Shown here: piece after piece, positions 1 through 64,000 of the stretch | How the letters are laid out: each line of letters opens with the position of its first letter | Position numbering within the stretch: position 1 is the stretch's first letter | Assembly (NCBI RefSeq): GCF_030013595.1 | Contig: NZ_CP122768.1 | DNA: 64,000 nt | DNA from: Escherichia coli | Lineage (GTDB): Bacteria; Pseudomonadota; Gammaproteobacteria; Enterobacterales; Enterobacteriaceae | Strand: one strand, 5' to 3' | Notes under the pieces: generated by a model | Seen by the model: only the letters and a program-made list of their open reading frames with translations | What the model was told of the DNA's origin: nothing | Database searches by the model: none | Made by a program: the position numbers and the translations under genes

Positions 1-279
1 TTTAATCACTTCCCGGGGATGGACTTCCGTGCGGTTGATGGTGCCGGTGAAGAGGGTTTCACCGGCAATCAACTGATTCTGGTTGTTCAGATACAGTACC
101 CGGAACTCTTCCCGCTCCAGTCCTGCCATGTTCAGAATCAGCCATTCCCGTGCCGCATGCGTGGAGGTGAAGGCCACACCGGGTTCATGAAGATGGCGGT
201 CCAGGGTTTTCAGGGCCCGCTGAATGAGGCTGCGCTCACCGGGCGTCATCTCTCCGGGCAGAAAGGAAAGCTGTTGCAT
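1..279 (-). CDS. RadC-like JAB-domain protein (YeeS/YfjY/YkfG paralogue family), N-terminal part only; gene runs off the window start
   Basis: Minus-strand ATG at 277-279; in-frame translation MQQLSFLPGEMTPGERSLIQRALKTLDRHLHEPGVAFTSTHAAREWLILNMAGLEREEFRVLYLNNQ...NRTEVHPREVIK reaches position 1 with no stop. Not in ORF track because it is open at the edge. Family assignment from recalled similarity to prophage RadC paralogues. Confidence 0.65.
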   Translation of the reverse strand, partial: MQQLSFLPGEMTPGERSLIQRALKTLDRHLHEPGVAFTSTHAAREWLILNMAGLEREEFRVLYLNNQNQLIAGETLFTGTINRTEVHPREVIK

Positions 280-294
280 TGTGCTTCTCTCCAT

Positions 295-780
295 TCAGTC
301 GATGATGCGCATAATGGCGCTGCATTCCGGATGCTGCAGGGCATAATCCCGCAGCCGGTAATAATGGACCGTCATGGCATAACACTCCGTACGACAGGCA
401 TGATGACTGTACGTCATCAGACAGGCAGCAATGCCGGCGGCTTCCGGGCTCATTTCAGCGCGGTTACCGTTCATGACATTGAACAGTACCCATGTTTCGT
501 CATCATCGTCATCCGGTTCGGGGGCCATAAATGCCCCGCCGTTGTTCAGGGTGTACAGATTCCAGATACCACCGCAGTAGTCTTCACACAGACGGTCCAT
601 CCAGCCGAAGACACGGGGCTCCAGGGTCACCCACTGTGGAATAAGGCCAAAATGTTGCGGCCAGAAGCTGATGCGCTGTTCATCAGGGACGAGAGTAGCA
701 ACCAGCTGAGGTGGGTTATTCCCTGATGCAGCGGTTACGGAAACAGAAGGTGTGGTGGAATTATGCGTAACGGTTGTCAT
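295..780 (-). CDS. Antirestriction protein, ArdB/KlcA-like (YfjX/YafX family)
   Basis: 161-aa ORF; acidic DDDDDE stretch and C-terminal RLRDYALQHPECSAIMRIID typical of this family; conserved position between DUF932 and RadC-like genes as in CP4-type islands. Confidence 0.7.
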   Translation of the reverse strand: MTTVTHNSTTPSVSVTAASGNNPPQLVATLVPDEQRISFWPQHFGLIPQWVTLEPRVFGWMDRLCEDYCGGIWNLYTLNNGGAFMAPEPDDDDDETWVLFNVMNGNRAEMSPEAAGIAACLMTYSHHACRTECYAMTVHYYRLRDYALQHPECSAIMRIID

Positions 781-871
781 GAGATTATTCCTTATAAAAA
801 GTAAATGAATGGAAGAATGTCCGGAGGCAGGGACGGAAGTGAGTCAGGACTGCGCTTTCAGGGAAAAGGCA

Positions 872-1690
872 TCAGCGCATGCTCTCCAGCAGCGTTTCTG
901 CCATCACCCACAATGCGCGATTGAGCTTAATGTCGGTGTCGATGCTGTGAATGGCCCGGGTGTGGATACGTTTTCCTCTGGCACTGCGACCGGAAATTCC
1001 GCCTTTCAGCATATTCTCCTGGATGGTCTGATATGCGCTCCACAGGTCCTTGCCGTAATCCTCCCTGCGTCGTGGTGTCAGAATGTCAGCAGTGGTGACG
1101 GGCTGATGTTCGTCACCATAACGGTAAGTCAGTGCCGCCTGCGCCAGTGCCTGGCGTGCCGGTGGCGGCAGGACCAGCGACTGCATGGCATCACGTTTCT
1201 CCTCAATCCGGTCAAACACGCCCACCACTTCGTAAGCCCCTTCAATAACTTTCTCCACCACGTTTCCCCGGTGCGGAACACGCACTTCCCCCAGAGACTG
1301 ACCACAGACGCAGCCGTTCTGGCAGACGAATCTGAAGTAACCCGGCAGCATCTGGTAGCTGGAGGTACCGTCATGGGAGTTGAGCAGAATAATTTCAGGG
1401 ACATGTTGTCCGGTTATCTCCCCGTCACGCCGCAGACGCAGCATGTGTTTTGTGTATTCCCGGCGACCCGGGTCACGCACACGTGTCTGGCAGGCGAAGA
1501 ATGGCTGAAAGCCTTCCCGCTGCAGACTTTCCAGTACGGTGATGGTGGGAATGTACGCATAGCGTTCACTGCGGGAGGTATGCCGGTCTTCTCCAAAAAT
1601 ACTGGGAACATAGTGCATCAGCTCTTCATGTGTCAGTGGACGTTCACGGCGTATCTGGTTTGTATAACCAAAACGACTGGCTAATCGCAT
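872..1690 (-). CDS. DUF932 family protein (YfjQ/YafZ-like), CP4-type island core gene
   Basis: 272-aa ORF starting MRLASRFGYTNQIRRERPLTHEELMHYVPSIFGED; length and N-terminus match the recalled YfjQ/YafZ paralogues; gene order DUF932 - antirestriction - RadC. Confidence 0.65.
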   Translation of the reverse strand: MRLASRFGYTNQIRRERPLTHEELMHYVPSIFGEDRHTSRSERYAYIPTITVLESLQREGFQPFFACQTRVRDPGRREYTKHMLRLRRDGEITGQHVPEIILLNSHDGTSSYQMLPGYFRFVCQNGCVCGQSLGEVRVPHRGNVVEKVIEGAYEVVGVFDRIEEKRDAMQSLVLPPPARQALAQAALTYRYGDEHQPVTTADILTPRRREDYGKDLWSAYQTIQENMLKGGISGRSARGKRIHTRAIHSIDTDIKLNRALWVMAETLLESMR

Positions 1691-2100
1691 AATTGCTCCT
1701 TATGAATGATTAAGCGGTATAAATGAAAAAACCGCGTCTCCCGGAGAAGACGCGGCCTGATGGGTGAAATGAATGAGGTTTATTGTCCGGGAAGCCCTTC
1801 ACTGGTGAGCCACGCATTAAGTTGTTTGCCTGCATAGGGTTCAGAATTCCGGCAGCGCCAGCGTCGCTGACCTTCCGCGTTGCGGATAATCCGCCGGAAA
1901 TGCATTCCTGGATAAACACATTGCGGTAAGCTGTTATGACAGCAACTGTCTGTTTGCGTGAGAAAGGATCTTCGGAAAATAAAAGTAATGTACAGCCCGT
2001 CATGTATTTTCAGGTAAAAATAAAGCCCCTGCCATTATGGCAGAGGATTTATTTACATTTGATATTAATAACGCGCAGATAAGATACTATAATTCATACA

Positions 2101-2514
2101 TTAAATTTTGATTTCGTCAAGCCCGACAATCTTATGAATCGTATTGTCGTAAAGTTTAACGCCCGGTTTACCGTTTTTTAGGGTAACGAAACCGGCGGTG
2201 ATGTTGCCTTCACAACTTTGATTGTTGTTGTATTTGATGGTCTGGGCTTTACCGGTATAGAAATTAATTACGCCGTATAAACCATCCCAGCACGCTGTAC
2301 CCCCCATGGCGTGTACCAGACCGTATTGCATGTCTTTGGATGTGCCCAGGTATTCACAACCTCCGTCGATAGTATCAGTACCCTGACACCAGAATTCTGT
2401 ACCGTCAGTAACGTCAGTCAGGTTGGTCGGTAAAGGAACGGCATTGTTTGCTGATACATTAGCAGTAAAGAAACTGATAACTGCAATCATTAAAATAGTG
2501 ATGATATTTTTCAT
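2101..2514 (-). CDS. Hypothetical secreted Cys-containing protein (signal peptide)
   Basis: 137-aa ORF with hydrophobic N-terminus MKNIITILMIAVISFFTANVSA; six Cys in mature part; lies in visibly AT-rich DNA. Confidence 0.45.
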   Translation of the reverse strand: MKNIITILMIAVISFFTANVSANNAVPLPTNLTDVTDGTEFWCQGTDTIDGGCEYLGTSKDMQYGLVHAMGGTACWDGLYGVINFYTGKAQTIKYNNNQSCEGNITAGFVTLKNGKPGVKLYDNTIHKIVGLDEIKI

Positions 2515-2783
2515 GATAAATACTCCATTGTTTCTGATGTTAAATAAAAGTATAAAAACTGTTTCTGCAATACTTATAATCCACTCGAGAGGTCAGGATT
2601 AACCCCCGACTTGTTTATTAAACACATACCTGAAGATATGACCTTCAACATGGTGATATATTTATACTATGTTTCTGACTGTCTCCTGAATCAAATAAAA
2701 TATATCCGTTCCATGATGAACATCATTTACCTGTTAAGAACACTAATAACCTGATTATTTAGCAAACTCTGCGAGAAAGAATA

Positions 2784-3323
2784 TCAGATCGTAAATAACA
2801 CCAGTATCAGCATAACCAGCCAGACCCAGAAATAAGCAGGTTTTTGCCCGAGGATCTTTGCCCGACGCCACAGATAAACCGGGATCAGCCATGCCAGCCA
2901 GCCAAATGCTGTGGTATCAACACCAGATTTACGGAGTTTTCGTTCATCCAGATATCCCAGAGCAATATTCAGAATCAGAGAGATAAACCAGTACTGGCCT
3001 TCGCTGACTGCATCATAAGCCCGTTCAAATGACATACCGTTCAGCCCGGCAGTCCACATCTCAAGTATGTACCCAATCAAAGGGGCAAATGCCAGCGTCC
3101 AGACAACGTCTCCGGGAATGCGGTGACCCGGAAGGGCCGGAGGAACTTCACTTTGTTTCAGTATTTCCGCCAGTGATGTGGCTGAAACTGGCTGCCATTC
3201 CAGCATGCCCTGTTGCCACACCAGTGTTGATGCATTCAGTTCACCACGCCGGATACGTTCGATAATATCTTCCTCTGTTACGTTATCATAACGTACACCA
3301 TTTTTTTCATAATGCCAGTTCAT
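2784..3323 (-). CDS. Membrane protein with N-terminal DUF4339 (GYF-like) domain
   Basis: 179-aa ORF; N-terminus MNWHYEKNGVRYDNVTEEDIIERIRRGELNASTLVWQQGMLEWQPV fits the W-Y-x-NG...TLVW..GM..W pattern of DUF4339; C-terminal half has hydrophobic helices. Confidence 0.5.
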   Translation of the reverse strand: MNWHYEKNGVRYDNVTEEDIIERIRRGELNASTLVWQQGMLEWQPVSATSLAEILKQSEVPPALPGHRIPGDVVWTLAFAPLIGYILEMWTAGLNGMSFERAYDAVSEGQYWFISLILNIALGYLDERKLRKSGVDTTAFGWLAWLIPVYLWRRAKILGQKPAYFWVWLVMLILVLFTI

Positions 3324-3447
3324 CTGATTCTCCTGTTAATCATTCAGTTAATAAAACATGTGACATCCAAAACAAAAATATTTTTATGATATTCATTTTC
3401 ACTCACTGTATTAAATTAAACTGAGGTGTTTTACACCACGTTATCAA

Positions 3448-3905
3448 TTATTCCTGGAACCAGGTGTTCCAGCAGCTACCGTAGAATTTGTTACCCAAAG
3501 TCTTTTTCTCATTTTTGATATTTGCGGTATAGCTGTCGACTTTCTTACCGTTTACTAAAACGTCGAGCTTCGTGGCTTCACCGATAGCATCGATAAAGTA
3601 TACCCACGCATTCTTATTCATTCGTGTTCCGTCGACAGGTGGGGCCGAATACTTTTTACCGTTGATGATAAAAATAATATCAGAATCGTACTGATTTAGC
3701 GGGGTGGGGGTATGACCGTAAATCCACTCATATGTGGTAGCAAATTGTTGTCTTCTGGATTAATCGTGCAGTTAATAGAAACACTACCGACACTGAACAT
3801 ATCGGTGCCAGCAACACTGTTACGCTTCTACAATGCCGATTCTGCTTGTGCTACGGTTGTACTTACAGTTAAAACAACAGCTAAAAGAATGTTTAACAGT
3901 TTCAT
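3448..3905 (-). pseudogene. Disrupted gene for a small secreted protein (signal peptide followed by in-frame stop, remainder in another frame)
   Basis: Minus-strand ATG at 3905 gives MKLLNILLAVVLTVSTTVAQAESAL then TAG; a ~100-codon open stretch in a different frame ends ...GSCWNTWFQE at 3448. Confidence 0.3.
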
Positions 3906-4036
3906 GAGATTTCTCCCCAAAATTAAATAAATTAATCTTAACCATCATCCGGGTAATATATATCTGAAAATATTTTCAATAACACCAGATAAGAAAAACA
4001 CCACCACAGTGGCGGTGGCGTTTCTCCGGTGTGTCT

Positions 4037-5107
4037 TTATTTAATCCGGGCCATCGCGTTTCTCAGTGCCGAATCTGCACCTTCAGTTATCTCCTGGCTT
4101 TTCTGTAATACCGCCTCTGACCGGGTCAGTGCCTGACGCGCCGCCAGTGGTTTCCGGATATGCTCCATCGTCAGCATCGTGTCCTCGTAGCCCTGCTGAC
4201 GCCAGGCGTCGATATGTGCCGACGTGAAACTGAGCAGACCGCCACTGTTGCCACCATCACCTGCATGTTTCAGCCTTTTCCGGGGACGGATTTCAAGGAT
4301 TGTGGTGTCCGGAAAAGCCCGACGATCCCATAAAGAACCGTCACTCAGATGCGTCACAATCACCATATTGCATCCGGCATCCACCAGTGGCGTCACGGGA
4401 GTATTCCCCTGCCTGTTTCGCCATCCGCCCATCCCACCATCACCGTACATTGTTCCCTGAACCTCGCGGGGACGGAACAGCAGAGGCAGCGCGGCTGACG
4501 CCAGTAAAGCTTCTTTCTGCTGCCCGCGGGGCAGACTCTGGATATGCTGAAAAACGGCGTTTTTCGTGGTTCCGGCACCCAGTTCAGCACGAATGCAGTC
4601 AATAATATCCTGCATGCCTCCTTCTGTGGGGTACAGCGACACGTACAGCGGTAGCCCGTCAGCCAGAGCATCTGTATCAAGATAATGATCCATCAGCGCT
4701 GTCAGGGGCTCATCTGACAACAGCGGCTGAATCATCGGATTGTCGAACCCGTTGATTGTCGATATATGGCGAAAAAGCGTCGTAAGCAGTGCGCCCGCAC
4801 GTCCGGGGATCTGGCAGAGGTTCATGGCCTGAACCAGTTTTTTCAGCAATGAAAAGTAAACCGATCTGTTTACCGACAGAACCTGATTATTCCCCAGATG
4901 ATCCCAGAGCGCCTCCAGGCGTAAGGTGGCTTCTGACAGATCGGGAGAGGCCGCGATAATGGCACCATTGAGAGCCCCGATACTGGCTCCTGAGACCATA
5001 CTGATCTGTGCGCCGCACTCTGCCAGTGCCTTAACCACCCCCGCCTGATAAGCGCCCACCGCTCCGCCGCCGGACAGCACCAGCCCCGTTTGCATTTCTG
5101 TACTCAT
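4037..5107 (-). CDS. Patatin-like phospholipase
   Basis: 356-aa ORF; Gly-rich oxyanion motif LSGGGAVGAYQAG, lipase serine motif GASIG (GxSxG), and a DGG aspartate motif (YGDGGMGG) near the C-terminus; ATG at 5107 overlaps stop of upstream gene (ATGA). Confidence 0.8.
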   Translation of the reverse strand: MSTEMQTGLVLSGGGAVGAYQAGVVKALAECGAQISMVSGASIGALNGAIIAASPDLSEATLRLEALWDHLGNNQVLSVNRSVYFSLLKKLVQAMNLCQIPGRAGALLTTLFRHISTINGFDNPMIQPLLSDEPLTALMDHYLDTDALADGLPLYVSLYPTEGGMQDIIDCIRAELGAGTTKNAVFQHIQSLPRGQQKEALLASAALPLLFRPREVQGTMYGDGGMGGWRNRQGNTPVTPLVDAGCNMVIVTHLSDGSLWDRRAFPDTTILEIRPRKRLKHAGDGGNSGGLLSFTSAHIDAWRQQGYEDTMLTMEHIRKPLAARQALTRSEAVLQKSQEITEGADSALRNAMARIK

Positions 5108-6009
5108 GCCTCTCCCTTCTGAAATATTTCATCAACCATACTTTCAGAGAGGCGTTCTGCAGAGCAGAGACGGGGCATACGAACCGGTAAGTGTTCTGCA
5201 GCCTGCGTGGTTGACCAGATCACAGGATGCCGCTCTTCACTGCACCAGTCCCCCAGCCAGTTAACCGCTTCATGCCATTCGTTATCAGCCTGTTCCCGGC
5301 GCTGACCACCAAGCCAGTCCAGTGTGTTCAGACGTACTGTTGCGCTACCGCCACTCTCCCGTGCCATCTGCGTTAATGCTTTATATCTGAGAATATCCAG
5401 TAACTGATTAACCTGGCCTGTTTCACCCTGACGAATCACATCACCAAACGCGCCCCAGCGAAGCTCTTCAAGCGCCACATAACAACGTCCGGCAGGGGAA
5501 AATGACGCGTATCGCCCGGCGCTCCACCACGAGAATATCTGCTCAAGATGTAACTGTGCCCGCTGAACCTGGTCAACACGGTGGAGTTTTTCCTCAAGAT
5601 GATTCAGTTTCTGATGAACCTGTTCTGCCAGAGTGAGTAACTGCTCCCGCGTGTCAGCCGAATAATGCGCCAGCCTGGCAGTATCACTGACCAGTGAACT
5701 GACCCTGTCGTTTACCCGGGTAATCGCGTAGTTTGTGGTGGCAAGTGACGTTGTCAGCTCCGTCAGCCAGCGCAGGGACGCCTCAACGCCCTGTGCAAGC
5801 GACGCATTGATGGCATTCTGCCGTGCAGCGCCTTCGCCGGTCAGCCCCTCTTTTAAACGCCGGAAGAACGTGCGCTCTCCGGCCGTGCGGATATGCTCCT
5901 GTGCAACATCGATTCCGTTTGCGAAATCAACCACAAATTTTTCAGGAAGACAGGTGAGTACCTGACATACCCGGTTATCAGCAATTTGTTGAATAAATGG
6001 TGAAGTCAC
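5104..6009 (-). CDS. Coiled-coil hypothetical protein (YjcZ-like partner of dynamin-like GTPase)
   Basis: 301-aa ORF with GTG start overlapping the dynamin stop (GTGA) and its own stop overlapping the patatin start; no catalytic motif recognised; YjcZ comparison is by size and position only. Confidence 0.55.
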   Translation of the reverse strand: MTSPFIQQIADNRVCQVLTCLPEKFVVDFANGIDVAQEHIRTAGERTFFRRLKEGLTGEGAARQNAINASLAQGVEASLRWLTELTTSLATTNYAITRVNDRVSSLVSDTARLAHYSADTREQLLTLAEQVHQKLNHLEEKLHRVDQVQRAQLHLEQIFSWWSAGRYASFSPAGRCYVALEELRWGAFGDVIRQGETGQVNQLLDILRYKALTQMARESGGSATVRLNTLDWLGGQRREQADNEWHEAVNWLGDWCSEERHPVIWSTTQAAEHLPVRMPRLCSAERLSESMVDEIFQKGEA

Positions 6010-8393
6010 AGCATTGTCTCCAGCTCTTCCCTCAGCGCCTTACTGTCAGTAATGAGCTCAGGAACCCTTTCATTTAATGCCTGAAGTCGCCCGGTAAGCC
6101 GTTCCTGCGCCTGCTGATCGCGTTTATGATCTTCAGAGCTCTGAATCAGCGTGTTACGCAGTTGTTCAACTTTCTCCCTGAATGCGCAGAAAAAGGCATC
6201 GATTTCCTGGCGGACGGGCTGGTTAATATCCTGCTCAATGGATGCCTGCAGCTCCCCGAAATATGCCCGGGTCAGTGACATAACTTCCTCTCTGGCCTTG
6301 TTGATATTGATCACGCTGCGACTCACATCCTCGTCATAGTTTTCCCAGCCCAGGTCACTGGTGCCAAACCATCGACAAACGGTTCCCCATACGCCACTCT
6401 GCCGACGGCGACGGGTGACGGTCTCCGTTCTTTCCTCCATAAGCGCACTCAGATTTATTTTTACCGCGAGCCGGGTCTGTAACTGGCTGACTGCCGGAAA
6501 ACTGATTTTTACGGTAAAGCCCTCATCCTCCAGGCGGGCATTGATGCGACCGGCAATGTTTTCTGTGGCGTACAGGGCCGTGCCACGAAAACCTGTTTCA
6601 ATCCCGCTGACGATTTTCTCCAGCTCAGGCCGGAACTGTGCTTCAGCCTCACGGTGCAGGCTGGTCACGGTCGATTCGATTTGCGTCATCAGTTCAAGGG
6701 CTGCCCTGCGATCACTGAATTTTATTTCGGGGCTGTCCGGATCAAAGTCCCGCATCCTGTCATGCTGATTTCCGGTTCCGAAAATATCGTGAAAGAAAGC
6801 GAATGCGTTTCTCTCCCGGGGCTGCGCTGAATTTTCTTCCTCCAGCATTTGCTGTTCTTTGCGTTTACCGCTTCTGAAATAGTCGTTCAGCTCCTCCTCC
6901 AGTGAGGCACAGACCTTCGTCAGTAATTCCCCGGTTTTGGTATTGATGTCCTCCATGGCCATTCTGACATCACCGGTCACCTGATTCTGACATTCCTCAA
7001 TCTCCTGGATATCCGCCAGCAGGCTGGTAATATGCGCCTGTAGTGACTGAATGCTTTGCTGCAGCCCCTGATGACGTAATGACAGATATTCGCTGACATT
7101 TTCTGCATTCTGCATCAGTTTTGCGGCGGCAGAGTCAACCGCCAGTGCCGCCGCTCTGGAATGGGAGCTCTGTATGACTTCCGTTATCAGTTGATCGATC
7201 AGAGATATATTCCAGAGTTTTTCTGCCTTTTTATTTACCTTAGTGCTGTCTTTCCAGTCGTCCTCTTCCACCATAGGTCCGAAAGCTTCCCTGATAAAAT
7301 CATCGACCCAGGCTTCATCAACCGGAAGCGCACCGTTTTTTCGTAACTCATGAAGCGCACGGTTAGCCAGGTACGCCTGACGTGATGAGCCGGGATAAAC
7401 GCGGGAGGCGGGCAGCACATCGCTGTTCAGCATTGCTGGCACCTTCTGGCGTACGGCATCCGCACCATCACCATTGCGATCTTTTTCATCGAATTTATTG
7501 ACCAGCACAAACAGACGACCGGCTGAGACGTCAGCAATGGCATTAAGCTCTTTACGAACCTCCTCATCGGCTTTCGAGTTCATCTGGGTGTAATCCATCA
7601 CCGCCAGCACCGCAGAGGCTTTCTGTAGTTGATCCCGCATCATCATTTCCATCTGTGGTTGTCCGGCTTCATTAGGGCCGGGGGTATCCAGCAGTGTGAG
7701 TGTTCCCTGACATGCATCCATTCCCACCAGGTGGCTGAACGCCACGTCGATCACCGGTAGTTTCTGCACTTCTGCGTATTCGTCAAAAGGAAATTCAGTC
7801 CCCATTGCCGCAGCAAGACGAACCAGGTCATTTAACGATGCCAGTCCGGTAAAGATTTCGTCTTCCCCGTGGTATTCATTTTTAAGCCAGACATCATCCG
7901 CCAGAATATCCAGTAGTTCGCGGGTATCCCCGGTTTGCTGCAGGGACTGTGCGACTTGCTGCCCTGCCGGGGTGGCGAGTTTTTCCTGCAGTGTGATTAA
8001 TAAATTGCGGACGGGCTGAATATGTTCCAGATGGAGGACCGGTTCCGTTTTTCCGGGAACGTGGCGGATCAATGTCGGTACCGAGGTCATGGGGCGGTTA
8101 CGGTTGGGCAGAATTTCCTGCCCCACAATGGCGTTGATGGTGGTTGATTTGCCCGCCTTCATCGTGCCGACCACAGCCAGCACCATCTCCCTGCGGGCGG
8201 TTTTGATTTGTTCGCCCTCCAGCTCCTCAATTCTTTTCAGCGCTTTCCGTTTATCAAAAAGCAGCCCGTTTTCGTTCTTACTGTCAGATAACACATCCGG
8301 CTCATCAACCATTTGCCGGAGCAGATTGATATTCAGTTGCAAAAGCCGGTCGGCTTCATCACAAAGCAGGGCGATGTTCTTTTCGTGCATCAT
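6006..8393 (-). CDS. Dynamin-like GTPase (CrfC/YjdA-like bacterial dynamin)
   Basis: 795-aa ORF; G1 P-loop VVGTMKAGKSTTINAIVG, G3 LLDTPGPNE, G4 VNKFD; long helical C-terminal region; N-terminal block closely resembles my recollection of E. coli YjdA. Confidence 0.75.
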   Translation of the reverse strand: MMHEKNIALLCDEADRLLQLNINLLRQMVDEPDVLSDSKNENGLLFDKRKALKRIEELEGEQIKTARREMVLAVVGTMKAGKSTTINAIVGQEILPNRNRPMTSVPTLIRHVPGKTEPVLHLEHIQPVRNLLITLQEKLATPAGQQVAQSLQQTGDTRELLDILADDVWLKNEYHGEDEIFTGLASLNDLVRLAAAMGTEFPFDEYAEVQKLPVIDVAFSHLVGMDACQGTLTLLDTPGPNEAGQPQMEMMMRDQLQKASAVLAVMDYTQMNSKADEEVRKELNAIADVSAGRLFVLVNKFDEKDRNGDGADAVRQKVPAMLNSDVLPASRVYPGSSRQAYLANRALHELRKNGALPVDEAWVDDFIREAFGPMVEEDDWKDSTKVNKKAEKLWNISLIDQLITEVIQSSHSRAAALAVDSAAAKLMQNAENVSEYLSLRHQGLQQSIQSLQAHITSLLADIQEIEECQNQVTGDVRMAMEDINTKTGELLTKVCASLEEELNDYFRSGKRKEQQMLEEENSAQPRERNAFAFFHDIFGTGNQHDRMRDFDPDSPEIKFSDRRAALELMTQIESTVTSLHREAEAQFRPELEKIVSGIETGFRGTALYATENIAGRINARLEDEGFTVKISFPAVSQLQTRLAVKINLSALMEERTETVTRRRRQSGVWGTVCRWFGTSDLGWENYDEDVSRSVININKAREEVMSLTRAYFGELQASIEQDINQPVRQEIDAFFCAFREKVEQLRNTLIQSSEDHKRDQQAQERLTGRLQALNERVPELITDSKALREELETML

Positions 8394-8500
8394 TCACCTT
8401 TATAAATTCAATAATTCAGAACTGCGGTGAACAGCAATGAGCGTCCTTTCCCATTACTGCATGAATTTTCCTGAAATCGTATTTCCGGGATACCGTATAA

Positions 8501-18389: not shown

Positions 18390-19028
18390 TCAGCGAACCG
18401 TCCATGCCGGGCTGAAATCCTCTTCCTGAAACAGCTCCGTCAGCCCGCTAATCTGTTTCAATCTGAGAACTTCATCCTGGTCCATACCCAGCTCCGTACC
18501 AATGCGTTCATTCGTCCAGCCCAGGCGCGACAGGTCCCTGACAATATCAGACATTGAGGTTATCTGATGTTTGCCCCTGGCCCGGTTATGTCGGATGGTC
18601 GCAGCAATACGTGAGGCCTGTCCCTTTCTCTCCGGATTAATACAGACCACCGGCAGCCAGCCCTTCAGACGTTTTCCCGTACCTGCTTCCCTGCCCAGCA
18701 CCTGGCGATGAAAACCATCCACCACCAGGTAATGGTTCTTTTCCTCAGACACCACCACCGGTTGTGTGAAACCATCTTTCTCCAGTGACTGCTTCAGCAG
18801 TTTCTTCTCACCCGGCGCCATGACATTAGGATTGTAATCATTGGCCACCACCTCATCTGCTTTTACCCACAGCACACAGTCCACTGGCTCATGTGCAAAA
18901 GGACTGACTTCATGAAGCACTCTGCGCAGGTGATTAAGGGCCTGTATGGTCTCTTCTTCTGGTCGTTCCTGGCTGAAGTACTGACGAATCATGTTGCCAA
19001 TTATCTCCGGTGTCACAGAATCCCCCAT
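18390..19028 (-). CDS. ParB-like nuclease-domain protein with DGQHR-type motif (IbrB/DndB-like)
   Basis: 212 aa; YLVVDGFHRQVLGRE (DG-F/Q-HR motif); start overlaps stop region of upstream PAPS-reductase-like gene by 16 nt. Confidence 0.65.
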   Translation of the reverse strand: MGDSVTPEIIGNMIRQYFSQERPEEETIQALNHLRRVLHEVSPFAHEPVDCVLWVKADEVVANDYNPNVMAPGEKKLLKQSLEKDGFTQPVVVSEEKNHYLVVDGFHRQVLGREAGTGKRLKGWLPVVCINPERKGQASRIAATIRHNRARGKHQITSMSDIVRDLSRLGWTNERIGTELGMDQDEVLRLKQISGLTELFQEEDFSPAWTVR

Positions 19029-20290
19029 TCCTTCCTCCTTTCTTTCATACGCTGCAGATAACGTTCATAGTGCCGGGGTTTGTTCGGACTGAAGGAGAGG
19101 GTCCGGTACCAGAAATCATTCTTTATAAGTGTCTTACAGATACGCCGCCAGGACGGAATATCCCGGCTCCCCAGGTCATTCTCCTGTTCATCCGGGATGT
19201 CATCCGGGAAGCCCCGCGTCTGATACCAGCGCAGGTAGACAGCAATTTTATTACGGTAATGTTCTGCCGTTCTTTCCGGCATCACATCCAGCAGGAACAT
19301 CGCATAGCTGCGCCAGGTATGATGGGCTGGTTTTGATATACGTTTACGCAGGGCAAAATAGGCACCGCTTTCATTGGCATAAAGCGCCCCGCTGGCAGCG
19401 CCTGACACCCGCTCACACATCCTGGCCCAGGTTTCCGGCTCCAGAACATGGTAAAGCCACAGCCCCTTACGTTGTTCAGGACCAAAAGGTTCACAGACAC
19501 GCATGTTGCGTAACGGCACGTCGGCACGGTACATCAGGTCATACAGAGGATTGTAAATGGCACAAGCTCTGGCGTTATATATCCAGATATCGCGGGCTTT
19601 CCAGTCATACAACGGATACATGGTGTAATAAAACCCTTCAGGCGATGCCGTGGTCCAGGGCTTATCATCGGCATATCTCAGTTTGCGCTGAGACACCAGC
19701 CCCATAAAGCGATTGAGGGATTCATCCGCACGAACACCGGTCAGCACTGCCACTCCACACCGGTTACCGGCAAACCAGGAAGAAAATGCCGGAACAAATT
19801 CTTCAAACGTCATGGCATACCGGAAAAAGGGAAAATATGTCATATCCGTAATGGCCTCTTCCGGTGGCTGGCGAACCCAGGTCACTCCTGGCTCCCAGCA
19901 TATCCACTCCGGCTGAAACTGCGAGACGCCGTTTACCGTGGTCAGGGGAAGTGCCACCCAGTAAAAGGTTTCCGTCACATCATGGTACATTTCCCGCATC
20001 TTCTGAATATGTTCAATGGTGCACCGATACTGGGCCTCCCAGTCAATGAACAGAACAGAGAAATGACGTTTTCTCCTGCGGGCCACCTCTGCCACAAGAT
20101 GGAAAAGCACGGTGGAATCCTTTCCACCTGAAAAAGACAGACATACCGACGGAAATGTTTCAAAAATCCACTCAATGCGGGCGATTGCAGCACGCAAAAC
20201 ATTTTCTCCGGTAAGGATTTTTTCGGTTAAAAGCGTATCACTCATTTTCCTGGCTTTATGTCGAATAATTCTGTTTATACATTCAGGCAA
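19013..20290 (-). CDS. PAPS reductase / PP-loop ATP-pyrophosphatase family protein (IbrA/DndC-like)
   Basis: 425 aa; PP-loop SFSGGKDST near N-terminus; long C-terminal extension; translationally coupled to ParB-like gene. Confidence 0.7.
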   Translation of the reverse strand: MPECINRIIRHKARKMSDTLLTEKILTGENVLRAAIARIEWIFETFPSVCLSFSGGKDSTVLFHLVAEVARRRKRHFSVLFIDWEAQYRCTIEHIQKMREMYHDVTETFYWVALPLTTVNGVSQFQPEWICWEPGVTWVRQPPEEAITDMTYFPFFRYAMTFEEFVPAFSSWFAGNRCGVAVLTGVRADESLNRFMGLVSQRKLRYADDKPWTTASPEGFYYTMYPLYDWKARDIWIYNARACAIYNPLYDLMYRADVPLRNMRVCEPFGPEQRKGLWLYHVLEPETWARMCERVSGAASGALYANESGAYFALRKRISKPAHHTWRSYAMFLLDVMPERTAEHYRNKIAVYLRWYQTRGFPDDIPDEQENDLGSRDIPSWRRICKTLIKNDFWYRTLSFSPNKPRHYERYLQRMKERRKEWGIL

Positions 20291-20745
20291 ACTTCATTAA
20301 TAACTCACCGCTTTGGGGATAAATAATAACAACAAAAATCTTCAGATATTAACCTGGTTGTTGGATTTGTTATCACATCCTTTATCCACCTGCTTCTTAC
20401 TGGTAACACACCTGGAAAATCCATGCATTTTCAACATATACTATCCTTTCAACTTGTAAATAAGAAAATATGATGCAGATGGTGAACAATTCAAATATCA
20501 TTTTGCAGGAAGTATTCACTGTAATAGAATTACCCCCTGATAAAGTTTATTCACTAAGGAATTATTCAACAGAAACATTCCCTGTTAGCTTTGAGCAATA
20601 GCACTTATTTTTATATGTATCAGGAATACGTACGTTGATGTAACCAAAACAAAGAAGCCTGTGTCCATGGGGTTCGTACAATTGTGTGTGGCACATGACC
20701 AAATCAGGTTTGAGACCTCCCGCTGCAATATTTTTTATTCAGATT

Positions 20746-23427
20746 TTAGCCTGTCAGGCCTGACAGAAACGCTCCCAACTTCCCTTCTATATCACTGTCT
20801 ATAGTACGTAATCTTAGCAATGGCAGGCCGCATTTCTTCAGTATACTGTTTTTAAGTTCATCACGTTCAGCCTGAACACTGGTCAGATGATAACCTCCAT
20901 CCACTTCAATAACCCCTAATGGAGTCTTCCCGACCTTATAGTAAACAACAAAGTCACAACTGGCCCGGTTACGCATGAATAACTGTTCACGGTGTGTAAA
21001 ATCCCCCCGCTCCAGCGACACCAACTGATTCAGCGCTATTTGTGAATGAAACATCATACTCCGATAACTATCCTGCGACAGGATATCCCGCAACAGGCAG
21101 GCCACAATCTGTTCTGACTTAAAGTGTGAATCATTTGAATTCAATCTACTATTCAGTCGTTCCAGTGATTTGTCATACTCACTGTACAGCAAATCAAATG
21201 CTGATATGACCGGGCTCTCGAAAATCTCTCCGTCATCAGCGTAGTATTTGATGTAACGAATCAGCGCCGCAATATGTCCAGCGTGGCGTTCAAATACATC
21301 ATTACCAGTCACCAGCGTAAATTTATTTCGGGCCCTTGAAACAGCGACATTCACCAGTTCAGGATTATCAACAAACGCGATGTTCCGACTGTGCTGGCTG
21401 CTGCGCTTCTTATCCAGCACAGTGGAAAACACAATTTCATCGCACTCCCGTCCCTGAAATTTATGCACCGTCGATTTCACAAAATCAGCAGGCAGCACTT
21501 TTTCAGCCAGATTAACCTGTGCATTATATGGGGCAATGTATCCCCTGCTACTTTCTTCATCCCAGTAATGACCTTCCAGAGATTCAAGCTCCCTGAGATT
21601 TGAAAAATTACGGGTATGGTTTCCTTTTGCCGTGATGACCAGAGATAATGAGGCTTCACCGGAATCAACCGTTAACGGTATCAGAGCATTATCATAAAAC
21701 TGCTTATTACAAAATTGAATGATTTTAGGATGACAACGATAATGCTCTTTAAGAAGGGTTACTGGCACCATGTTCCTGAACAACATACAAACCGAATCAA
21801 GTAGACTATATTTCTCACAATTATAGTATTCTGCCGGTGGAGATGGGCTGTTCGGGAGTAATACAGGAACATGTGGAAGTTGCTTACGATCCCCTACAAC
21901 GATTACATTACGGGCACATCCCAGTCCCAGAATGCCCGGAACAATATCCTGCTGCGAGGCTTCATCAATAATAACATAATCAAGAAGGGCCCCCTTGCCG
22001 ATAGAGTTAATAATCGAATGCGTACTGCTACCAATAATCGGAAAACGCTTTATAAAACGGTCAAATTCATCCCTGTATGTCTCTGCCGAGAATGAACTTC
22101 TTGTTGAAACATTTCTTCGCAGATGTTGCTTTAAATAAAGCATAGACCATGATGTCAGGCGCCCCAGTAAAATTTTAAAATCAGATTTTTTAAATACTTC
22201 CTCATATTCATTCAGAGAAATTTGTTTTTCCCGGATATTTTTTTCATAATAAGAAAGCTGAAGAGAAGTAAATAGCGCCAGCCTTCTCTCCGGAATCATC
22301 AATGGTTTGACTTTCAGTATCATGAAGTTTAACAACAAATCAATTCTGTTTCTGAATCCAATCCGCCTGTCAGAAAGGTAATGAATATAAGCCATCAGGT
22401 CGGTTGTTTTTTGTGAGGAAAATCGGTATTTGTGAGAAAAAAGCTCCTCCGGTCGAAGATTCTGACTCTGCCATTGCTGCAGGTATTTATACTCAATATT
22501 CAGCTCATTAATTTCTGCTTTTAACGAAGCGACCTGGTTAATGGCATTCAGGTGTTTTTTCACTTGTTGAAGTACATCATCAATCGCATTTGCAGACGGT
22601 GAGTCAGGTAAGACTTCCTCAGAACGCGAAATCGACGTTGAAAAAAACTGTTGCCTGTTCCCCGTACTCCCCAGTCGTGCCATCACATATCCCAGTTGCT
22701 GTTTGTCCATCTTTTCATAAACATTACTGACAGCTGAGTTATTATTGGACAAAATTGCCACTGTTTTATTCTGAATTAATATATTAGCAACAATATTGAG
22801 TATAGTCTGTGTTTTACCTGTTCCAGGTGGTCCTTCAATAACTGAAATCTGTGAGGAAAATGCCCGTTCGACAGCCAGCAACTGACTTTCATTAAGACCA
22901 AACGGAAAAATCAAACCCCATGGCGAATCACGTTTTTTACTCTGTCCTGAACAGTATGCATGCAAGGCGGTATCCGGATGAGGAACTATTTTCTTTATCT
23001 GCCTAAGGATATTCTCATCGATATTTCTGTTATTACCACGGGCATAAAAAATACGTTCATTAGCCACCCTACACAAGTAATTAAACACGGCATGCTCTGT
23101 AAATGCTGAACACTGTTGAAAGTCAAGGCCGGTCGTTTTCATGATGTAGGGTCGTTCACCCTCGCGGTAATAAACAGCAGCATATTTATCACCATATATA
23201 ATAACCAGTTCAGCCCGGGATGTTACAGCGTTCCCTTTCCTTTCGAGGAAAACATTTCGCAAATTTACAGTTGGCGTTATCTGACATACAGAAAGCGGAC
23301 GAGTATATTTTCTCCCGCTGCGAAAATGACAGGTCAGCATAACCTCTCTGTCGTCATTTCCAGCCCACAGCGTCCAGTCGGTAATTTTATGAGTCTTATT
23401 TTCACCGTCAACACAAATCGTGACCAT
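20746..23427 (-). CDS. Superfamily-1 (Upf1/DNA2-like) helicase with N-terminal unknown domain and C-terminal Vsr/DUF559-like endonuclease domain
   Basis: 893 aa; Walker A GPPGTGKT, Walker B IIDEASQ, motif III VVGDRKQLP, YRCHPKIIQFCNKQFY, motif V VHKFQGRECDEIVFS, motif VI VAVSRARNKF; C-terminus CDFVVYY...VIEVDGGYH...AERDELKNSILKKCGLPLLRL resembles the DUF559/Vsr-type PD-(D/E)xK fold. Confidence 0.75.
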   Translation of the reverse strand: MVTICVDGENKTHKITDWTLWAGNDDREVMLTCHFRSGRKYTRPLSVCQITPTVNLRNVFLERKGNAVTSRAELVIIYGDKYAAVYYREGERPYIMKTTGLDFQQCSAFTEHAVFNYLCRVANERIFYARGNNRNIDENILRQIKKIVPHPDTALHAYCSGQSKKRDSPWGLIFPFGLNESQLLAVERAFSSQISVIEGPPGTGKTQTILNIVANILIQNKTVAILSNNNSAVSNVYEKMDKQQLGYVMARLGSTGNRQQFFSTSISRSEEVLPDSPSANAIDDVLQQVKKHLNAINQVASLKAEINELNIEYKYLQQWQSQNLRPEELFSHKYRFSSQKTTDLMAYIHYLSDRRIGFRNRIDLLLNFMILKVKPLMIPERRLALFTSLQLSYYEKNIREKQISLNEYEEVFKKSDFKILLGRLTSWSMLYLKQHLRRNVSTRSSFSAETYRDEFDRFIKRFPIIGSSTHSIINSIGKGALLDYVIIDEASQQDIVPGILGLGCARNVIVVGDRKQLPHVPVLLPNSPSPPAEYYNCEKYSLLDSVCMLFRNMVPVTLLKEHYRCHPKIIQFCNKQFYDNALIPLTVDSGEASLSLVITAKGNHTRNFSNLRELESLEGHYWDEESSRGYIAPYNAQVNLAEKVLPADFVKSTVHKFQGRECDEIVFSTVLDKKRSSQHSRNIAFVDNPELVNVAVSRARNKFTLVTGNDVFERHAGHIAALIRYIKYYADDGEIFESPVISAFDLLYSEYDKSLERLNSRLNSNDSHFKSEQIVACLLRDILSQDSYRSMMFHSQIALNQLVSLERGDFTHREQLFMRNRASCDFVVYYKVGKTPLGVIEVDGGYHLTSVQAERDELKNSILKKCGLPLLRLRTIDSDIEGKLGAFLSGLTG

Positions 23428-23667
23428 ATTCTTACTCAGAAATTATCATTTAACTTACGGAAAATTGTTAAGGCACTCCCGATATTAGCTCCGGAGGATT
23501 TTCCACAACTCCGGGACTGTTAACATATTTCTGCCTGCCATATATACATTGAATTTAGTCATAACAGTCAATACCAGAATTACAGGAATGCGATGCCGAT
23601 ACGCTGGTTATTGAATACTGGTAGCCCCTGAGCACTAATTCATCACGATACTCTGTATTTACTGTTT

Positions 23668-24801
23668 TCACTGCTTTTTACAACCATTCCCCCAGGTAAA
23701 ATGCTGCTCCTCCGGTGATGGCTGTGTCAGAAACTGCCATCCCGGAATAGCCACGCTGACCGCCAGCAATGCCGCACAGACACCAGCCACAAACGGTTTC
23801 AGAAACGTGGGCGGGGATTTCTGAAGGGAGGGTGACTGCTCCGCCTGCACTTTCCCCTTGCGATTATCAAGGCTCAGTGCATCCAGACGCACCGCGCCAT
23901 TTGCCGCAAGCAGCCCTTCCCGGTTATCCACGCTTCCCGGCAGACTCAGCGAAAAATCCCCTGTTCCCGTCTGAATCAGACTGCCTTTACGATTTGACAG
24001 GCTTTGTGCCGATATCTGCAGTGTGTCGGCATTTATCGTACCGCCATTACTGCTGAACTGCCCGGCAGTCCGGGCGGAAAGCGTATCGGCACTCAGTTGC
24101 GCATTCTGTGTAGACAGATTTCCACTGGTTGCATTCAGCTCAGTATGTTGTCCCTGTATCCGGCTGTTACCTAAATCCAGCCCCTGCTCAATGTCCCGTA
24201 AATCCAGCAGAGAACCTTCGTGTGCCGGGAATGAGGAATACAACTGAATATAGTCATCACTGTCCGGTGTCAGACGCACATGTCGCACAACACCGGGAAT
24301 AATAACCAGCCGGAGGATACCGCTTTTTAAATCCTGCGAAGGTGCCAGAACACGGGTGGTGACATAACCATGATCGACCAGACGGTTCTGCAATGTACTC
24401 ATCAGCAGATTAATTCCTTTCGCCCCCAGGCAATGCCCGACCGCCCCGTTGGCGATTTTTTGTAAAGGCAGCCAGTGTGGTAACGCATCAGCCCCCTTCA
24501 GTTCCGTCTGTTTAATCTGAAAACAGGGCGTTTCAACAGGAAAATTAATCTTATGGGCAAAAGAGCCAGGTGCAGAAAGGCGAACATCAGGGGCTGAAGG
24601 CGTCAGTTGTTGCTCAAGGGCTTCCTGACGCTGCTGCTGAATGATAAATGCTTCATCTCCGCTACGCCGGACATCCGCTGCCTGAAGAGATAAAGGCGAT
24701 AATAAAGCAGACATCAGTGTCAGTGACAGCAAGGACGGACAGCGCCGGAATAAGCTTTGTTCCTCAGTCCTCTCGTTCCTGCAACATAATTTTCCAGTCA
24801 A
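23668..24801 (-). pseudogene. Two-partner-secretion remnant: TpsB/CdiB-like POTRA N-terminus fused to TpsA/CdiA-like repeat fragment
   Basis: Signal peptide [17 protein letters not shown]-like block ([10 protein letters not shown]...[17 protein letters not shown]), then low-complexity hemagglutinin-type repeats; no beta-barrel region, so likely an internal-deletion product. Confidence 0.4.
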
Positions 24802-25388
24802 ACGAAAAACCTTTTATTCATGTCATACCAACAATCACCAGCCTCCTGACGATACCTCCCACCATGTTTTGCGATGGCACGCTACCGCCCTTCCGGTATT
24901 TACCCGCATCAACCGGTACCAGAATGCTGAGTAACAAACCAGCTAGAATTGACTTAATTTTGATCATTATAGAATAATGATCTGAACTACAGCAACATGA
25001 CAGATTTATCGATCGATATAACACAAATGAACAGTTCTTTATTCTGACAAATATCGCAAAAACAGCACATTACAAAATTTATAACCATAATTACTGGAAA
25101 AGTGCAGAAAATTATTCCACTGAATGCTTTTAATACAGTTGGTTAGCTTAAAAAATAGCAATTTTTGATTTCAGTCATTGAAAGTTGCAATGTTTGACGA
25201 TTCAACAGCATTTAAGTGAGTTTCAGGATATGGGAAGGACATGAAAGGAGGAGCGCAATAAAATACACAGGAAGAAGGGGAAAATGTTTCGTAAAAACAG
25301 AAAATTAACAGCGCACATCAGGAAACGCAGTCTCCTGATTCAGTGCTACCACATGAAAATTTAGTTAACTGTTACCGTACTAAAATTT

Positions 25389-25580
25389 ATGTCAGAAGAT
25401 GTTCCATTACCGAAAGTCAATCAGCGATACAAAGACGATCATGGTGCGCTTGTCACCCTGACCAGTGTTGAGGAAACCCGGGTGGTGTTTATGCAGGACG
25501 GCTATCCGCATCCCTGCATGCGACCGATGTACAACTTTCTGGGAAAATTCAAACCCGAACCCCGGGAAGAAACAGAATAA
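25389..25580 (+). CDS. DUF4222-like small prophage protein
   Basis: 63 aa; pattern RYKDDHGALVTLTSVEETRVVFMQDGYPHPCMRPMYNF fits the recalled DUF4222 consensus. Confidence 0.45.
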   Translation: MSEDVPLPKVNQRYKDDHGALVTLTSVEETRVVFMQDGYPHPCMRPMYNFLGKFKPEPREETE

Positions 25581-25632
25581 AACGAAATCCCTGCCGGCAA
25601 TCACACTACCTGATAGCAGCATAATCCACTTA

Positions 25633-25941
25633 TTAATTCTCATCCCCGGAGACAAGCCCAGAAAACCACTCCGGGTGTTCACTGTATGCCGTGTTCAGCG
25701 CATCCCTGGAAACGTTTATATAAAAGCTGTCCTGCAATTTGCGGGTAACAACTTCTGCCAGGCGATTCCGGTTATCCACCAGTCCGGCATAACCTCTCTC
25801 TGCCAGCCACTCATTCAGTTCATGTTCCAGAGACAGATTGATAATATCATAATCGGACCTTGCCATTCCCGTTTCCTTAGCACATGTTTTCAGGCACGGG
25901 GATAAAGTATAAAGAATGTCATACTGCTGCTGCCAGAGCAA
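25633..25941 (-). CDS. Hypothetical small protein (true start may be the internal Met giving ~77 aa)
   Basis: ORF on same strand as the two downstream hypothetical genes; no motif recognised. Confidence 0.3.
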   Translation of the reverse strand: MLWQQQYDILYTLSPCLKTCAKETGMARSDYDIINLSLEHELNEWLAERGYAGLVDNRNRLAEVVTRKLQDSFYINVSRDALNTAYSEHPEWFSGLVSGDEN

Positions 25942-25961
25942 TATTCCCCCTGATGGTTGTA

Positions 25962-26621
25962 TCAGAGATGGTATGCCGGTACTTTGCGGGTTGTTCCCGT
26001 CAGGTTATCGTGCACCTCCACGGTCGTGGTCACCACCGGCATTCCGGCCTTTCTCAGCCTCAGAACATCAGCCGCAATACGCTGACTGCCAAACCAGAAC
26101 AGGCCGTCCAGTGCAGTCACCAGTAAACCCGCCTCCAGTGCATACTTCAGCCGTTCACGGGGCGCTTTCACTTCCCGGGCAACCTGCTGATATGGCAATG
26201 ATGTGTTTTCATTCCCAACCACGCGACGAATACGGTGAGACAGATGATACCGGTATGTATCCGGCACACCAGAAAGGCTGGCCTTCAGGCTGTACACGCA
26301 GCCAAACCGTTTATCGTTAAACACCTCATTTTTCTGGCTGATGCCCCATTCTTCACGCAGCGCGGCAATCAATTGCGGTGTACGGGTAAGCAGCAAGCGA
26401 AAAGGCAGTTCAAAACTGGTGACGTAATCCACATTCAGCAGTGCAATACGCAACCGTTCTTCTGGCCCGGCCTCTGTCTGCCGGCACTCCTCCAGAACAT
26501 CCTGCCACTGCCGGCGAAGACGGGGGGATTCGTTCCGTTCTGTAAAACAGTATTTATCCGCCAGATAGTCAATTCGTGTACGCATACTGAAAGGAATTCC
26601 GTATAAAGATTCAGCAGACAA
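25962..26621 (-). CDS. Hypothetical prophage-type protein (possibly YagK/YfjJ 'inovirus Gp2' family)
   Basis: 219-aa ORF; family suggestion rests on size and island context only. Confidence 0.35.
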   Translation of the reverse strand: MSAESLYGIPFSMRTRIDYLADKYCFTERNESPRLRRQWQDVLEECRQTEAGPEERLRIALLNVDYVTSFELPFRLLLTRTPQLIAALREEWGISQKNEVFNDKRFGCVYSLKASLSGVPDTYRYHLSHRIRRVVGNENTSLPYQQVAREVKAPRERLKYALEAGLLVTALDGLFWFGSQRIAADVLRLRKAGMPVVTTTVEVHDNLTGTTRKVPAYHL

Positions 26622-26673
26622 AACTTTATCAGCCAGTAAAAATTAACGGAAGCATTGATATTCCTCCCGACAA

Positions 26674-27183
26674 TCACCGGATGATTGTTGCAATAACCTG
26701 CGACATAAAGGACTGAACAGCCGTTTTTAACGCCACGTATTGCCCTGATGAACCAGGCCGGGCCACCCGAAAACATCTTTCCACCCGGCATTGTCCGCCA
26801 GCACTTATCACCGACCAGGTCTGTTGCAGTAAATCCACCAGTTGCGCACATTCTTCATCAGCCATGACGCCGACTCGCGGATGGCAAATACTCGTCTGGC
26901 TGAGCAGCAACAGACATCGTATCTGTGCTCCTTCATGTTGTTCCCGCAACCAGCGTAATACCACCGGCGCTGATGGGCTGACCGTGTGATTATGCTCCGT
27001 AATACGTTCGTGTACCCGTCGGTGAAAGGAACTACAAAATGTCTGAATCTGTTGACCATAGATTCCTTCTGCCGAATAGAGCGTGAAGTGAAATGCCAAC
27101 AGATTTGGCCAGTGGTCCACCGCCTGCTGAACAAAACGCCGGATTTCCCCCGGCTCTGAAATTAAGGCTTCGGTTATTTGCAC
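26674..27183 (-). CDS. Hypothetical prophage-type protein
   Basis: 169-aa ORF directly upstream of 25962-26621 on same strand; could be the N-terminal part of one split gene. Confidence 0.35.
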   Translation of the reverse strand: MQITEALISEPGEIRRFVQQAVDHWPNLLAFHFTLYSAEGIYGQQIQTFCSSFHRRVHERITEHNHTVSPSAPVVLRWLREQHEGAQIRCLLLLSQTSICHPRVGVMADEECAQLVDLLQQTWSVISAGGQCRVERCFRVARPGSSGQYVALKTAVQSFMSQVIATIIR

Positions 27184-27628
27184 GAAATGTTCCTTTTCAA
27201 CCCCTGTTGAATTTTGTCAAGCCGGTGCAGACACAGTAAAGCGCGCATCAACACCTGAAAGGTACGATACAAACACAAGTTACAAACAATAAGAACGGAA
27301 GGACAATTAATCAGTGAGGAATAATAACTAAATTAACCAAAAGAATGTTACTGACAATACTACCAATACTTAAATAGCAATATATTAATTAATGTAAGAA
27401 CAGATGCCCGGTAGGACATATACACAATACATCCACAAACACACTCTTTTCATTAAATCAATCACCTGATTAAACCATGAAAGTGTGATGTAAGTCAAAA
27501 TTACTGATACTATCAATTGATAATGATTATCTCTATCATTATCGTGAAATTCGAGAATGAAAGGAGAAGTAGTCATTATAAGCCTTTTATAAATCGTCAT
27601 CATCATAGTAAAGTAGAACACTTTTTAT

Positions 27629-28099
27629 ATGAGTTACTATATGAAAATATACTGGACAAGAAAACGTATTCCTGAACTTTCAGCACTTCCACCTTCATTA
27701 AGAAAGAAAAATTTTACTGACGCATATAATGCAGCATCTTCTCATATCGAATACTGGATAGGTGCTGGCGTCTCATTTATCTCGATGATGATTTTATCCA
27801 GAGTATATGACTTTCTTTTACCCGCCCAAGATACTTTCCCGGGTGATATCATCAGAAGTTTATGTGTTGTGTGTCCATCCATATTAATCTGGTTTCAGTT
27901 TTCGGTATATGTCATGAGGAAATATTACAGACATATTCTGGTGCGAGGAAAAGAAACCGAAACCATTTCAGAAAGGTTGATACGTGAGGCTGATACACGA
28001 GAATATGAACTATGGCGTCCGGTCCGTCGCTTTTTCTCCATTGTTTTCCTCATTGTTCTATTAGGTTGCATTCATTCACTGATAACAACTATAAAATAA
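27629..28099 (+). CDS. Hypothetical membrane protein in AT-rich DNA
   Basis: 156 aa with at least three hydrophobic segments; strongly AT-rich codon usage. Confidence 0.35.
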   Translation: MSYYMKIYWTRKRIPELSALPPSLRKKNFTDAYNAASSHIEYWIGAGVSFISMMILSRVYDFLLPAQDTFPGDIIRSLCVVCPSILIWFQFSVYVMRKYYRHILVRGKETETISERLIREADTREYELWRPVRRFFSIVFLIVLLGCIHSLITTIK

Positions 28100-28336
28100 A
28101 AGTTATGGCTGTTCTGATACAGGAAAATAAACGTTCATTCTATGGTTACCTCTTCCTGTTATATAGAAGAATTTTAAACGACAAGTAAGGGAATATAAAT
28201 GAAAATAACAAAAAATAAAAATGCAACTATAAAAAACAGTCATCAGTCGGCTGCTTTTCAATGTTTACCTTATCATTTTCTGGTAATGCTGCCAACTTAC
28301 TGATTTAGTGTATGATGGTGATTTTAAGGTGCTTGC

Positions 28337-28612
28337 GTGGCTTCCATTTCCATCAGATGTCCTTCCTGCTCCGCTACTGAAGGCGTGGTGCGTAACGGCA
28401 AAAGCACTGCCGGACATCAGCGCTATCTCTGCTCTCATTGCCGTAAAACATGGCAACTACAGTTCACTTACACCGCCTCTCAGCCCGGTAAGCACCAGAA
28501 AATCATTGATATGGCCATGAATGGCGTCGGATGTCGCGCCAGTGCACGCATTATGGGCGTTGGCCTCAACACGGTTTTACGTCACTTAAAAAACTCAGGC
28601 CGCAGTCGGTAA
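28337..28612 (+). CDS. insA: IS1 InsA
   Basis: 91 aa [40 protein letters not shown]... zinc-finger protein. Confidence 0.9.
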
Positions 28613-29034
28613 CCTCGCGCATACAACCGGGCAGTGATGTGATTGTCTGCGCTGAAATGGACGAACAGTGGGGCTACGTCGGTGCTAAATCACGTCAGCG
28701 CTGGCTGTTTTACGCGTATGACAGGATACGGAGGACGGTTGTGGCGCACGTCTTCGGTGAACGCACTCTGGCCACACTGGAGCGTCTTCTGAGCCTGCTG
28801 TCGGCCTTTGAGGTCGTGGTATGGATGACGGATGGCTGGCCGCTGTATGAATCACGCCTGAAGGGAAAGCTGCACGTTATCAGCAAGCGTTACACTCAGC
28901 GCATTGAGCGACATAATCTGAATCTGAGACAACATCTGGCAAGGCTGGGACGGAAGTCACTGTCGTTCTCAAAATCGGTGGAGCTGCATGACAAGGTCAT
29001 CGGGCATTATCTGAACATAAAACACTATCAGTAA
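28531..29034 (+). CDS. insB: IS1 InsB (transposase frame; expressed as InsAB' by frameshift)
   Basis: 167-aa ORF overlapping insA in the -1 frame, classic IS1 arrangement. Confidence 0.9.
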
Positions 29035-29050
29035 GTTGGAGTCATTACCT

Positions 29051-29311
29051 GAGAATAATACCTCCTGGGTAAGTGAGCAGATACTTTCAGCGCCTCCGAA
29101 AGATGTAAATATTCGACTTGGAGTCGGTTCTTTAGAAGGTACAACCGTCTCACATGTTCAGCGATTGCATCATTCGTTAATCGCAGCTGGTTTGGAAAGT
29201 AACCTCACTGTCTATACCGGTGGTCACGATTATGCCTGGTGGCGCGGAGCAATTATTGATGAATTAGCAAATTATAATTGCAGGAAGGTATCAAATAATA
29301 ACTCTGTGTAA
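29051..29311 (+). pseudogene. C-terminal fragment of an alpha/beta-hydrolase esterase (Fes/IroD/IroE-like), truncated by IS1
   Basis: Open frame continues straight out of the IS1 right end; ...LTVYTGGHDYAWWRGAIIDELANY resembles enterochelin-esterase-family C-termini. Confidence 0.35.
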
Positions 29312-29452
29312 AATATCGTTTTATCGTCAGATAACTCTTTCTGCAATATTATTATGGGAGACTATCTCATTTATTTAGTGATGTCCTTCATTTATGTGAT
29401 GAAGGACATTATATTACTCATAACATTTCTCGTTGAAAATTTCAGCAATACG

Positions 29453-30577
29453 CTACAATTGTTTCCCGTTGTTTTTTAATTTTCTCATCAAAACCTCTGC
29501 AATCTCTGCAGGACTGGGTTGTTCAGCCATTTCAGCGGCTACCTGATCTGAACAGAAGCGTAGTGAATCATCATAAAGAAGGCGATTTACCAAATCACTG
29601 GTCAGTCCATGCTTGTCCGGAATAATCCCACACCCACGCTTCGCAACAATTTCTGCATTAACAGAGCGATCTGCACCTTCGCCAAACACAATCTGTGGTA
29701 TTCCACTATACAGCGCTGTCAGGGTATTACCTGCGCCACCGTGATGAATAAATCCATCAGCTCCATTAAGGAATACACCCATAGGTATCCAGTCAACCAG
29801 ACGTACATTTGATGGTAGTTTTCGTAAACCAGTACGAGCATTTATTGCAAGTTGCAAAATGATATCAGCATCAACTTCATTTGCAGAATCCATAACCCAT
29901 GAAATCAGCTCCAGACCATCAACCATTGGTTTTACAGTGCCAAGGCTGATAAGTAAACGTTTCCGATCAGAATCCCTGTCCCACCATGTTTCCTTTACAG
30001 CACCTCCGTTATAAGGAATATATCTCATTGAGATAACCGGTTCTCCAGCATTTTTAAGAATGCTCATACTTGGGGGAGCAACATCAATCCATGCTAAATC
30101 ACATAGTGGACCGCTGACTCCATGCCGCCTGTAAGCATTGCTTAAAGAACGGTTTAACATCTGAATATGGGCAGATGTATGCGCGAATCCAACAGCCAGC
30201 ATCACTGAAGGAATTCTATATTTAGCAGCAACCAATGGGCCTGCCGGATCAAGAGGGGGATAGACTATTAAATCTGGCCTCCATTTTCCTGCAAAATCGA
30301 TGAGGTTATCTGCCATTTCATCGCTAAAAAAAGAGAAATGACCAATAATATTACTTTTTTTCCTCAACTCTTCCTGATGGCGATATCCAGCCTCTGAATC
30401 TAAACCTGGAACTGCATCAAAAACAACCAGTCCAGCTTCTGCTGCTTTATTCGCGAATTTGCCAGCGCTACTAATTACTACATCATGTCCAATTACACGA
30501 AAGGCCTGAGCCAGAGAAATCAATGGGTATAACAAACCGTACAGCGGTGGGCCAATAAAAAGAATACGTTTTCGCAT
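29453..30577 (-). CDS. iroB: Enterobactin C-glucosyltransferase (salmochelin synthesis), orphan copy
   Basis: 374 aa; MRKRILFIGPPLYGLLYPLISLAQAFRVIGHDVVISSAGKFANKAAEAGLVVFDAVPGLDSEAGYRHQE... and GT-B C-terminus HHGGAGNTLTAL match my recollection of IroB along the whole length; no iroCDEN nearby. Confidence 0.8.
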   Translation of the reverse strand: MRKRILFIGPPLYGLLYPLISLAQAFRVIGHDVVISSAGKFANKAAEAGLVVFDAVPGLDSEAGYRHQEELRKKSNIIGHFSFFSDEMADNLIDFAGKWRPDLIVYPPLDPAGPLVAAKYRIPSVMLAVGFAHTSAHIQMLNRSLSNAYRRHGVSGPLCDLAWIDVAPPSMSILKNAGEPVISMRYIPYNGGAVKETWWDRDSDRKRLLISLGTVKPMVDGLELISWVMDSANEVDADIILQLAINARTGLRKLPSNVRLVDWIPMGVFLNGADGFIHHGGAGNTLTALYSGIPQIVFGEGADRSVNAEIVAKRGCGIIPDKHGLTSDLVNRLLYDDSLRFCSDQVAAEMAEQPSPAEIAEVLMRKLKNNGKQL

Positions 30578-31306
30578 TAAAAAAGTCCGTCTTCTGCTTA
30601 CCTGTTTATTTTTCTATCTCTAAGAAAACATAATTAATATTATTTTTATGTGAGCTTATGCACAAAAATAACCAAGTATATTATCTTCTGGTAGAGATTC
30701 AGGATACAGTTTGTAGGAGCTTTCTTTTTTGAACAATGATTTGCAGGACAGTTATGCTAAACTAGCGGAATCAGTATCACAACAATAAATGACTGATCAT
30801 ACCTGAAATTTGAATTAACAGGCATCATGAATGTCAATAGTCTAAGCGGTGACTACTTATATCGCTTGCATAAATACTAAACACTGACTAGAAAAGTATT
30901 GGATAACCCCGTCACTAAAAGTAACGCTTCGGTTATTTGCTCGGAATGTATTAACGCCAAGATTGTTAGCCGTTACGCCTTATATCACTGGCGCTGACAA
31001 ATGTTTCTTTTCTAATTTACTGAACCGGCGCAGACACGCAGGAAAGCACGCCGGCACCGGTGTAATGCCAGTTCTAATCAATAAGAATGGAATGACGAAT
31101 CAGTCAGGAAGGGATAACAACCCGCTGCTGAACGGAAGGTATCAGCAGGAAGATGAACGGGAATATCGCCAGCACCAAGGGCAGGGCCGGGTTCCACAAT
31201 ACCAGCGCTGGCATTTTGCACATTGCCAGCGTACCGGCATTACAACACGTTTCATGCTGCTGCCCCCCAGGATTCCTCGATTCGTTGCTACATCCACTGC
31301 TCTACT

Positions 31307-31504
31307 TCACTTCCACTGCTCCACTTCACTTTTGTACCAGCGGCTGCTGCGCCCCAGTTTGATGGGTTTAGGGAAATGGCCTTCACTGATCAACTTGTAA
31401 AACCATTTGTCGGTCATACCGGTGAAACTGGTGATATAGTTCATGTCGATCAGGGAATTATCGGCACGCAGAAATACGCTGTCGTGGCTTGTTGTAGTCA
31501 ACAT
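31307..31504 (-). CDS. AlpA-family phage regulatory protein (excisionase-like DNA binding)
   Basis: 65 aa; ...YKLISEGHFPKPIKLGRSSRWYKSEVEQW matches the AlpA motif (F-P-K-P-x-K-L-G...W...EV..W). Confidence 0.65.
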   Translation of the reverse strand: MLTTTSHDSVFLRADNSLIDMNYITSFTGMTDKWFYKLISEGHFPKPIKLGRSSRWYKSEVEQWK

Positions 31505-32989
31505 GGTCAGAATGTCCTGTGAGATTTATGAAGATTGTGCGAATGCGGGAAATCTACTGAGCTGTGCTTTCAGAACTGGCCTGTTACGGGATACCAGGGA
31601 TTACCGGCGGGGTAACGGGCTTCCGGATCATACACACCACGATTATCGCGGACAAAATCACTGAACGCCCATATCACCTCTTTAAGTATGTCTTCGCAGT
31701 CCGGTAAATGACGATCCAGCGCCACATCCCGGGTGGTACAGCTTTGATGCGCCCGGTGACACAAAGCCCGGATTGTTCCAGACATCCTGAATCAAACGCC
31801 CCAGATTAGGGGCGTCGAAATATGCCTCTCTGACCATTATATTCCGGCGTATAGGTAGCAGGTCTGAAGTGACAATGCGTCACCTGACGTTAAAAGTCAC
31901 CCAAGATGACCCCAGTGGGGGCAACAAGTATAAAACCGTTTTTTGATTAAGTGGTCGGATATGAAAAGGGGAAGGTTTATGTGAAAAATACCTGTGTTTT
32001 CTTTGAAAACACACAACAGTATCAGGTTATTTATGTTTATACAGTGCGTTCCAAACTGACCTGAATAATTACGCAAGTTGCAACAATAAAACATTTTTGC
32101 CGTAGTGTGAGGTACTCCGGTAAATTGCTTCCCAGGTGCAGACAATGACTAACGAAGAACTACAGGCAATCGCATTATCCATGCTTGAGCGCCAGCGCGA
32201 AAAAGTACACCAGCAACGAGAGTCTTTGCTTAACCCATCTCCATTCACCAGGCCAAAACGATTGGAGCTTGAAGCATTCTTGGACAAATACCCACGGCGG
32301 CTTAAATCAGGCAAAACCAGACCACCAGGCTGATAGCTCACAGTTTGTTCTCCGATTCAATAAAACGGATAAGAACCATCAGCGCGGTAGCGTAAGGCAC
32401 TACAGCGCATTGCTTTACGAGTAATAACAATGGATTTATCACCAGAAGACGCAAAGTTTTTACGAGAACTGCAACATCGTATGCTCAGAGAAGCCATTAT
32501 CGAACAGCAAACGGGCATGAGCGCCATAGACCCATTGCGATACAAACGGGCCTCATCTCCTTTAGTTGACGACAATTCCAATGCGGATAAAACACGTCCA
32601 CCACACTGATTACATTTTTCATTAGCACAGTGGTGTGATGCAGCATACGAGGAAAACCGGATGAATGAGAACAAAATAAAAAGGCTGGAGCAACTGTTAC
32701 AGGCACGCCAACGGGAGTTTGCCACTAAATGGGGACGTGCCGCGCTGCCACATGAACGCCTAACCTATTTTCCACTTGAAGACCTCATTAAAAATAATGG
32801 CAAAAAAATCAGGTCTGATAAGAAACACTTCTTAGAATGCAATGAAGACAAATAACAACAATCTGCATATTGCCACCAACCACAGATGTGGCATCGTTAT
32901 CAGCGCACTTGATTTTCTTTATATCCACTGACGAGTTTGCCGGTCATTCTGGTATCATGCAGATATTTACGGCGTACAAGCACACTAGC

Positions 32990-33540
32990 ATGACATTGTA
33001 ATAAGGCCTGAGCCTAACGCTTTAATGTGTGTCATACACTCAGTGGCGTAATCGTTGACAATATGGTGCATGTAATCGTAAGCGTCCAGCGAAATCCATC
33101 TGGTCATAATCTGAAGCATCCGACAAAGTGGTGTCCACCAAATAAGTGATCTGCGCCCAATATCCTGAGCCGGAACTTTGACAAAGGCCAACGAAAAATG
33201 GGAGCGGATGTTACAGAGTTCCCGGTACAGGGGAAAAGTGGTACCTGTCGCCAGTTCTCCGATCTGTTTAACCGGGAAATTATCTCCTACAGCTTGTCAG
33301 AAAGGTCGGTGATGGAGCATCGTTAATACGATGCTATACGATGCATTCACAGTGCCCGGCCAGAGGATGCCCCGTCGCTGCATATGGATCAGGGTTGGCA
33401 ATATCGAATTGCAGGCTATAGGCAAAGTTAAAGCCCCATGGAGTAGCACAAAATATGCCGCACAAAGGAAACGGTCTGAATAACGCAGTGATGAAGAACT
33501 TCTTCAGCACACTGCTAAAACGCATAGTGATCGAGCGCTG
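32990..33540 (-). pseudogene. IS3-family transposase debris (several frames, both strands)
   Basis: Plus-strand frame ends ...NGLNNAVMKNFFSTLLKRIVIER (IS3-family C-terminus) near 33530; other short transposase-like stretches nearby; no intact ORF. Confidence 0.4.
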
Positions 33541-36205
33541 ATTCTGGCGAACAACTGAACTAATACATCAGAATCTGCATTATGTTAAATAAATATAAAA
33601 AGATGGTTTAAATACCCCGTTACTTTTGACTTACACTATACGGTATCGCATCGTTTAATATTCGCACCGGCCAGATTTTTATTTCTATTAGTTGTCACAA
33701 TACTGAATGCGTACGACCACAGTATTCTGGCTCCTGTGTGGTTATGCTTTAATTCTGCGTTCCGGGCAGATAAGCAGTTGCTTGCAGGAATCCTTCTTGT
33801 GTTAATGTCAGTTCCCCTTTTACCAGTGCTGATTTCCACATTCCGTCCAACAGAGCTTATAGCCTTTCCCTGGATTATAGCATTGTCCGGCTGAAGTTCT
33901 TTTTGAATAATAATAGAAGCACTGCTGGCAGATCCAGTCCGTTTTTCATAACCCACTGTACTGATAACCATAATCTAATCAGTAGAAATTGAGTCGAAAA
34001 TAAGCACTACTCCATACAGGATAATTAGAGGTCAGTTTGATTATTCACAATTCATCATCAGCATTTTCTATTTCTGACGAAATCAATATGAAAATAACCA
34101 TATATGATAATTATTATAATAACGGCTTTAATTGGAATACATATATTACAACGTATTATATATAATTGGTATTCTGGGAACTATATTCTCAAAATACAGT
34201 AGAAACGAGGTATGTTTCTGGTGGAAAGGACAGTGGGATTAAAAAGTAAGAATTGATAAAAAAAACGCCAGCAACACATAGTGCCGGCGGAGGGAATACC
34301 CCATGGAGAAAATGTGATGCCTAGAGCATCATGAATATATAATTAAAAATAGTTAGCGTTGTCAATACTTTCACAAAAATAATTTTCGTAGTATAGAAAG
34401 ATATTTTTATGCATGACCTACCTGAATTTGCTCCGGGTAGAGGTTATAAATAAAAATTGAATCACGACAAACACAATATTCATAGTATGGCGATGCCTAC
34501 GCCAGCAAGAATAGCGCCAATAATATTGGGAATATAATAGACACCAGACGCACAGGCATCTCACTCCTTAACAAACAACAATCAGGATATTTACTTTTAC
34601 CAAGCTAACTGTTTACACCCAAAGTACACACAATTAACCATTCAATAACAAATGGCAATATCCATAGCCATACGACTTTACCTTGTAATGTTCGGTATTT
34701 CTTTATAATTATTCTGGGAAATCTAACATTTATTTTTAAAATCAAATTATCTTGTTGTTTAAAAATAAGTTCACATACTTTATCATCTTCTTCCGCCATC
34801 AACATCTCTGCATACTTAAACATTTCAGAACGTTCCTTTAGCACAGAAGAGTAATTATATGTCCAGTTCCCAGGCAATAATGCTTATGGATATTTAATTC
34901 ATAATTTAGAGAATATTTTGCAATAATATTTGGCAGTATTCAGAAATACCTGAAAAATCATACTATACAGCCCTAGGGAATGGATAAAGATTCTAACAAA
35001 GCATTTCAACAATATATACTTGTTAAAAATCCATATCGAAATGCCGTTGCAGCATTAATATATGCCTCATTCATAAAATGTAAAAGAGCAAGCTCGTACC
35101 AGTAGGGGGGAAATTCATTGACATGTCCTGTCAATACGTACAGAGCCCTGCCATGCTTGCCAGCACGTAACAATTCCGCCCCCAGTAACCAGCGTGTTCC
35201 CTGATTATTCTCAGGGTTATATGTTAGTATTTTATCAATGAGTATAACGGCATCCTGATGACGCTGTAAATGAACATTCGCCAGAATTGCAGCATAAAGA
35301 GCGCAAATGCATATGCCAGATGAGCGTGAATATCAATGATGTCAGGAGCATGTCAGGCAAGACGCCTGAGTTTGTTGACGTAATTTGTTTCGTTTATTTC
35401 ATCACTATCGTATGCGTCAAGAGTTTTTTCAAACTCATCCCGAAATGGGCCAAGCCTGGTTTCAGGAAATAAGAAATACCCTTGGTTATTGTTCACTTAA
35501 AAGTATAATTTGTAATTCAAATCCTGAGCCTGTAAAGCGGGGAGTAACATATTCTATTCTGAAGAGAATAAAAGTCGTGATGCGATGTATCAAGCCCGGA
35601 TTGTAATCCCAGATTAACATAGATCACAAAACAACTTATTCTTCACTAACGTCAAGATAAATATCGTTGTATGCCTTATCACGACTACGAATACCAGCAA
35701 GATACAACTGACATACGGAAAGATACCACGTTTTTTACTCCCGAAAATAACGCTAAAAAGCTACTTCCCCATCGTTTGTCCTTAGTATTGCCAGCGCCAA
35801 CAATGTGGGCTGACATGATAAAGCTGTCTAGGAAATTGTTCGCCTCCTCAGCGGACAATCCAAATGGTGATTGTCTCTGTTAAACGTTTATTTTGAAGGT
35901 CGACTGAATAAGGTGATGACGCTGTAGAATTTTTCACGTGCCACAGAATTTTGAACGCTTTCTCTTACAATATTTCAATGTTTCTATCAGTATTCGCCGG
36001 AAGAAGTCATCGACCAAATCATCCCAGTCGTCTCGCATCACTGACCATTCATGGTTGACATGTGGTGGAAATCCGCTTCTACAGTAACCATTTTTTATTC
36101 GCAAAACCGAACACGCCATACGGATAGCTGTTAACTGGCATGCCGAGGCAGTCGTTATTTATATTTGGTTTTGTCAATAATCTTTATTTTTTGTAAAAGG
36201 CAAAT

Positions 36206-36224
36206 ATAAATTATTCTCATTATT
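36206..36224 (+). promoter_or_regulatory. Candidate Fur box upstream of iha
   Basis: ATAAATTATTCTCATTATT matches the 19-bp Fur consensus GATAATGATAATCATTATC at roughly 12 positions by eye; ~50 bp upstream of the iha start. Confidence 0.4.
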
Positions 36225-36275
36225 GTTTGTATTTGTGTATTGTCTTGCCGGTTAACATGATCGGAGATTAGTAAT

Positions 36276-38366
36276 ATGCGAATAACCACTCTGGCTTCCG
36301 TAGTCATTCCCTGTCTCGGATTTTCAGCCAGCAGCATAGCTGCTGCAGAGGATGTGATGATTGTCTCGGCATCCGGCTATGAGAAAAAGCTGACTAACGC
36401 AGCCGCCAGTGTTTCTGTGATTAGCCAGGAGGAATTGCAGTCCAGCCAGTACCACGATCTGGCGGAGGCTCTGAGATCAGTAGAGGGTGTGGATGTTGAA
36501 AGTGGTACGGGTAAAACCGGAGGGCTGGAAATCAGCATCCGAGGAATGCCAGCCAGTTACACGCTGATACTGATTGATGGTGTTCGTCAGGGCGGAAGCA
36601 GTGACGTGACTCCCAACGGTTTTTCTGCCATGAATACCGGGTTCATGCCCCCTCTGGCCGCCATTGAGCGTATTGAGGTTATCAGGGGGCCGATGTCCAC
36701 ACTGTATGGCTCTGATGCGATGGGCGGTGTGGTGAATATCATTACCAGAAAGAATGCAGACAAATGGCTCTCTTCCGTCAATGCAGGGCTGAATCTGCAG
36801 GAAAGCAACAAATGGGGTAACAGCAGCCAGTTTAATTTCTGGAGCAGTGGTCCCCTTGTGGATGATTCTGTCAGCCTGCAGGTACGCGGTAGCACACAAC
36901 AGCGTCAGGGTTCATCGGTCACATCACTGAGCGATACAGCAGCCACGCGTATTCCTTATCCCACGGAGTCACAGAATTATAATCTTGGTGCACGTCTTGA
37001 CTGGAAGGCGTCGGAGCAGGATGTGCTCTGGTTTGATATGGATACCACCCGGCAGCGTTATGATAACCGGGATGGGCAACTGGGGAGTCTGACGGGGGGA
37101 TATGACCGGACCCTGCGCTATGAGCGAAACAAAATTTCAGCTGGCTATGATCATACTTTCACCTTCGGAACATGGAAATCGTATCTGAACTGGAACGAGA
37201 CAGAAAATAAAGGTCGTGAGCTTGTACGCAGTGTACTGAAGCGCGACAAATGGGGGCTTGCCGGTCAGCCGCGGGAGCTTAAGGAATCGAACCTTATCCT
37301 GAATTCATTACTGCTTACCCCTCTGGGAGAATCTCATCTGGTTACGGTGGGGGGCGAGTTTCAGAGCTCGTCCATGAAAGACGGAGTTGTCCTTGCCAGC
37401 ACAGGTGAAACTTTCCGGCAGAAAAGCTGGTCGGTATTTGCTGAGGATGAGTGGCATCTCACGGATGCACTTGCGCTGACTGCGGGCAGCCGCTATGAAC
37501 ATCATGAGCAATTCGGGGGACACTTCAGTCCGCGTGCATATCTGGTCTGGGATGTGGCAGATGCCTGGACGCTGAAAGGCGGTGTGACCACGGGATATAA
37601 GGCACCCAGAATGGGGCAGCTACATAAAGGGATTAGTGGTGTGTCCGGGCAGGGAAAAACAAATCTACTTGGTAACCCCGACCTGAAGCCGGAAGAGAGC
37701 GTCAGTTATGAGGCTGGGGTGTATTACGATAACCCCGCCGGTCTGAATGCCAATGTCACAGGTTTTATGACTGACTTCTCCAACAAGATTGTCTCTTATT
37801 CCATAAATGATAACACCAATAGCTATGTAAACAGCGGAAAGGCCCGGTTGCACGGTGTGGAATTTGCCGGCACATTGCCGCTGTGGTCAGAGGATGTCAC
37901 GCTGTCACTGAATTACACCTGGACCCGAAGTGAACAACGTGATGGTGATAACAAAGGTGCGCCGCTGAGTTATACCCCTGAACACATGGTGAATGCGAAA
38001 CTGAACTGGCAGATCACCGAAGAGGTGGCATCATGGCTGGGTGCCCGTTATCGCGGGAAAACACCACGTTTCACCCAGAATTATTCGTCACTGAGCGCTG
38101 TACAGAAGAAAGTGTATGATGAGAAAGGAGAATACCTGAAAGCCTGGACGGTGGTGGATGCAGGTCTGTCGTGGAAGATGACGGATGCCCTGACGCTGAA
38201 TGCTGCGGTGAATAACCTGCTCAACAAGGATTACAGTGACGTGAGCCTGTACAGTGCCGGTAAGAGTACGCTGTATGCCGGTGATTACTTCCAGACGGGA
38301 TCATCAACAACAGGATATGTGATACCTGAGCGAAATTACTGGATGTCGCTGAACTATCAGTTCTGA
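36276..38366 (+). CDS. iha: TonB-dependent outer-membrane siderophore receptor / adhesin (IrgA homologue adhesin)
   Basis: 696 aa; signal peptide; plug-domain and 22-strand barrel features; C-terminal ...YWMSLNYQF aromatic end; length and sequence match recalled Iha. Confidence 0.8.
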   Translation: MRITTLASVVIPCLGFSASSIAAAEDVMIVSASGYEKKLTNAAASVSVISQEELQSSQYHDLAEALRSVEGVDVESGTGKTGGLEISIRGMPASYTLILIDGVRQGGSSDVTPNGFSAMNTGFMPPLAAIERIEVIRGPMSTLYGSDAMGGVVNIITRKNADKWLSSVNAGLNLQESNKWGNSSQFNFWSSGPLVDDSVSLQVRGSTQQRQGSSVTSLSDTAATRIPYPTESQNYNLGARLDWKASEQDVLWFDMDTTRQRYDNRDGQLGSLTGGYDRTLRYERNKISAGYDHTFTFGTWKSYLNWNETENKGRELVRSVLKRDKWGLAGQPRELKESNLILNSLLLTPLGESHLVTVGGEFQSSSMKDGVVLASTGETFRQKSWSVFAEDEWHLTDALALTAGSRYEHHEQFGGHFSPRAYLVWDVADAWTLKGGVTTGYKAPRMGQLHKGISGVSGQGKTNLLGNPDLKPEESVSYEAGVYYDNPAGLNANVTGFMTDFSNKIVSYSINDNTNSYVNSGKARLHGVEFAGTLPLWSEDVTLSLNYTWTRSEQRDGDNKGAPLSYTPEHMVNAKLNWQITEEVASWLGARYRGKTPRFTQNYSSLSAVQKKVYDEKGEYLKAWTVVDAGLSWKMTDALTLNAAVNNLLNKDYSDVSLYSAGKSTLYAGDYFQTGSSTTGYVIPERNYWMSLNYQF

Positions 38367-38395
38367 TAATAACAAAACGCTATCACTGACGGTAG

Positions 38396-38440
38396 AATAC
38401 GTTGCCACTGCAACTCCTGGCGGAACAGTGGCAACGTATT
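38396..38440 (+). terminator. 15-bp perfect inverted repeat 30 bp after iha stop (stem-loop, no T-tract)
   Basis: AATACGTTGCCACTG - 15 nt loop - CAGTGGCAACGTATT. Confidence 0.5.
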
Positions 38441-38879
38441 AGGTTAAGTGCATTTCCGATCCGCTAATGAGATTTCGTTACCAACAACTAATATCGTCAC
38501 AGGAAATGCACGGATTATTTTTAACTTATCATTTACATACTTGTCCAGAGTGTAAGCGCACCGTGAAGGACGTGGGGTAAAAATTAGTTTACAGAGAGAG
38601 TGACGTTCCAGGGCAACAACTCTTTCATGCGGTTGGCAGGCCAGGTGTTGATTACACTGATCACGTGGCGTAGCCACGTTTCCGGCTCGATTCCGTTAAG
38701 TTTTGCAGCTACCGATCAGGCTGTACATCACTGCCGCACTATCGCTCGTCATCTCAAAGTCCGGTCTCGTCAGCAGGAAGGTATCATTCTCTCCCGCCAT
38801 TTTTCCAGGGGCCCGGTCAGATAAGTCCCTTTGTCTATCGCTGACTCCTGACTCATAACCCGGTTAGCAGAATGCAGGG

Positions 38880-39266
38880 TCACCACCTCGCCACGACCAA
38901 ATCCAAATAAGTCAATTGCACCTTCTCAATCGCCATTTTGTCAGTAAGCGTACAGCCTGAACTGATGGTATCTTCACCATCAATGACAACGGTGATCGCA
39001 ATTTTACTGACGTTCGCCGGAACACGATCCAGTGCTATCTCAATGCTGGCCTGCTGCGAACCGGTAACGAGCCTGACTGCCCCCTCAGGAGAAGACAAAT
39101 TATTATAAAAGATAAAGTCAGAATCGCCACTGACCTTTCCCTGAGCATTAAGCATGAACAGGCAGGTATCGGGTTCGCCTTTAAAGCCGGATTTGGCAGG
39201 GTACTGAAGATTCAGCCTGATCGTAGATTGCTGAAGGGGTATGTTTTGTCCGGATTGTAAATTCAT
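38880..39266 (-). pseudogene. terF: TerF-like TerD-domain protein, truncated (N-terminal 128 codons only)
   Basis: MNLQSGQNIPLQQSTIRLNLQYP... parallels the TerA N-terminus; ORF is far shorter than a full ter-family protein of this type and is followed by non-coding debris. Confidence 0.5.
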
Positions 39267-39646
39267 ATTAACTCTCCTGATTTTTGATTATTATTAATGC
39301 GCAGCGTTTATATATGTTCCCTAGGCTTAGTTCTGGACGCTGGATATTCGGTGAGGCGTAAATATGGTATGACACCATTTTTCATAACGCTGAAGTTTCT
39401 ATACCTGTTGAATTTGAATTTTCATTGACCGGGTATCTTATTTTCCAGGGCCCGTTCCTTCATAAGTCGCAAAAGTAACATATATCCGAAGGGCATGCTG
39501 TTGATATCAGACACGGAATACTGGCTTTAACCAGCAACCACAGATAAACCCGGGGCCTGCATAAAAGGTTCATGCCAGAATTAACATAGCTCTGCTTTCT
39601 GCCCCCCCCTTTCCCATATTCACCCGTTGATAGCGGATCGATACCC

Positions 39647-39671
39647 AAAAAAAACCCCGGCATTGCCGGGG
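39647..39671 (-). terminator. Rho-independent terminator after terE
   Basis: On minus strand: GC-rich hairpin CCCCGGCAATGCCGGGG followed by TTTTTTTT, 17 bp after the terE stop. Confidence 0.7.
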
Positions 39672-39687
39672 TCAGACTCAGCGTCTT

Positions 39688-40263
39688 TTAGACATTGACG
39701 CCGTGCTGGGAAGCAAGCGCTGACAGACCACCGGCAAAACCCTGGCCAACAGCTTTAAACTTCCACTCAGTACCATGGCGATACAGTTCACCGAAGACCA
39801 TTGCGGTTTCGGTTGAGGCGTCTTCAGACAGATCGAAACGGGCAATTTCCGTCCCGTTGTCGTTGTTGTAAACGCGCATGAAGCTGTTGCTCACCATGCC
39901 GAAGTTTTGTTTACGCGCTTCTGCATCATAGATGGTAACGGCAAATACCAGTTTTTTGATGTCTGCTGAGACTTTGGTCAGATCGATTTTGACCTGCTCA
40001 TCGTCGCCGTCGCCTTCACCGGTACGGTTGTCGCCCTGGTGCTCTACTGCGCCATCAGGGCTGGTTTTATTATTGAAGAAAATGAAATGGGCATCTGACA
40101 GTACTTTACCGTCTTCACCTACTGCGAATACGGAAGCGTCCAGATCAAAACCCTGACCATCGGTTACACGGGCATCCCAGCCCAGGCCAACCATAGCGAC
40201 ATTCATGGTTGGTGCTTCTTTGGTCAGAGATACGTTGCCGCCTTTTACGAGAGAAACTGCCAT
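39688..40263 (-). CDS. terE: Tellurium resistance protein TerE (TerD domain)
   Basis: Start at [18 protein letters not shown]; TerD-domain paralogue directly after terD. Confidence 0.8.
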
Positions 40264-40331
40264 TTTTAGCTCCTGCAAACAGTTGAATGAGGCTGAATTA
40301 ACAGCCCCAGATATGAAAAGTTACTTTTCGA

Positions 40332-40910
40332 TCAGGACGCGTTAATGCCGTACTGAGCACATACAGATGCCAGACCACCAGCATAACCCTGGCCTACTGC
40401 GCGGAATTTCCACTCACCATTGTGGCGATACAGCTCGCCGAACAGCATGGCAGTCTCAGTGGACGCATCTTCGGTCAGATCGTAGCGAGCGACTTCAGTC
40501 TGGTTATCGTCATTAACCAGACGAATAAACGCACCGGATACCTGACCAAAGCTCTGGCGACGAGCCTGAGCATCGTGGATGGTCACAACGAAGATGATCT
40601 TGTCAACTTCAGACGGGACGGCGTCCAGTTTAATTTTCAGCGATTCATCATCACCATCGCCCTCACCGGTGCGGTTATCGCCGGTGTGCGTTACGGAACC
40701 GTCGGATGACGTCAGGTTGTTATAGAAGATGAAATCTGAATCGCCGCGCACTTTGCCGTTTGAGGCCAGCAGGAATGCTGAAGCATCCAGGTCAAAGTCC
40801 TGACCGTCTGTTGAACGCGCATCCCAGCCAAGGCCCACCAGGACATTTTTCATTGACGGAGCTGCTTTACTCAGGGAGACGTTCCCGCCTTTGGAAAGAG
40901 AAACACTCAT
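40332..40910 (-). CDS. terD: Tellurium resistance protein TerD
   Basis: 192 aa [32 protein letters not shown]...; canonical TerD. Confidence 0.85.
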
Positions 40911-40958
40911 AAAATAACCTCTTCGATTAGTAATTGTTCAGGTTAACACTTAAGGGGA

Positions 40959-41999
40959 TTAACTCCCCTTTTCCTCAGATTCAGGTTTGCCCGGGAACAT
41001 GACGCTTGCGAGAATGCCCAGCGCCAGTACACCCAGTACAACATACAGGCTGGTTGTTGCCGCGATGCTGTAACCATGATGCCAGATGTGATCGGTCGCA
41101 TTCAGGCCGAGTTTTGCCGCGATGAAGAACAGCAGCACGATAACGGCCTTCTCCAGATGAACCAGGTACTGTTTCAGTGCCTCAAGGACAAAATACAGAG
41201 TACGCAGGCCCAGGATAGCAAACATCATGGCACTATAGACGATAAGCGGTTCACGACTGACGGCAATGATTGCCGGTACCGAGTCAAACGCGAACATTAC
41301 GTCCGAGAGTTCAACCACAGCCACACACAGGAACAGCGGGGTCGCATACAGCGCCGCTTTTTTACCACGGCCAATGGTGACATCGCTGTTTTCTGGTTTC
41401 GCCAGTTCAGCATCCACTTCCTTCTGGTTAAGTAGGAAGGCATGCCCTCTGAGCTTCGGCCAGATAGGGAAGAAGCGTTTAACCATACGGTAAGCCAGAT
41501 GCTGGGAGTAATCCTCAATTTCATCATCGTCATCACCGCTTTTAAGCATCATGACCGCCGTCCAGGCAACGATAATAGCGAAGACAACTTCAACGTACGG
41601 CCCCAGACTCAGCAGGCTCGTACCGATGGCGACAAAGATGCCCCTGAAGACGATGGCACCAATGATCCCCCAGTAGAGAACACGGTGGCGATAACGATCC
41701 GGAACGGCGAACCAGGAGAAGATTGCCATCATGACGAACAGGTTATCGACCGACAGCACTTTCTCCAGCGCATAACCCGTGACAAACAGACTGGCAACCT
41801 CAGCACCGTGGTGGATATAGAGGAAACCGGCAAATGCCATCGCAACCACAACCCAGAATACGGACCAGAGCGCAGCACTCTTCAGCGAGATTGGCTTGTC
41901 ATCACGGTGCATAAACAGGTCAATAAAGATGGCACCGACTGAAAGCGCAATAAAAACAATGACCGTTTCAGTCGGGAAGCCGATGTGTGTGGAAACCAT
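40959..41999 (-). CDS. terC: Tellurium resistance integral membrane protein TerC
   Basis: 346-aa multi-pass membrane protein in terB-terC-terD order. Confidence 0.85.
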   Translation of the reverse strand: MVSTHIGFPTETVIVFIALSVGAIFIDLFMHRDDKPISLKSAALWSVFWVVVAMAFAGFLYIHHGAEVASLFVTGYALEKVLSVDNLFVMMAIFSWFAVPDRYRHRVLYWGIIGAIVFRGIFVAIGTSLLSLGPYVEVVFAIIVAWTAVMMLKSGDDDDEIEDYSQHLAYRMVKRFFPIWPKLRGHAFLLNQKEVDAELAKPENSDVTIGRGKKAALYATPLFLCVAVVELSDVMFAFDSVPAIIAVSREPLIVYSAMMFAILGLRTLYFVLEALKQYLVHLEKAVIVLLFFIAAKLGLNATDHIWHHGYSIAATTSLYVVLGVLALGILASVMFPGKPESEEKGS

Positions 42000-42021
42000 A
42001 TTTTACCCTTAGGGATGTGGA

Positions 42022-42477
42022 TCAGAGGCCAAATTCAGCCGGGTCGAAGCCCAACGCGATAGCGATCTCGCGGGAGGCCAGTTTCTCGTCCTGATCGAAG
42101 TTACCGTCACTTTTCGCAACGGCAATACCAACACGTAAGGCCAGCTGAGCGGCCTCAGGCTGATCTTTCAGCGCCAGGATGTATTTCATGGTTTCGCCCT
42201 TGCCAATTTCAACATCGAAATCGAAGCTTGAAACCAGTTTATTGAAGAACTCAATCACCTCATTGGTATCGAAGACCTTCAGCTCTTCTGAAGAGCGCAG
42301 AAAGCCCATCATTTTCTGCTTTTCTTCCGAACTTACGCCGTCACTCGATACGGCAATACGGGCACATACAGCAACGGTGCCCTGCATGAATTTTTTGTTT
42401 TTGAAACGGCCAACCTGGCGGGTCAGTTCGTCACGGCCTGAGTTAATGGCACCTTTAACTTTGTCGAAAAAGCTCAT
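42022..42477 (-). CDS. terB: Tellurium resistance protein TerB
   Basis: Start at MSFFDKVKGAINSGRDELTRQV (151 aa); track ORF is extended upstream into the terA 3' end. Confidence 0.8.
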   Translation of the reverse strand: MSFFDKVKGAINSGRDELTRQVGRFKNKKFMQGTVAVCARIAVSSDGVSSEEKQKMMGFLRSSEELKVFDTNEVIEFFNKLVSSFDFDVEIGKGETMKYILALKDQPEAAQLALRVGIAVAKSDGNFDQDEKLASREIAIALGFDPAEFGL

Positions 42478-42499
42478 ACCTGTTTCCTTTGTTGCTGTG

Positions 42500-43657
42500 T
42501 TATTTAGAACCGGCGCTCCAGCGAAATCCCCAGCCAAATGCCCGGTCCATTTCGTCCTGGCCTTTGAAGTACTGGTTAATTCGCTCGACTTTAATTGCGC
42601 CGTTTTCGTTTACGAGTCTGGCAATGGCGCACAATGTGCGACGGTTCTCACCTTCGGTCAGGCGGGTCTCAATGGGCGGTTGATCCGGCACATGAATGGT
42701 GACTACACCATCAGTCTTGTCCCAGCTGGGAACACCTTCATAAATAAAGGCGTAAATCAGCACTTCGCGGATATGCTTCCATTCACGTCCATTGATATGC
42801 AGCCACTCGCCGTCTGATACATCACCCGTCCGGTCATCGCCCTTGAGCTGAACATACGGTTCATCGCGATAATCACCGAATGCATTACCGAGCGCCTGAA
42901 TGACCGATTTATACCCGTCCTGAAGCTCAACAAAGGCCCCCAGATCCAGGTCGATTCCTTTGGAGCCGAACATACCTGCAAAGCCTGATTTGCTACTGCC
43001 CCGGTGCCAGTTCAGGTTGATCCGGATTTCACCGAAGTTATCCCGTTTGGTCAGGCTGATTGCAGGCTTCTCTTTTGTCAGCGATACCTTGCTCAGGCTG
43101 ATTTTTGTCTCAACTGGCGGAGGGGTTACAACCGGAGGAGTTGGGGCTGCGGGAGCCGGTTCGTCGGCAATATTTACGCCGAAATGCTCTGCCAGCGGTT
43201 TAAGTCCACCGTTGAACCCCTGCGCAACGAAGCGGAATTTCCAGTCATTATTACGACGGTAAAATTCCCCCAGAATTAAGGCTGCTTCCTGACGGCCGCT
43301 CAGTTCGACACTGCCGCTAACCAGGCCGGTAGCCCCTTGCTCCACGTCGATGGAAAGATTACGAAGACCGGACACCGTCTGCCCACCGTCACAGGTCACG
43401 GTGAACGCAATTTTCTGGACATCAGGTTTCAGCCGGTTGAGCGCGACAGTAAAGGTTGAGTACTGGCCTTCACTGACCAGGCTGACGGTACCATCATCGT
43501 TACGTGGCTGACCATAAAACACCATGTCCGCATCACCCTGCACCTTCCCGTCGGCATACAGGCGAAACGCCGAAGCATCCACCTGGCCGCCCGAGGTGAT
43601 CCGGACCCGCAACTCCTGGGCTGGAACGGGGGCATTGCCCCCCGGCGTCAGGTTCAT
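42500..43657 (-). CDS. terA: Tellurium resistance protein TerA (double TerD-domain protein)
   Basis: 385 aa; start overlaps terZ stop by 1 nt. Confidence 0.8.
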   Translation of the reverse strand: MNLTPGGNAPVPAQELRVRITSGGQVDASAFRLYADGKVQGDADMVFYGQPRNDDGTVSLVSEGQYSTFTVALNRLKPDVQKIAFTVTCDGGQTVSGLRNLSIDVEQGATGLVSGSVELSGRQEAALILGEFYRRNNDWKFRFVAQGFNGGLKPLAEHFGVNIADEPAPAAPTPPVVTPPPVETKISLSKVSLTKEKPAISLTKRDNFGEIRINLNWHRGSSKSGFAGMFGSKGIDLDLGAFVELQDGYKSVIQALGNAFGDYRDEPYVQLKGDDRTGDVSDGEWLHINGREWKHIREVLIYAFIYEGVPSWDKTDGVVTIHVPDQPPIETRLTEGENRRTLCAIARLVNENGAIKVERINQYFKGQDEMDRAFGWGFRWSAGSK

Positions 43658-44238
43658 TAGCGAATAACCGCTGAAACGATATCGGAGTGCATATCGTCAA
43701 TTGTGCGGCCGCGACAGGCATGGCCAAGGGCGGTAAAGTCCCAGTTGCCGTTATTACGGCGCAGCGAAGAAATAACGATCCCGGTATGTGAGCCCTGCTC
43801 AGTCAGCTTGTAGCGAGCCAGCTCTTTGCCGGTTTGATCGACAACGCGGCAGAAAGCGTTTTCGACGTCATTGAACGACTGACCACGGAAGCTGTTTACC
43901 GTAAACGCCAGGTATTCAACGTTTGCAGGCAGGCGGGAGAGGTTGACCTTAATCACTTCATCGTCACCGTCACCCTCACCGGTCAGGTTATCGCCACTGT
44001 GCACAACAGCGCCGCAGGTGGATTTCAGTTTGCGGAACCAGATGGTGTCAATTGTTTTACCTGTGCTGTCCATTAATACACAGCCAGCATCGAGATCGAT
44101 TGAGTCGTTGCCTCCAAACAATCCTCCAAGAAGACCTTTTTTCTTAACCGGATCCCAACCGAGACCGAAATGAAGCTGGCTTAATGCAGATGATTCTTTG
44201 CTGAGTGATACCGTCTGGTTCTTAACTAATGAAACCAT
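43657..44238 (-). CDS. terZ: Tellurium resistance protein TerZ (TerD domain)
   Basis: 193 aa MVSLVKNQTVSLSKESSALSQLHFGLGWDP...; first gene of the operon, divergent from the biosynthetic cluster. Confidence 0.8.
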   Translation of the reverse strand: MVSLVKNQTVSLSKESSALSQLHFGLGWDPVKKKGLLGGLFGGNDSIDLDAGCVLMDSTGKTIDTIWFRKLKSTCGAVVHSGDNLTGEGDGDDEVIKVNLSRLPANVEYLAFTVNSFRGQSFNDVENAFCRVVDQTGKELARYKLTEQGSHTGIVISSLRRNNGNWDFTALGHACRGRTIDDMHSDIVSAVIR

Positions 44239-44560
44239 GTTTTATTCCTTAAAATGGTAATGACCGAGACAATCAAAGGTATATTTAGTAACTGACGAAG
44301 AAAATCATATCATGATGAAGTTCTCTGACAAGGGAAATTTTTGTGGTTTTCTGTAAAAACACAAAAAGAAATCCTTTTCAGGGTGTTAGTTTTTCTATTT
44401 TTAATTTAAATATCAATGTGTTATAAGGAATCCAAAAAACACTGACGCACTCCATAACCACAGGAGTTATTAATCATATTATGATTGACATGTAGCTTAG
44501 ACACTCATAGACTCACTTCTCAATCATAAATTTGCATGGCGTTCCGGATAATTAAAAAAA

Positions 44561-45619
44561 ATGAACAAGAAAATTTGGTTTATGGAAGGTTTATCCTCCC
44601 AGCGAGATATTATTCAGGGGGTAAAATCATTTGCACAAAAAAATAATTTTGCCATTACCGTTTTTGCCTCCCACCGTAACGAAAGAAATGAAATCCTTTC
44701 CGTTGCCGATTATTCTTTGACTGAACCTGAAGATCCTCAAAAACGTCTTCAGTTTATCCAGGAAACCATTCAGACCTACGGCATCCACCATATTCATACT
44801 GGCCGTAACAGCCAGTGGTTTGAAGAACACCGTTCAGCCATTGAACCGACCGGTGCCACCCTTACTACCGGTGCAACGGGCGTCGACTGGTTAACTCTGG
44901 CTGACGAAAAAGTTACTTTTGCTCAGTTTATGGAGCAAAAGGGTCTCCCGGTCGTACCATCCTGGCGGGTGAATACGCTGGCAGAATTAAAGACACACCT
45001 CGCGGCCCCGCCGTTCACTGACAGCCCGGTATGCGTGAAGCCGGTGACGGGTATCTATGGCATGGGATTCTGGCGCTTTGATGACAGTGCTTCGCCTATG
45101 GCCGTCTTTAATCATCCCGAACATCGTCTGGTCAGTCCGCAACAGTATATTGCAGCAGCATCAGCTGCTGAGTCGTTTAAACCCCTTGTTTTGATGCCGT
45201 ACCTGCCAGGCCCGGAATTTTCCGTCGATATCCTCGCGGATAAGGGCGAAATACTCGCAGCCGTGGGACGCCGTAAGGAAGGGGCTATCCAGTATCTGGT
45301 AAACGAAGGAAGCGCCTGGGAACTGGCGTGTGACTGCGCCCGTGTTATGAAGGCCGACGGGCTGGTGAATGTTCAGACGCGAAACGATGTGAATGGCAAC
45401 CCGGTGCTGCTTGAAACCAACATGCGTCCGTCAGGGGGGGTGGGTTATACCCTTCACAGCGGTGTGAACCTTCCTGGGTTATTTGCTGCCTTTAAGCTCG
45501 GTCTGATGTCTGAAGATATGGTACGCCAGAGCGCTAAAAACACCTTTTCTCCGGTTGCGGTGAGATCCATTACGGATGTAATTGCATACCCGGAATCACT
45601 CTCTAACCTTCTGAATTAA
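44561..45619 (+). CDS. ATP-grasp family enzyme (ter-linked biosynthetic cluster)
   Basis: 352 aa; first gene of a tightly packed plus-strand cluster divergent from terZ; ATP-grasp call is from overall pattern and the ter-linked context described by comparative genomics. Confidence 0.55.
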   Translation: MNKKIWFMEGLSSQRDIIQGVKSFAQKNNFAITVFASHRNERNEILSVADYSLTEPEDPQKRLQFIQETIQTYGIHHIHTGRNSQWFEEHRSAIEPTGATLTTGATGVDWLTLADEKVTFAQFMEQKGLPVVPSWRVNTLAELKTHLAAPPFTDSPVCVKPVTGIYGMGFWRFDDSASPMAVFNHPEHRLVSPQQYIAAASAAESFKPLVLMPYLPGPEFSVDILADKGEILAAVGRRKEGAIQYLVNEGSAWELACDCARVMKADGLVNVQTRNDVNGNPVLLETNMRPSGGVGYTLHSGVNLPGLFAAFKLGLMSEDMVRQSAKNTFSPVAVRSITDVIAYPESLSNLLN

Positions 45620-45628
45620 GGCGTATTT

Positions 45629-46771
45629 ATGTCTGATATCCTCGAAGATATGATTTATCGCCGTACCCTCTCATGCGGTACGATTCAGGTAACCCGTGAC
45701 CAGGGTGAAGTTTCGCTCGATGACCTGTTTGACATCGCTGAAAGACGTAACCCGAAACGCGCCTTTCTGTTTGTCAGCAAAGTACTCGGCAGGCACATTC
45801 CCGTGCCACCCTCAGTCATGCGGCAGGCCTACAGACAGCTTGCCAGCCAGTTCCCCTCGACACTGACAGGACCCGTACTGTTTATCGGTATGGCTGAAAC
45901 CGCCGTTGGGCTTGGGGCCGGTGTATTTGATGAAGTGCGCCACCAGCATCGTGAATCTGTCTATCTGACCTCTACCCGTCACCCGGTTGATGGCACGTTG
46001 CTTTGCGAGTTCAAGGAAGAACACAGCCACGCCACCGATCATCTGATCTATCTGCCAGATGATGAAGAGAAAAGACGTCGTGTTACCAACGCACGAACGC
46101 TGGTTTTGATTGATGACGAGGCAACCACCGGTAATACCTTTATTAACCTGCTTTCTGCCCTGCGTAATACCGGCAAGCTTCAACATATTGAACAGGTTAT
46201 CGCCGTAACGCTGACCGACTGGAGTGGCAATGCCCTGTCGGAGCGCACCCCCTTGCCCGTCACTTCGGTTTCGCTTGTAAGCGGTCAGTGGGGATGGACC
46301 CCATTACCTGATGCACCTGTCCCGGACATGCCGAAAGTCAACGTAACTTCACGAGGAGAATGGGACATCCAGGGGAAACAGTCATGGGGCCGACTGGGGA
46401 TGCTCGCACCTGCGGCCGATCTCGGCCATGAGGTCTCCGTCCACAAGGGGGAACGTATTCTGGTTCTCGGGACCGGGGAATTCGTCTGGGAGCCGTTCCT
46501 GCTTGCTGAACGGCTCGAAGCTGCCGGAGCACAGGCATTTTATGGATCGACCACCCGCTCCCCTGTCGCCGTTGGTTATGCCATTGAGTCCGCCATTTCC
46601 TTTACGGATAACTACGGGCTGGGCATCCCCAATTTTGTCTATAACGTCGCCCACCAGCAGTTTGACCGCATTCTTGTGTGTACTGAGACACCCGCAGAAA
46701 GTATTGACACGCAGCTTCTTAAAGCGCTGGCTGAGGTTGCGCCCGTCGTGGAGATTGTTACCTATGAATAA
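45629..46771 (+). CDS. Phosphoribosyltransferase-like protein (ter-linked cluster)
   Basis: 380 aa; PRPP-binding-type motif LVLIDDEATTGNT. Confidence 0.6.
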   Translation: MSDILEDMIYRRTLSCGTIQVTRDQGEVSLDDLFDIAERRNPKRAFLFVSKVLGRHIPVPPSVMRQAYRQLASQFPSTLTGPVLFIGMAETAVGLGAGVFDEVRHQHRESVYLTSTRHPVDGTLLCEFKEEHSHATDHLIYLPDDEEKRRRVTNARTLVLIDDEATTGNTFINLLSALRNTGKLQHIEQVIAVTLTDWSGNALSERTPLPVTSVSLVSGQWGWTPLPDAPVPDMPKVNVTSRGEWDIQGKQSWGRLGMLAPAADLGHEVSVHKGERILVLGTGEFVWEPFLLAERLEAAGAQAFYGSTTRSPVAVGYAIESAISFTDNYGLGIPNFVYNVAHQQFDRILVCTETPAESIDTQLLKALAEVAPVVEIVTYE

Positions 46772-47537
46772 ACCCGTTGTTCTGAGCGACCTTGACGACA
46801 CGCTCTTTCAGACCCGTCGTAAAATGGTGGACGAGCTGGCCCTGGAGCCATTCCGTACCGGTGCCGTTGATCGCACCCTGAATCCACGAAGCTTTATGAC
46901 GGAAGAACAGTCCATGTTGGTGGACTGGCTCCTGGAGCAGGCTGAACTCATACCCGTTACCGCACGGGGAACTGAAGAAATCAGCCGCGTACGGATCCCT
47001 TTCCACTCCTGGGCAATCACAACGCACGGGGCCGTCATTCTCACGCCTGAAGGCAAACCCGACGAGGAGTGGAAGGCCCATATGCTCGGCCAGCTGGCTC
47101 CCTACCAGGAAAAGCTGACATCGATGCAGCGTCTGATCACTGAAATGATGGACGCAAAAGGAATCAATGCCTGGGCAAGGCTGAACTTCGAATACGGTGA
47201 AACGGCGGTTTATATGGTGATGAAACACCGCGACAGCACCCGCCTTGACGAGCTCAATGCCATTGCAGATGAGATAGAAACGGTGTTTCCGACCGAGGGC
47301 TTCTACATCCACCGCAACAGTAATAACGTGGCCTGGCTTCCCACCCCGGTTGAGAAAGGGCTGGCAGTCAGCTGGCTGCTTGAAAAACTTCGGGCTGAAC
47401 GAGGAGTTTTCCCCGTAATTGGTTTGGGCGACAGCCTGAGCGATCATCGTTTTATGAAACTGTGCAGCTGGTTTGGCATCCCGCGTCAGAGTCAGTTTGC
47501 AGATGCCATTTCACAGCGAATTTTTGGAGAAAATTAA
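46764..47537 (+). CDS. HAD-superfamily hydrolase (ter-linked cluster)
   Basis: Start MNKPVVLSDLDDTLF carries the HAD motif I (DxDxT); ATG at 46764 overlaps upstream stop; track ORF 46428-47537 is an upstream over-extension. Confidence 0.65.
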   Translation: MNKPVVLSDLDDTLFQTRRKMVDELALEPFRTGAVDRTLNPRSFMTEEQSMLVDWLLEQAELIPVTARGTEEISRVRIPFHSWAITTHGAVILTPEGKPDEEWKAHMLGQLAPYQEKLTSMQRLITEMMDAKGINAWARLNFEYGETAVYMVMKHRDSTRLDELNAIADEIETVFPTEGFYIHRNSNNVAWLPTPVEKGLAVSWLLEKLRAERGVFPVIGLGDSLSDHRFMKLCSWFGIPRQSQFADAISQRIFGEN

Positions 47538-47538
47538 A

Positions 47539-48618
47539 ATGCAGCCACATGAAACATTTACCGGCTCATACCAGCCCGGTGACGTGGAATTTCTGCTAAA
47601 GCCGGTTGTCATTGAGATGACGCCGGTTGAGAAAAAAGAAGAACTGATTCAGTCCGGGAAGAAACATTATTCGGACATGCTCAGCCAGGAGCCAGCGCCT
47701 ACACAATGGCATCTTGATTTGTTTCACCGGGCGCTGGATCGGGGCGCAGAGAGGCTTGCAAAAGAAGTCACACAGCTCGCTATTGCTCTGGCCGAACGCT
47801 TCGGTGATGAGCCCATTGTACTGGCCAGTCTTGTCAGGGCTGGCGTTCCGCTCGGCGTTATGCTGCACCAGGCCCTGCGTGACATGGGGAAAACCTCATG
47901 GCATTACGGTATCAGCATTATCCGGGATCGTGGAATTGACGGTGCAGCCCTCGACGTCATTGAAGAGCGGCATGGTACCAGCGGTATTGTCTTTGTTGAC
48001 GGATGGACAGGTAAAGGCGCAATTACCGGAGAGCTTGTACGCGCACTGAAAGATCGCCCGGGCTATCCTGAGCAGCCGCGACTGGTTGTCCTGGCCGATC
48101 CCTGTGGCTGCTCCTGGCTTGCAGCCAGTGATGATGACTGGCTCATTCCTTTTGGCATCATGGGGGCGCCGGTATCAGGCCTGATCTCCCGGTCAGTATG
48201 GTCCTCTGAAGGATTACACGGGTGCATGGTTTGCGAGCATCTCAGTGAATTCGAATGCAGCCGGATGCTTGCCGATACCGTCGCTCATTTCCGTAAGAAG
48301 TTAACACCGTCATCCCTCGCTCCCCTGAGCTGGAATACGGAATCAGCCCGGGTCTTATGGCAGACAAGTCGCGACGTTATCGCGTTCCTGGCCGATGAAT
48401 TTAAAGTGGACAGCGTCAATCGTATTAAACCCGGTATTGCTGAAGCAACCCGGGCTGTATTACGTCGGGTACCGGACCATGTATTTGTGCGTTCTATTGA
48501 CGACCCGGACGTTGCCTTGCTTGTAGGGCTTGCTCGTGAAAAGGGAATAGTTGTTACAGAAATGGGGGGAACCCTCGGCCAGTATCGGGCTGTAACCATT
48601 ATCAAGAAGGTACTCTGA
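47539..48618 (+). CDS. Second PRTase-like protein (ter-linked cluster)
   Basis: Start MQPHETFTG preceded by GGAGA; PRTase-like motif IVFVDGWTGKG; stop overlaps next start. Confidence 0.5.
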   Translation: MQPHETFTGSYQPGDVEFLLKPVVIEMTPVEKKEELIQSGKKHYSDMLSQEPAPTQWHLDLFHRALDRGAERLAKEVTQLAIALAERFGDEPIVLASLVRAGVPLGVMLHQALRDMGKTSWHYGISIIRDRGIDGAALDVIEERHGTSGIVFVDGWTGKGAITGELVRALKDRPGYPEQPRLVVLADPCGCSWLAASDDDWLIPFGIMGAPVSGLISRSVWSSEGLHGCMVCEHLSEFECSRMLADTVAHFRKKLTPSSLAPLSWNTESARVLWQTSRDVIAFLADEFKVDSVNRIKPGIAEATRAVLRRVPDHVFVRSIDDPDVALLVGLAREKGIVVTEMGGTLGQYRAVTIIKKVL

Positions 48619-49574
48619 TGAAAAATCGTCTTTCTCCCTGGAATCTGGGAGCCACGCTATACATGCCTGCAACACGGGAAGATATTGCTGATGCCGTCCT
48701 GCACGGGAAAATCCCGGGCTTGCGCTCTCTGGTGATTTGCCTGGAGGATGCTGTCAGTGAAGCAGACATCCCCGTCGCCCTCAAAAATCTGGAGCACCTG
48801 CTGCACGAGCTCAGTAACAGCATGAGTAGCCTGGGTAAAAATGACTGGCCTCTGGTGTTCATTCGCCCCCGGCATGCCGAAATGGGCAGATGGTTAAAAG
48901 CGCATTATGATCTTTCCGCTGTCGACGGGTTTGTGCTGCCTAAATTTACCCTCAGTTCGTTAGCTGAATGGTGGGATATCATGGTCGGGACTCACCTGTG
49001 CATGATGCCAACGCTGGAAACAGAAGATGTCTTTGACGTGGTTCAGATGCGCGAGCTGGCTACCCGTCTGGAGGAACATCCCTGCCACGACCGCATTATT
49101 GCGCTTCGAATCGGCGGCAACGATCTTATGAACGTTGTGTCGCTTCGCCGTCCCCGGGACCTGACGCTGTATGACAGCCCGATGGGCTACGTCATCAAAA
49201 TGCTCGTTTCGGTCTTCGGCCCGCGTGATTTTGCCCTGACCGCGCCTGTATGTGAGCATATTGACGATCATGCCGTTATGGCCAGAGAGCTGGCTCTTGA
49301 TATGGCACACGGGCTTGTTGGGAAAACGGCCATTCACCCGGGTCAGATAGAGGTCATTCAAAACGCGCTGATGGTCACTCAGGGTGAGCATTCTGACGCT
49401 CTGCGGATCCTGAACTCTACCCAGGCCGTGTTTAAGTCGCAGGGAGCAATGTGTGAACCCGCCACACATCGCCGCTGGGCGGCTGGCATTCTGGACAGGG
49501 CTCGTTTTTATGGGTTACAGAACGAGCAAAGCGCTGATGGAATCAGATTACTTACCGTGACCCAGCATCATTAA
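48618..49574 (+). CDS. HpcH/HpaI aldolase / citrate-lyase beta-subunit-like protein (ter-linked cluster)
   Basis: 318 aa; TIM-barrel lyase-like pattern; translationally coupled to upstream gene. Confidence 0.55.
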   Translation: MKNRLSPWNLGATLYMPATREDIADAVLHGKIPGLRSLVICLEDAVSEADIPVALKNLEHLLHELSNSMSSLGKNDWPLVFIRPRHAEMGRWLKAHYDLSAVDGFVLPKFTLSSLAEWWDIMVGTHLCMMPTLETEDVFDVVQMRELATRLEEHPCHDRIIALRIGGNDLMNVVSLRRPRDLTLYDSPMGYVIKMLVSVFGPRDFALTAPVCEHIDDHAVMARELALDMAHGLVGKTAIHPGQIEVIQNALMVTQGEHSDALRILNSTQAVFKSQGAMCEPATHRRWAAGILDRARFYGLQNEQSADGIRLLTVTQHH

Positions 49575-49584
49575 GGAAATCATA

Positions 49585-50793
49585 ATGGGGTTCAGGTTCA
49601 GAAAGTCGATCAACATTATTCCTGGCGTTCGCCTCAACCTGAGTAACGGTGCACCGAGCCTGAGTGTCGGGCCGAGAGGTGCTTCCGTTTCTTTTGGTAG
49701 CCGGGGGACCTATGCCAATCTGGGCTTGCCCGGTACCGGGCTGAGTTACCGTACCCGGCTTGACCGGGCCGCGCGTTCCAGAGGTGAAAACCGGACGGCA
49801 ACCGACCCGGGGCTCAGACAGGCGCTTGAGCAGAAAGCCGCTGAACTCATGTCAGCGGTAACCGCAATCCGTAATATTCACGAGCTGACGCCGGATCCAA
49901 AAACAGGCATCAGCTGGGCAGAGCTGGAAGCAGTATACCTGCATAACAGAACGTCGCCTTTTCAGGTTCCGGCACCGGTGCGTCCAGAAAAGCCAGACTA
50001 CCTTGTATTGCCGGAAAAGCCTGCCGAGAGCGAAGGCATTAGTTTTTTGGGTAAATGGTTTGAATCGGAATCAGCTAAAGCTGAGCGCCACGCCGAAAAT
50101 CTTCGCCGGTGGCAGCAGGAGCTGATTGATGTGGAGCGTGAGAATACCCTTCGACAGCACCGGTACCAGCAACAACGGACGGCCTGGGCCGAACAGTATG
50201 CAAACTGGAAGTTTGAAGCTGAAGAACATGAAAAACGGCTCGCCACGGCTCAGGCAGATGCCCGGCAGCAGTTCCGGACAGACGCCGCGTTTTTCGAATC
50301 ATACCTGGCGGGTGTGCTGGCAGAAACTGAATGGCCGCGTGAAACGCTTGTTGCATTTGAAGTAAAGCCGGAGCTATCAGCAGTCCTGCTGGACGTTGAT
50401 TTAGCTGAGATTGAAGATTTCCCTGATAAGATTTACGGCGTTAATGCCCGGGGAACGGAGCTGACGGAAAAAGCCATGACGCAAAAAGCCGTACGCGAAA
50501 ACTATGCCCACCACGTCCATGGCTGCTTGTTCCGCCTGGTCGGTATCGTTTTACATACGCTACCTTTCGACAACGTGATTGTGTCAGGCTTTACGCAACG
50601 GGTCAGTAAGCGGACCGGCTATCTGGAGGATGAGTATATCCTGTCCTGCAAATGCACTCGCAGCCAGATGTCGTCAGTAAATTTTGCAGGCATAAAACAC
50701 ATTGATCCGGTTGAAGCGTTAGGCGATCAACCGGTTATTCGAAAGATGAGCAGTACCTTCATTTTTCAGCCTATTGAACCACTAACCCTTTAA
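49585..50793 (+). CDS. DUF4236-domain protein
   Basis: 402 aa; N-terminus MGFRFRKSINIIPGVRLNLSNGAPSLSVGPRGASVSFGSRG is the DUF4236 signature. Confidence 0.6.
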   Translation: MGFRFRKSINIIPGVRLNLSNGAPSLSVGPRGASVSFGSRGTYANLGLPGTGLSYRTRLDRAARSRGENRTATDPGLRQALEQKAAELMSAVTAIRNIHELTPDPKTGISWAELEAVYLHNRTSPFQVPAPVRPEKPDYLVLPEKPAESEGISFLGKWFESESAKAERHAENLRRWQQELIDVERENTLRQHRYQQQRTAWAEQYANWKFEAEEHEKRLATAQADARQQFRTDAAFFESYLAGVLAETEWPRETLVAFEVKPELSAVLLDVDLAEIEDFPDKIYGVNARGTELTEKAMTQKAVRENYAHHVHGCLFRLVGIVLHTLPFDNVIVSGFTQRVSKRTGYLEDEYILSCKCTRSQMSSVNFAGIKHIDPVEALGDQPVIRKMSSTFIFQPIEPLTL

Positions 50794-50810
50794 GCAGGCT
50801 AAATCTTACG

Positions 50811-51278
50811 ATGCAATTAAATACCAGACAGGCCCGGATTTTTAAGCTTGCCAACTTACTGGGCACCGGCAAGCCCGTTTCCGCTGCCGACATTATAACC
50901 AGTCTGGAATGCTCTGAGCCGACATTAACCCGGGCCCTCAAAGAGCTACGCGAGTCATATTCTGCGGAGATCAAATACAGCAAGGCAGGTCATTCCTATC
51001 ATCTCGTTAATCCGGGCCAGTTGGATAAAAAGACCCTCCGCCGGATGAATGAAGCGCTCGCACAGAATGCTGAACTGAAAACCGGTGAGTCCACAGGGAA
51101 GGTCGTACTCGATAAGGATAAAAAAACAGCCGTGTCATTATCGCTACGCATGCGGATTCTAAGAAAAATTGACCGTCTGGCTGCGCTGAGTGACTCGACC
51201 CGAAGTGAAGCGGTAGAGAAGCTGGCTCTGCACTCCGTTGATGAACTGATAAAAGAATACAGCGCTAAAAAGTCCTGA
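50811..51278 (+). CDS. terW: TerW-like winged-helix regulator
   Basis: 155 aa, HTH-like N-terminus; size and position at the end of the ter-linked cluster fit recalled TerW. Confidence 0.45.
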   Translation: MQLNTRQARIFKLANLLGTGKPVSAADIITSLECSEPTLTRALKELRESYSAEIKYSKAGHSYHLVNPGQLDKKTLRRMNEALAQNAELKTGESTGKVVLDKDKKTAVSLSLRMRILRKIDRLAALSDSTRSEAVEKLALHSVDELIKEYSAKKS

Positions 51279-51360
51279 CGCTAAATCTCAGACCGGGGTG
51301 AAAACTCCGGTTTTGTCATATTTCACCTCTGTATTGGCGTGATGCAAAATGGCATCTGAA

Positions 51361-51447
51361 TCGATCATGGTTTGGCATCCATTTCCGATCACAGTTTGGC
51401 ATCACAATCGATCACGATTTGGCATGCTTCCGCTCATTGATTGGCAT
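51361..51447 (+). repeat. Array of four ~20-bp direct repeats with core TTTGGCAT (iteron-like)
   Basis: TCGATCATGGTTTGGCATCC / CCGATCACAGTTTGGCATCA / TCGATCACGATTTGGCATGC / CTCATTGATTGGCATCC, unevenly spaced (~12 to ~34 bp between cores), between terW-like stop and the IS66 orf1. Confidence 0.6.
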
Positions 51448-51538
51448 CCTGGTGTCGTTACGGGGAAGTCATCTTCACAGGGATCTTCAGTCAGTTAGCA
51501 TTACCGACATCCATTCACCAACTTACCGGAGATAATCA

Positions 51539-51868
51539 ATGTCAAAACCCCGATGGACGCTTGATCAGAAAAAACATCACGTTGCCGCATGGCGCGCCAG
51601 CGGCCTTACCCGTGAACAGTACTGTGAACTTTACGACATTCCGTTTAAATCCCTGCGCCAGTGGCCGCAGGATGTCGCAAAAGCCGAAAAACGAGCCAGA
51701 GCACCAGAAATTATTCCTGTTTCAGTATCTGGCTCTTCCGGAATGACTGATGGCAGACCATTGTCGGATGAGCCTGTCACTCTCTTCCTGCCCGGTGGTA
51801 TCCGGATGTGCTGCCAGCCTTCTCAGTTAACCGATGTTTTCCGGGCTCTTCGCCATGCTGACGCCTGA
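51539..51868 (+). CDS. IS66-family accessory protein orf1 (outer copy)
   Basis: 109 aa MSKPRWTLDQKKHHVAAWRASGLTREQYCELYDIPFKSLRQW (HTH). Confidence 0.65.
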   Translation: MSKPRWTLDQKKHHVAAWRASGLTREQYCELYDIPFKSLRQWPQDVAKAEKRARAPEIIPVSVSGSSGMTDGRPLSDEPVTLFLPGGIRMCCQPSQLTDVFRALRHADA

Positions 51869-52235
51869 TAACGTATTCCTGGTCGTAAAACCCGTCGATA
51901 TGCGCCGGGGTATCGACACACTGACACAGTACGTCCAGAACGAACTTAACGCTGCATGGCATGACGGTGCTGCTTTTGTCTTCACCAATAAAGTCCGCTC
52001 CCGCATAAAAGTTCTCCGGTGGGACAAACATGGCGTATGGCTGTGTACCCGACGACTGCACCGGGGAAGCTTCCGCTGGCCCCGGAAAGGTGATGCCACA
52101 TGGCATCTCACACAGGATGAGTTTCACTGGCTGGTCTTTGGGGTTGACTGGCAACAGGTGAAAGGGCATGACCTGGCAAAATGGGTATACCAGGAAGAAC
52201 CCGAAGATGCTCAGAGCAACGCAATAACTCAATGA
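51834..52235 (+). CDS. IS66-family TnpB-like orf2 (outer copy)
   Basis: ...LVVKPVDMRRGIDTL...VLRWDKHGVWLCTRRLHRGSFRWP parallels other IS66 orf2 copies. Confidence 0.65.
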   Translation: MFSGLFAMLTPDNVFLVVKPVDMRRGIDTLTQYVQNELNAAWHDGAAFVFTNKVRSRIKVLRWDKHGVWLCTRRLHRGSFRWPRKGDATWHLTQDEFHWLVFGVDWQQVKGHDLAKWVYQEEPEDAQSNAITQ

Positions 52236-52277
52236 AATATAATGAATATCCATGCGTGATGTCATATAATCCACCGC

Positions 52278-53108
52278 ATGGATATCTCGCTTCTCAGTAC
52301 CACCAGTGACCCTGAACAGCTTCGCGCTCTGGCAATTGCCATGGTGCAAAAAGTCATGGCTGAGAATGCAGAACTTCAGAACCGTATCCGCATCCTGGAA
52401 GAGCAGATGAAGCTCGCACGCCAGCAGCGTTTCGGTAAAAAATGCGAATCGCTGGCCGGGATGCAGCGTTCCCTGTTCGAAGAGGATGTTGACGCGGATA
52501 TCGCAGAAATCTCGGCGCATCTGGACAAACTGCTTCCTCAGACCGGGGACGAAGAAAAAACAACAACACGTCCTGTTCGTAAGCCCTTGCCTTCACCTCT
52601 TCCCCGTGCTGAAAAGGTTATCCCGCCAGCTGAGGAACGTTGTCCTGACTGTGATGCCCCCCTGCACTTCATTCGCGATGAAGTCAGCGAGAAGCTGGAA
52701 TATATTCCGGCACAGGTCGTGGTCAACCGCTATATCCGCCCGCAGTACAGCTGTCCCTGCTGTGAGAAAGTGTTCAGCGGAAAAATGCCGGCACATATCC
52801 TTCCGAAAAGTGCTGTTGAGCCATCGGTCATCGCACAGGTTGTCATCAGCAAATATACCGACCATCTGCCCCTGTATCGCCAGCAGCACATTTTCTCCCG
52901 AATGGGGGTGGAGCTCCCCGTCAGTACAATGGCGGATATGGTCGGTGTTGCTGGCGCTGCACTGGCCCCGCTGGCAAAATTGTTACGCCACGAGCTTCTG
53001 ACACGGGATGTTATTCATGCAGATGAAACGTCCCTGAGGCTCCTTGATACCCGGAAAGGCGGTAAATCCTGCTCCGGCTGGCTGTGGGCTTACGTCAGCG
53101 GAGAAAGA
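52278..53108 (+). pseudogene. IS66-family transposase TnpC, N-terminal part (interrupted by nested IS66)
   Basis: Cys-rich region CPDCDA...CPCCEK; reading frame runs into the nested element's terminal repeat at 53109. Confidence 0.7.
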
Positions 53109-53138
53109 GTAAGCGTCAACGGAGCACCGTATTGACGC

Positions 53139-54752
53139 TTATTTATTGGTGAGTACTACGTTCCATGGCAGGAGTTCATCAACTCGGTTGGAAGGCCATT
53201 CTGGCAGTACGCTCAGGATATGGCGCAGATACGCTTCCGGATCGATACCGTTCAGACGGCAGGTGCCGATCAGCCCGTACAACAGTGCTCCACGCTCGCC
53301 GCCGTGATCGCTGCCAAAGAACATAAAGTTTTTCTTTCCGAGACAGACTGCACGAAGCGCTCTTTCCGCAGCATTATTATCCGCCTCCGCCAGACCGTCA
53401 TCACTGTAATAACAGAGGGCATCCCACTGATTCAGTACATAGCTGCACGCTTCGCCCAGTCTGGATTTTTTCGACAGCGTACCATTCTTCTCCACCATCC
53501 ATTCATGCAGTGACGTCAGTAACACTTTGCTTCGCTGCTGCCTGACGGCAAGACGCTCTGACTCCGGTAATCCCCGTATTTCATCCTCGATGGCGTACAG
53601 TTCACTGATTCGCTTCAGGGCTTCTTCTGCCGTCGCACTTTTGCTGCTGATGTATACATCGTGGATTTTTCGCCGGGCATGGGCCCAGCACGCAACTTCT
53701 GTCAGTGCACCACCTTCACGTTCTGCACTGAACAGCCGATCGTAACCGCTGAACGCATCCGCCTGCAGGATACCCCGGAAGGGACGAAGGTGTTGTACCG
53801 GATGTTTTCCCTGCCTGTCTGGTGAGTAGGCGAACCAGACCGCCGGTGGCTCTGATGAGCCCGCATTCCGGTCATCCCGGACATACGTCCAGATGCGTCC
53901 TGTTTTTGCCTTTTTTCTGCCCGGTGCCAGCACTTTTACTGGTGTGTCGTCAGTGTGAACCTTGCGGGTGTTCATCACGTAACGGTACAGGGTATCATTC
54001 AGCAGAGTCATTAACTGACAACATGCGTCAACCCAGTTGGAGAGTAATGCCCGGCTCAGTTCGATGCCCTGGCGGGCAAAGATTTCACTCTGACGATACA
54101 GTGGCAGGTGTTCGCAGTATTTTCCCGTTAACACGCGGGCAAGTAATCCGGAGCCCGCGATGCCGCGCTCTATCGGGCGGGACGGCGCTGGCGCTTCAAC
54201 TATACAGTCACATTTTGTACAGGCTTTTTTTACCCGAACAGTGCGGATCACTTTCAGGGCGCTACTCACCAGTTCCAGCTGCTCAGCACTGACTTCCCCC
54301 AGATAATCCAGCTCACTGCCACACTCCGGGCAACAACTTTCTTCAGGCTCCAGACGGTGTATTTCACGGGGAAGATGTGCCGGTAACGGACGACGATGAC
54401 GTGACTGTCGCAACTGGCGGGGAACCTGCGGGTCATCCTCACGCCCACTGTAACGATCGCTTTCCTGTTCGCGTTGTTTCAGTTGGGCCTCAGCCTGTTC
54501 AACCTCACGCTGCAGTTTTTCAGAACGGGTACCGAACAACATCCGGCGCAGTTTTTCTATCTGGGCCCTCAGATGTTCTATTTCCCGCTCCTCCTCTTCG
54601 ATCTTTTCCTCGGCACGTGCCAGTGCAGAGCGCAGGAAGGCCTCCGTCTCTTCAACCAGACTCAGTTGCTGATCTTTCTGACGGAGGGCTTCAGCCTGCT
54701 CAGAGAGCAGCCTTTCCAGCTCAGTGATACGAATGAGGTATTTCCGACTCAT
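53139..54752 (-). CDS. IS66-family transposase TnpC (nested copy)
   Basis: 537 aa; CPECGSEL...CTKCDC zinc-finger-like region; DDE region. Confidence 0.85.
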   Translation of the reverse strand: MSRKYLIRITELERLLSEQAEALRQKDQQLSLVEETEAFLRSALARAEEKIEEEEREIEHLRAQIEKLRRMLFGTRSEKLQREVEQAEAQLKQREQESDRYSGREDDPQVPRQLRQSRHRRPLPAHLPREIHRLEPEESCCPECGSELDYLGEVSAEQLELVSSALKVIRTVRVKKACTKCDCIVEAPAPSRPIERGIAGSGLLARVLTGKYCEHLPLYRQSEIFARQGIELSRALLSNWVDACCQLMTLLNDTLYRYVMNTRKVHTDDTPVKVLAPGRKKAKTGRIWTYVRDDRNAGSSEPPAVWFAYSPDRQGKHPVQHLRPFRGILQADAFSGYDRLFSAEREGGALTEVACWAHARRKIHDVYISSKSATAEEALKRISELYAIEDEIRGLPESERLAVRQQRSKVLLTSLHEWMVEKNGTLSKKSRLGEACSYVLNQWDALCYYSDDGLAEADNNAAERALRAVCLGKKNFMFFGSDHGGERGALLYGLIGTCRLNGIDPEAYLRHILSVLPEWPSNRVDELLPWNVVLTNK

Positions 54753-54782
54753 GACCGTTTTTATAATCCGGCCATGACATTT

Positions 54783-55133
54783 TTACAACATTGTCAGTGC
54801 ATTAAGGCGGGATGTTTTGGGCTGACGCCAGTCCAGTTTATCGAGGAGCATTGCCAGCTGCGAGCGGGTAATGGATACCTTACCGTCACGCACCGCAGGC
54901 CAGATAAACTGGCCTTCCTCCAGACGTTTGGTGAACAGGCACAGACCATCAGCATCAGCCCACAGAATTTTAATCGTGTCACCCCGTCGGCCGCGAAAGA
55001 TAAACAGGTGACCGGAGAAGGGGTTCTCATCCAGCACATGTTGTACCTGTTCTCCCAGACCGTTGAAGGATTTACGCATATCAGTAACGCCGGCAACCAG
55101 CCAGATTCGAGTGCCTGATGGGAGCGAGATCAT
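54783..55133 (-). CDS. IS66-family TnpB-like orf2 (nested copy)
   Basis: 116 aa MISLPSGTRIWLVAGVTDMRKSFNGL... Confidence 0.8.
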   Translation of the reverse strand: MISLPSGTRIWLVAGVTDMRKSFNGLGEQVQHVLDENPFSGHLFIFRGRRGDTIKILWADADGLCLFTKRLEEGQFIWPAVRDGKVSITRSQLAMLLDKLDWRQPKTSRLNALTML

Positions 55134-55555
55134 CGTCCCCTCCCGGTCAGTTCACGGATCAACACCGTGAGCAGCTCTGGTGAAGGATTTTCCAGCGTCA
55201 TGTTACCGTGGCGGAACTCAACTTTACAGGAACTGGCACTGACTGTGCTTTGTGAAGGAGTGGATAAAAGCGGAGTAAGAGCCGCCATAGGCTCTTTCTG
55301 CTCATCAGGCGTTATCTCAACAGGTAATAATTCAACGCCAGCGCCAGAAGAGGTTGTTACCGGAAGACGCCGCGATATACGCCTTTCGTTCTGCCAGAGC
55401 CTGAGCCATTTGAACAGGAGGTTATCATTGATATCGTGTTCCCGGGCAATACGGGCAACAGAGGCTCCTGGTTGTGAAGCCAGTTTAACCATTTGAAGTT
55501 TAAACTCATTTGAAAATGATCTGCGGGGTTCTGAGGATAATATTTTCTGTTCCAT
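55130..55555 (-). CDS. IS66-family accessory protein orf1 (nested copy)
   Basis: 141 aa, near-identical to 15953-16378. Confidence 0.8.
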   Translation of the reverse strand: MEQKILSSEPRRSFSNEFKLQMVKLASQPGASVARIAREHDINDNLLFKWLRLWQNERRISRRLPVTTSSGAGVELLPVEITPDEQKEPMAALTPLLSTPSQSTVSASSCKVEFRHGNMTLENPSPELLTVLIRELTGRGR

Positions 55556-55649
55556 AACAGGTGTCCACTAGTTGAAAAGGTGGGCACCTACGTTACCAAT
55601 ACTGGCTTAATGGCTACATACGGCGGTCAGTTTACGCTTACGAGAAAGA

Positions 55650-56360
55650 AGCGGTCCGCCGGTCGTCTGTTTTGACTCGCAGACCGGACGGGCCCTCAGA
55701 TATCCTGAGGCCTGGCTGCAGGGCTGGTGTGGCGGTACGCTGGTGAGTGACGGATACAGCGTGTACAAATCTCTGGCGGATAATGACCCCGGTATTACAT
55801 CTGCCTGTTGCTGGAGCCACGCAAGGCGCGGTTTCGCAAATCTGTATAAGGCCAGCAGGGAGCCCCGTGCAGCCATGGCGCTGAGAAAAATCGCGGGTCT
55901 TTATCGCATTGAGAAGTTCATCCGTGAACGTCCTGTGGAAAAAATACGGCAATGGCGACAACGGTATTCCCGGCCGATAGTGAATGACCTGTTTGCCTGG
56001 CCTGAAGAGCAGGAGCCGTGCTGTCCGCCCGACGGACCACTAAACAAAGCGATTAATTATATCCTGAACCGGCGCGATGAACTGAGCTGCTTCCTGAGTG
56101 ACGGAGCCGTGCCCCTGGACAACAATATCTGCGAGCGTGCTATCCGCCCGGTGGTCATGGGGCGGAAAGCATGGTTATTCGCCGGTTCACTGATGGCCGG
56201 GAACCGCGCGGCACAGATAATGAGCCTTCTGGAAACGGCAAAACGTAATGGTCTGGAGCCGCATGCCTGGCTGACAGACGTTCTGACGCGTCTACCGGAG
56301 TGGCCGGAAGACCGACTGGAAGAGTTGCTGCCCCTTGAGGGATTTACCTTCTCCGGATGA
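55650..56360 (+). pseudogene. IS66-family transposase TnpC, C-terminal part (outer copy, resumes after nested IS)
   Basis: ...CWSHARRGFANLYKA...LPEWPEDRLEELLPL is the conserved TnpC C-terminus; track ORF 55743-56360. Confidence 0.7.
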
Positions 56361-56570
56361 GTGATACCTGCCATCAGGTGTTCGTGCAGCGGGCCATAAC
56401 CCGCAGTCGGGAGTTGAACGCCTGACGACAGGAAATGAGCCAGAGCAGCGACCACGCGGGCTGACAGTGAGTCAGAACCTGAATCAGCCCGGAGCCATTC
56501 CCGGGGCTGTACTTCATCACCTGCCATCAGTACCCGTGTCAGTACTTCGCGACCTGACGCAATTACCCGA

Positions 56571-56870
56571 CTCAGTTCTTCAGAACCCGCCTCCGATACC
56601 AGCCTGGCGGTCGCCCCTGTGCAACAAAATAAATCAACCATCGTCAGACGGTGATCAATCGTATGCGCTGCCAGTGGCTCGCCTGAAAAATGCGTCAATA
56701 TGAGTTCGCCGGAACAATACCTCAGTTCTTCAGAACCCGCCTCCGATACCAGCCTGGCGGTCGCCCCGGCGCAACAGAATAAATCAACCATCGTCAGACT
56801 GCGATCATTCGTATGCATCGCTGATGATGCGCCCGAAAAACGCGTCAATATGAGTTCGCCGGAATATTAC
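56571..56870 (+). repeat. Tandem direct duplication, 2 x ~150 bp, ~85-90% identical by eye
   Basis: Unit begins CTCAGTTCTTCAGAACCCGCCTCCGATACCAGCCTGGCGGTCGCCCC... at 56571 and again at 56721. Confidence 0.8.
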
Positions 56871-57243
56871 TGACGACACGGTTTGTAGTTACGTTCCTTC
56901 GGTGAGTGAGTACCTGTGCGTCAGGGTAACGCAATCAGTTCAGGTTTAGCGGGGTGTCAAGTCGGTTTGGCTAACCGACCGCAGAATTAACTGTACCTTT
57001 AAAGGTCGCCCCCGATATATCTGCCTGTCAGACATATCGCCGATTCGGTATCTCACTACATAAAACTCCTTAAAAAACAATGCGATTCTGTTGGTACGAA
57101 GCTTTCAGTAAGTCAGTCCGGAGAAGCGCCAGTACGATACAGAATGAGGTTGAAAAAAACGTTCACGTCTGGTCACTTCTTCAAATGTTAAAAAACATCT
57201 CGTAAAGAGCCAGTTTATGCGGGTTCGTTGAGTAGACGTGCGA

Positions 57244-57282
57244 GCGTCACTTTGTCAGCTTTAACGCTGACGAAAGTGACGC
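57244..57282 (+). repeat. Near-perfect 16-bp inverted repeat with 6-nt loop (strong stem-loop) in a ~1-kb ORF-free region
   Basis: GCGTCACTTTGTCAGC - TTTAAC - GCTGACGAAAGTGACGC (one bulged G). Confidence 0.6.
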
Positions 57283-57582
57283 CCGCACAGCTTCAAACTC
57301 CACATGCACACGCAAGCGACCAAATTTCAAATGGTCTTATGCCGTGCGCACAGTCATAAGAAGCGCATGCGGAAAGTCAGAAAATATCTTAAGACGCAGA
57401 TTTTAAAGGCGTTTTTATGCCAGTCTGCCGGGAATACACAGTAGTCCGGTTGTCCGGAAGCACCACGGTAATCCGAAGGAAAAATCAACGTACCTCAATC
57501 ACCGTAGTGATATCCGTTCCCAGAGGCTAAACGGATGTACCACCATAAAGGCATCCTCTTTCAGGCTACGAGGATATTGCAA

Positions 57583-57671
57583 TCACCCGAAGGCGTTTCT
57601 CTCAGATTGCTGAAACATTGGCTGGCAGTCACCCGAAGGCGTCCCTCTCAGACTGCTGGAACATTGGCTGG
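57583..57671 (+). repeat. Tandem direct repeat, 2 x 43 bp separated by 3 bp
   Basis: TCACCCGAAGGCGTTTCTCTCAGATTGCTGAAACATTGGCTGG / TCACCCGAAGGCGTCCCTCTCAGACTGCTGGAACATTGGCTGG. Confidence 0.8.
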
Positions 57672-57826
57672 TCGCAAAAGCGACAGTTAATGCAAATACA
57701 GGTTAACAAAAAGGGAAATCTGCCGTCAACCCAACCATATGAACATGTTGATTTCATTATGAATGTGATGTTCTAATATAAATTAATCAGTAACTTCATA
57801 AAAAGAATATAAGAAACAGATAATGC

Positions 57827-58564
57827 ATGTATTTACACACATATCAGCACAATGATAGATTACCACCCCAGAAACACGATAAAGGTATAATTATGGAATT
57901 TTCCGTTATTTTTTTCTGGGTTATCACTGGTCTTATTACCATCTTATTCTTAAAATCAATAATAACCGATCTAATAAAAAACCTAAACAAAACAGACATA
58001 GCGTTATATATATTGGCATTTTTATCAGCCGGATATACATTCCAGTATATTTACAATGACAATATATTTTCAGAACTATGGGGAGTTGGCCTGTTTGTTA
58101 CTCTGATAGTACTGAATATAGTATTTAATCTCTTTTTTAGACTCTTATTCATTCTCTCGAAAATGATATTAATGTCACGACATATAAGAAAGATGCAAAA
58201 AAAACTAAAACAGACGTCTGTGCCTGATTTTATTTATTATTCAATAGAAAAACACAACAAATATCCCATATATGTATTACACATGCCATCAAACAATATA
58301 ATTGAAATAGGCTACAATATAATAAACACCGATCTGGTCATTGGCGAAAAAATTCATTTCAGGACACTAAGCAATCGTTCTTTATATTTTAACCTCACCC
58401 AACCCCCATTAATCGCGACAATAAAAGATGATGTGTTTTGCACTCTTCATGATTACTATAACCACAATAATGAAACGAAATCCACTATTGACAATTACAT
58501 ATCAAAAATAAAGGATAATCATAATACCCCATGGTTATTAAACAACGAAAATGTTCAGGAATAA
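57827..58564 (+). CDS. Hypothetical membrane protein in very AT-rich DNA
   Basis: 245-aa ORF with several hydrophobic helices; start may be the internal Met (MEFSVIFFWV); extreme AT-bias makes a chance ORF less likely but not excluded. Confidence 0.35.
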   Translation: MYLHTYQHNDRLPPQKHDKGIIMEFSVIFFWVITGLITILFLKSIITDLIKNLNKTDIALYILAFLSAGYTFQYIYNDNIFSELWGVGLFVTLIVLNIVFNLFFRLLFILSKMILMSRHIRKMQKKLKQTSVPDFIYYSIEKHNKYPIYVLHMPSNNIIEIGYNIINTDLVIGEKIHFRTLSNRSLYFNLTQPPLIATIKDDVFCTLHDYYNHNNETKSTIDNYISKIKDNHNTPWLLNNENVQE

Positions 58565-58716
58565 AAAAAGAGACAATTCCCGAGATAAAACAAAAGAGCA
58601 TAAACATATGAACCGGAAATTCTATTTCAAAAATATCCTGTGGGGAATGTGCCCCATTATAATATCCATATTGCATCTGATATATGACACACCAACAGAA
58701 GGGTAATGACTCCAAC

Positions 58717-59220
58717 TTACTGATAGTGTTTTATGTTCAGATAATGCCCGATGACCTTGTCATGCAGCTCCACCGATTTTGAGAACGACAGTGACTTCCG
58801 TCCCAGCCTTGCCAGATGTTGTCTCAGATTCAGGTTATGCCGCTCAATGCGCTGAGTATAACGCTTGCTGATAACGTGCAGCTTTCCCTTCAGGCGTGAT
58901 TCATACAGCGGCCAGCCATCCGTCATCCATACCACGACCTCAAAGGCCGACAGCAGGCTCAGAAGACGCTCCAGTGTGGCCAGAGTGCGTTCACCGAAGA
59001 CGTGCGCCACAACCGTCCTCCGCATCCTGTCATACGCGTAAAACAGCCAGCGCTGACGTGATTTAGCACCGACGTAGCCCCACTGTTCGTCCATTTCAGC
59101 GCAGACAATCACATCACTGCCCGGTTGTATGCGCGAGGTTACCGACTGCGGCCTGAGTTTTTTAAGTGGCGGAAAATCGTGTTGAGGCCAACGCCAATAA
59201 TGCGTGCACTGGCGCGACAT
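58717..59220 (-). CDS. insB: IS1 InsB (transposase frame)
   Basis: 167 aa, near-identical to copy A InsB. Confidence 0.9.
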
Positions 59221-59414
59221 CCGACGCCATTCATGGCCATATCAATGATTTTCTGGTGCGTACCGGGCTGAGAGGCGGCGTAAGTGAACTGTAGTTGCCA
59301 TGTTTTACGGCAGTGAGAGCAGAGATAGCGCTGATGTCCGGCGGTGCTTTTGCCGTTACGCACCACCCCGTCAGTAGCTGAACAGGAGGGACAGCTGATA
59401 GAAACAGAAGCCAC
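59139..59414 (-). CDS. insA: IS1 InsA
   Basis: 91 aa, near-identical to copy A InsA. Confidence 0.9.
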
Positions 59415-60020
59415 TGGAGCACCTCAAAAACACCATCATACACTAAATCAGTAAGTTGGCAGCATCACCAACAGAAGCATCGATAAAAGTTGACTTATTT
59501 CTGATACTCAGTGGCCTGGCCCTTCCTTGTTCAATATACCTGACAAAAACAATCACACTAAAATACACATCCATATCATTCTGGAAAAAACCTCTTTTCT
59601 GGTCTTATGGTATATATCATTTTCATCTTGTTTATATAATGACATGTATAGTTTTAGCAATACCTTCTGCAATTATCGTTTTATTCTTTCACTTTTATCA
59701 AAACATCACCAGAAACTGGAAGTGACAACCGCAATAATGAACATAAAAAGGCAAATCAGAATGGCAGTAAATCAATAAAGTACCATTTCATATGAATCAT
59801 CAGAAAAACGGTGGACGCGACATCCAGCACGAGGCAAAACACAGCAACAAAATAAGCCGGATATCGCGCCCTGTACTTTTCTAACTCAACTCCCGGCATT
59901 GTGCAAGTTTTAATCGCAGGTGGATTCAGAGCCACGCCCCCATTGATTCAGCCTGAAGACACGTATATCCTTGGAGAAAGCAGGAATCTCATTGCTGTGA
60001 AATTCCTTACAGAATCTTCA

Positions 60021-60044
60021 GCCCCATTTTATGGGGCTTTTTTT
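60021..60044 (+). terminator. Candidate rho-independent terminator (plus strand)
   Basis: Hairpin GCCCCATTTTATGGGGC followed by TTTTTTT. Confidence 0.4.
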
Positions 60045-60651
60045 GGTGCCCCCACGCTGTTACCACACTTTCGGGATGCGAATAAAAAAGCCCACAGTTT
60101 TTACACTGCGGACTTTTGTTTTTTCTTTGTGATTTGTGTGCAAGGGTGCGACTTTCGACCGAACCTTTGGCAACCGGATAGCGGGGACTGTTGTCCCCGC
60201 TGCGGTTTCTTACGGTTTACACTGCAAGAACGCCGCAATTTCCGACCACATGAAGCTTACCCTGAATTCACACGGTGATGCGTGTAACACCCAGACGGTC
60301 AGCAACATGGTCAGGCATAACATGCCCACAATGATCGTTTTTTGCGGCATAGCACTTGCTCCTTTTACAGAGAGGCGCTAACCTTCCACTTGCTGAAGGT
60401 AGATGGTCAGGGCCTCGGGTTAACGTTTAAGTTGACTCGGGGCCTTTCCACATCCGGCCTTCAGGTAATCCTTCCAGCCGTCAGCCGAAAGGCACCCGCG
60501 CGTAATGTACTGGTTTTCAGAGAGGTCCGCAATCTTCCGGTGACGAGATCATCTGCACACGCCCCGGTGGGACGGGCTAACGGTATATTCAGGTGCAGGA
60601 TCTCTCTGTCTGGTGCGTTTTTAAATTGTCAAACGCACCCTGGCGGCAAAA

Positions 60652-60915
60652 TCAGCCACCTTTTTTCGCATCAACAAAACGCCCAAAACGCTGGGTAAAG
60701 CGTGCAACATTACCTTCTGAAGCGACAGTTCTCAGTTTACCTGTATAAAACGGATGCGACTTAGAAGAAACGTCAATTGTAACATATGGGTAAGTTACAC
60801 CATCCAGTTCAATTACCCGGTCAGTTTTGATCGTCGAACCGATCCTGAAGTACTCATCAATACTGGTATCGTGAAATACTACTGTACGGTATTCCGGATG
60901 GATATTCGGTTTCAC
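60652..60915 (-). CDS. ykgM: 50S ribosomal protein L31 type B (zinc-independent paralogue)
   Basis: 87 aa [33 protein letters not shown]...HPFYTGK; no CxxC zinc ribbon, as expected for the Zur-regulated paralogue. Confidence 0.85.
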
Positions 60916-61030
60916 AACAGTTTTCCCCCTTTAAGTGAAAATTCCGCATAAAGGTACATATTCAGACGGTCAGATTCAACTGTCTGTTCTTATAACCTCA
61001 CTCTCTTTCAGTATTACAATATGTTATATA

Positions 61031-64000: not shown

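Follow-up and report, generated by a model that had tools for sequence, protein, structure and literature searches.

The repeat analysed here lies in a 64,000-nt stretch of Escherichia coli DNA (NCBI RefSeq assembly GCF_030013595.1, contig NZ_CP122768.1), hereafter the window, whose positions are used throughout. The window is a 100% match to a chromosomal island shared by E. coli O157:H7, O145, O111:H8, UMNK88 and other strains. On this island, terW is followed by an IS66-family element, a plasmid-like segment (a hypothetical gene, hok/gef, type B L31 and a traT fragment) and ureG/F/E. Positions 51350-51425, between terW and the left end of the IS, contain iteron-like 23-bp repeats with the consensus TGGCATCACAATCGATCACGGTT (3.3 copies, 76% matches).

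The IS66-family element, which we refer to as the outer element, occupies 51452-56720 on the plus strand and was delineated using the RefSeq annotation of the identical locus, NCBIfam matches and a mosaic identity profile. Its left inverted repeat (IRL; 51452-51480, plus strand), GTGTCGTTACGGGGAAGTCATCTTCACAG, is of the ISEc49 type, and the same left boundary occurs at loci L021, L017 and L051. L021 is the copy of strain CFT073 that PGAP names ISEc49. It shares the GTGTCGTTACGGGG... left end of the window copy and is flanked by an 8-bp target-site duplication (TSD), GCATTAAC; L017 and L051 have other flanks. According to RefSeq, tnpA (51539-51868, plus strand) is followed by tnpB and then by tnpC, which is in two pieces (52278-53108 and 55623-56360, plus strand). 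TnpA matched NF047593 (9e-12), and the tnpC pieces matched NF033517 (2.4e-55 and E 1.7e-60), the match of the 3′ piece spanning 55743-56357. The order TnpA, TnpB and the DDE transposase TnpC is that of the IS66 family.

The two pieces of tnpC are separated by a second IS66-family element, related to IS682 and inserted on the minus strand (53109-55641), as judged from its inverted repeats (GTAAGCG...CGCTTAC), an 8-bp TSD (GAGAAAGA), its annotation and its 537-aa transposase, which matched NF033517 at 1e-133. Because the IS682-like element splits tnpC, the resident outer element is already dead, having been inactivated in cis. At the single-unit island of O145:H28 RM13516 (L014, 1-1848), tnpA of the outer element is also interrupted, by an ISEc23-like IS66 element, such that this locus holds three nested IS66-family elements.

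Downstream of the tnpC stop, the outer element ends in a 360-bp non-coding tail, of which the first part (56361-56570, plus strand) is conserved in all intact copies described below. Within the tail, 56463-56604 comprises three to four imperfect sub-repeats of ~33 bp with the core CAGTACTTC...ACC...TACCCG. The last of these forms the start of each 150-bp unit of the repeat under study, and a solo right-end fragment of Yokenella (L008) retains the core as well. The sub-repeats may be sub-terminal protein-binding sites. Overall, the outer element is mosaic, with three or more alleles contributing to it: its first ~200 bp are of the ISEc49 type, its middle is mostly B-type and its tail is a patchwork of A- and B-type sequence, where B is the allele of the intact plasmid copy L002 and A-type alleles are those of L004 and L007.

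Tandem Repeats Finder reported a repeat at 56571-56864 with a period of 150, 2.0 copies, 88% matches, 0% indels and a score of 469. A separate repeat search of the window paired 56571-56720 (unit 1) with 56721-56870 (unit 2) at 87%. Upon direct alignment, the two units were identical at 131 of 150 positions with no indels. Unit positions 1-47 were the same in both, and all 19 differences fell within positions 48-147. A first-pass annotation of the window had described a tandem of ~150 bp at ~85-90% identity whose divergence is concentrated toward the 3′ part of each unit, and the alignment bears out the identity, the coordinates and the distribution of the differences. The annotation had further placed the repeat immediately downstream of the IS66 tnpC. 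This is roughly right, as 210 bp separate the tnpC stop (56360) from the start of the repeat.

The same annotation had noted a minus-strand ORF that reads through the units and overlaps tnpC, and had offered a repeat-protein remnant as one explanation. The ORF is present: it spans 56057-56848, encodes 263 aa from a TTG start, is open through both units and lies antisense to tnpC. A plus-strand ORF of 57 codons (56700-56873) also crosses the repeat and is annotated by RefSeq in some genomes as a hypothetical protein, WP_000097913.1. Nevertheless, it is scarcely credible that the units derive from a repeat protein on the minus strand or form part of the 57-aa plus-strand ORF. None of the four ORFs crossing the repeat matched an NCBIfam family, and the 263-aa ORF had no Pfam match. 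In a six-frame comparison across alleles, no frame was conserved, the minus-strand frame being broken by indels in L004, L009 and L012. Moreover, the inter-unit differences in the open frame comprise 3 synonymous and 11 non-synonymous changes, the reverse of a synonymous excess, and the TTG-initiated frame runs antisense through tnpC. The 57-aa ORF starts inside the right inverted repeat (IRR) of unit 1, reads through unit 2 and owes its existence to the junction between the units; WP_000097913.1 is thus an artefact of that junction.

A structured or regulatory RNA, or a regulatory site used twice, had also been considered, favoured by the length (360 bp), conservation and short sub-repeats of the non-coding tail. 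However, a scan of 56000-57800 against Rfam 15 at E up to 1 yielded no match inside 56571-56870, its only hits being the STAXI and EFASI-like matches in the flank described below. The folding z-scores of the two units on both strands were unremarkable (−0.01, −1.74, −0.66 and +0.30). The units contained no sigma-70-like promoter and one weak terminator-like site that did not exceed those of shuffled sequences, and the alleles differ from each other by indels and clustered substitutions. With neither a covariance-model match nor an unusual fold, an RNA or regulatory function of the units is very improbable.

The ends of the outer element were defined by its intact copies, which we located on F-type and I-type plasmids and on one chromosome. 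The copy at L002 is 2772 bp long, starts with GTAATGTTCCGGGG... and ends with ...GAGTTCGCCGGAATATTAC; its perfect 8-bp TSD, CACATAAC, begins right after this tip. The copies at L009, L012 and L018 are likewise flanked by perfect 8-bp TSDs (TCATCAGC, GTTTTCTG and ATAAATGC, respectively). All four terminate precisely at the unit end, and each has a single unit in its 360-bp tail. Imperfect terminal inverted repeats of ~20-30 bp occur at both ends of the element: IRL and IRR of the plasmid copy agree at 22 of 29 positions, and the IRL of the window copy agrees with the reverse complement of the unit 1 and unit 2 tips at 20/29 and 18/29, respectively. The shared ending of both units, ...GAGTTCGCCGGAAnnnTAC, lines up with the termini of the intact copies at every base. 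Because the intact copies stop precisely where the unit stops, both units represent the right-terminal 150 bp of an IS, with its inverted repeat included. More specifically, unit 1 (56571-56720, plus strand; IRR at ~56692-56720; tip ...GAGTTCGCCGGAACAATAC) is the right end of the outer element itself, and unit 2 (56721-56870, plus strand; IRR at ~56842-56870; tip ...GAGTTCGCCGGAATATTAC) is an orphan right end of a sibling element carrying the B allele.

These comparisons also bear on whether the duplication is simply part of the element, as it would be if found at the end of every copy. It is not: the four intact, TSD-flanked copies each have one unit. We therefore rejected a two-unit tail as a native feature: a single unit was found in each of eight independent copies or fragments, and the tandems examined all share the same island flank. 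The element is an ISEc49-related member of the IS66 family of ~2.77 kb, with the gene order tnpA-tnpB-tnpC, a 360-bp tail and terminal inverted repeats of ~24-29 bp. Other IS66-family members are 2731-2829 bp long with 8-bp direct repeats (PMC3281130, Table 2), which the present length and repeats fit. The window copy shares the gene order, the ~2.77-kb length, the ISEc49-type left end and the 360-bp tail with ISEc49 and related IS66-family elements of E. coli. It differs from ISEc49 in being a mosaic of at least three alleles, in being split by the IS682-like element and in having an extra, orphan right end. By fixing where the intact copies stop, the comparison locates the actual right boundary of an element that is poorly described.

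The two units correspond to two different alleles. Unit 2 and the terminus of the intact plasmid copy L002 are identical at 150 of 150 positions. Unit 1 together with the 16 bases upstream of it is identical at 165 of 166 positions to the right end of an IS on a metagenome contig (L022) with an unrelated flank, which indicates that the unit 1 allele is a genuine IS terminus elsewhere. Among complete E. coli genomes, no single end of the unit 1 type was found at ≥95% (the best was 92%), the sole close single-end match being the short contig L022. Within unit 1, positions 1-47 are B-type, and the remainder (48-150) is A-type, agreeing with L004 and L007 at all but one base, which lies in the tip. 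The B-type head of unit 1 reflects either an incoming allele that was already mosaic, as is the L022 allele, or gene conversion with unit 2. Together, the matches of unit 2 to the L002 end and of unit 1 to the L022 end and A-type alleles establish that two natural alleles are juxtaposed at this locus.

At the junction, the tip of unit 1 (...GGAACAATAC, ...CCGGAACAATAC) is joined directly to CTCAGTTC..., which corresponds to position −150 of the sibling element. The repeat does not extend past either side of the two units, and the flank is not duplicated. An exact IS tip abutting foreign DNA is the hallmark of a junction made by transposition, as opposed to a duplication by slippage. The first 8 bases past the unit 1 tip, CTCAGTTC (56721-56728, plus strand), are the presumed target octamer at this junction between an IS tip and the interior of a sibling.

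A competing origin is that the final 150 bp of the element were duplicated in tandem where they stand, through slipped replication or unequal crossing-over, and that the copies then diverged or unit 1 underwent gene conversion from another IS allele. Such an event would account for the exact period, the two copies and the identity of their first 47 bp, and the heavily mosaic IS alleles at this locus indicate that conversion does occur. By contrast, it would not predict that the duplicated segment stops exactly at the IS tip while the flank remains single, nor that the same exact-tip boundary recurs in five other stacks with different periods; in addition, the boundaries have no microhomology. 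The pattern of substitutions is equally difficult to reconcile with drift: unit 2 has 0 changes with respect to the plasmid allele, and the 19 changes of unit 1 coincide with another natural allele. Because 5 kb of island around the repeat are near-identical among lineages, drift in place of 19 substitutions in unit 1 alone is implausible. Overall, an origin by duplication in place is quite unlikely. The suggestion that the repeat is a duplicated terminal region of the IS66-family element was therefore correct insofar as both units are the final 150 bp of the element, inverted repeat included, but not in its simple form of duplication in place with later drift, as the units are two natural alleles meeting exactly at an IS tip.

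We consider it likely that the units are the right ends of two sibling IS copies that were stacked by transposition, that the target copy subsequently lost its left part and that the resulting structure is functionless. In the proposed history, one copy would have transposed into the tail of a sibling in the same orientation, or attacked the sibling intramolecularly, at a point 150 bp from the tip of the target copy, of which unit 2 would be the remnant. The left part of the target may then have been lost by homologous recombination between the nested copies or, alternatively, in a single step through an adjacent deletion mediated by the transposase. How the remainder of the target vanished is deduced from the present arrangement. 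TSDs of 8 bp are common to the ISEc49 group and were found in L002, L009, L012 and L018, the ISEc49 of L021 and a composite at L011/L016, but not around the window copy. More specifically, neither tip of the window copy is flanked by a TSD: the left flank, GCATCCTG, matches neither TGACGACA, which follows unit 2, nor CTCAGTTC, which follows unit 1. Because the window copy has no TSD, its insertion history is not directly readable and requires at least one more rearrangement, or else an adjacent deletion. The missing TSD fits either an adjacent deletion or a later rearrangement.

Comparable structures elsewhere inform this history. In pCFSAN004179G (L011/L016), the IS and an extra 23-bp tip are bracketed as a whole by a single TSD, CAGTCGTC, which is exactly the pattern predicted by nesting followed by recombination. 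The 23-bp stack was seen in this plasmid alone. Further stacked right ends were found at unrelated loci, with periods of 18 bp (L017), 48 bp (L052) and 321 bp (L032). In CFT073 (L021), another IS66-like element lies ~61 bp from the right tip of ISEc49 in the same orientation, with the TSD TATGCGCC intact. At L010, the IS is placed 17 bp inside the IRL of an IS682-like element. In O104:H4 (L020), 3 bp separate the tip from an IRL of ISEc43, and the tail is met ~215 bp from its end by the tip of another IS66 element. In one more abutting case, a solo 28-bp tip lies 136 bp beyond an IS end.

A second route to stacking without a full nested copy would be abortive one-ended (replicative) transposition, in which synthesis from the right tip stops at variable points and lays 5′-truncated right ends beside an existing tip. 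In the Tn3 family, one-ended transposition yields products of variable length that start at one inverted repeat. Right-end fragments of the ISEc49 group resemble these products in that they vary in length and all end at the exact tip: solo fragments with exact tips measured ~24-28 bp (L028, L063), 87 bp (L017, L032), ~170 (L008), ~200 (L005) and ~400 bp (L015). Furthermore, stacking was observed at right ends only, with 0 stacked cases in a small sample of 12 left-end contexts found by searches seeded with right-end sequence. As 12 contexts are too few and the two ends were unequally sampled, no left/right asymmetry can be claimed. The composite of pCFSAN004179G argues against the one-ended route: it keeps its original TSD outside the extra tip and has no new duplication around the tip, so that nesting with recombination fits better. 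The transposases also belong to different families and, to our knowledge, the mechanism and chemistry of IS66-family transposition are largely unstudied. On balance, one-ended transposition is an unlikely source of the 150-bp tandem. The solo fragments at L005, L015 and L008 lie in unrelated chromosomal contexts, and one solo right-end fragment adjoins a fimbrial recombinase gene in Yokenella regensburgei.

The recurrence of stacked and abutting ends raises the question of target choice. In a metagenome sample, 3 of ~27 distinct tip junctions entered the last 321 bp of a sibling, which is far above random insertion into a 5-Mb genome, in a sample that is small and was obtained with searches seeded from right ends. 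Neutral retention of insertions of one IS into another contributes to this excess. IS30-type insertion sequences prefer their own inverted repeats as targets. ISEc49-group elements are similar in that insertions recur in sibling ends, both 17-23 bp and 48-321 bp from the tip. Unlike IS30, they showed no IRR-IRL junctions of the (IS)2 type in the small, partly biased sample examined here, and targeting directed by the transposase is unsupported. It is possible, albeit doubtful, that ISEc49-group IS66 elements hit or duplicate the right-end regions of their siblings, through self-end targeting or an abortive one-ended step, the 150-bp tandem then being one among five or more independent events (periods of 18, 23, 48, 150 and 321 bp). 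If so, these events would shed light on target choice in the IS66 family, the sole mildly new point of the present analysis. In the literature on IS683, IS682, ISEc49 and IS66 target choice, we found neither this repeat nor self-targeting described.

Full ISs abutted by a partial IS end are already known, and the present sequence has gone without comment in hundreds of public genomes. Nested IS insertions, including those of IS66 members, are commonplace, and orders of integration have been described (PMC8369957). The repeat resembles nested ISs and the solo-IR or partial-IS remnants of "IS graveyards" in genomic islands in that one IS abuts, with its exact tip, the interior of a second IS, CFT073 providing an un-collapsed case with the TSD intact. 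Unlike typical nested ISs, the partners in the window are siblings in the same orientation, and the remnant left after loss of the left part of the target therefore reads as a tandem repeat. The repeat is probably an ordinary, neutral IS scar, most likely without function. In principle, the second IRR is a putative alternative end for a transposase supplied in trans.

We then considered how the two-unit form is distributed. The unit 1-unit 2 junction occurs in 448 of 5,426 complete E. coli genomes, as does the exact unit 1 sequence (likewise 448). The junction between unit 2 and the flank occurs in 572 genomes, which leaves ~124 with the same island junction and unit 2 as their single unit. 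Single-unit islands were verified in O145:H28 RM13516 and STEC411. The tandem copies examined (L001, L003 and five metagenome contigs) all lie in the flank of the tellurite/urease (ter/ure) island. Over >5 kb, the single-unit island L014 differs from the window by essentially just 150 bp; the one-unit form is therefore most simply a deletion, a direction of change that rests on parsimony. The single-unit islands could have arisen when the heads of the units, identical over 47 bp, recombined and unit 1 was lost. The presence or absence of these 150 bp in the tellurite/urease island (448 vs ~124 genomes) is a possible lineage marker. The stacked ends further explain an unannotated repeat and a spurious "hypothetical protein" in hundreds of genomes of Shiga-toxin-producing E. 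coli. In a scan of one genome per species with a 20-mer of the IRR core, the element was hardly found outside E. coli: the three matches were two metagenome-assembled bins (Dysgonamonadaceae and Sellimonas) and the Yokenella solo fragment.

Finally, the sequence downstream of the repeat carries features of its own. A strong match to the STAXI RNA motif lies at 57534-57685 on the minus strand (134 bits; gathering score 40.5) and holds a 46-bp tandem repeat (57579-57671). An EFASI-like match at 56905-57058 on the minus strand, which begins 35 bp past the IS tip, scored 48.9 bits, just under the gathering score of 51.2. These two matches mark the flank as a segment resembling plasmid leading regions. 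Further downstream, at 58702-59469, the window contains a copy of IS1 with the InsA and InsB ORFs on the minus strand and a 9-bp TSD, CAACAGAAG. The loci L001, L003, L013 and L014 are otherwise near-identical but lack this copy, indicating that it is a strain-specific insertion.

Follow-up and report, generated by a model that had tools for sequence, protein, structure and literature searches.

A gene-free kilobase in an EHEC tellurite-resistance/adherence island: probable relaxase-less remnant of an SGI-4-like mobilisation module with STAXI and EFASI-type motifs

The gene-free kilobase at 56870-57830 of a 64,000-nucleotide stretch of Escherichia coli DNA (contig NZ_CP122768.1; the whole stretch is called the window below) is probably what is left, without the relaxase gene, of the mobilisation (oriT) module of an SGI-4-like ICE of the MPF_G type, stranded in an EHEC tellurite-resistance/adherence island (TAI) of the SpLE1/OI-43-48 type. 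We put the probability of this reading, whose mechanism is drawn by analogy with SGI1, at about 0.7. An odd non-coding kilobase would then be explained as the ordinary wreckage of a conjugative element; and two unexplained Rfam motifs and an undescribed conserved hairpin would be tied, in a fixed order, to Integrase_1/MOB_M relaxases. The locus and the STAXI and EFASI motifs were already known. Within the literature that could be searched, the link between STAXI/EFASI and MOB_M mobilisation appears not to have been made before. The features concerned are collected in Table 1.

Table 1. Features of the gene-free region, with positions in the window.
Feature	Position	Strand	Details
Predicted sigma-70 promoter	57700-57729	minus	-35 TTGACG 57724-57729, 18-nt spacer, -10 TAACCT 57700-57705
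STAXI RNA motif	57534-57685	minus	5' hairpin, two canonical pseudoknot units, degenerate third unit
Two small conserved hairpins directly 3' of STAXI	57498-57536	minus	ATCCGTT/AACGGAT 57512-57536; ATCAC/GTGAT 57498-57511
Conserved core, candidate oriT core	57238-57356	.	Small hairpin and large inverted repeat
EFASI-type element	56905-57058	minus	RF02957, slightly under Rfam threshold
Last bases homologous to intact elements, CCGTGTCGTCAG	56870-56881	minus	Alignment A3 with L006, L008 and L009

The preliminary description of this DNA had singled the region out as free of ORFs over ~960 bp and not AT-rich like its neighbours, and had suggested either a structured RNA, possibly retron-like, or a decayed element. 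Both observations held: the longest complete ORF within 56870-57830 is 52 aa, and the GC content is 0.45-0.49 vs 0.29-0.35 at the neighbouring 57800-58600. The absence of ORFs is weak evidence alone, since among first-order Markov random sequences with matching composition 10% are likewise without an ORF of at least 60 aa. The hairpin that had been placed at 57244-57282 proved to be the perfect part of a larger inverted repeat (57238-57288), and a second inverted repeat, ATCCGTT...AACGGAT, was recovered with arms at 57512-57518 and 57530-57536. A tandem repeat was also real, though its period is 46 nt (copies at 57579-57624 and 57625-57670) and not the 43 bp first given.

In a covariance-model (Rfam) search, as had been recommended, STAXI scored above its threshold and EFASI below. 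The STAXI match (RF01728) covers model positions 1-153 of 153 on the minus strand at 134.3 bits, against a gathering threshold of 40.5 (E 8.6e-30). The motif starts with a 5' hairpin (57671-57684), continues with the two copies of the 46-nt direct repeat, which are 89% identical and form its canonical pseudoknot units, and ends with a degenerate third unit (57535-57578). The family's feature of at least two tandem pseudoknot repeats with UUCG loops is therefore present, as two canonical units and one degenerate unit. Both the pseudoknot stem and the outer stem covary between units and between loci. The minimum-free-energy score of STAXI (z = -0.3) is uninformative, pseudoknots being outside the folding model. 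In the window, it is flanked by an IS66 remnant and, on the opposite side, by a hypothetical gene that is AT-rich; in every intact relative it is adjoined by an integrase-domain gene and ArdC or ArdA.

On the same strand, 476 nt downstream of STAXI, a second element matches the full EFASI model (RF02957, positions 1-133) at 48.9 bits (E 1.3e-7). As this is below the gathering threshold of 51.2 bits, we call it EFASI-type and not a certified member; the orthologous copies in two intact relatives (L006 and L008) reach 55.0 bits, above the threshold. The integrase-like gene is deleted in the window. Folding of both strands, another of the suggested checks, gave z = -4.0 for the EFASI-type element on the minus strand vs -1.3 on the plus strand.

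Between the two motifs lies the conserved core, the most conserved block of alignment A2. Its large inverted repeat has 16-nt arms (57238-57253 and 57273-57288; 94% complementary) and a 6-bp inner stem (57254-57259 and 57266-57271), and folds at -42.5 kcal/mol, with z scores of -9.8 (minus strand) and -6.9 (plus strand); none of 200 shuffles was as good. The arms, GGCGTCACTT/AAGTGACGCC, are invariant, with a one-base bulge and a variable, compensated inner stem, and folding holds in 60 instances of the hairpin whose inner stems vary. It matched no Rfam family. The core also contains a small hairpin, GACCA...TGGTC (57318-57336), and covaries in helices 3 and 4. Directly 3' of STAXI, the ATCCGTT/AACGGAT hairpin folds with z about -3 and has compensatory changes in relatives; helices 1 and 2, the small hairpins at this position, are 95-96% paired across 11 sequences, with four and three pairs, respectively, changed on both sides. 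Twelve pairs were changed in both partners; none of 500 shuffles reached this number. We also considered a Xer-like multimer-resolution site for the inverted repeat, which is unlikely: the spacer is 17-22 bp and is base-paired with compensatory changes.

The position of the module in its relatives points to mobilisation. The region homologous to the window is intergenic and directly upstream of a relaxase-like gene in ICE and plasmid loci L005-L014 and in 48 enterobacterial loci from a genome scan; in these 48, the distance from the exact inverted repeat to the Integrase_1-family gene downstream of it is 274-528 nt, apart from one outlier of 1000 nt. The exact-pattern scan also returned unrelated palindromes (Acidimicrobiia and other phyla) with different flanks and without a linked gene; ~24 chance matches were estimated for the 19 specified bases in the genome collection scanned. 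EFASI was between the hairpin and the gene in 32 of the 33 loci scanned. Loci L005-L014 read, on one strand: MPF_G transfer genes; STAXI; a central region of 430-530 nt; EFASI; an 'integrase domain-containing protein'; STAXI-2; and ArdC or ArdA. The strict order and strand of STAXI, hairpin, EFASI and gene recur in >40 loci from many genera.

The relaxase-like protein has Pfam Integrase_1 (1.6e-53) and Phage_int_SAM_2 domains. It gave only weak XerC and integrase matches in NCBIfam and PHROGs, and matched no solved structure by sequence. Membership of MOB_M was examined on the relatives: the L006 protein is 53.6% identical to pSGI4 WP_033567157.1, which is a named seed for tyrosine-recombinase-like (MOB_M) relaxases (bioRxiv 10.64898/2026.01.13.699239), and the cognate protein can be placed in that class. 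Relaxase activity of this Integrase_1 clade is predicted. SGI-4 additionally encodes a TraI-like (MOBH) relaxase (PMC6543542).

Chromosomes of O157:H7 and other EHEC contain the window at 100% identity, with the region between the ter genes and the urease genes; the 100% conservation of the region may be due to recent spread alone. Homology to intact conjugative elements ends at 56870, ~100 nt upstream of the expected start of the relaxase-like gene. A 150-bp tandem repeat ends exactly at this position, and the IS66-family debris beyond it replaces everything from ~100 nt before the relaxase gene, whilst ~3 kb more of ICE-derived DNA is kept to the right. The suggestion of a decayed element can thus be kept in the sense of a probable remnant of a conjugative element's mobilisation module that has lost its relaxase gene, and not in the sense of a relic of a protein-coding gene. 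A recent preprint predicts that the TAI islands of O157:H7 have an orphan oriT, oriT_rM6, with ~60% identity to the SGI-4 oriT that has been mapped, and treats the TAI region as equivalent to this experimentally localised oriT (bioRxiv 10.64898/2026.01.13.699239); in our own alignment, the window and the pSGI4 intergenic region are 54% identical. The EHEC genomes in our result tables hold a single copy of the region and no second, ICE-type copy, so the orphan usually lacks a helper and may be inert.

On the minus strand, the module runs from the predicted promoter through STAXI and the two small hairpins to the core with its inverted repeat, and then to EFASI; in intact elements the tyrosine-recombinase-like (MOB_M, Pfam Integrase_1) relaxase gene comes next, with a second STAXI and anti-restriction genes after it. 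In the mechanism proposed by analogy with SGI1, the relaxase would recognise the inverted-repeat core as the origin of transfer. A transcript of ~790 nt would run from just upstream of STAXI through the core into EFASI, and its structured RNA would assist relaxosome function or control relaxase expression. In the window, the module would at best be a cis-acting orphan oriT, to which a related element would supply the relaxase and the secretion system in trans. That EFASI and STAXI are RNA components of the MOB_M mobilisation module, with one promoter reading through STAXI, the hairpin origin and EFASI, and EFASI the functional counterpart of sgm-sRNA, is a tentative proposal that we hold at somewhat worse than even odds.

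The model for the proposal is SGI1, where an RNA of 650-700 nt starts from P5, crosses oriT and extends into the essential sgm-sRNA, with mpsA following (PMC9299015). The layout in the window is compatible with an sgm-sRNA-like 3' domain on a long transcript that would cross the origin and stop short of the relaxase gene. Homology of EFASI or STAXI to the SGI1 small-RNA region was looked for and rejected: in an SGI1-like locus (L138), recovered through a published primer sequence, the STAXI and EFASI covariance models had no match at E up to 10, and nhmmer with a profile of the module had none either. The only non-coding sequence shared with SGI1 was a 12-mer, GACCAGCCAATG (E 0.26). With no homology to the SGI1 RNA region detected for EFASI or STAXI, what is proposed for the RNA is an analogy of position and architecture only.

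Several observations are consistent with transcription of the module. The predicted promoter, with an inferred start near 57693, belongs to a pattern, TTGAC[GA]-N17/18-TAnnnT, that recurs in ~18 of 22 loci with otherwise unalignable flanks and keeps the same distance upstream of STAXI; for comparison, the SGI1 P5 promoter is TTGACG-16-TAATAT (PMC9299015). A consensus promoter scan flagged nothing on the minus strand of the window, where the -10 matches at only 3/6 positions. One promoter position is shared across the loci, with no separate promoter for EFASI. Both segments were detected by RT-qPCR, which was not strand-specific, in DNase-treated vesicle RNA of a Shiga-toxin E. coli strain (PMC12370729), and the primers used there match the window exactly. 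STAXI was also seen by strand-specific RNA-seq in Pectobacterium (PMC4710047). The structured RNA of the preliminary description is therefore supported (STAXI at 134 bits, an EFASI-type element slightly below threshold, and both segments detected as RNA), apart from its retron-like part.

The same RNA evidence could be read differently. STAXI and EFASI might be free-standing genes for trans-acting sRNAs, a possibility that the preliminary description had named; their targets would be mRNAs of the host or the island, they would take no part in DNA transfer, and their relaxase-like neighbour would be incidental. Rfam types both families as 'Gene; sRNA', the vesicle and Pectobacterium data fit this, and both motifs are kept without the downstream gene in the window and on small plasmids. 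We nevertheless consider it unlikely, as independent sRNA genes would sit uneasily with an order and strand this strict across so many loci and genera, with an EFASI that ends shortly before the gene, and with a single shared promoter position; nor has a target been proposed in 15 years of literature.

About as unlikely, in our view, is that the module is the 5' leader or regulatory region of a relaxase and anti-restriction operon (cis-regulatory RNA with operator sites) without oriT function, leaving a functionless relic in the window. All of the structures are on the gene-sense strand between a conserved promoter and the gene, a long hairpin lies between EFASI and the ribosome-binding site in L006, L008 and L009, and the inverted repeat could be an autoregulatory operator. 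Against a pure leader, the preprint's equation of the TAI region with the localised SGI-4 oriT favours an origin, and so do the three characterised relatives (SGI1, pIGRK and pCW3), all of which have their oriT between genes, immediately upstream of the one for the relaxase. The module is moreover the sole cargo of two pKYM-like rolling-circle plasmids (Rep_1), both without the downstream gene, and the compensated inner stem favours a hairpin or cruciform over a flat double-stranded operator.

These plasmids also bear on the idea that the repeats work as a single-stranded DNA fold, be it a single-strand initiation site, single-strand origin or Frpo-like promoter, that would serve during the single-stranded phase of the element or of the small rolling-circle plasmid. 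Weinberg et al. raised this for STAXI in 2010, given its DNA-handling neighbours (PMC2864571). The presence of the module on Rep_1 plasmids, and beside anti-restriction genes typical of leading regions, would fit. We regard it as very improbable. In 16 distinct canonical STAXI units, the non-Watson-Crick pairs on the minus (gene-sense) strand were 24 G-T and 0 A-C; the 3-bp inner stem contains an invariant G-T pair; and the loop is TTCG with a closing C-G pair in all 16 units, an arrangement that stabilises RNA, not DNA. A DNA fold of STAXI did not outperform shuffles (z = -0.5). A rolling-circle intermediate, assumed to be rep-sense, would carry the STAXI complement, in which A-C mismatches would take the place of the wobble pairs. 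Relatives of the small plasmids, of 2.1 kb, replicate without the module, which is thus not their single-strand origin. With the wobble pairs on the wrong strand and a DNA fold no better than that of shuffles, a single-strand origin or Frpo-like promoter on these plasmids was rejected. A search for the pC194-type nick sequence CTTGATA in L002 did not find it.

The relic of a lost protein-coding gene and the retron msr/msd without its reverse transcriptase, both raised in the preliminary description, can be dismissed as having next to no chance: although some relatives have RefSeq 'hypothetical protein' ORFs and stop-free frames of 100-155 codons on the opposite strand, the annotated ORFs differ in place, with that of L007 running across STAXI, and L002 has two simultaneously open frames that overlap each other. 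Comparison of close relatives (the window vs L007; L009 vs L006) shows the open frames interrupted; the relatives share no common ORF, and conservation tracks base pairs and not codons. As to a retron, RefSeq annotation of the identical locus shows no reverse transcriptase within 9 kb, no ORF in the region reaches 60 aa, and no retron RNA family in Rfam matched the window.

A relaxase-less mobilisation module as the origin of this kilobase supports the recent proposal that EHEC tellurite/adherence islands could be moved by SGI-4-like elements via an orphan oriT. Both motifs have been orphans, STAXI since 2010 and EFASI since 2017, and their context suggests a purpose for these RNAs. SGI-4, or the small plasmids that carry the module only, would be a tractable model in which the 15-year-old STAXI question is testable, as the SGI1 small RNA was. 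If the proposal is true, RNA-assisted relaxosomes would be general in a very abundant class of chromosomal conjugative or mobilisable elements.

Set against the known families, the window's STAXI agrees with the original description (RF01728; Weinberg et al. 2010, PMC2864571) in its 5' hairpin and the H-type pseudoknot units with UUCG loops that follow in tandem and, in relatives, in sharing a strand with neighbouring integrase-like and anti-restriction genes. There is no structural difference; the usual neighbouring genes are deleted in the window. The EFASI-type element likewise agrees with its family (RF02957) in lying downstream of STAXI on the same strand, and differs in that the usual downstream integrase-like gene is missing. 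Among complete elements, the pSGI4 intergenic region shares the window's order of STAXI, inverted repeat and EFASI. The oriT_rM6/SGI-4 oriT of the preprint is in the same type of island (the TAI of O157:H7) and is the first intergenic region upstream of the MOB_M gene in the helper ICEs; there it is defined by sequence clustering, and STAXI, EFASI and the hairpin are not mentioned.

Looser parallels are pIGRK MobK/oriT and pCW3 TcpM/oriT, each with an inverted-repeat origin that is intergenic and just upstream of a gene for a tyrosine-recombinase-like relaxase; this is a likeness of layout, and no RNA component is reported for either (PMC8152469). The closest mechanistic analogue is mobSGI1 (oriT, sgm-sRNA, MpsA and MpsB; PMC6414798, PMC9299015). 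It differs in having no tandem pseudoknot repeats, and a requirement for the RNA has been demonstrated only for SGI1. It is alike in having a homologous tyrosine-recombinase-like relaxase (26% identity, E 5e-10, between the pSGI4 protein and the MpsA-like protein of an SGI1-family element); a TTGACG promoter and a long (~700-800 nt) gene-sense RNA across an inverted-repeat-rich origin, both of which are predicted for the module in the window; a structured RNA domain between the origin and the relaxase gene; and a hairpin beside the start of the gene, as in intact relatives.

The ORF-free region at 56870-57830 is an already known locus. The preliminary description had proposed that it may encode a structured RNA, and a covariance-model scan with Rfam supports this, placing STAXI above its gathering score and an EFASI match just under threshold; the large hairpin and its surroundings had no match in the Rfam scan. 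The published 'STAXI' and 'EFASI' primers match the window exactly, with amplicon sizes as published, and both motifs were RT-qPCR-positive in DNase-treated vesicle RNA from a Shiga-toxin strain, in an assay that is not strand-specific (PMC12370729). We are confident of the identity of the module parts (see table). STAXI and EFASI are catalogued, and a predicted orphan oriT in the tellurite-resistance/adherence islands (TAI) has been flagged by a recent preprint. We infer that the window copy may function as an origin of transfer, with a possible role for RNA in transfer. The papers searched make no link between STAXI or EFASI and the MOB_M relaxases, and this connection is the single new lead of our analysis.

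Features of the module and its flanks (window coordinates)
Feature	Position	Strand	Remarks
150-bp tandem repeat	56571-56870, partly 56380-56570		87% identical
EFASI match (RF02957)	56905-57058	minus	48.9 bits vs 51.2 threshold; full model, E 1.3e-7
Large hairpin, 16-nt arms	57238-57253 + 57273-57288	minus	inner stem 6 bp
ICE L007-like DNA	57270-60863		~3.6 kb; 87-89% identical
Second inverted repeat	57512-57536
STAXI (RF01728)	57534-57685	minus	Rfam 134.3 bits, gathering score 40.5
Tandem repeat units	57579-57624, 57625-57670		period 46 nt; 89% identical
GACCAGCCAATG	57657-57668
Predicted promoter	-35 TTGACG 57724-57729; -10 TAACCT 57700-57705	minus
AT-rich hypothetical gene	57893-58564	plus	GC ~0.30
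IS1	58702-59472
Hok/Gef ORF	60210-60350	minus
sok-like match	60339-60497		50.5 bits, gathering score 59
Type B L31 ribosomal protein paralogue	60652-60915

Intact MPF_G integrative conjugative elements (ICEs) from E. coli carry divergent copies of the module (72-85% identical), as do plasmids from Pantoea, Serratia, Klebsiella and Salmonella. All relatives examined show one and the same order on a single strand: conjugation genes, STAXI, a central region of 430-530 nt, EFASI and an integrase-domain gene, beyond which lie a second STAXI and then hypothetical genes with ArdC or ArdA. pSGI4, which is SGI-4 (Salmonella Genomic Island 4) in circular form, shares this layout. The 'integrase domain-containing protein' (~300 aa; Pfam Integrase_1 and Phage_int_SAM_2) of E. 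coli is 53.6% identical to WP_033567157.1 of pSGI4, a named MOB_M relaxase seed (10.64898/2026.01.13.699239). MOB_M relaxases are tyrosine-recombinase-like, represented by TcpM (pCW3), MobK (pIGRK) and MpsA (SGI1), and in their systems the oriT has the secretion-system operon on one side and the relaxase gene on the other; the TAI islands of O157:H7 are relaxase-less and carry 'oriT_rM6', a region with ~60% identity to the experimentally localised oriT of SGI-4 (10.64898/2026.01.13.699239). In our own alignment, the window module and the pSGI4 intergenic region are 54% identical, and STAXI, the hairpin and EFASI all line up. We are confident that the module parts are in fixed linkage to the Integrase_1/MOB_M gene.

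The stem-loop noticed earlier is real and far beyond chance (-42.5 kcal/mol, z = -9.8), and it is the invariant hallmark of the module. Scanning one genome for each species for the exact pattern GGCGTCACTT-N15-25-AAGTGACGC returned at least 120 stretches; the estimated chance expectation for a pattern of such size in the collection is ~24 matches. In every one of at least 48 enterobacterial loci the hairpin lies upstream of an Integrase_1-family gene start, at a distance of 274-528 nt with one outlier at 1000 nt. Some Xenorhabdus genomes have at least 10 copies each, and the other matches among those listed come from other phyla, where the palindromes are unrelated. The hairpin's outer 10 bp are invariant and are followed by a one-base bulge on the 5' arm, while the inner stem varies in sequence between families but keeps its pairing. 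Across four specified hairpins in an 11-sequence alignment, 12 pairs had changed on both sides, a number reached by none of 500 shuffles. Of 33 genome-scan loci scanned for EFASI, 32 have an above-threshold match between hairpin and gene, including the compact class, where the gene starts only ~300 nt from the hairpin; STAXI is frequent in the genome-scan loci, not universal.

Xenorhabdus ehlersii (L032-L041) and X. mauleonii (L085-L092) carry up to at least 10 copies of a compact unit (hairpin-EFASI-Integrase_1-family gene), which points to small mobilisable islands forming a family that has multiplied. In L034 the unit is followed by a Ner-like ORF; several scanned compact-class loci have C4 antisense RNA or isrK close by. 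In some compact elements (L022, 2665-2802; L031, 1503-1643), the Rfam 'radC RNA' motif takes STAXI's place upstream of the hairpin.

Weinberg et al. (2010) argued that STAXI is RNA rather than single-stranded DNA, and our results agree. Across the three stems of 16 distinct canonical STAXI units (drawn from Rfam-defined intervals), non-Watson-Crick pairs number 24 G-T and no A-C on the gene-sense strand, and all 16 units have a TTCG loop with a C-G closing pair. EFASI folds better than shuffles on the gene-sense strand only (z = -4.0, versus -1.3 on the other strand). STAXI folded as DNA showed no gain over shuffles; on this, with the G-T rather than A-C pairs, we reject a single-strand origin. 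By our own reading, ~18 of 22 loci have TTGAC[GA]-N17/18-TAnnnT at a constant distance upstream of STAXI, in flanks that are otherwise unalignable. A consensus promoter scan did not flag the window site (57700-57729) because its -10 box is weak.

A relic of a lost gene had also been proposed. The longest complete ORF inside the region has 52 aa, in line with the reported lack of ORFs of 60 codons or more; 10% of composition-matched random sequences are equally ORF-free, so that this absence is weak evidence alone. Some relatives have frames of 100-155 codons on the opposite strand, two overlapping ones being open simultaneously, but these are broken in close relatives; with no ORF common to the relatives, a decayed ORF is rejected. 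A retron-like msr/msd is rejected too: no reverse transcriptase is nearby and the Rfam scan matched no retron family. Among the other observations in the preliminary description, the second inverted repeat is present and the composition does differ from the AT-rich neighbours (GC 0.45-0.49 versus ~0.30 next door). The tandem repeat also stands, as the first two pseudoknot units of STAXI followed by a degenerate third; its 43-bp unit length does not.

In the window copy, homology to intact elements ends at 56870, ~100 nt short of the expected relaxase gene start, and we are confident that the Integrase_1/MOB_M gene has been lost. The 150-bp tandem repeat abuts this breakpoint exactly; it occurs in over half of the complete E. 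coli genomes, adjoins a transposase remnant in K-12, and is probably the end of the IS66-family remnant. ICE-derived DNA continues rightward to ~60863 and is split by an IS1 that is absent from the otherwise identical O157:H7 reference (L001). The Hok/Gef ORF, with the sok-like match (also minus strand) upstream and the L31 paralogue after it, is syntenic with ICE L007. The AT-rich gene faces the module and is kept beside STAXI in L007, with a similarly placed gene in L010. Two small pKYM-like Rep_1 plasmids have the module, from STAXI to just short of the gene, as sole cargo, and 2.1-kb relatives lack it; this fits a self-contained cis-acting unit, e.g. an origin of transfer. On an IncK2/Z plasmid (L004, 4772-7427), IS100 (IS21 family) appears to have interrupted a module copy, with STAXI on one side and a weak EFASI match on the other; this large plasmid would then carry a further decayed copy.

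Chromosomes of E. coli O157:H7 and further enterohaemorrhagic serotypes match the 961-bp region at 100% identity, and 572 of 5426 complete genomes carry a copy (at least 80% coverage). The annotated copy has ter genes on one side, urease genes on the other and IS66-family remnants around it; its setting is the TAI. EHEC genomes among the matches listed have this single copy and none of ICE type, and therefore a helper is normally absent.

The closest working model is Salmonella Genomic Island 1 (SGI1), where the P5 promoter (TTGACG-16-TAATAT) gives a 650-700 nt RNA that traverses a 125-bp oriT rich in inverted repeats. The sgm-sRNA, essential to mobilisation, is this RNA's 3' domain, located between oriT and mpsA, and a hairpin adjoins the mpsA start (PMC6414798, PMC9299015). 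A primer sequence from the literature led us to an SGI1-family locus (L138), whose MpsA-like protein shares 26% identity with the pSGI4 protein (E 5e-10). Neither STAXI nor EFASI matches the SGI1-like region at E up to 10, nor does the module profile; all that this region shares with the module is the 12-mer GACCAGCCAATG (E 0.26) and CGCCTTCGG. In the sgm-sRNA core domain (L138, 4003-4050) a hairpin is followed by GACCAGCCAATG; in the window these 12 bases come directly after the STAXI 5' hairpin. Every STAXI unit has CCAAUG as its best-conserved unpaired stretch. The 12-base match is statistically weak, if suggestive. The long hairpin just ahead of the ribosome-binding site in three relatives (L006, 7920-8005; L008; L009) is deleted in the window. 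The analogy with SGI1 is architectural only: the elements come in equal order, the predicted module transcript would be of similar length (~790 nt from its start to the EFASI end), and the long hairpin of those relatives recalls that at the mpsA start.
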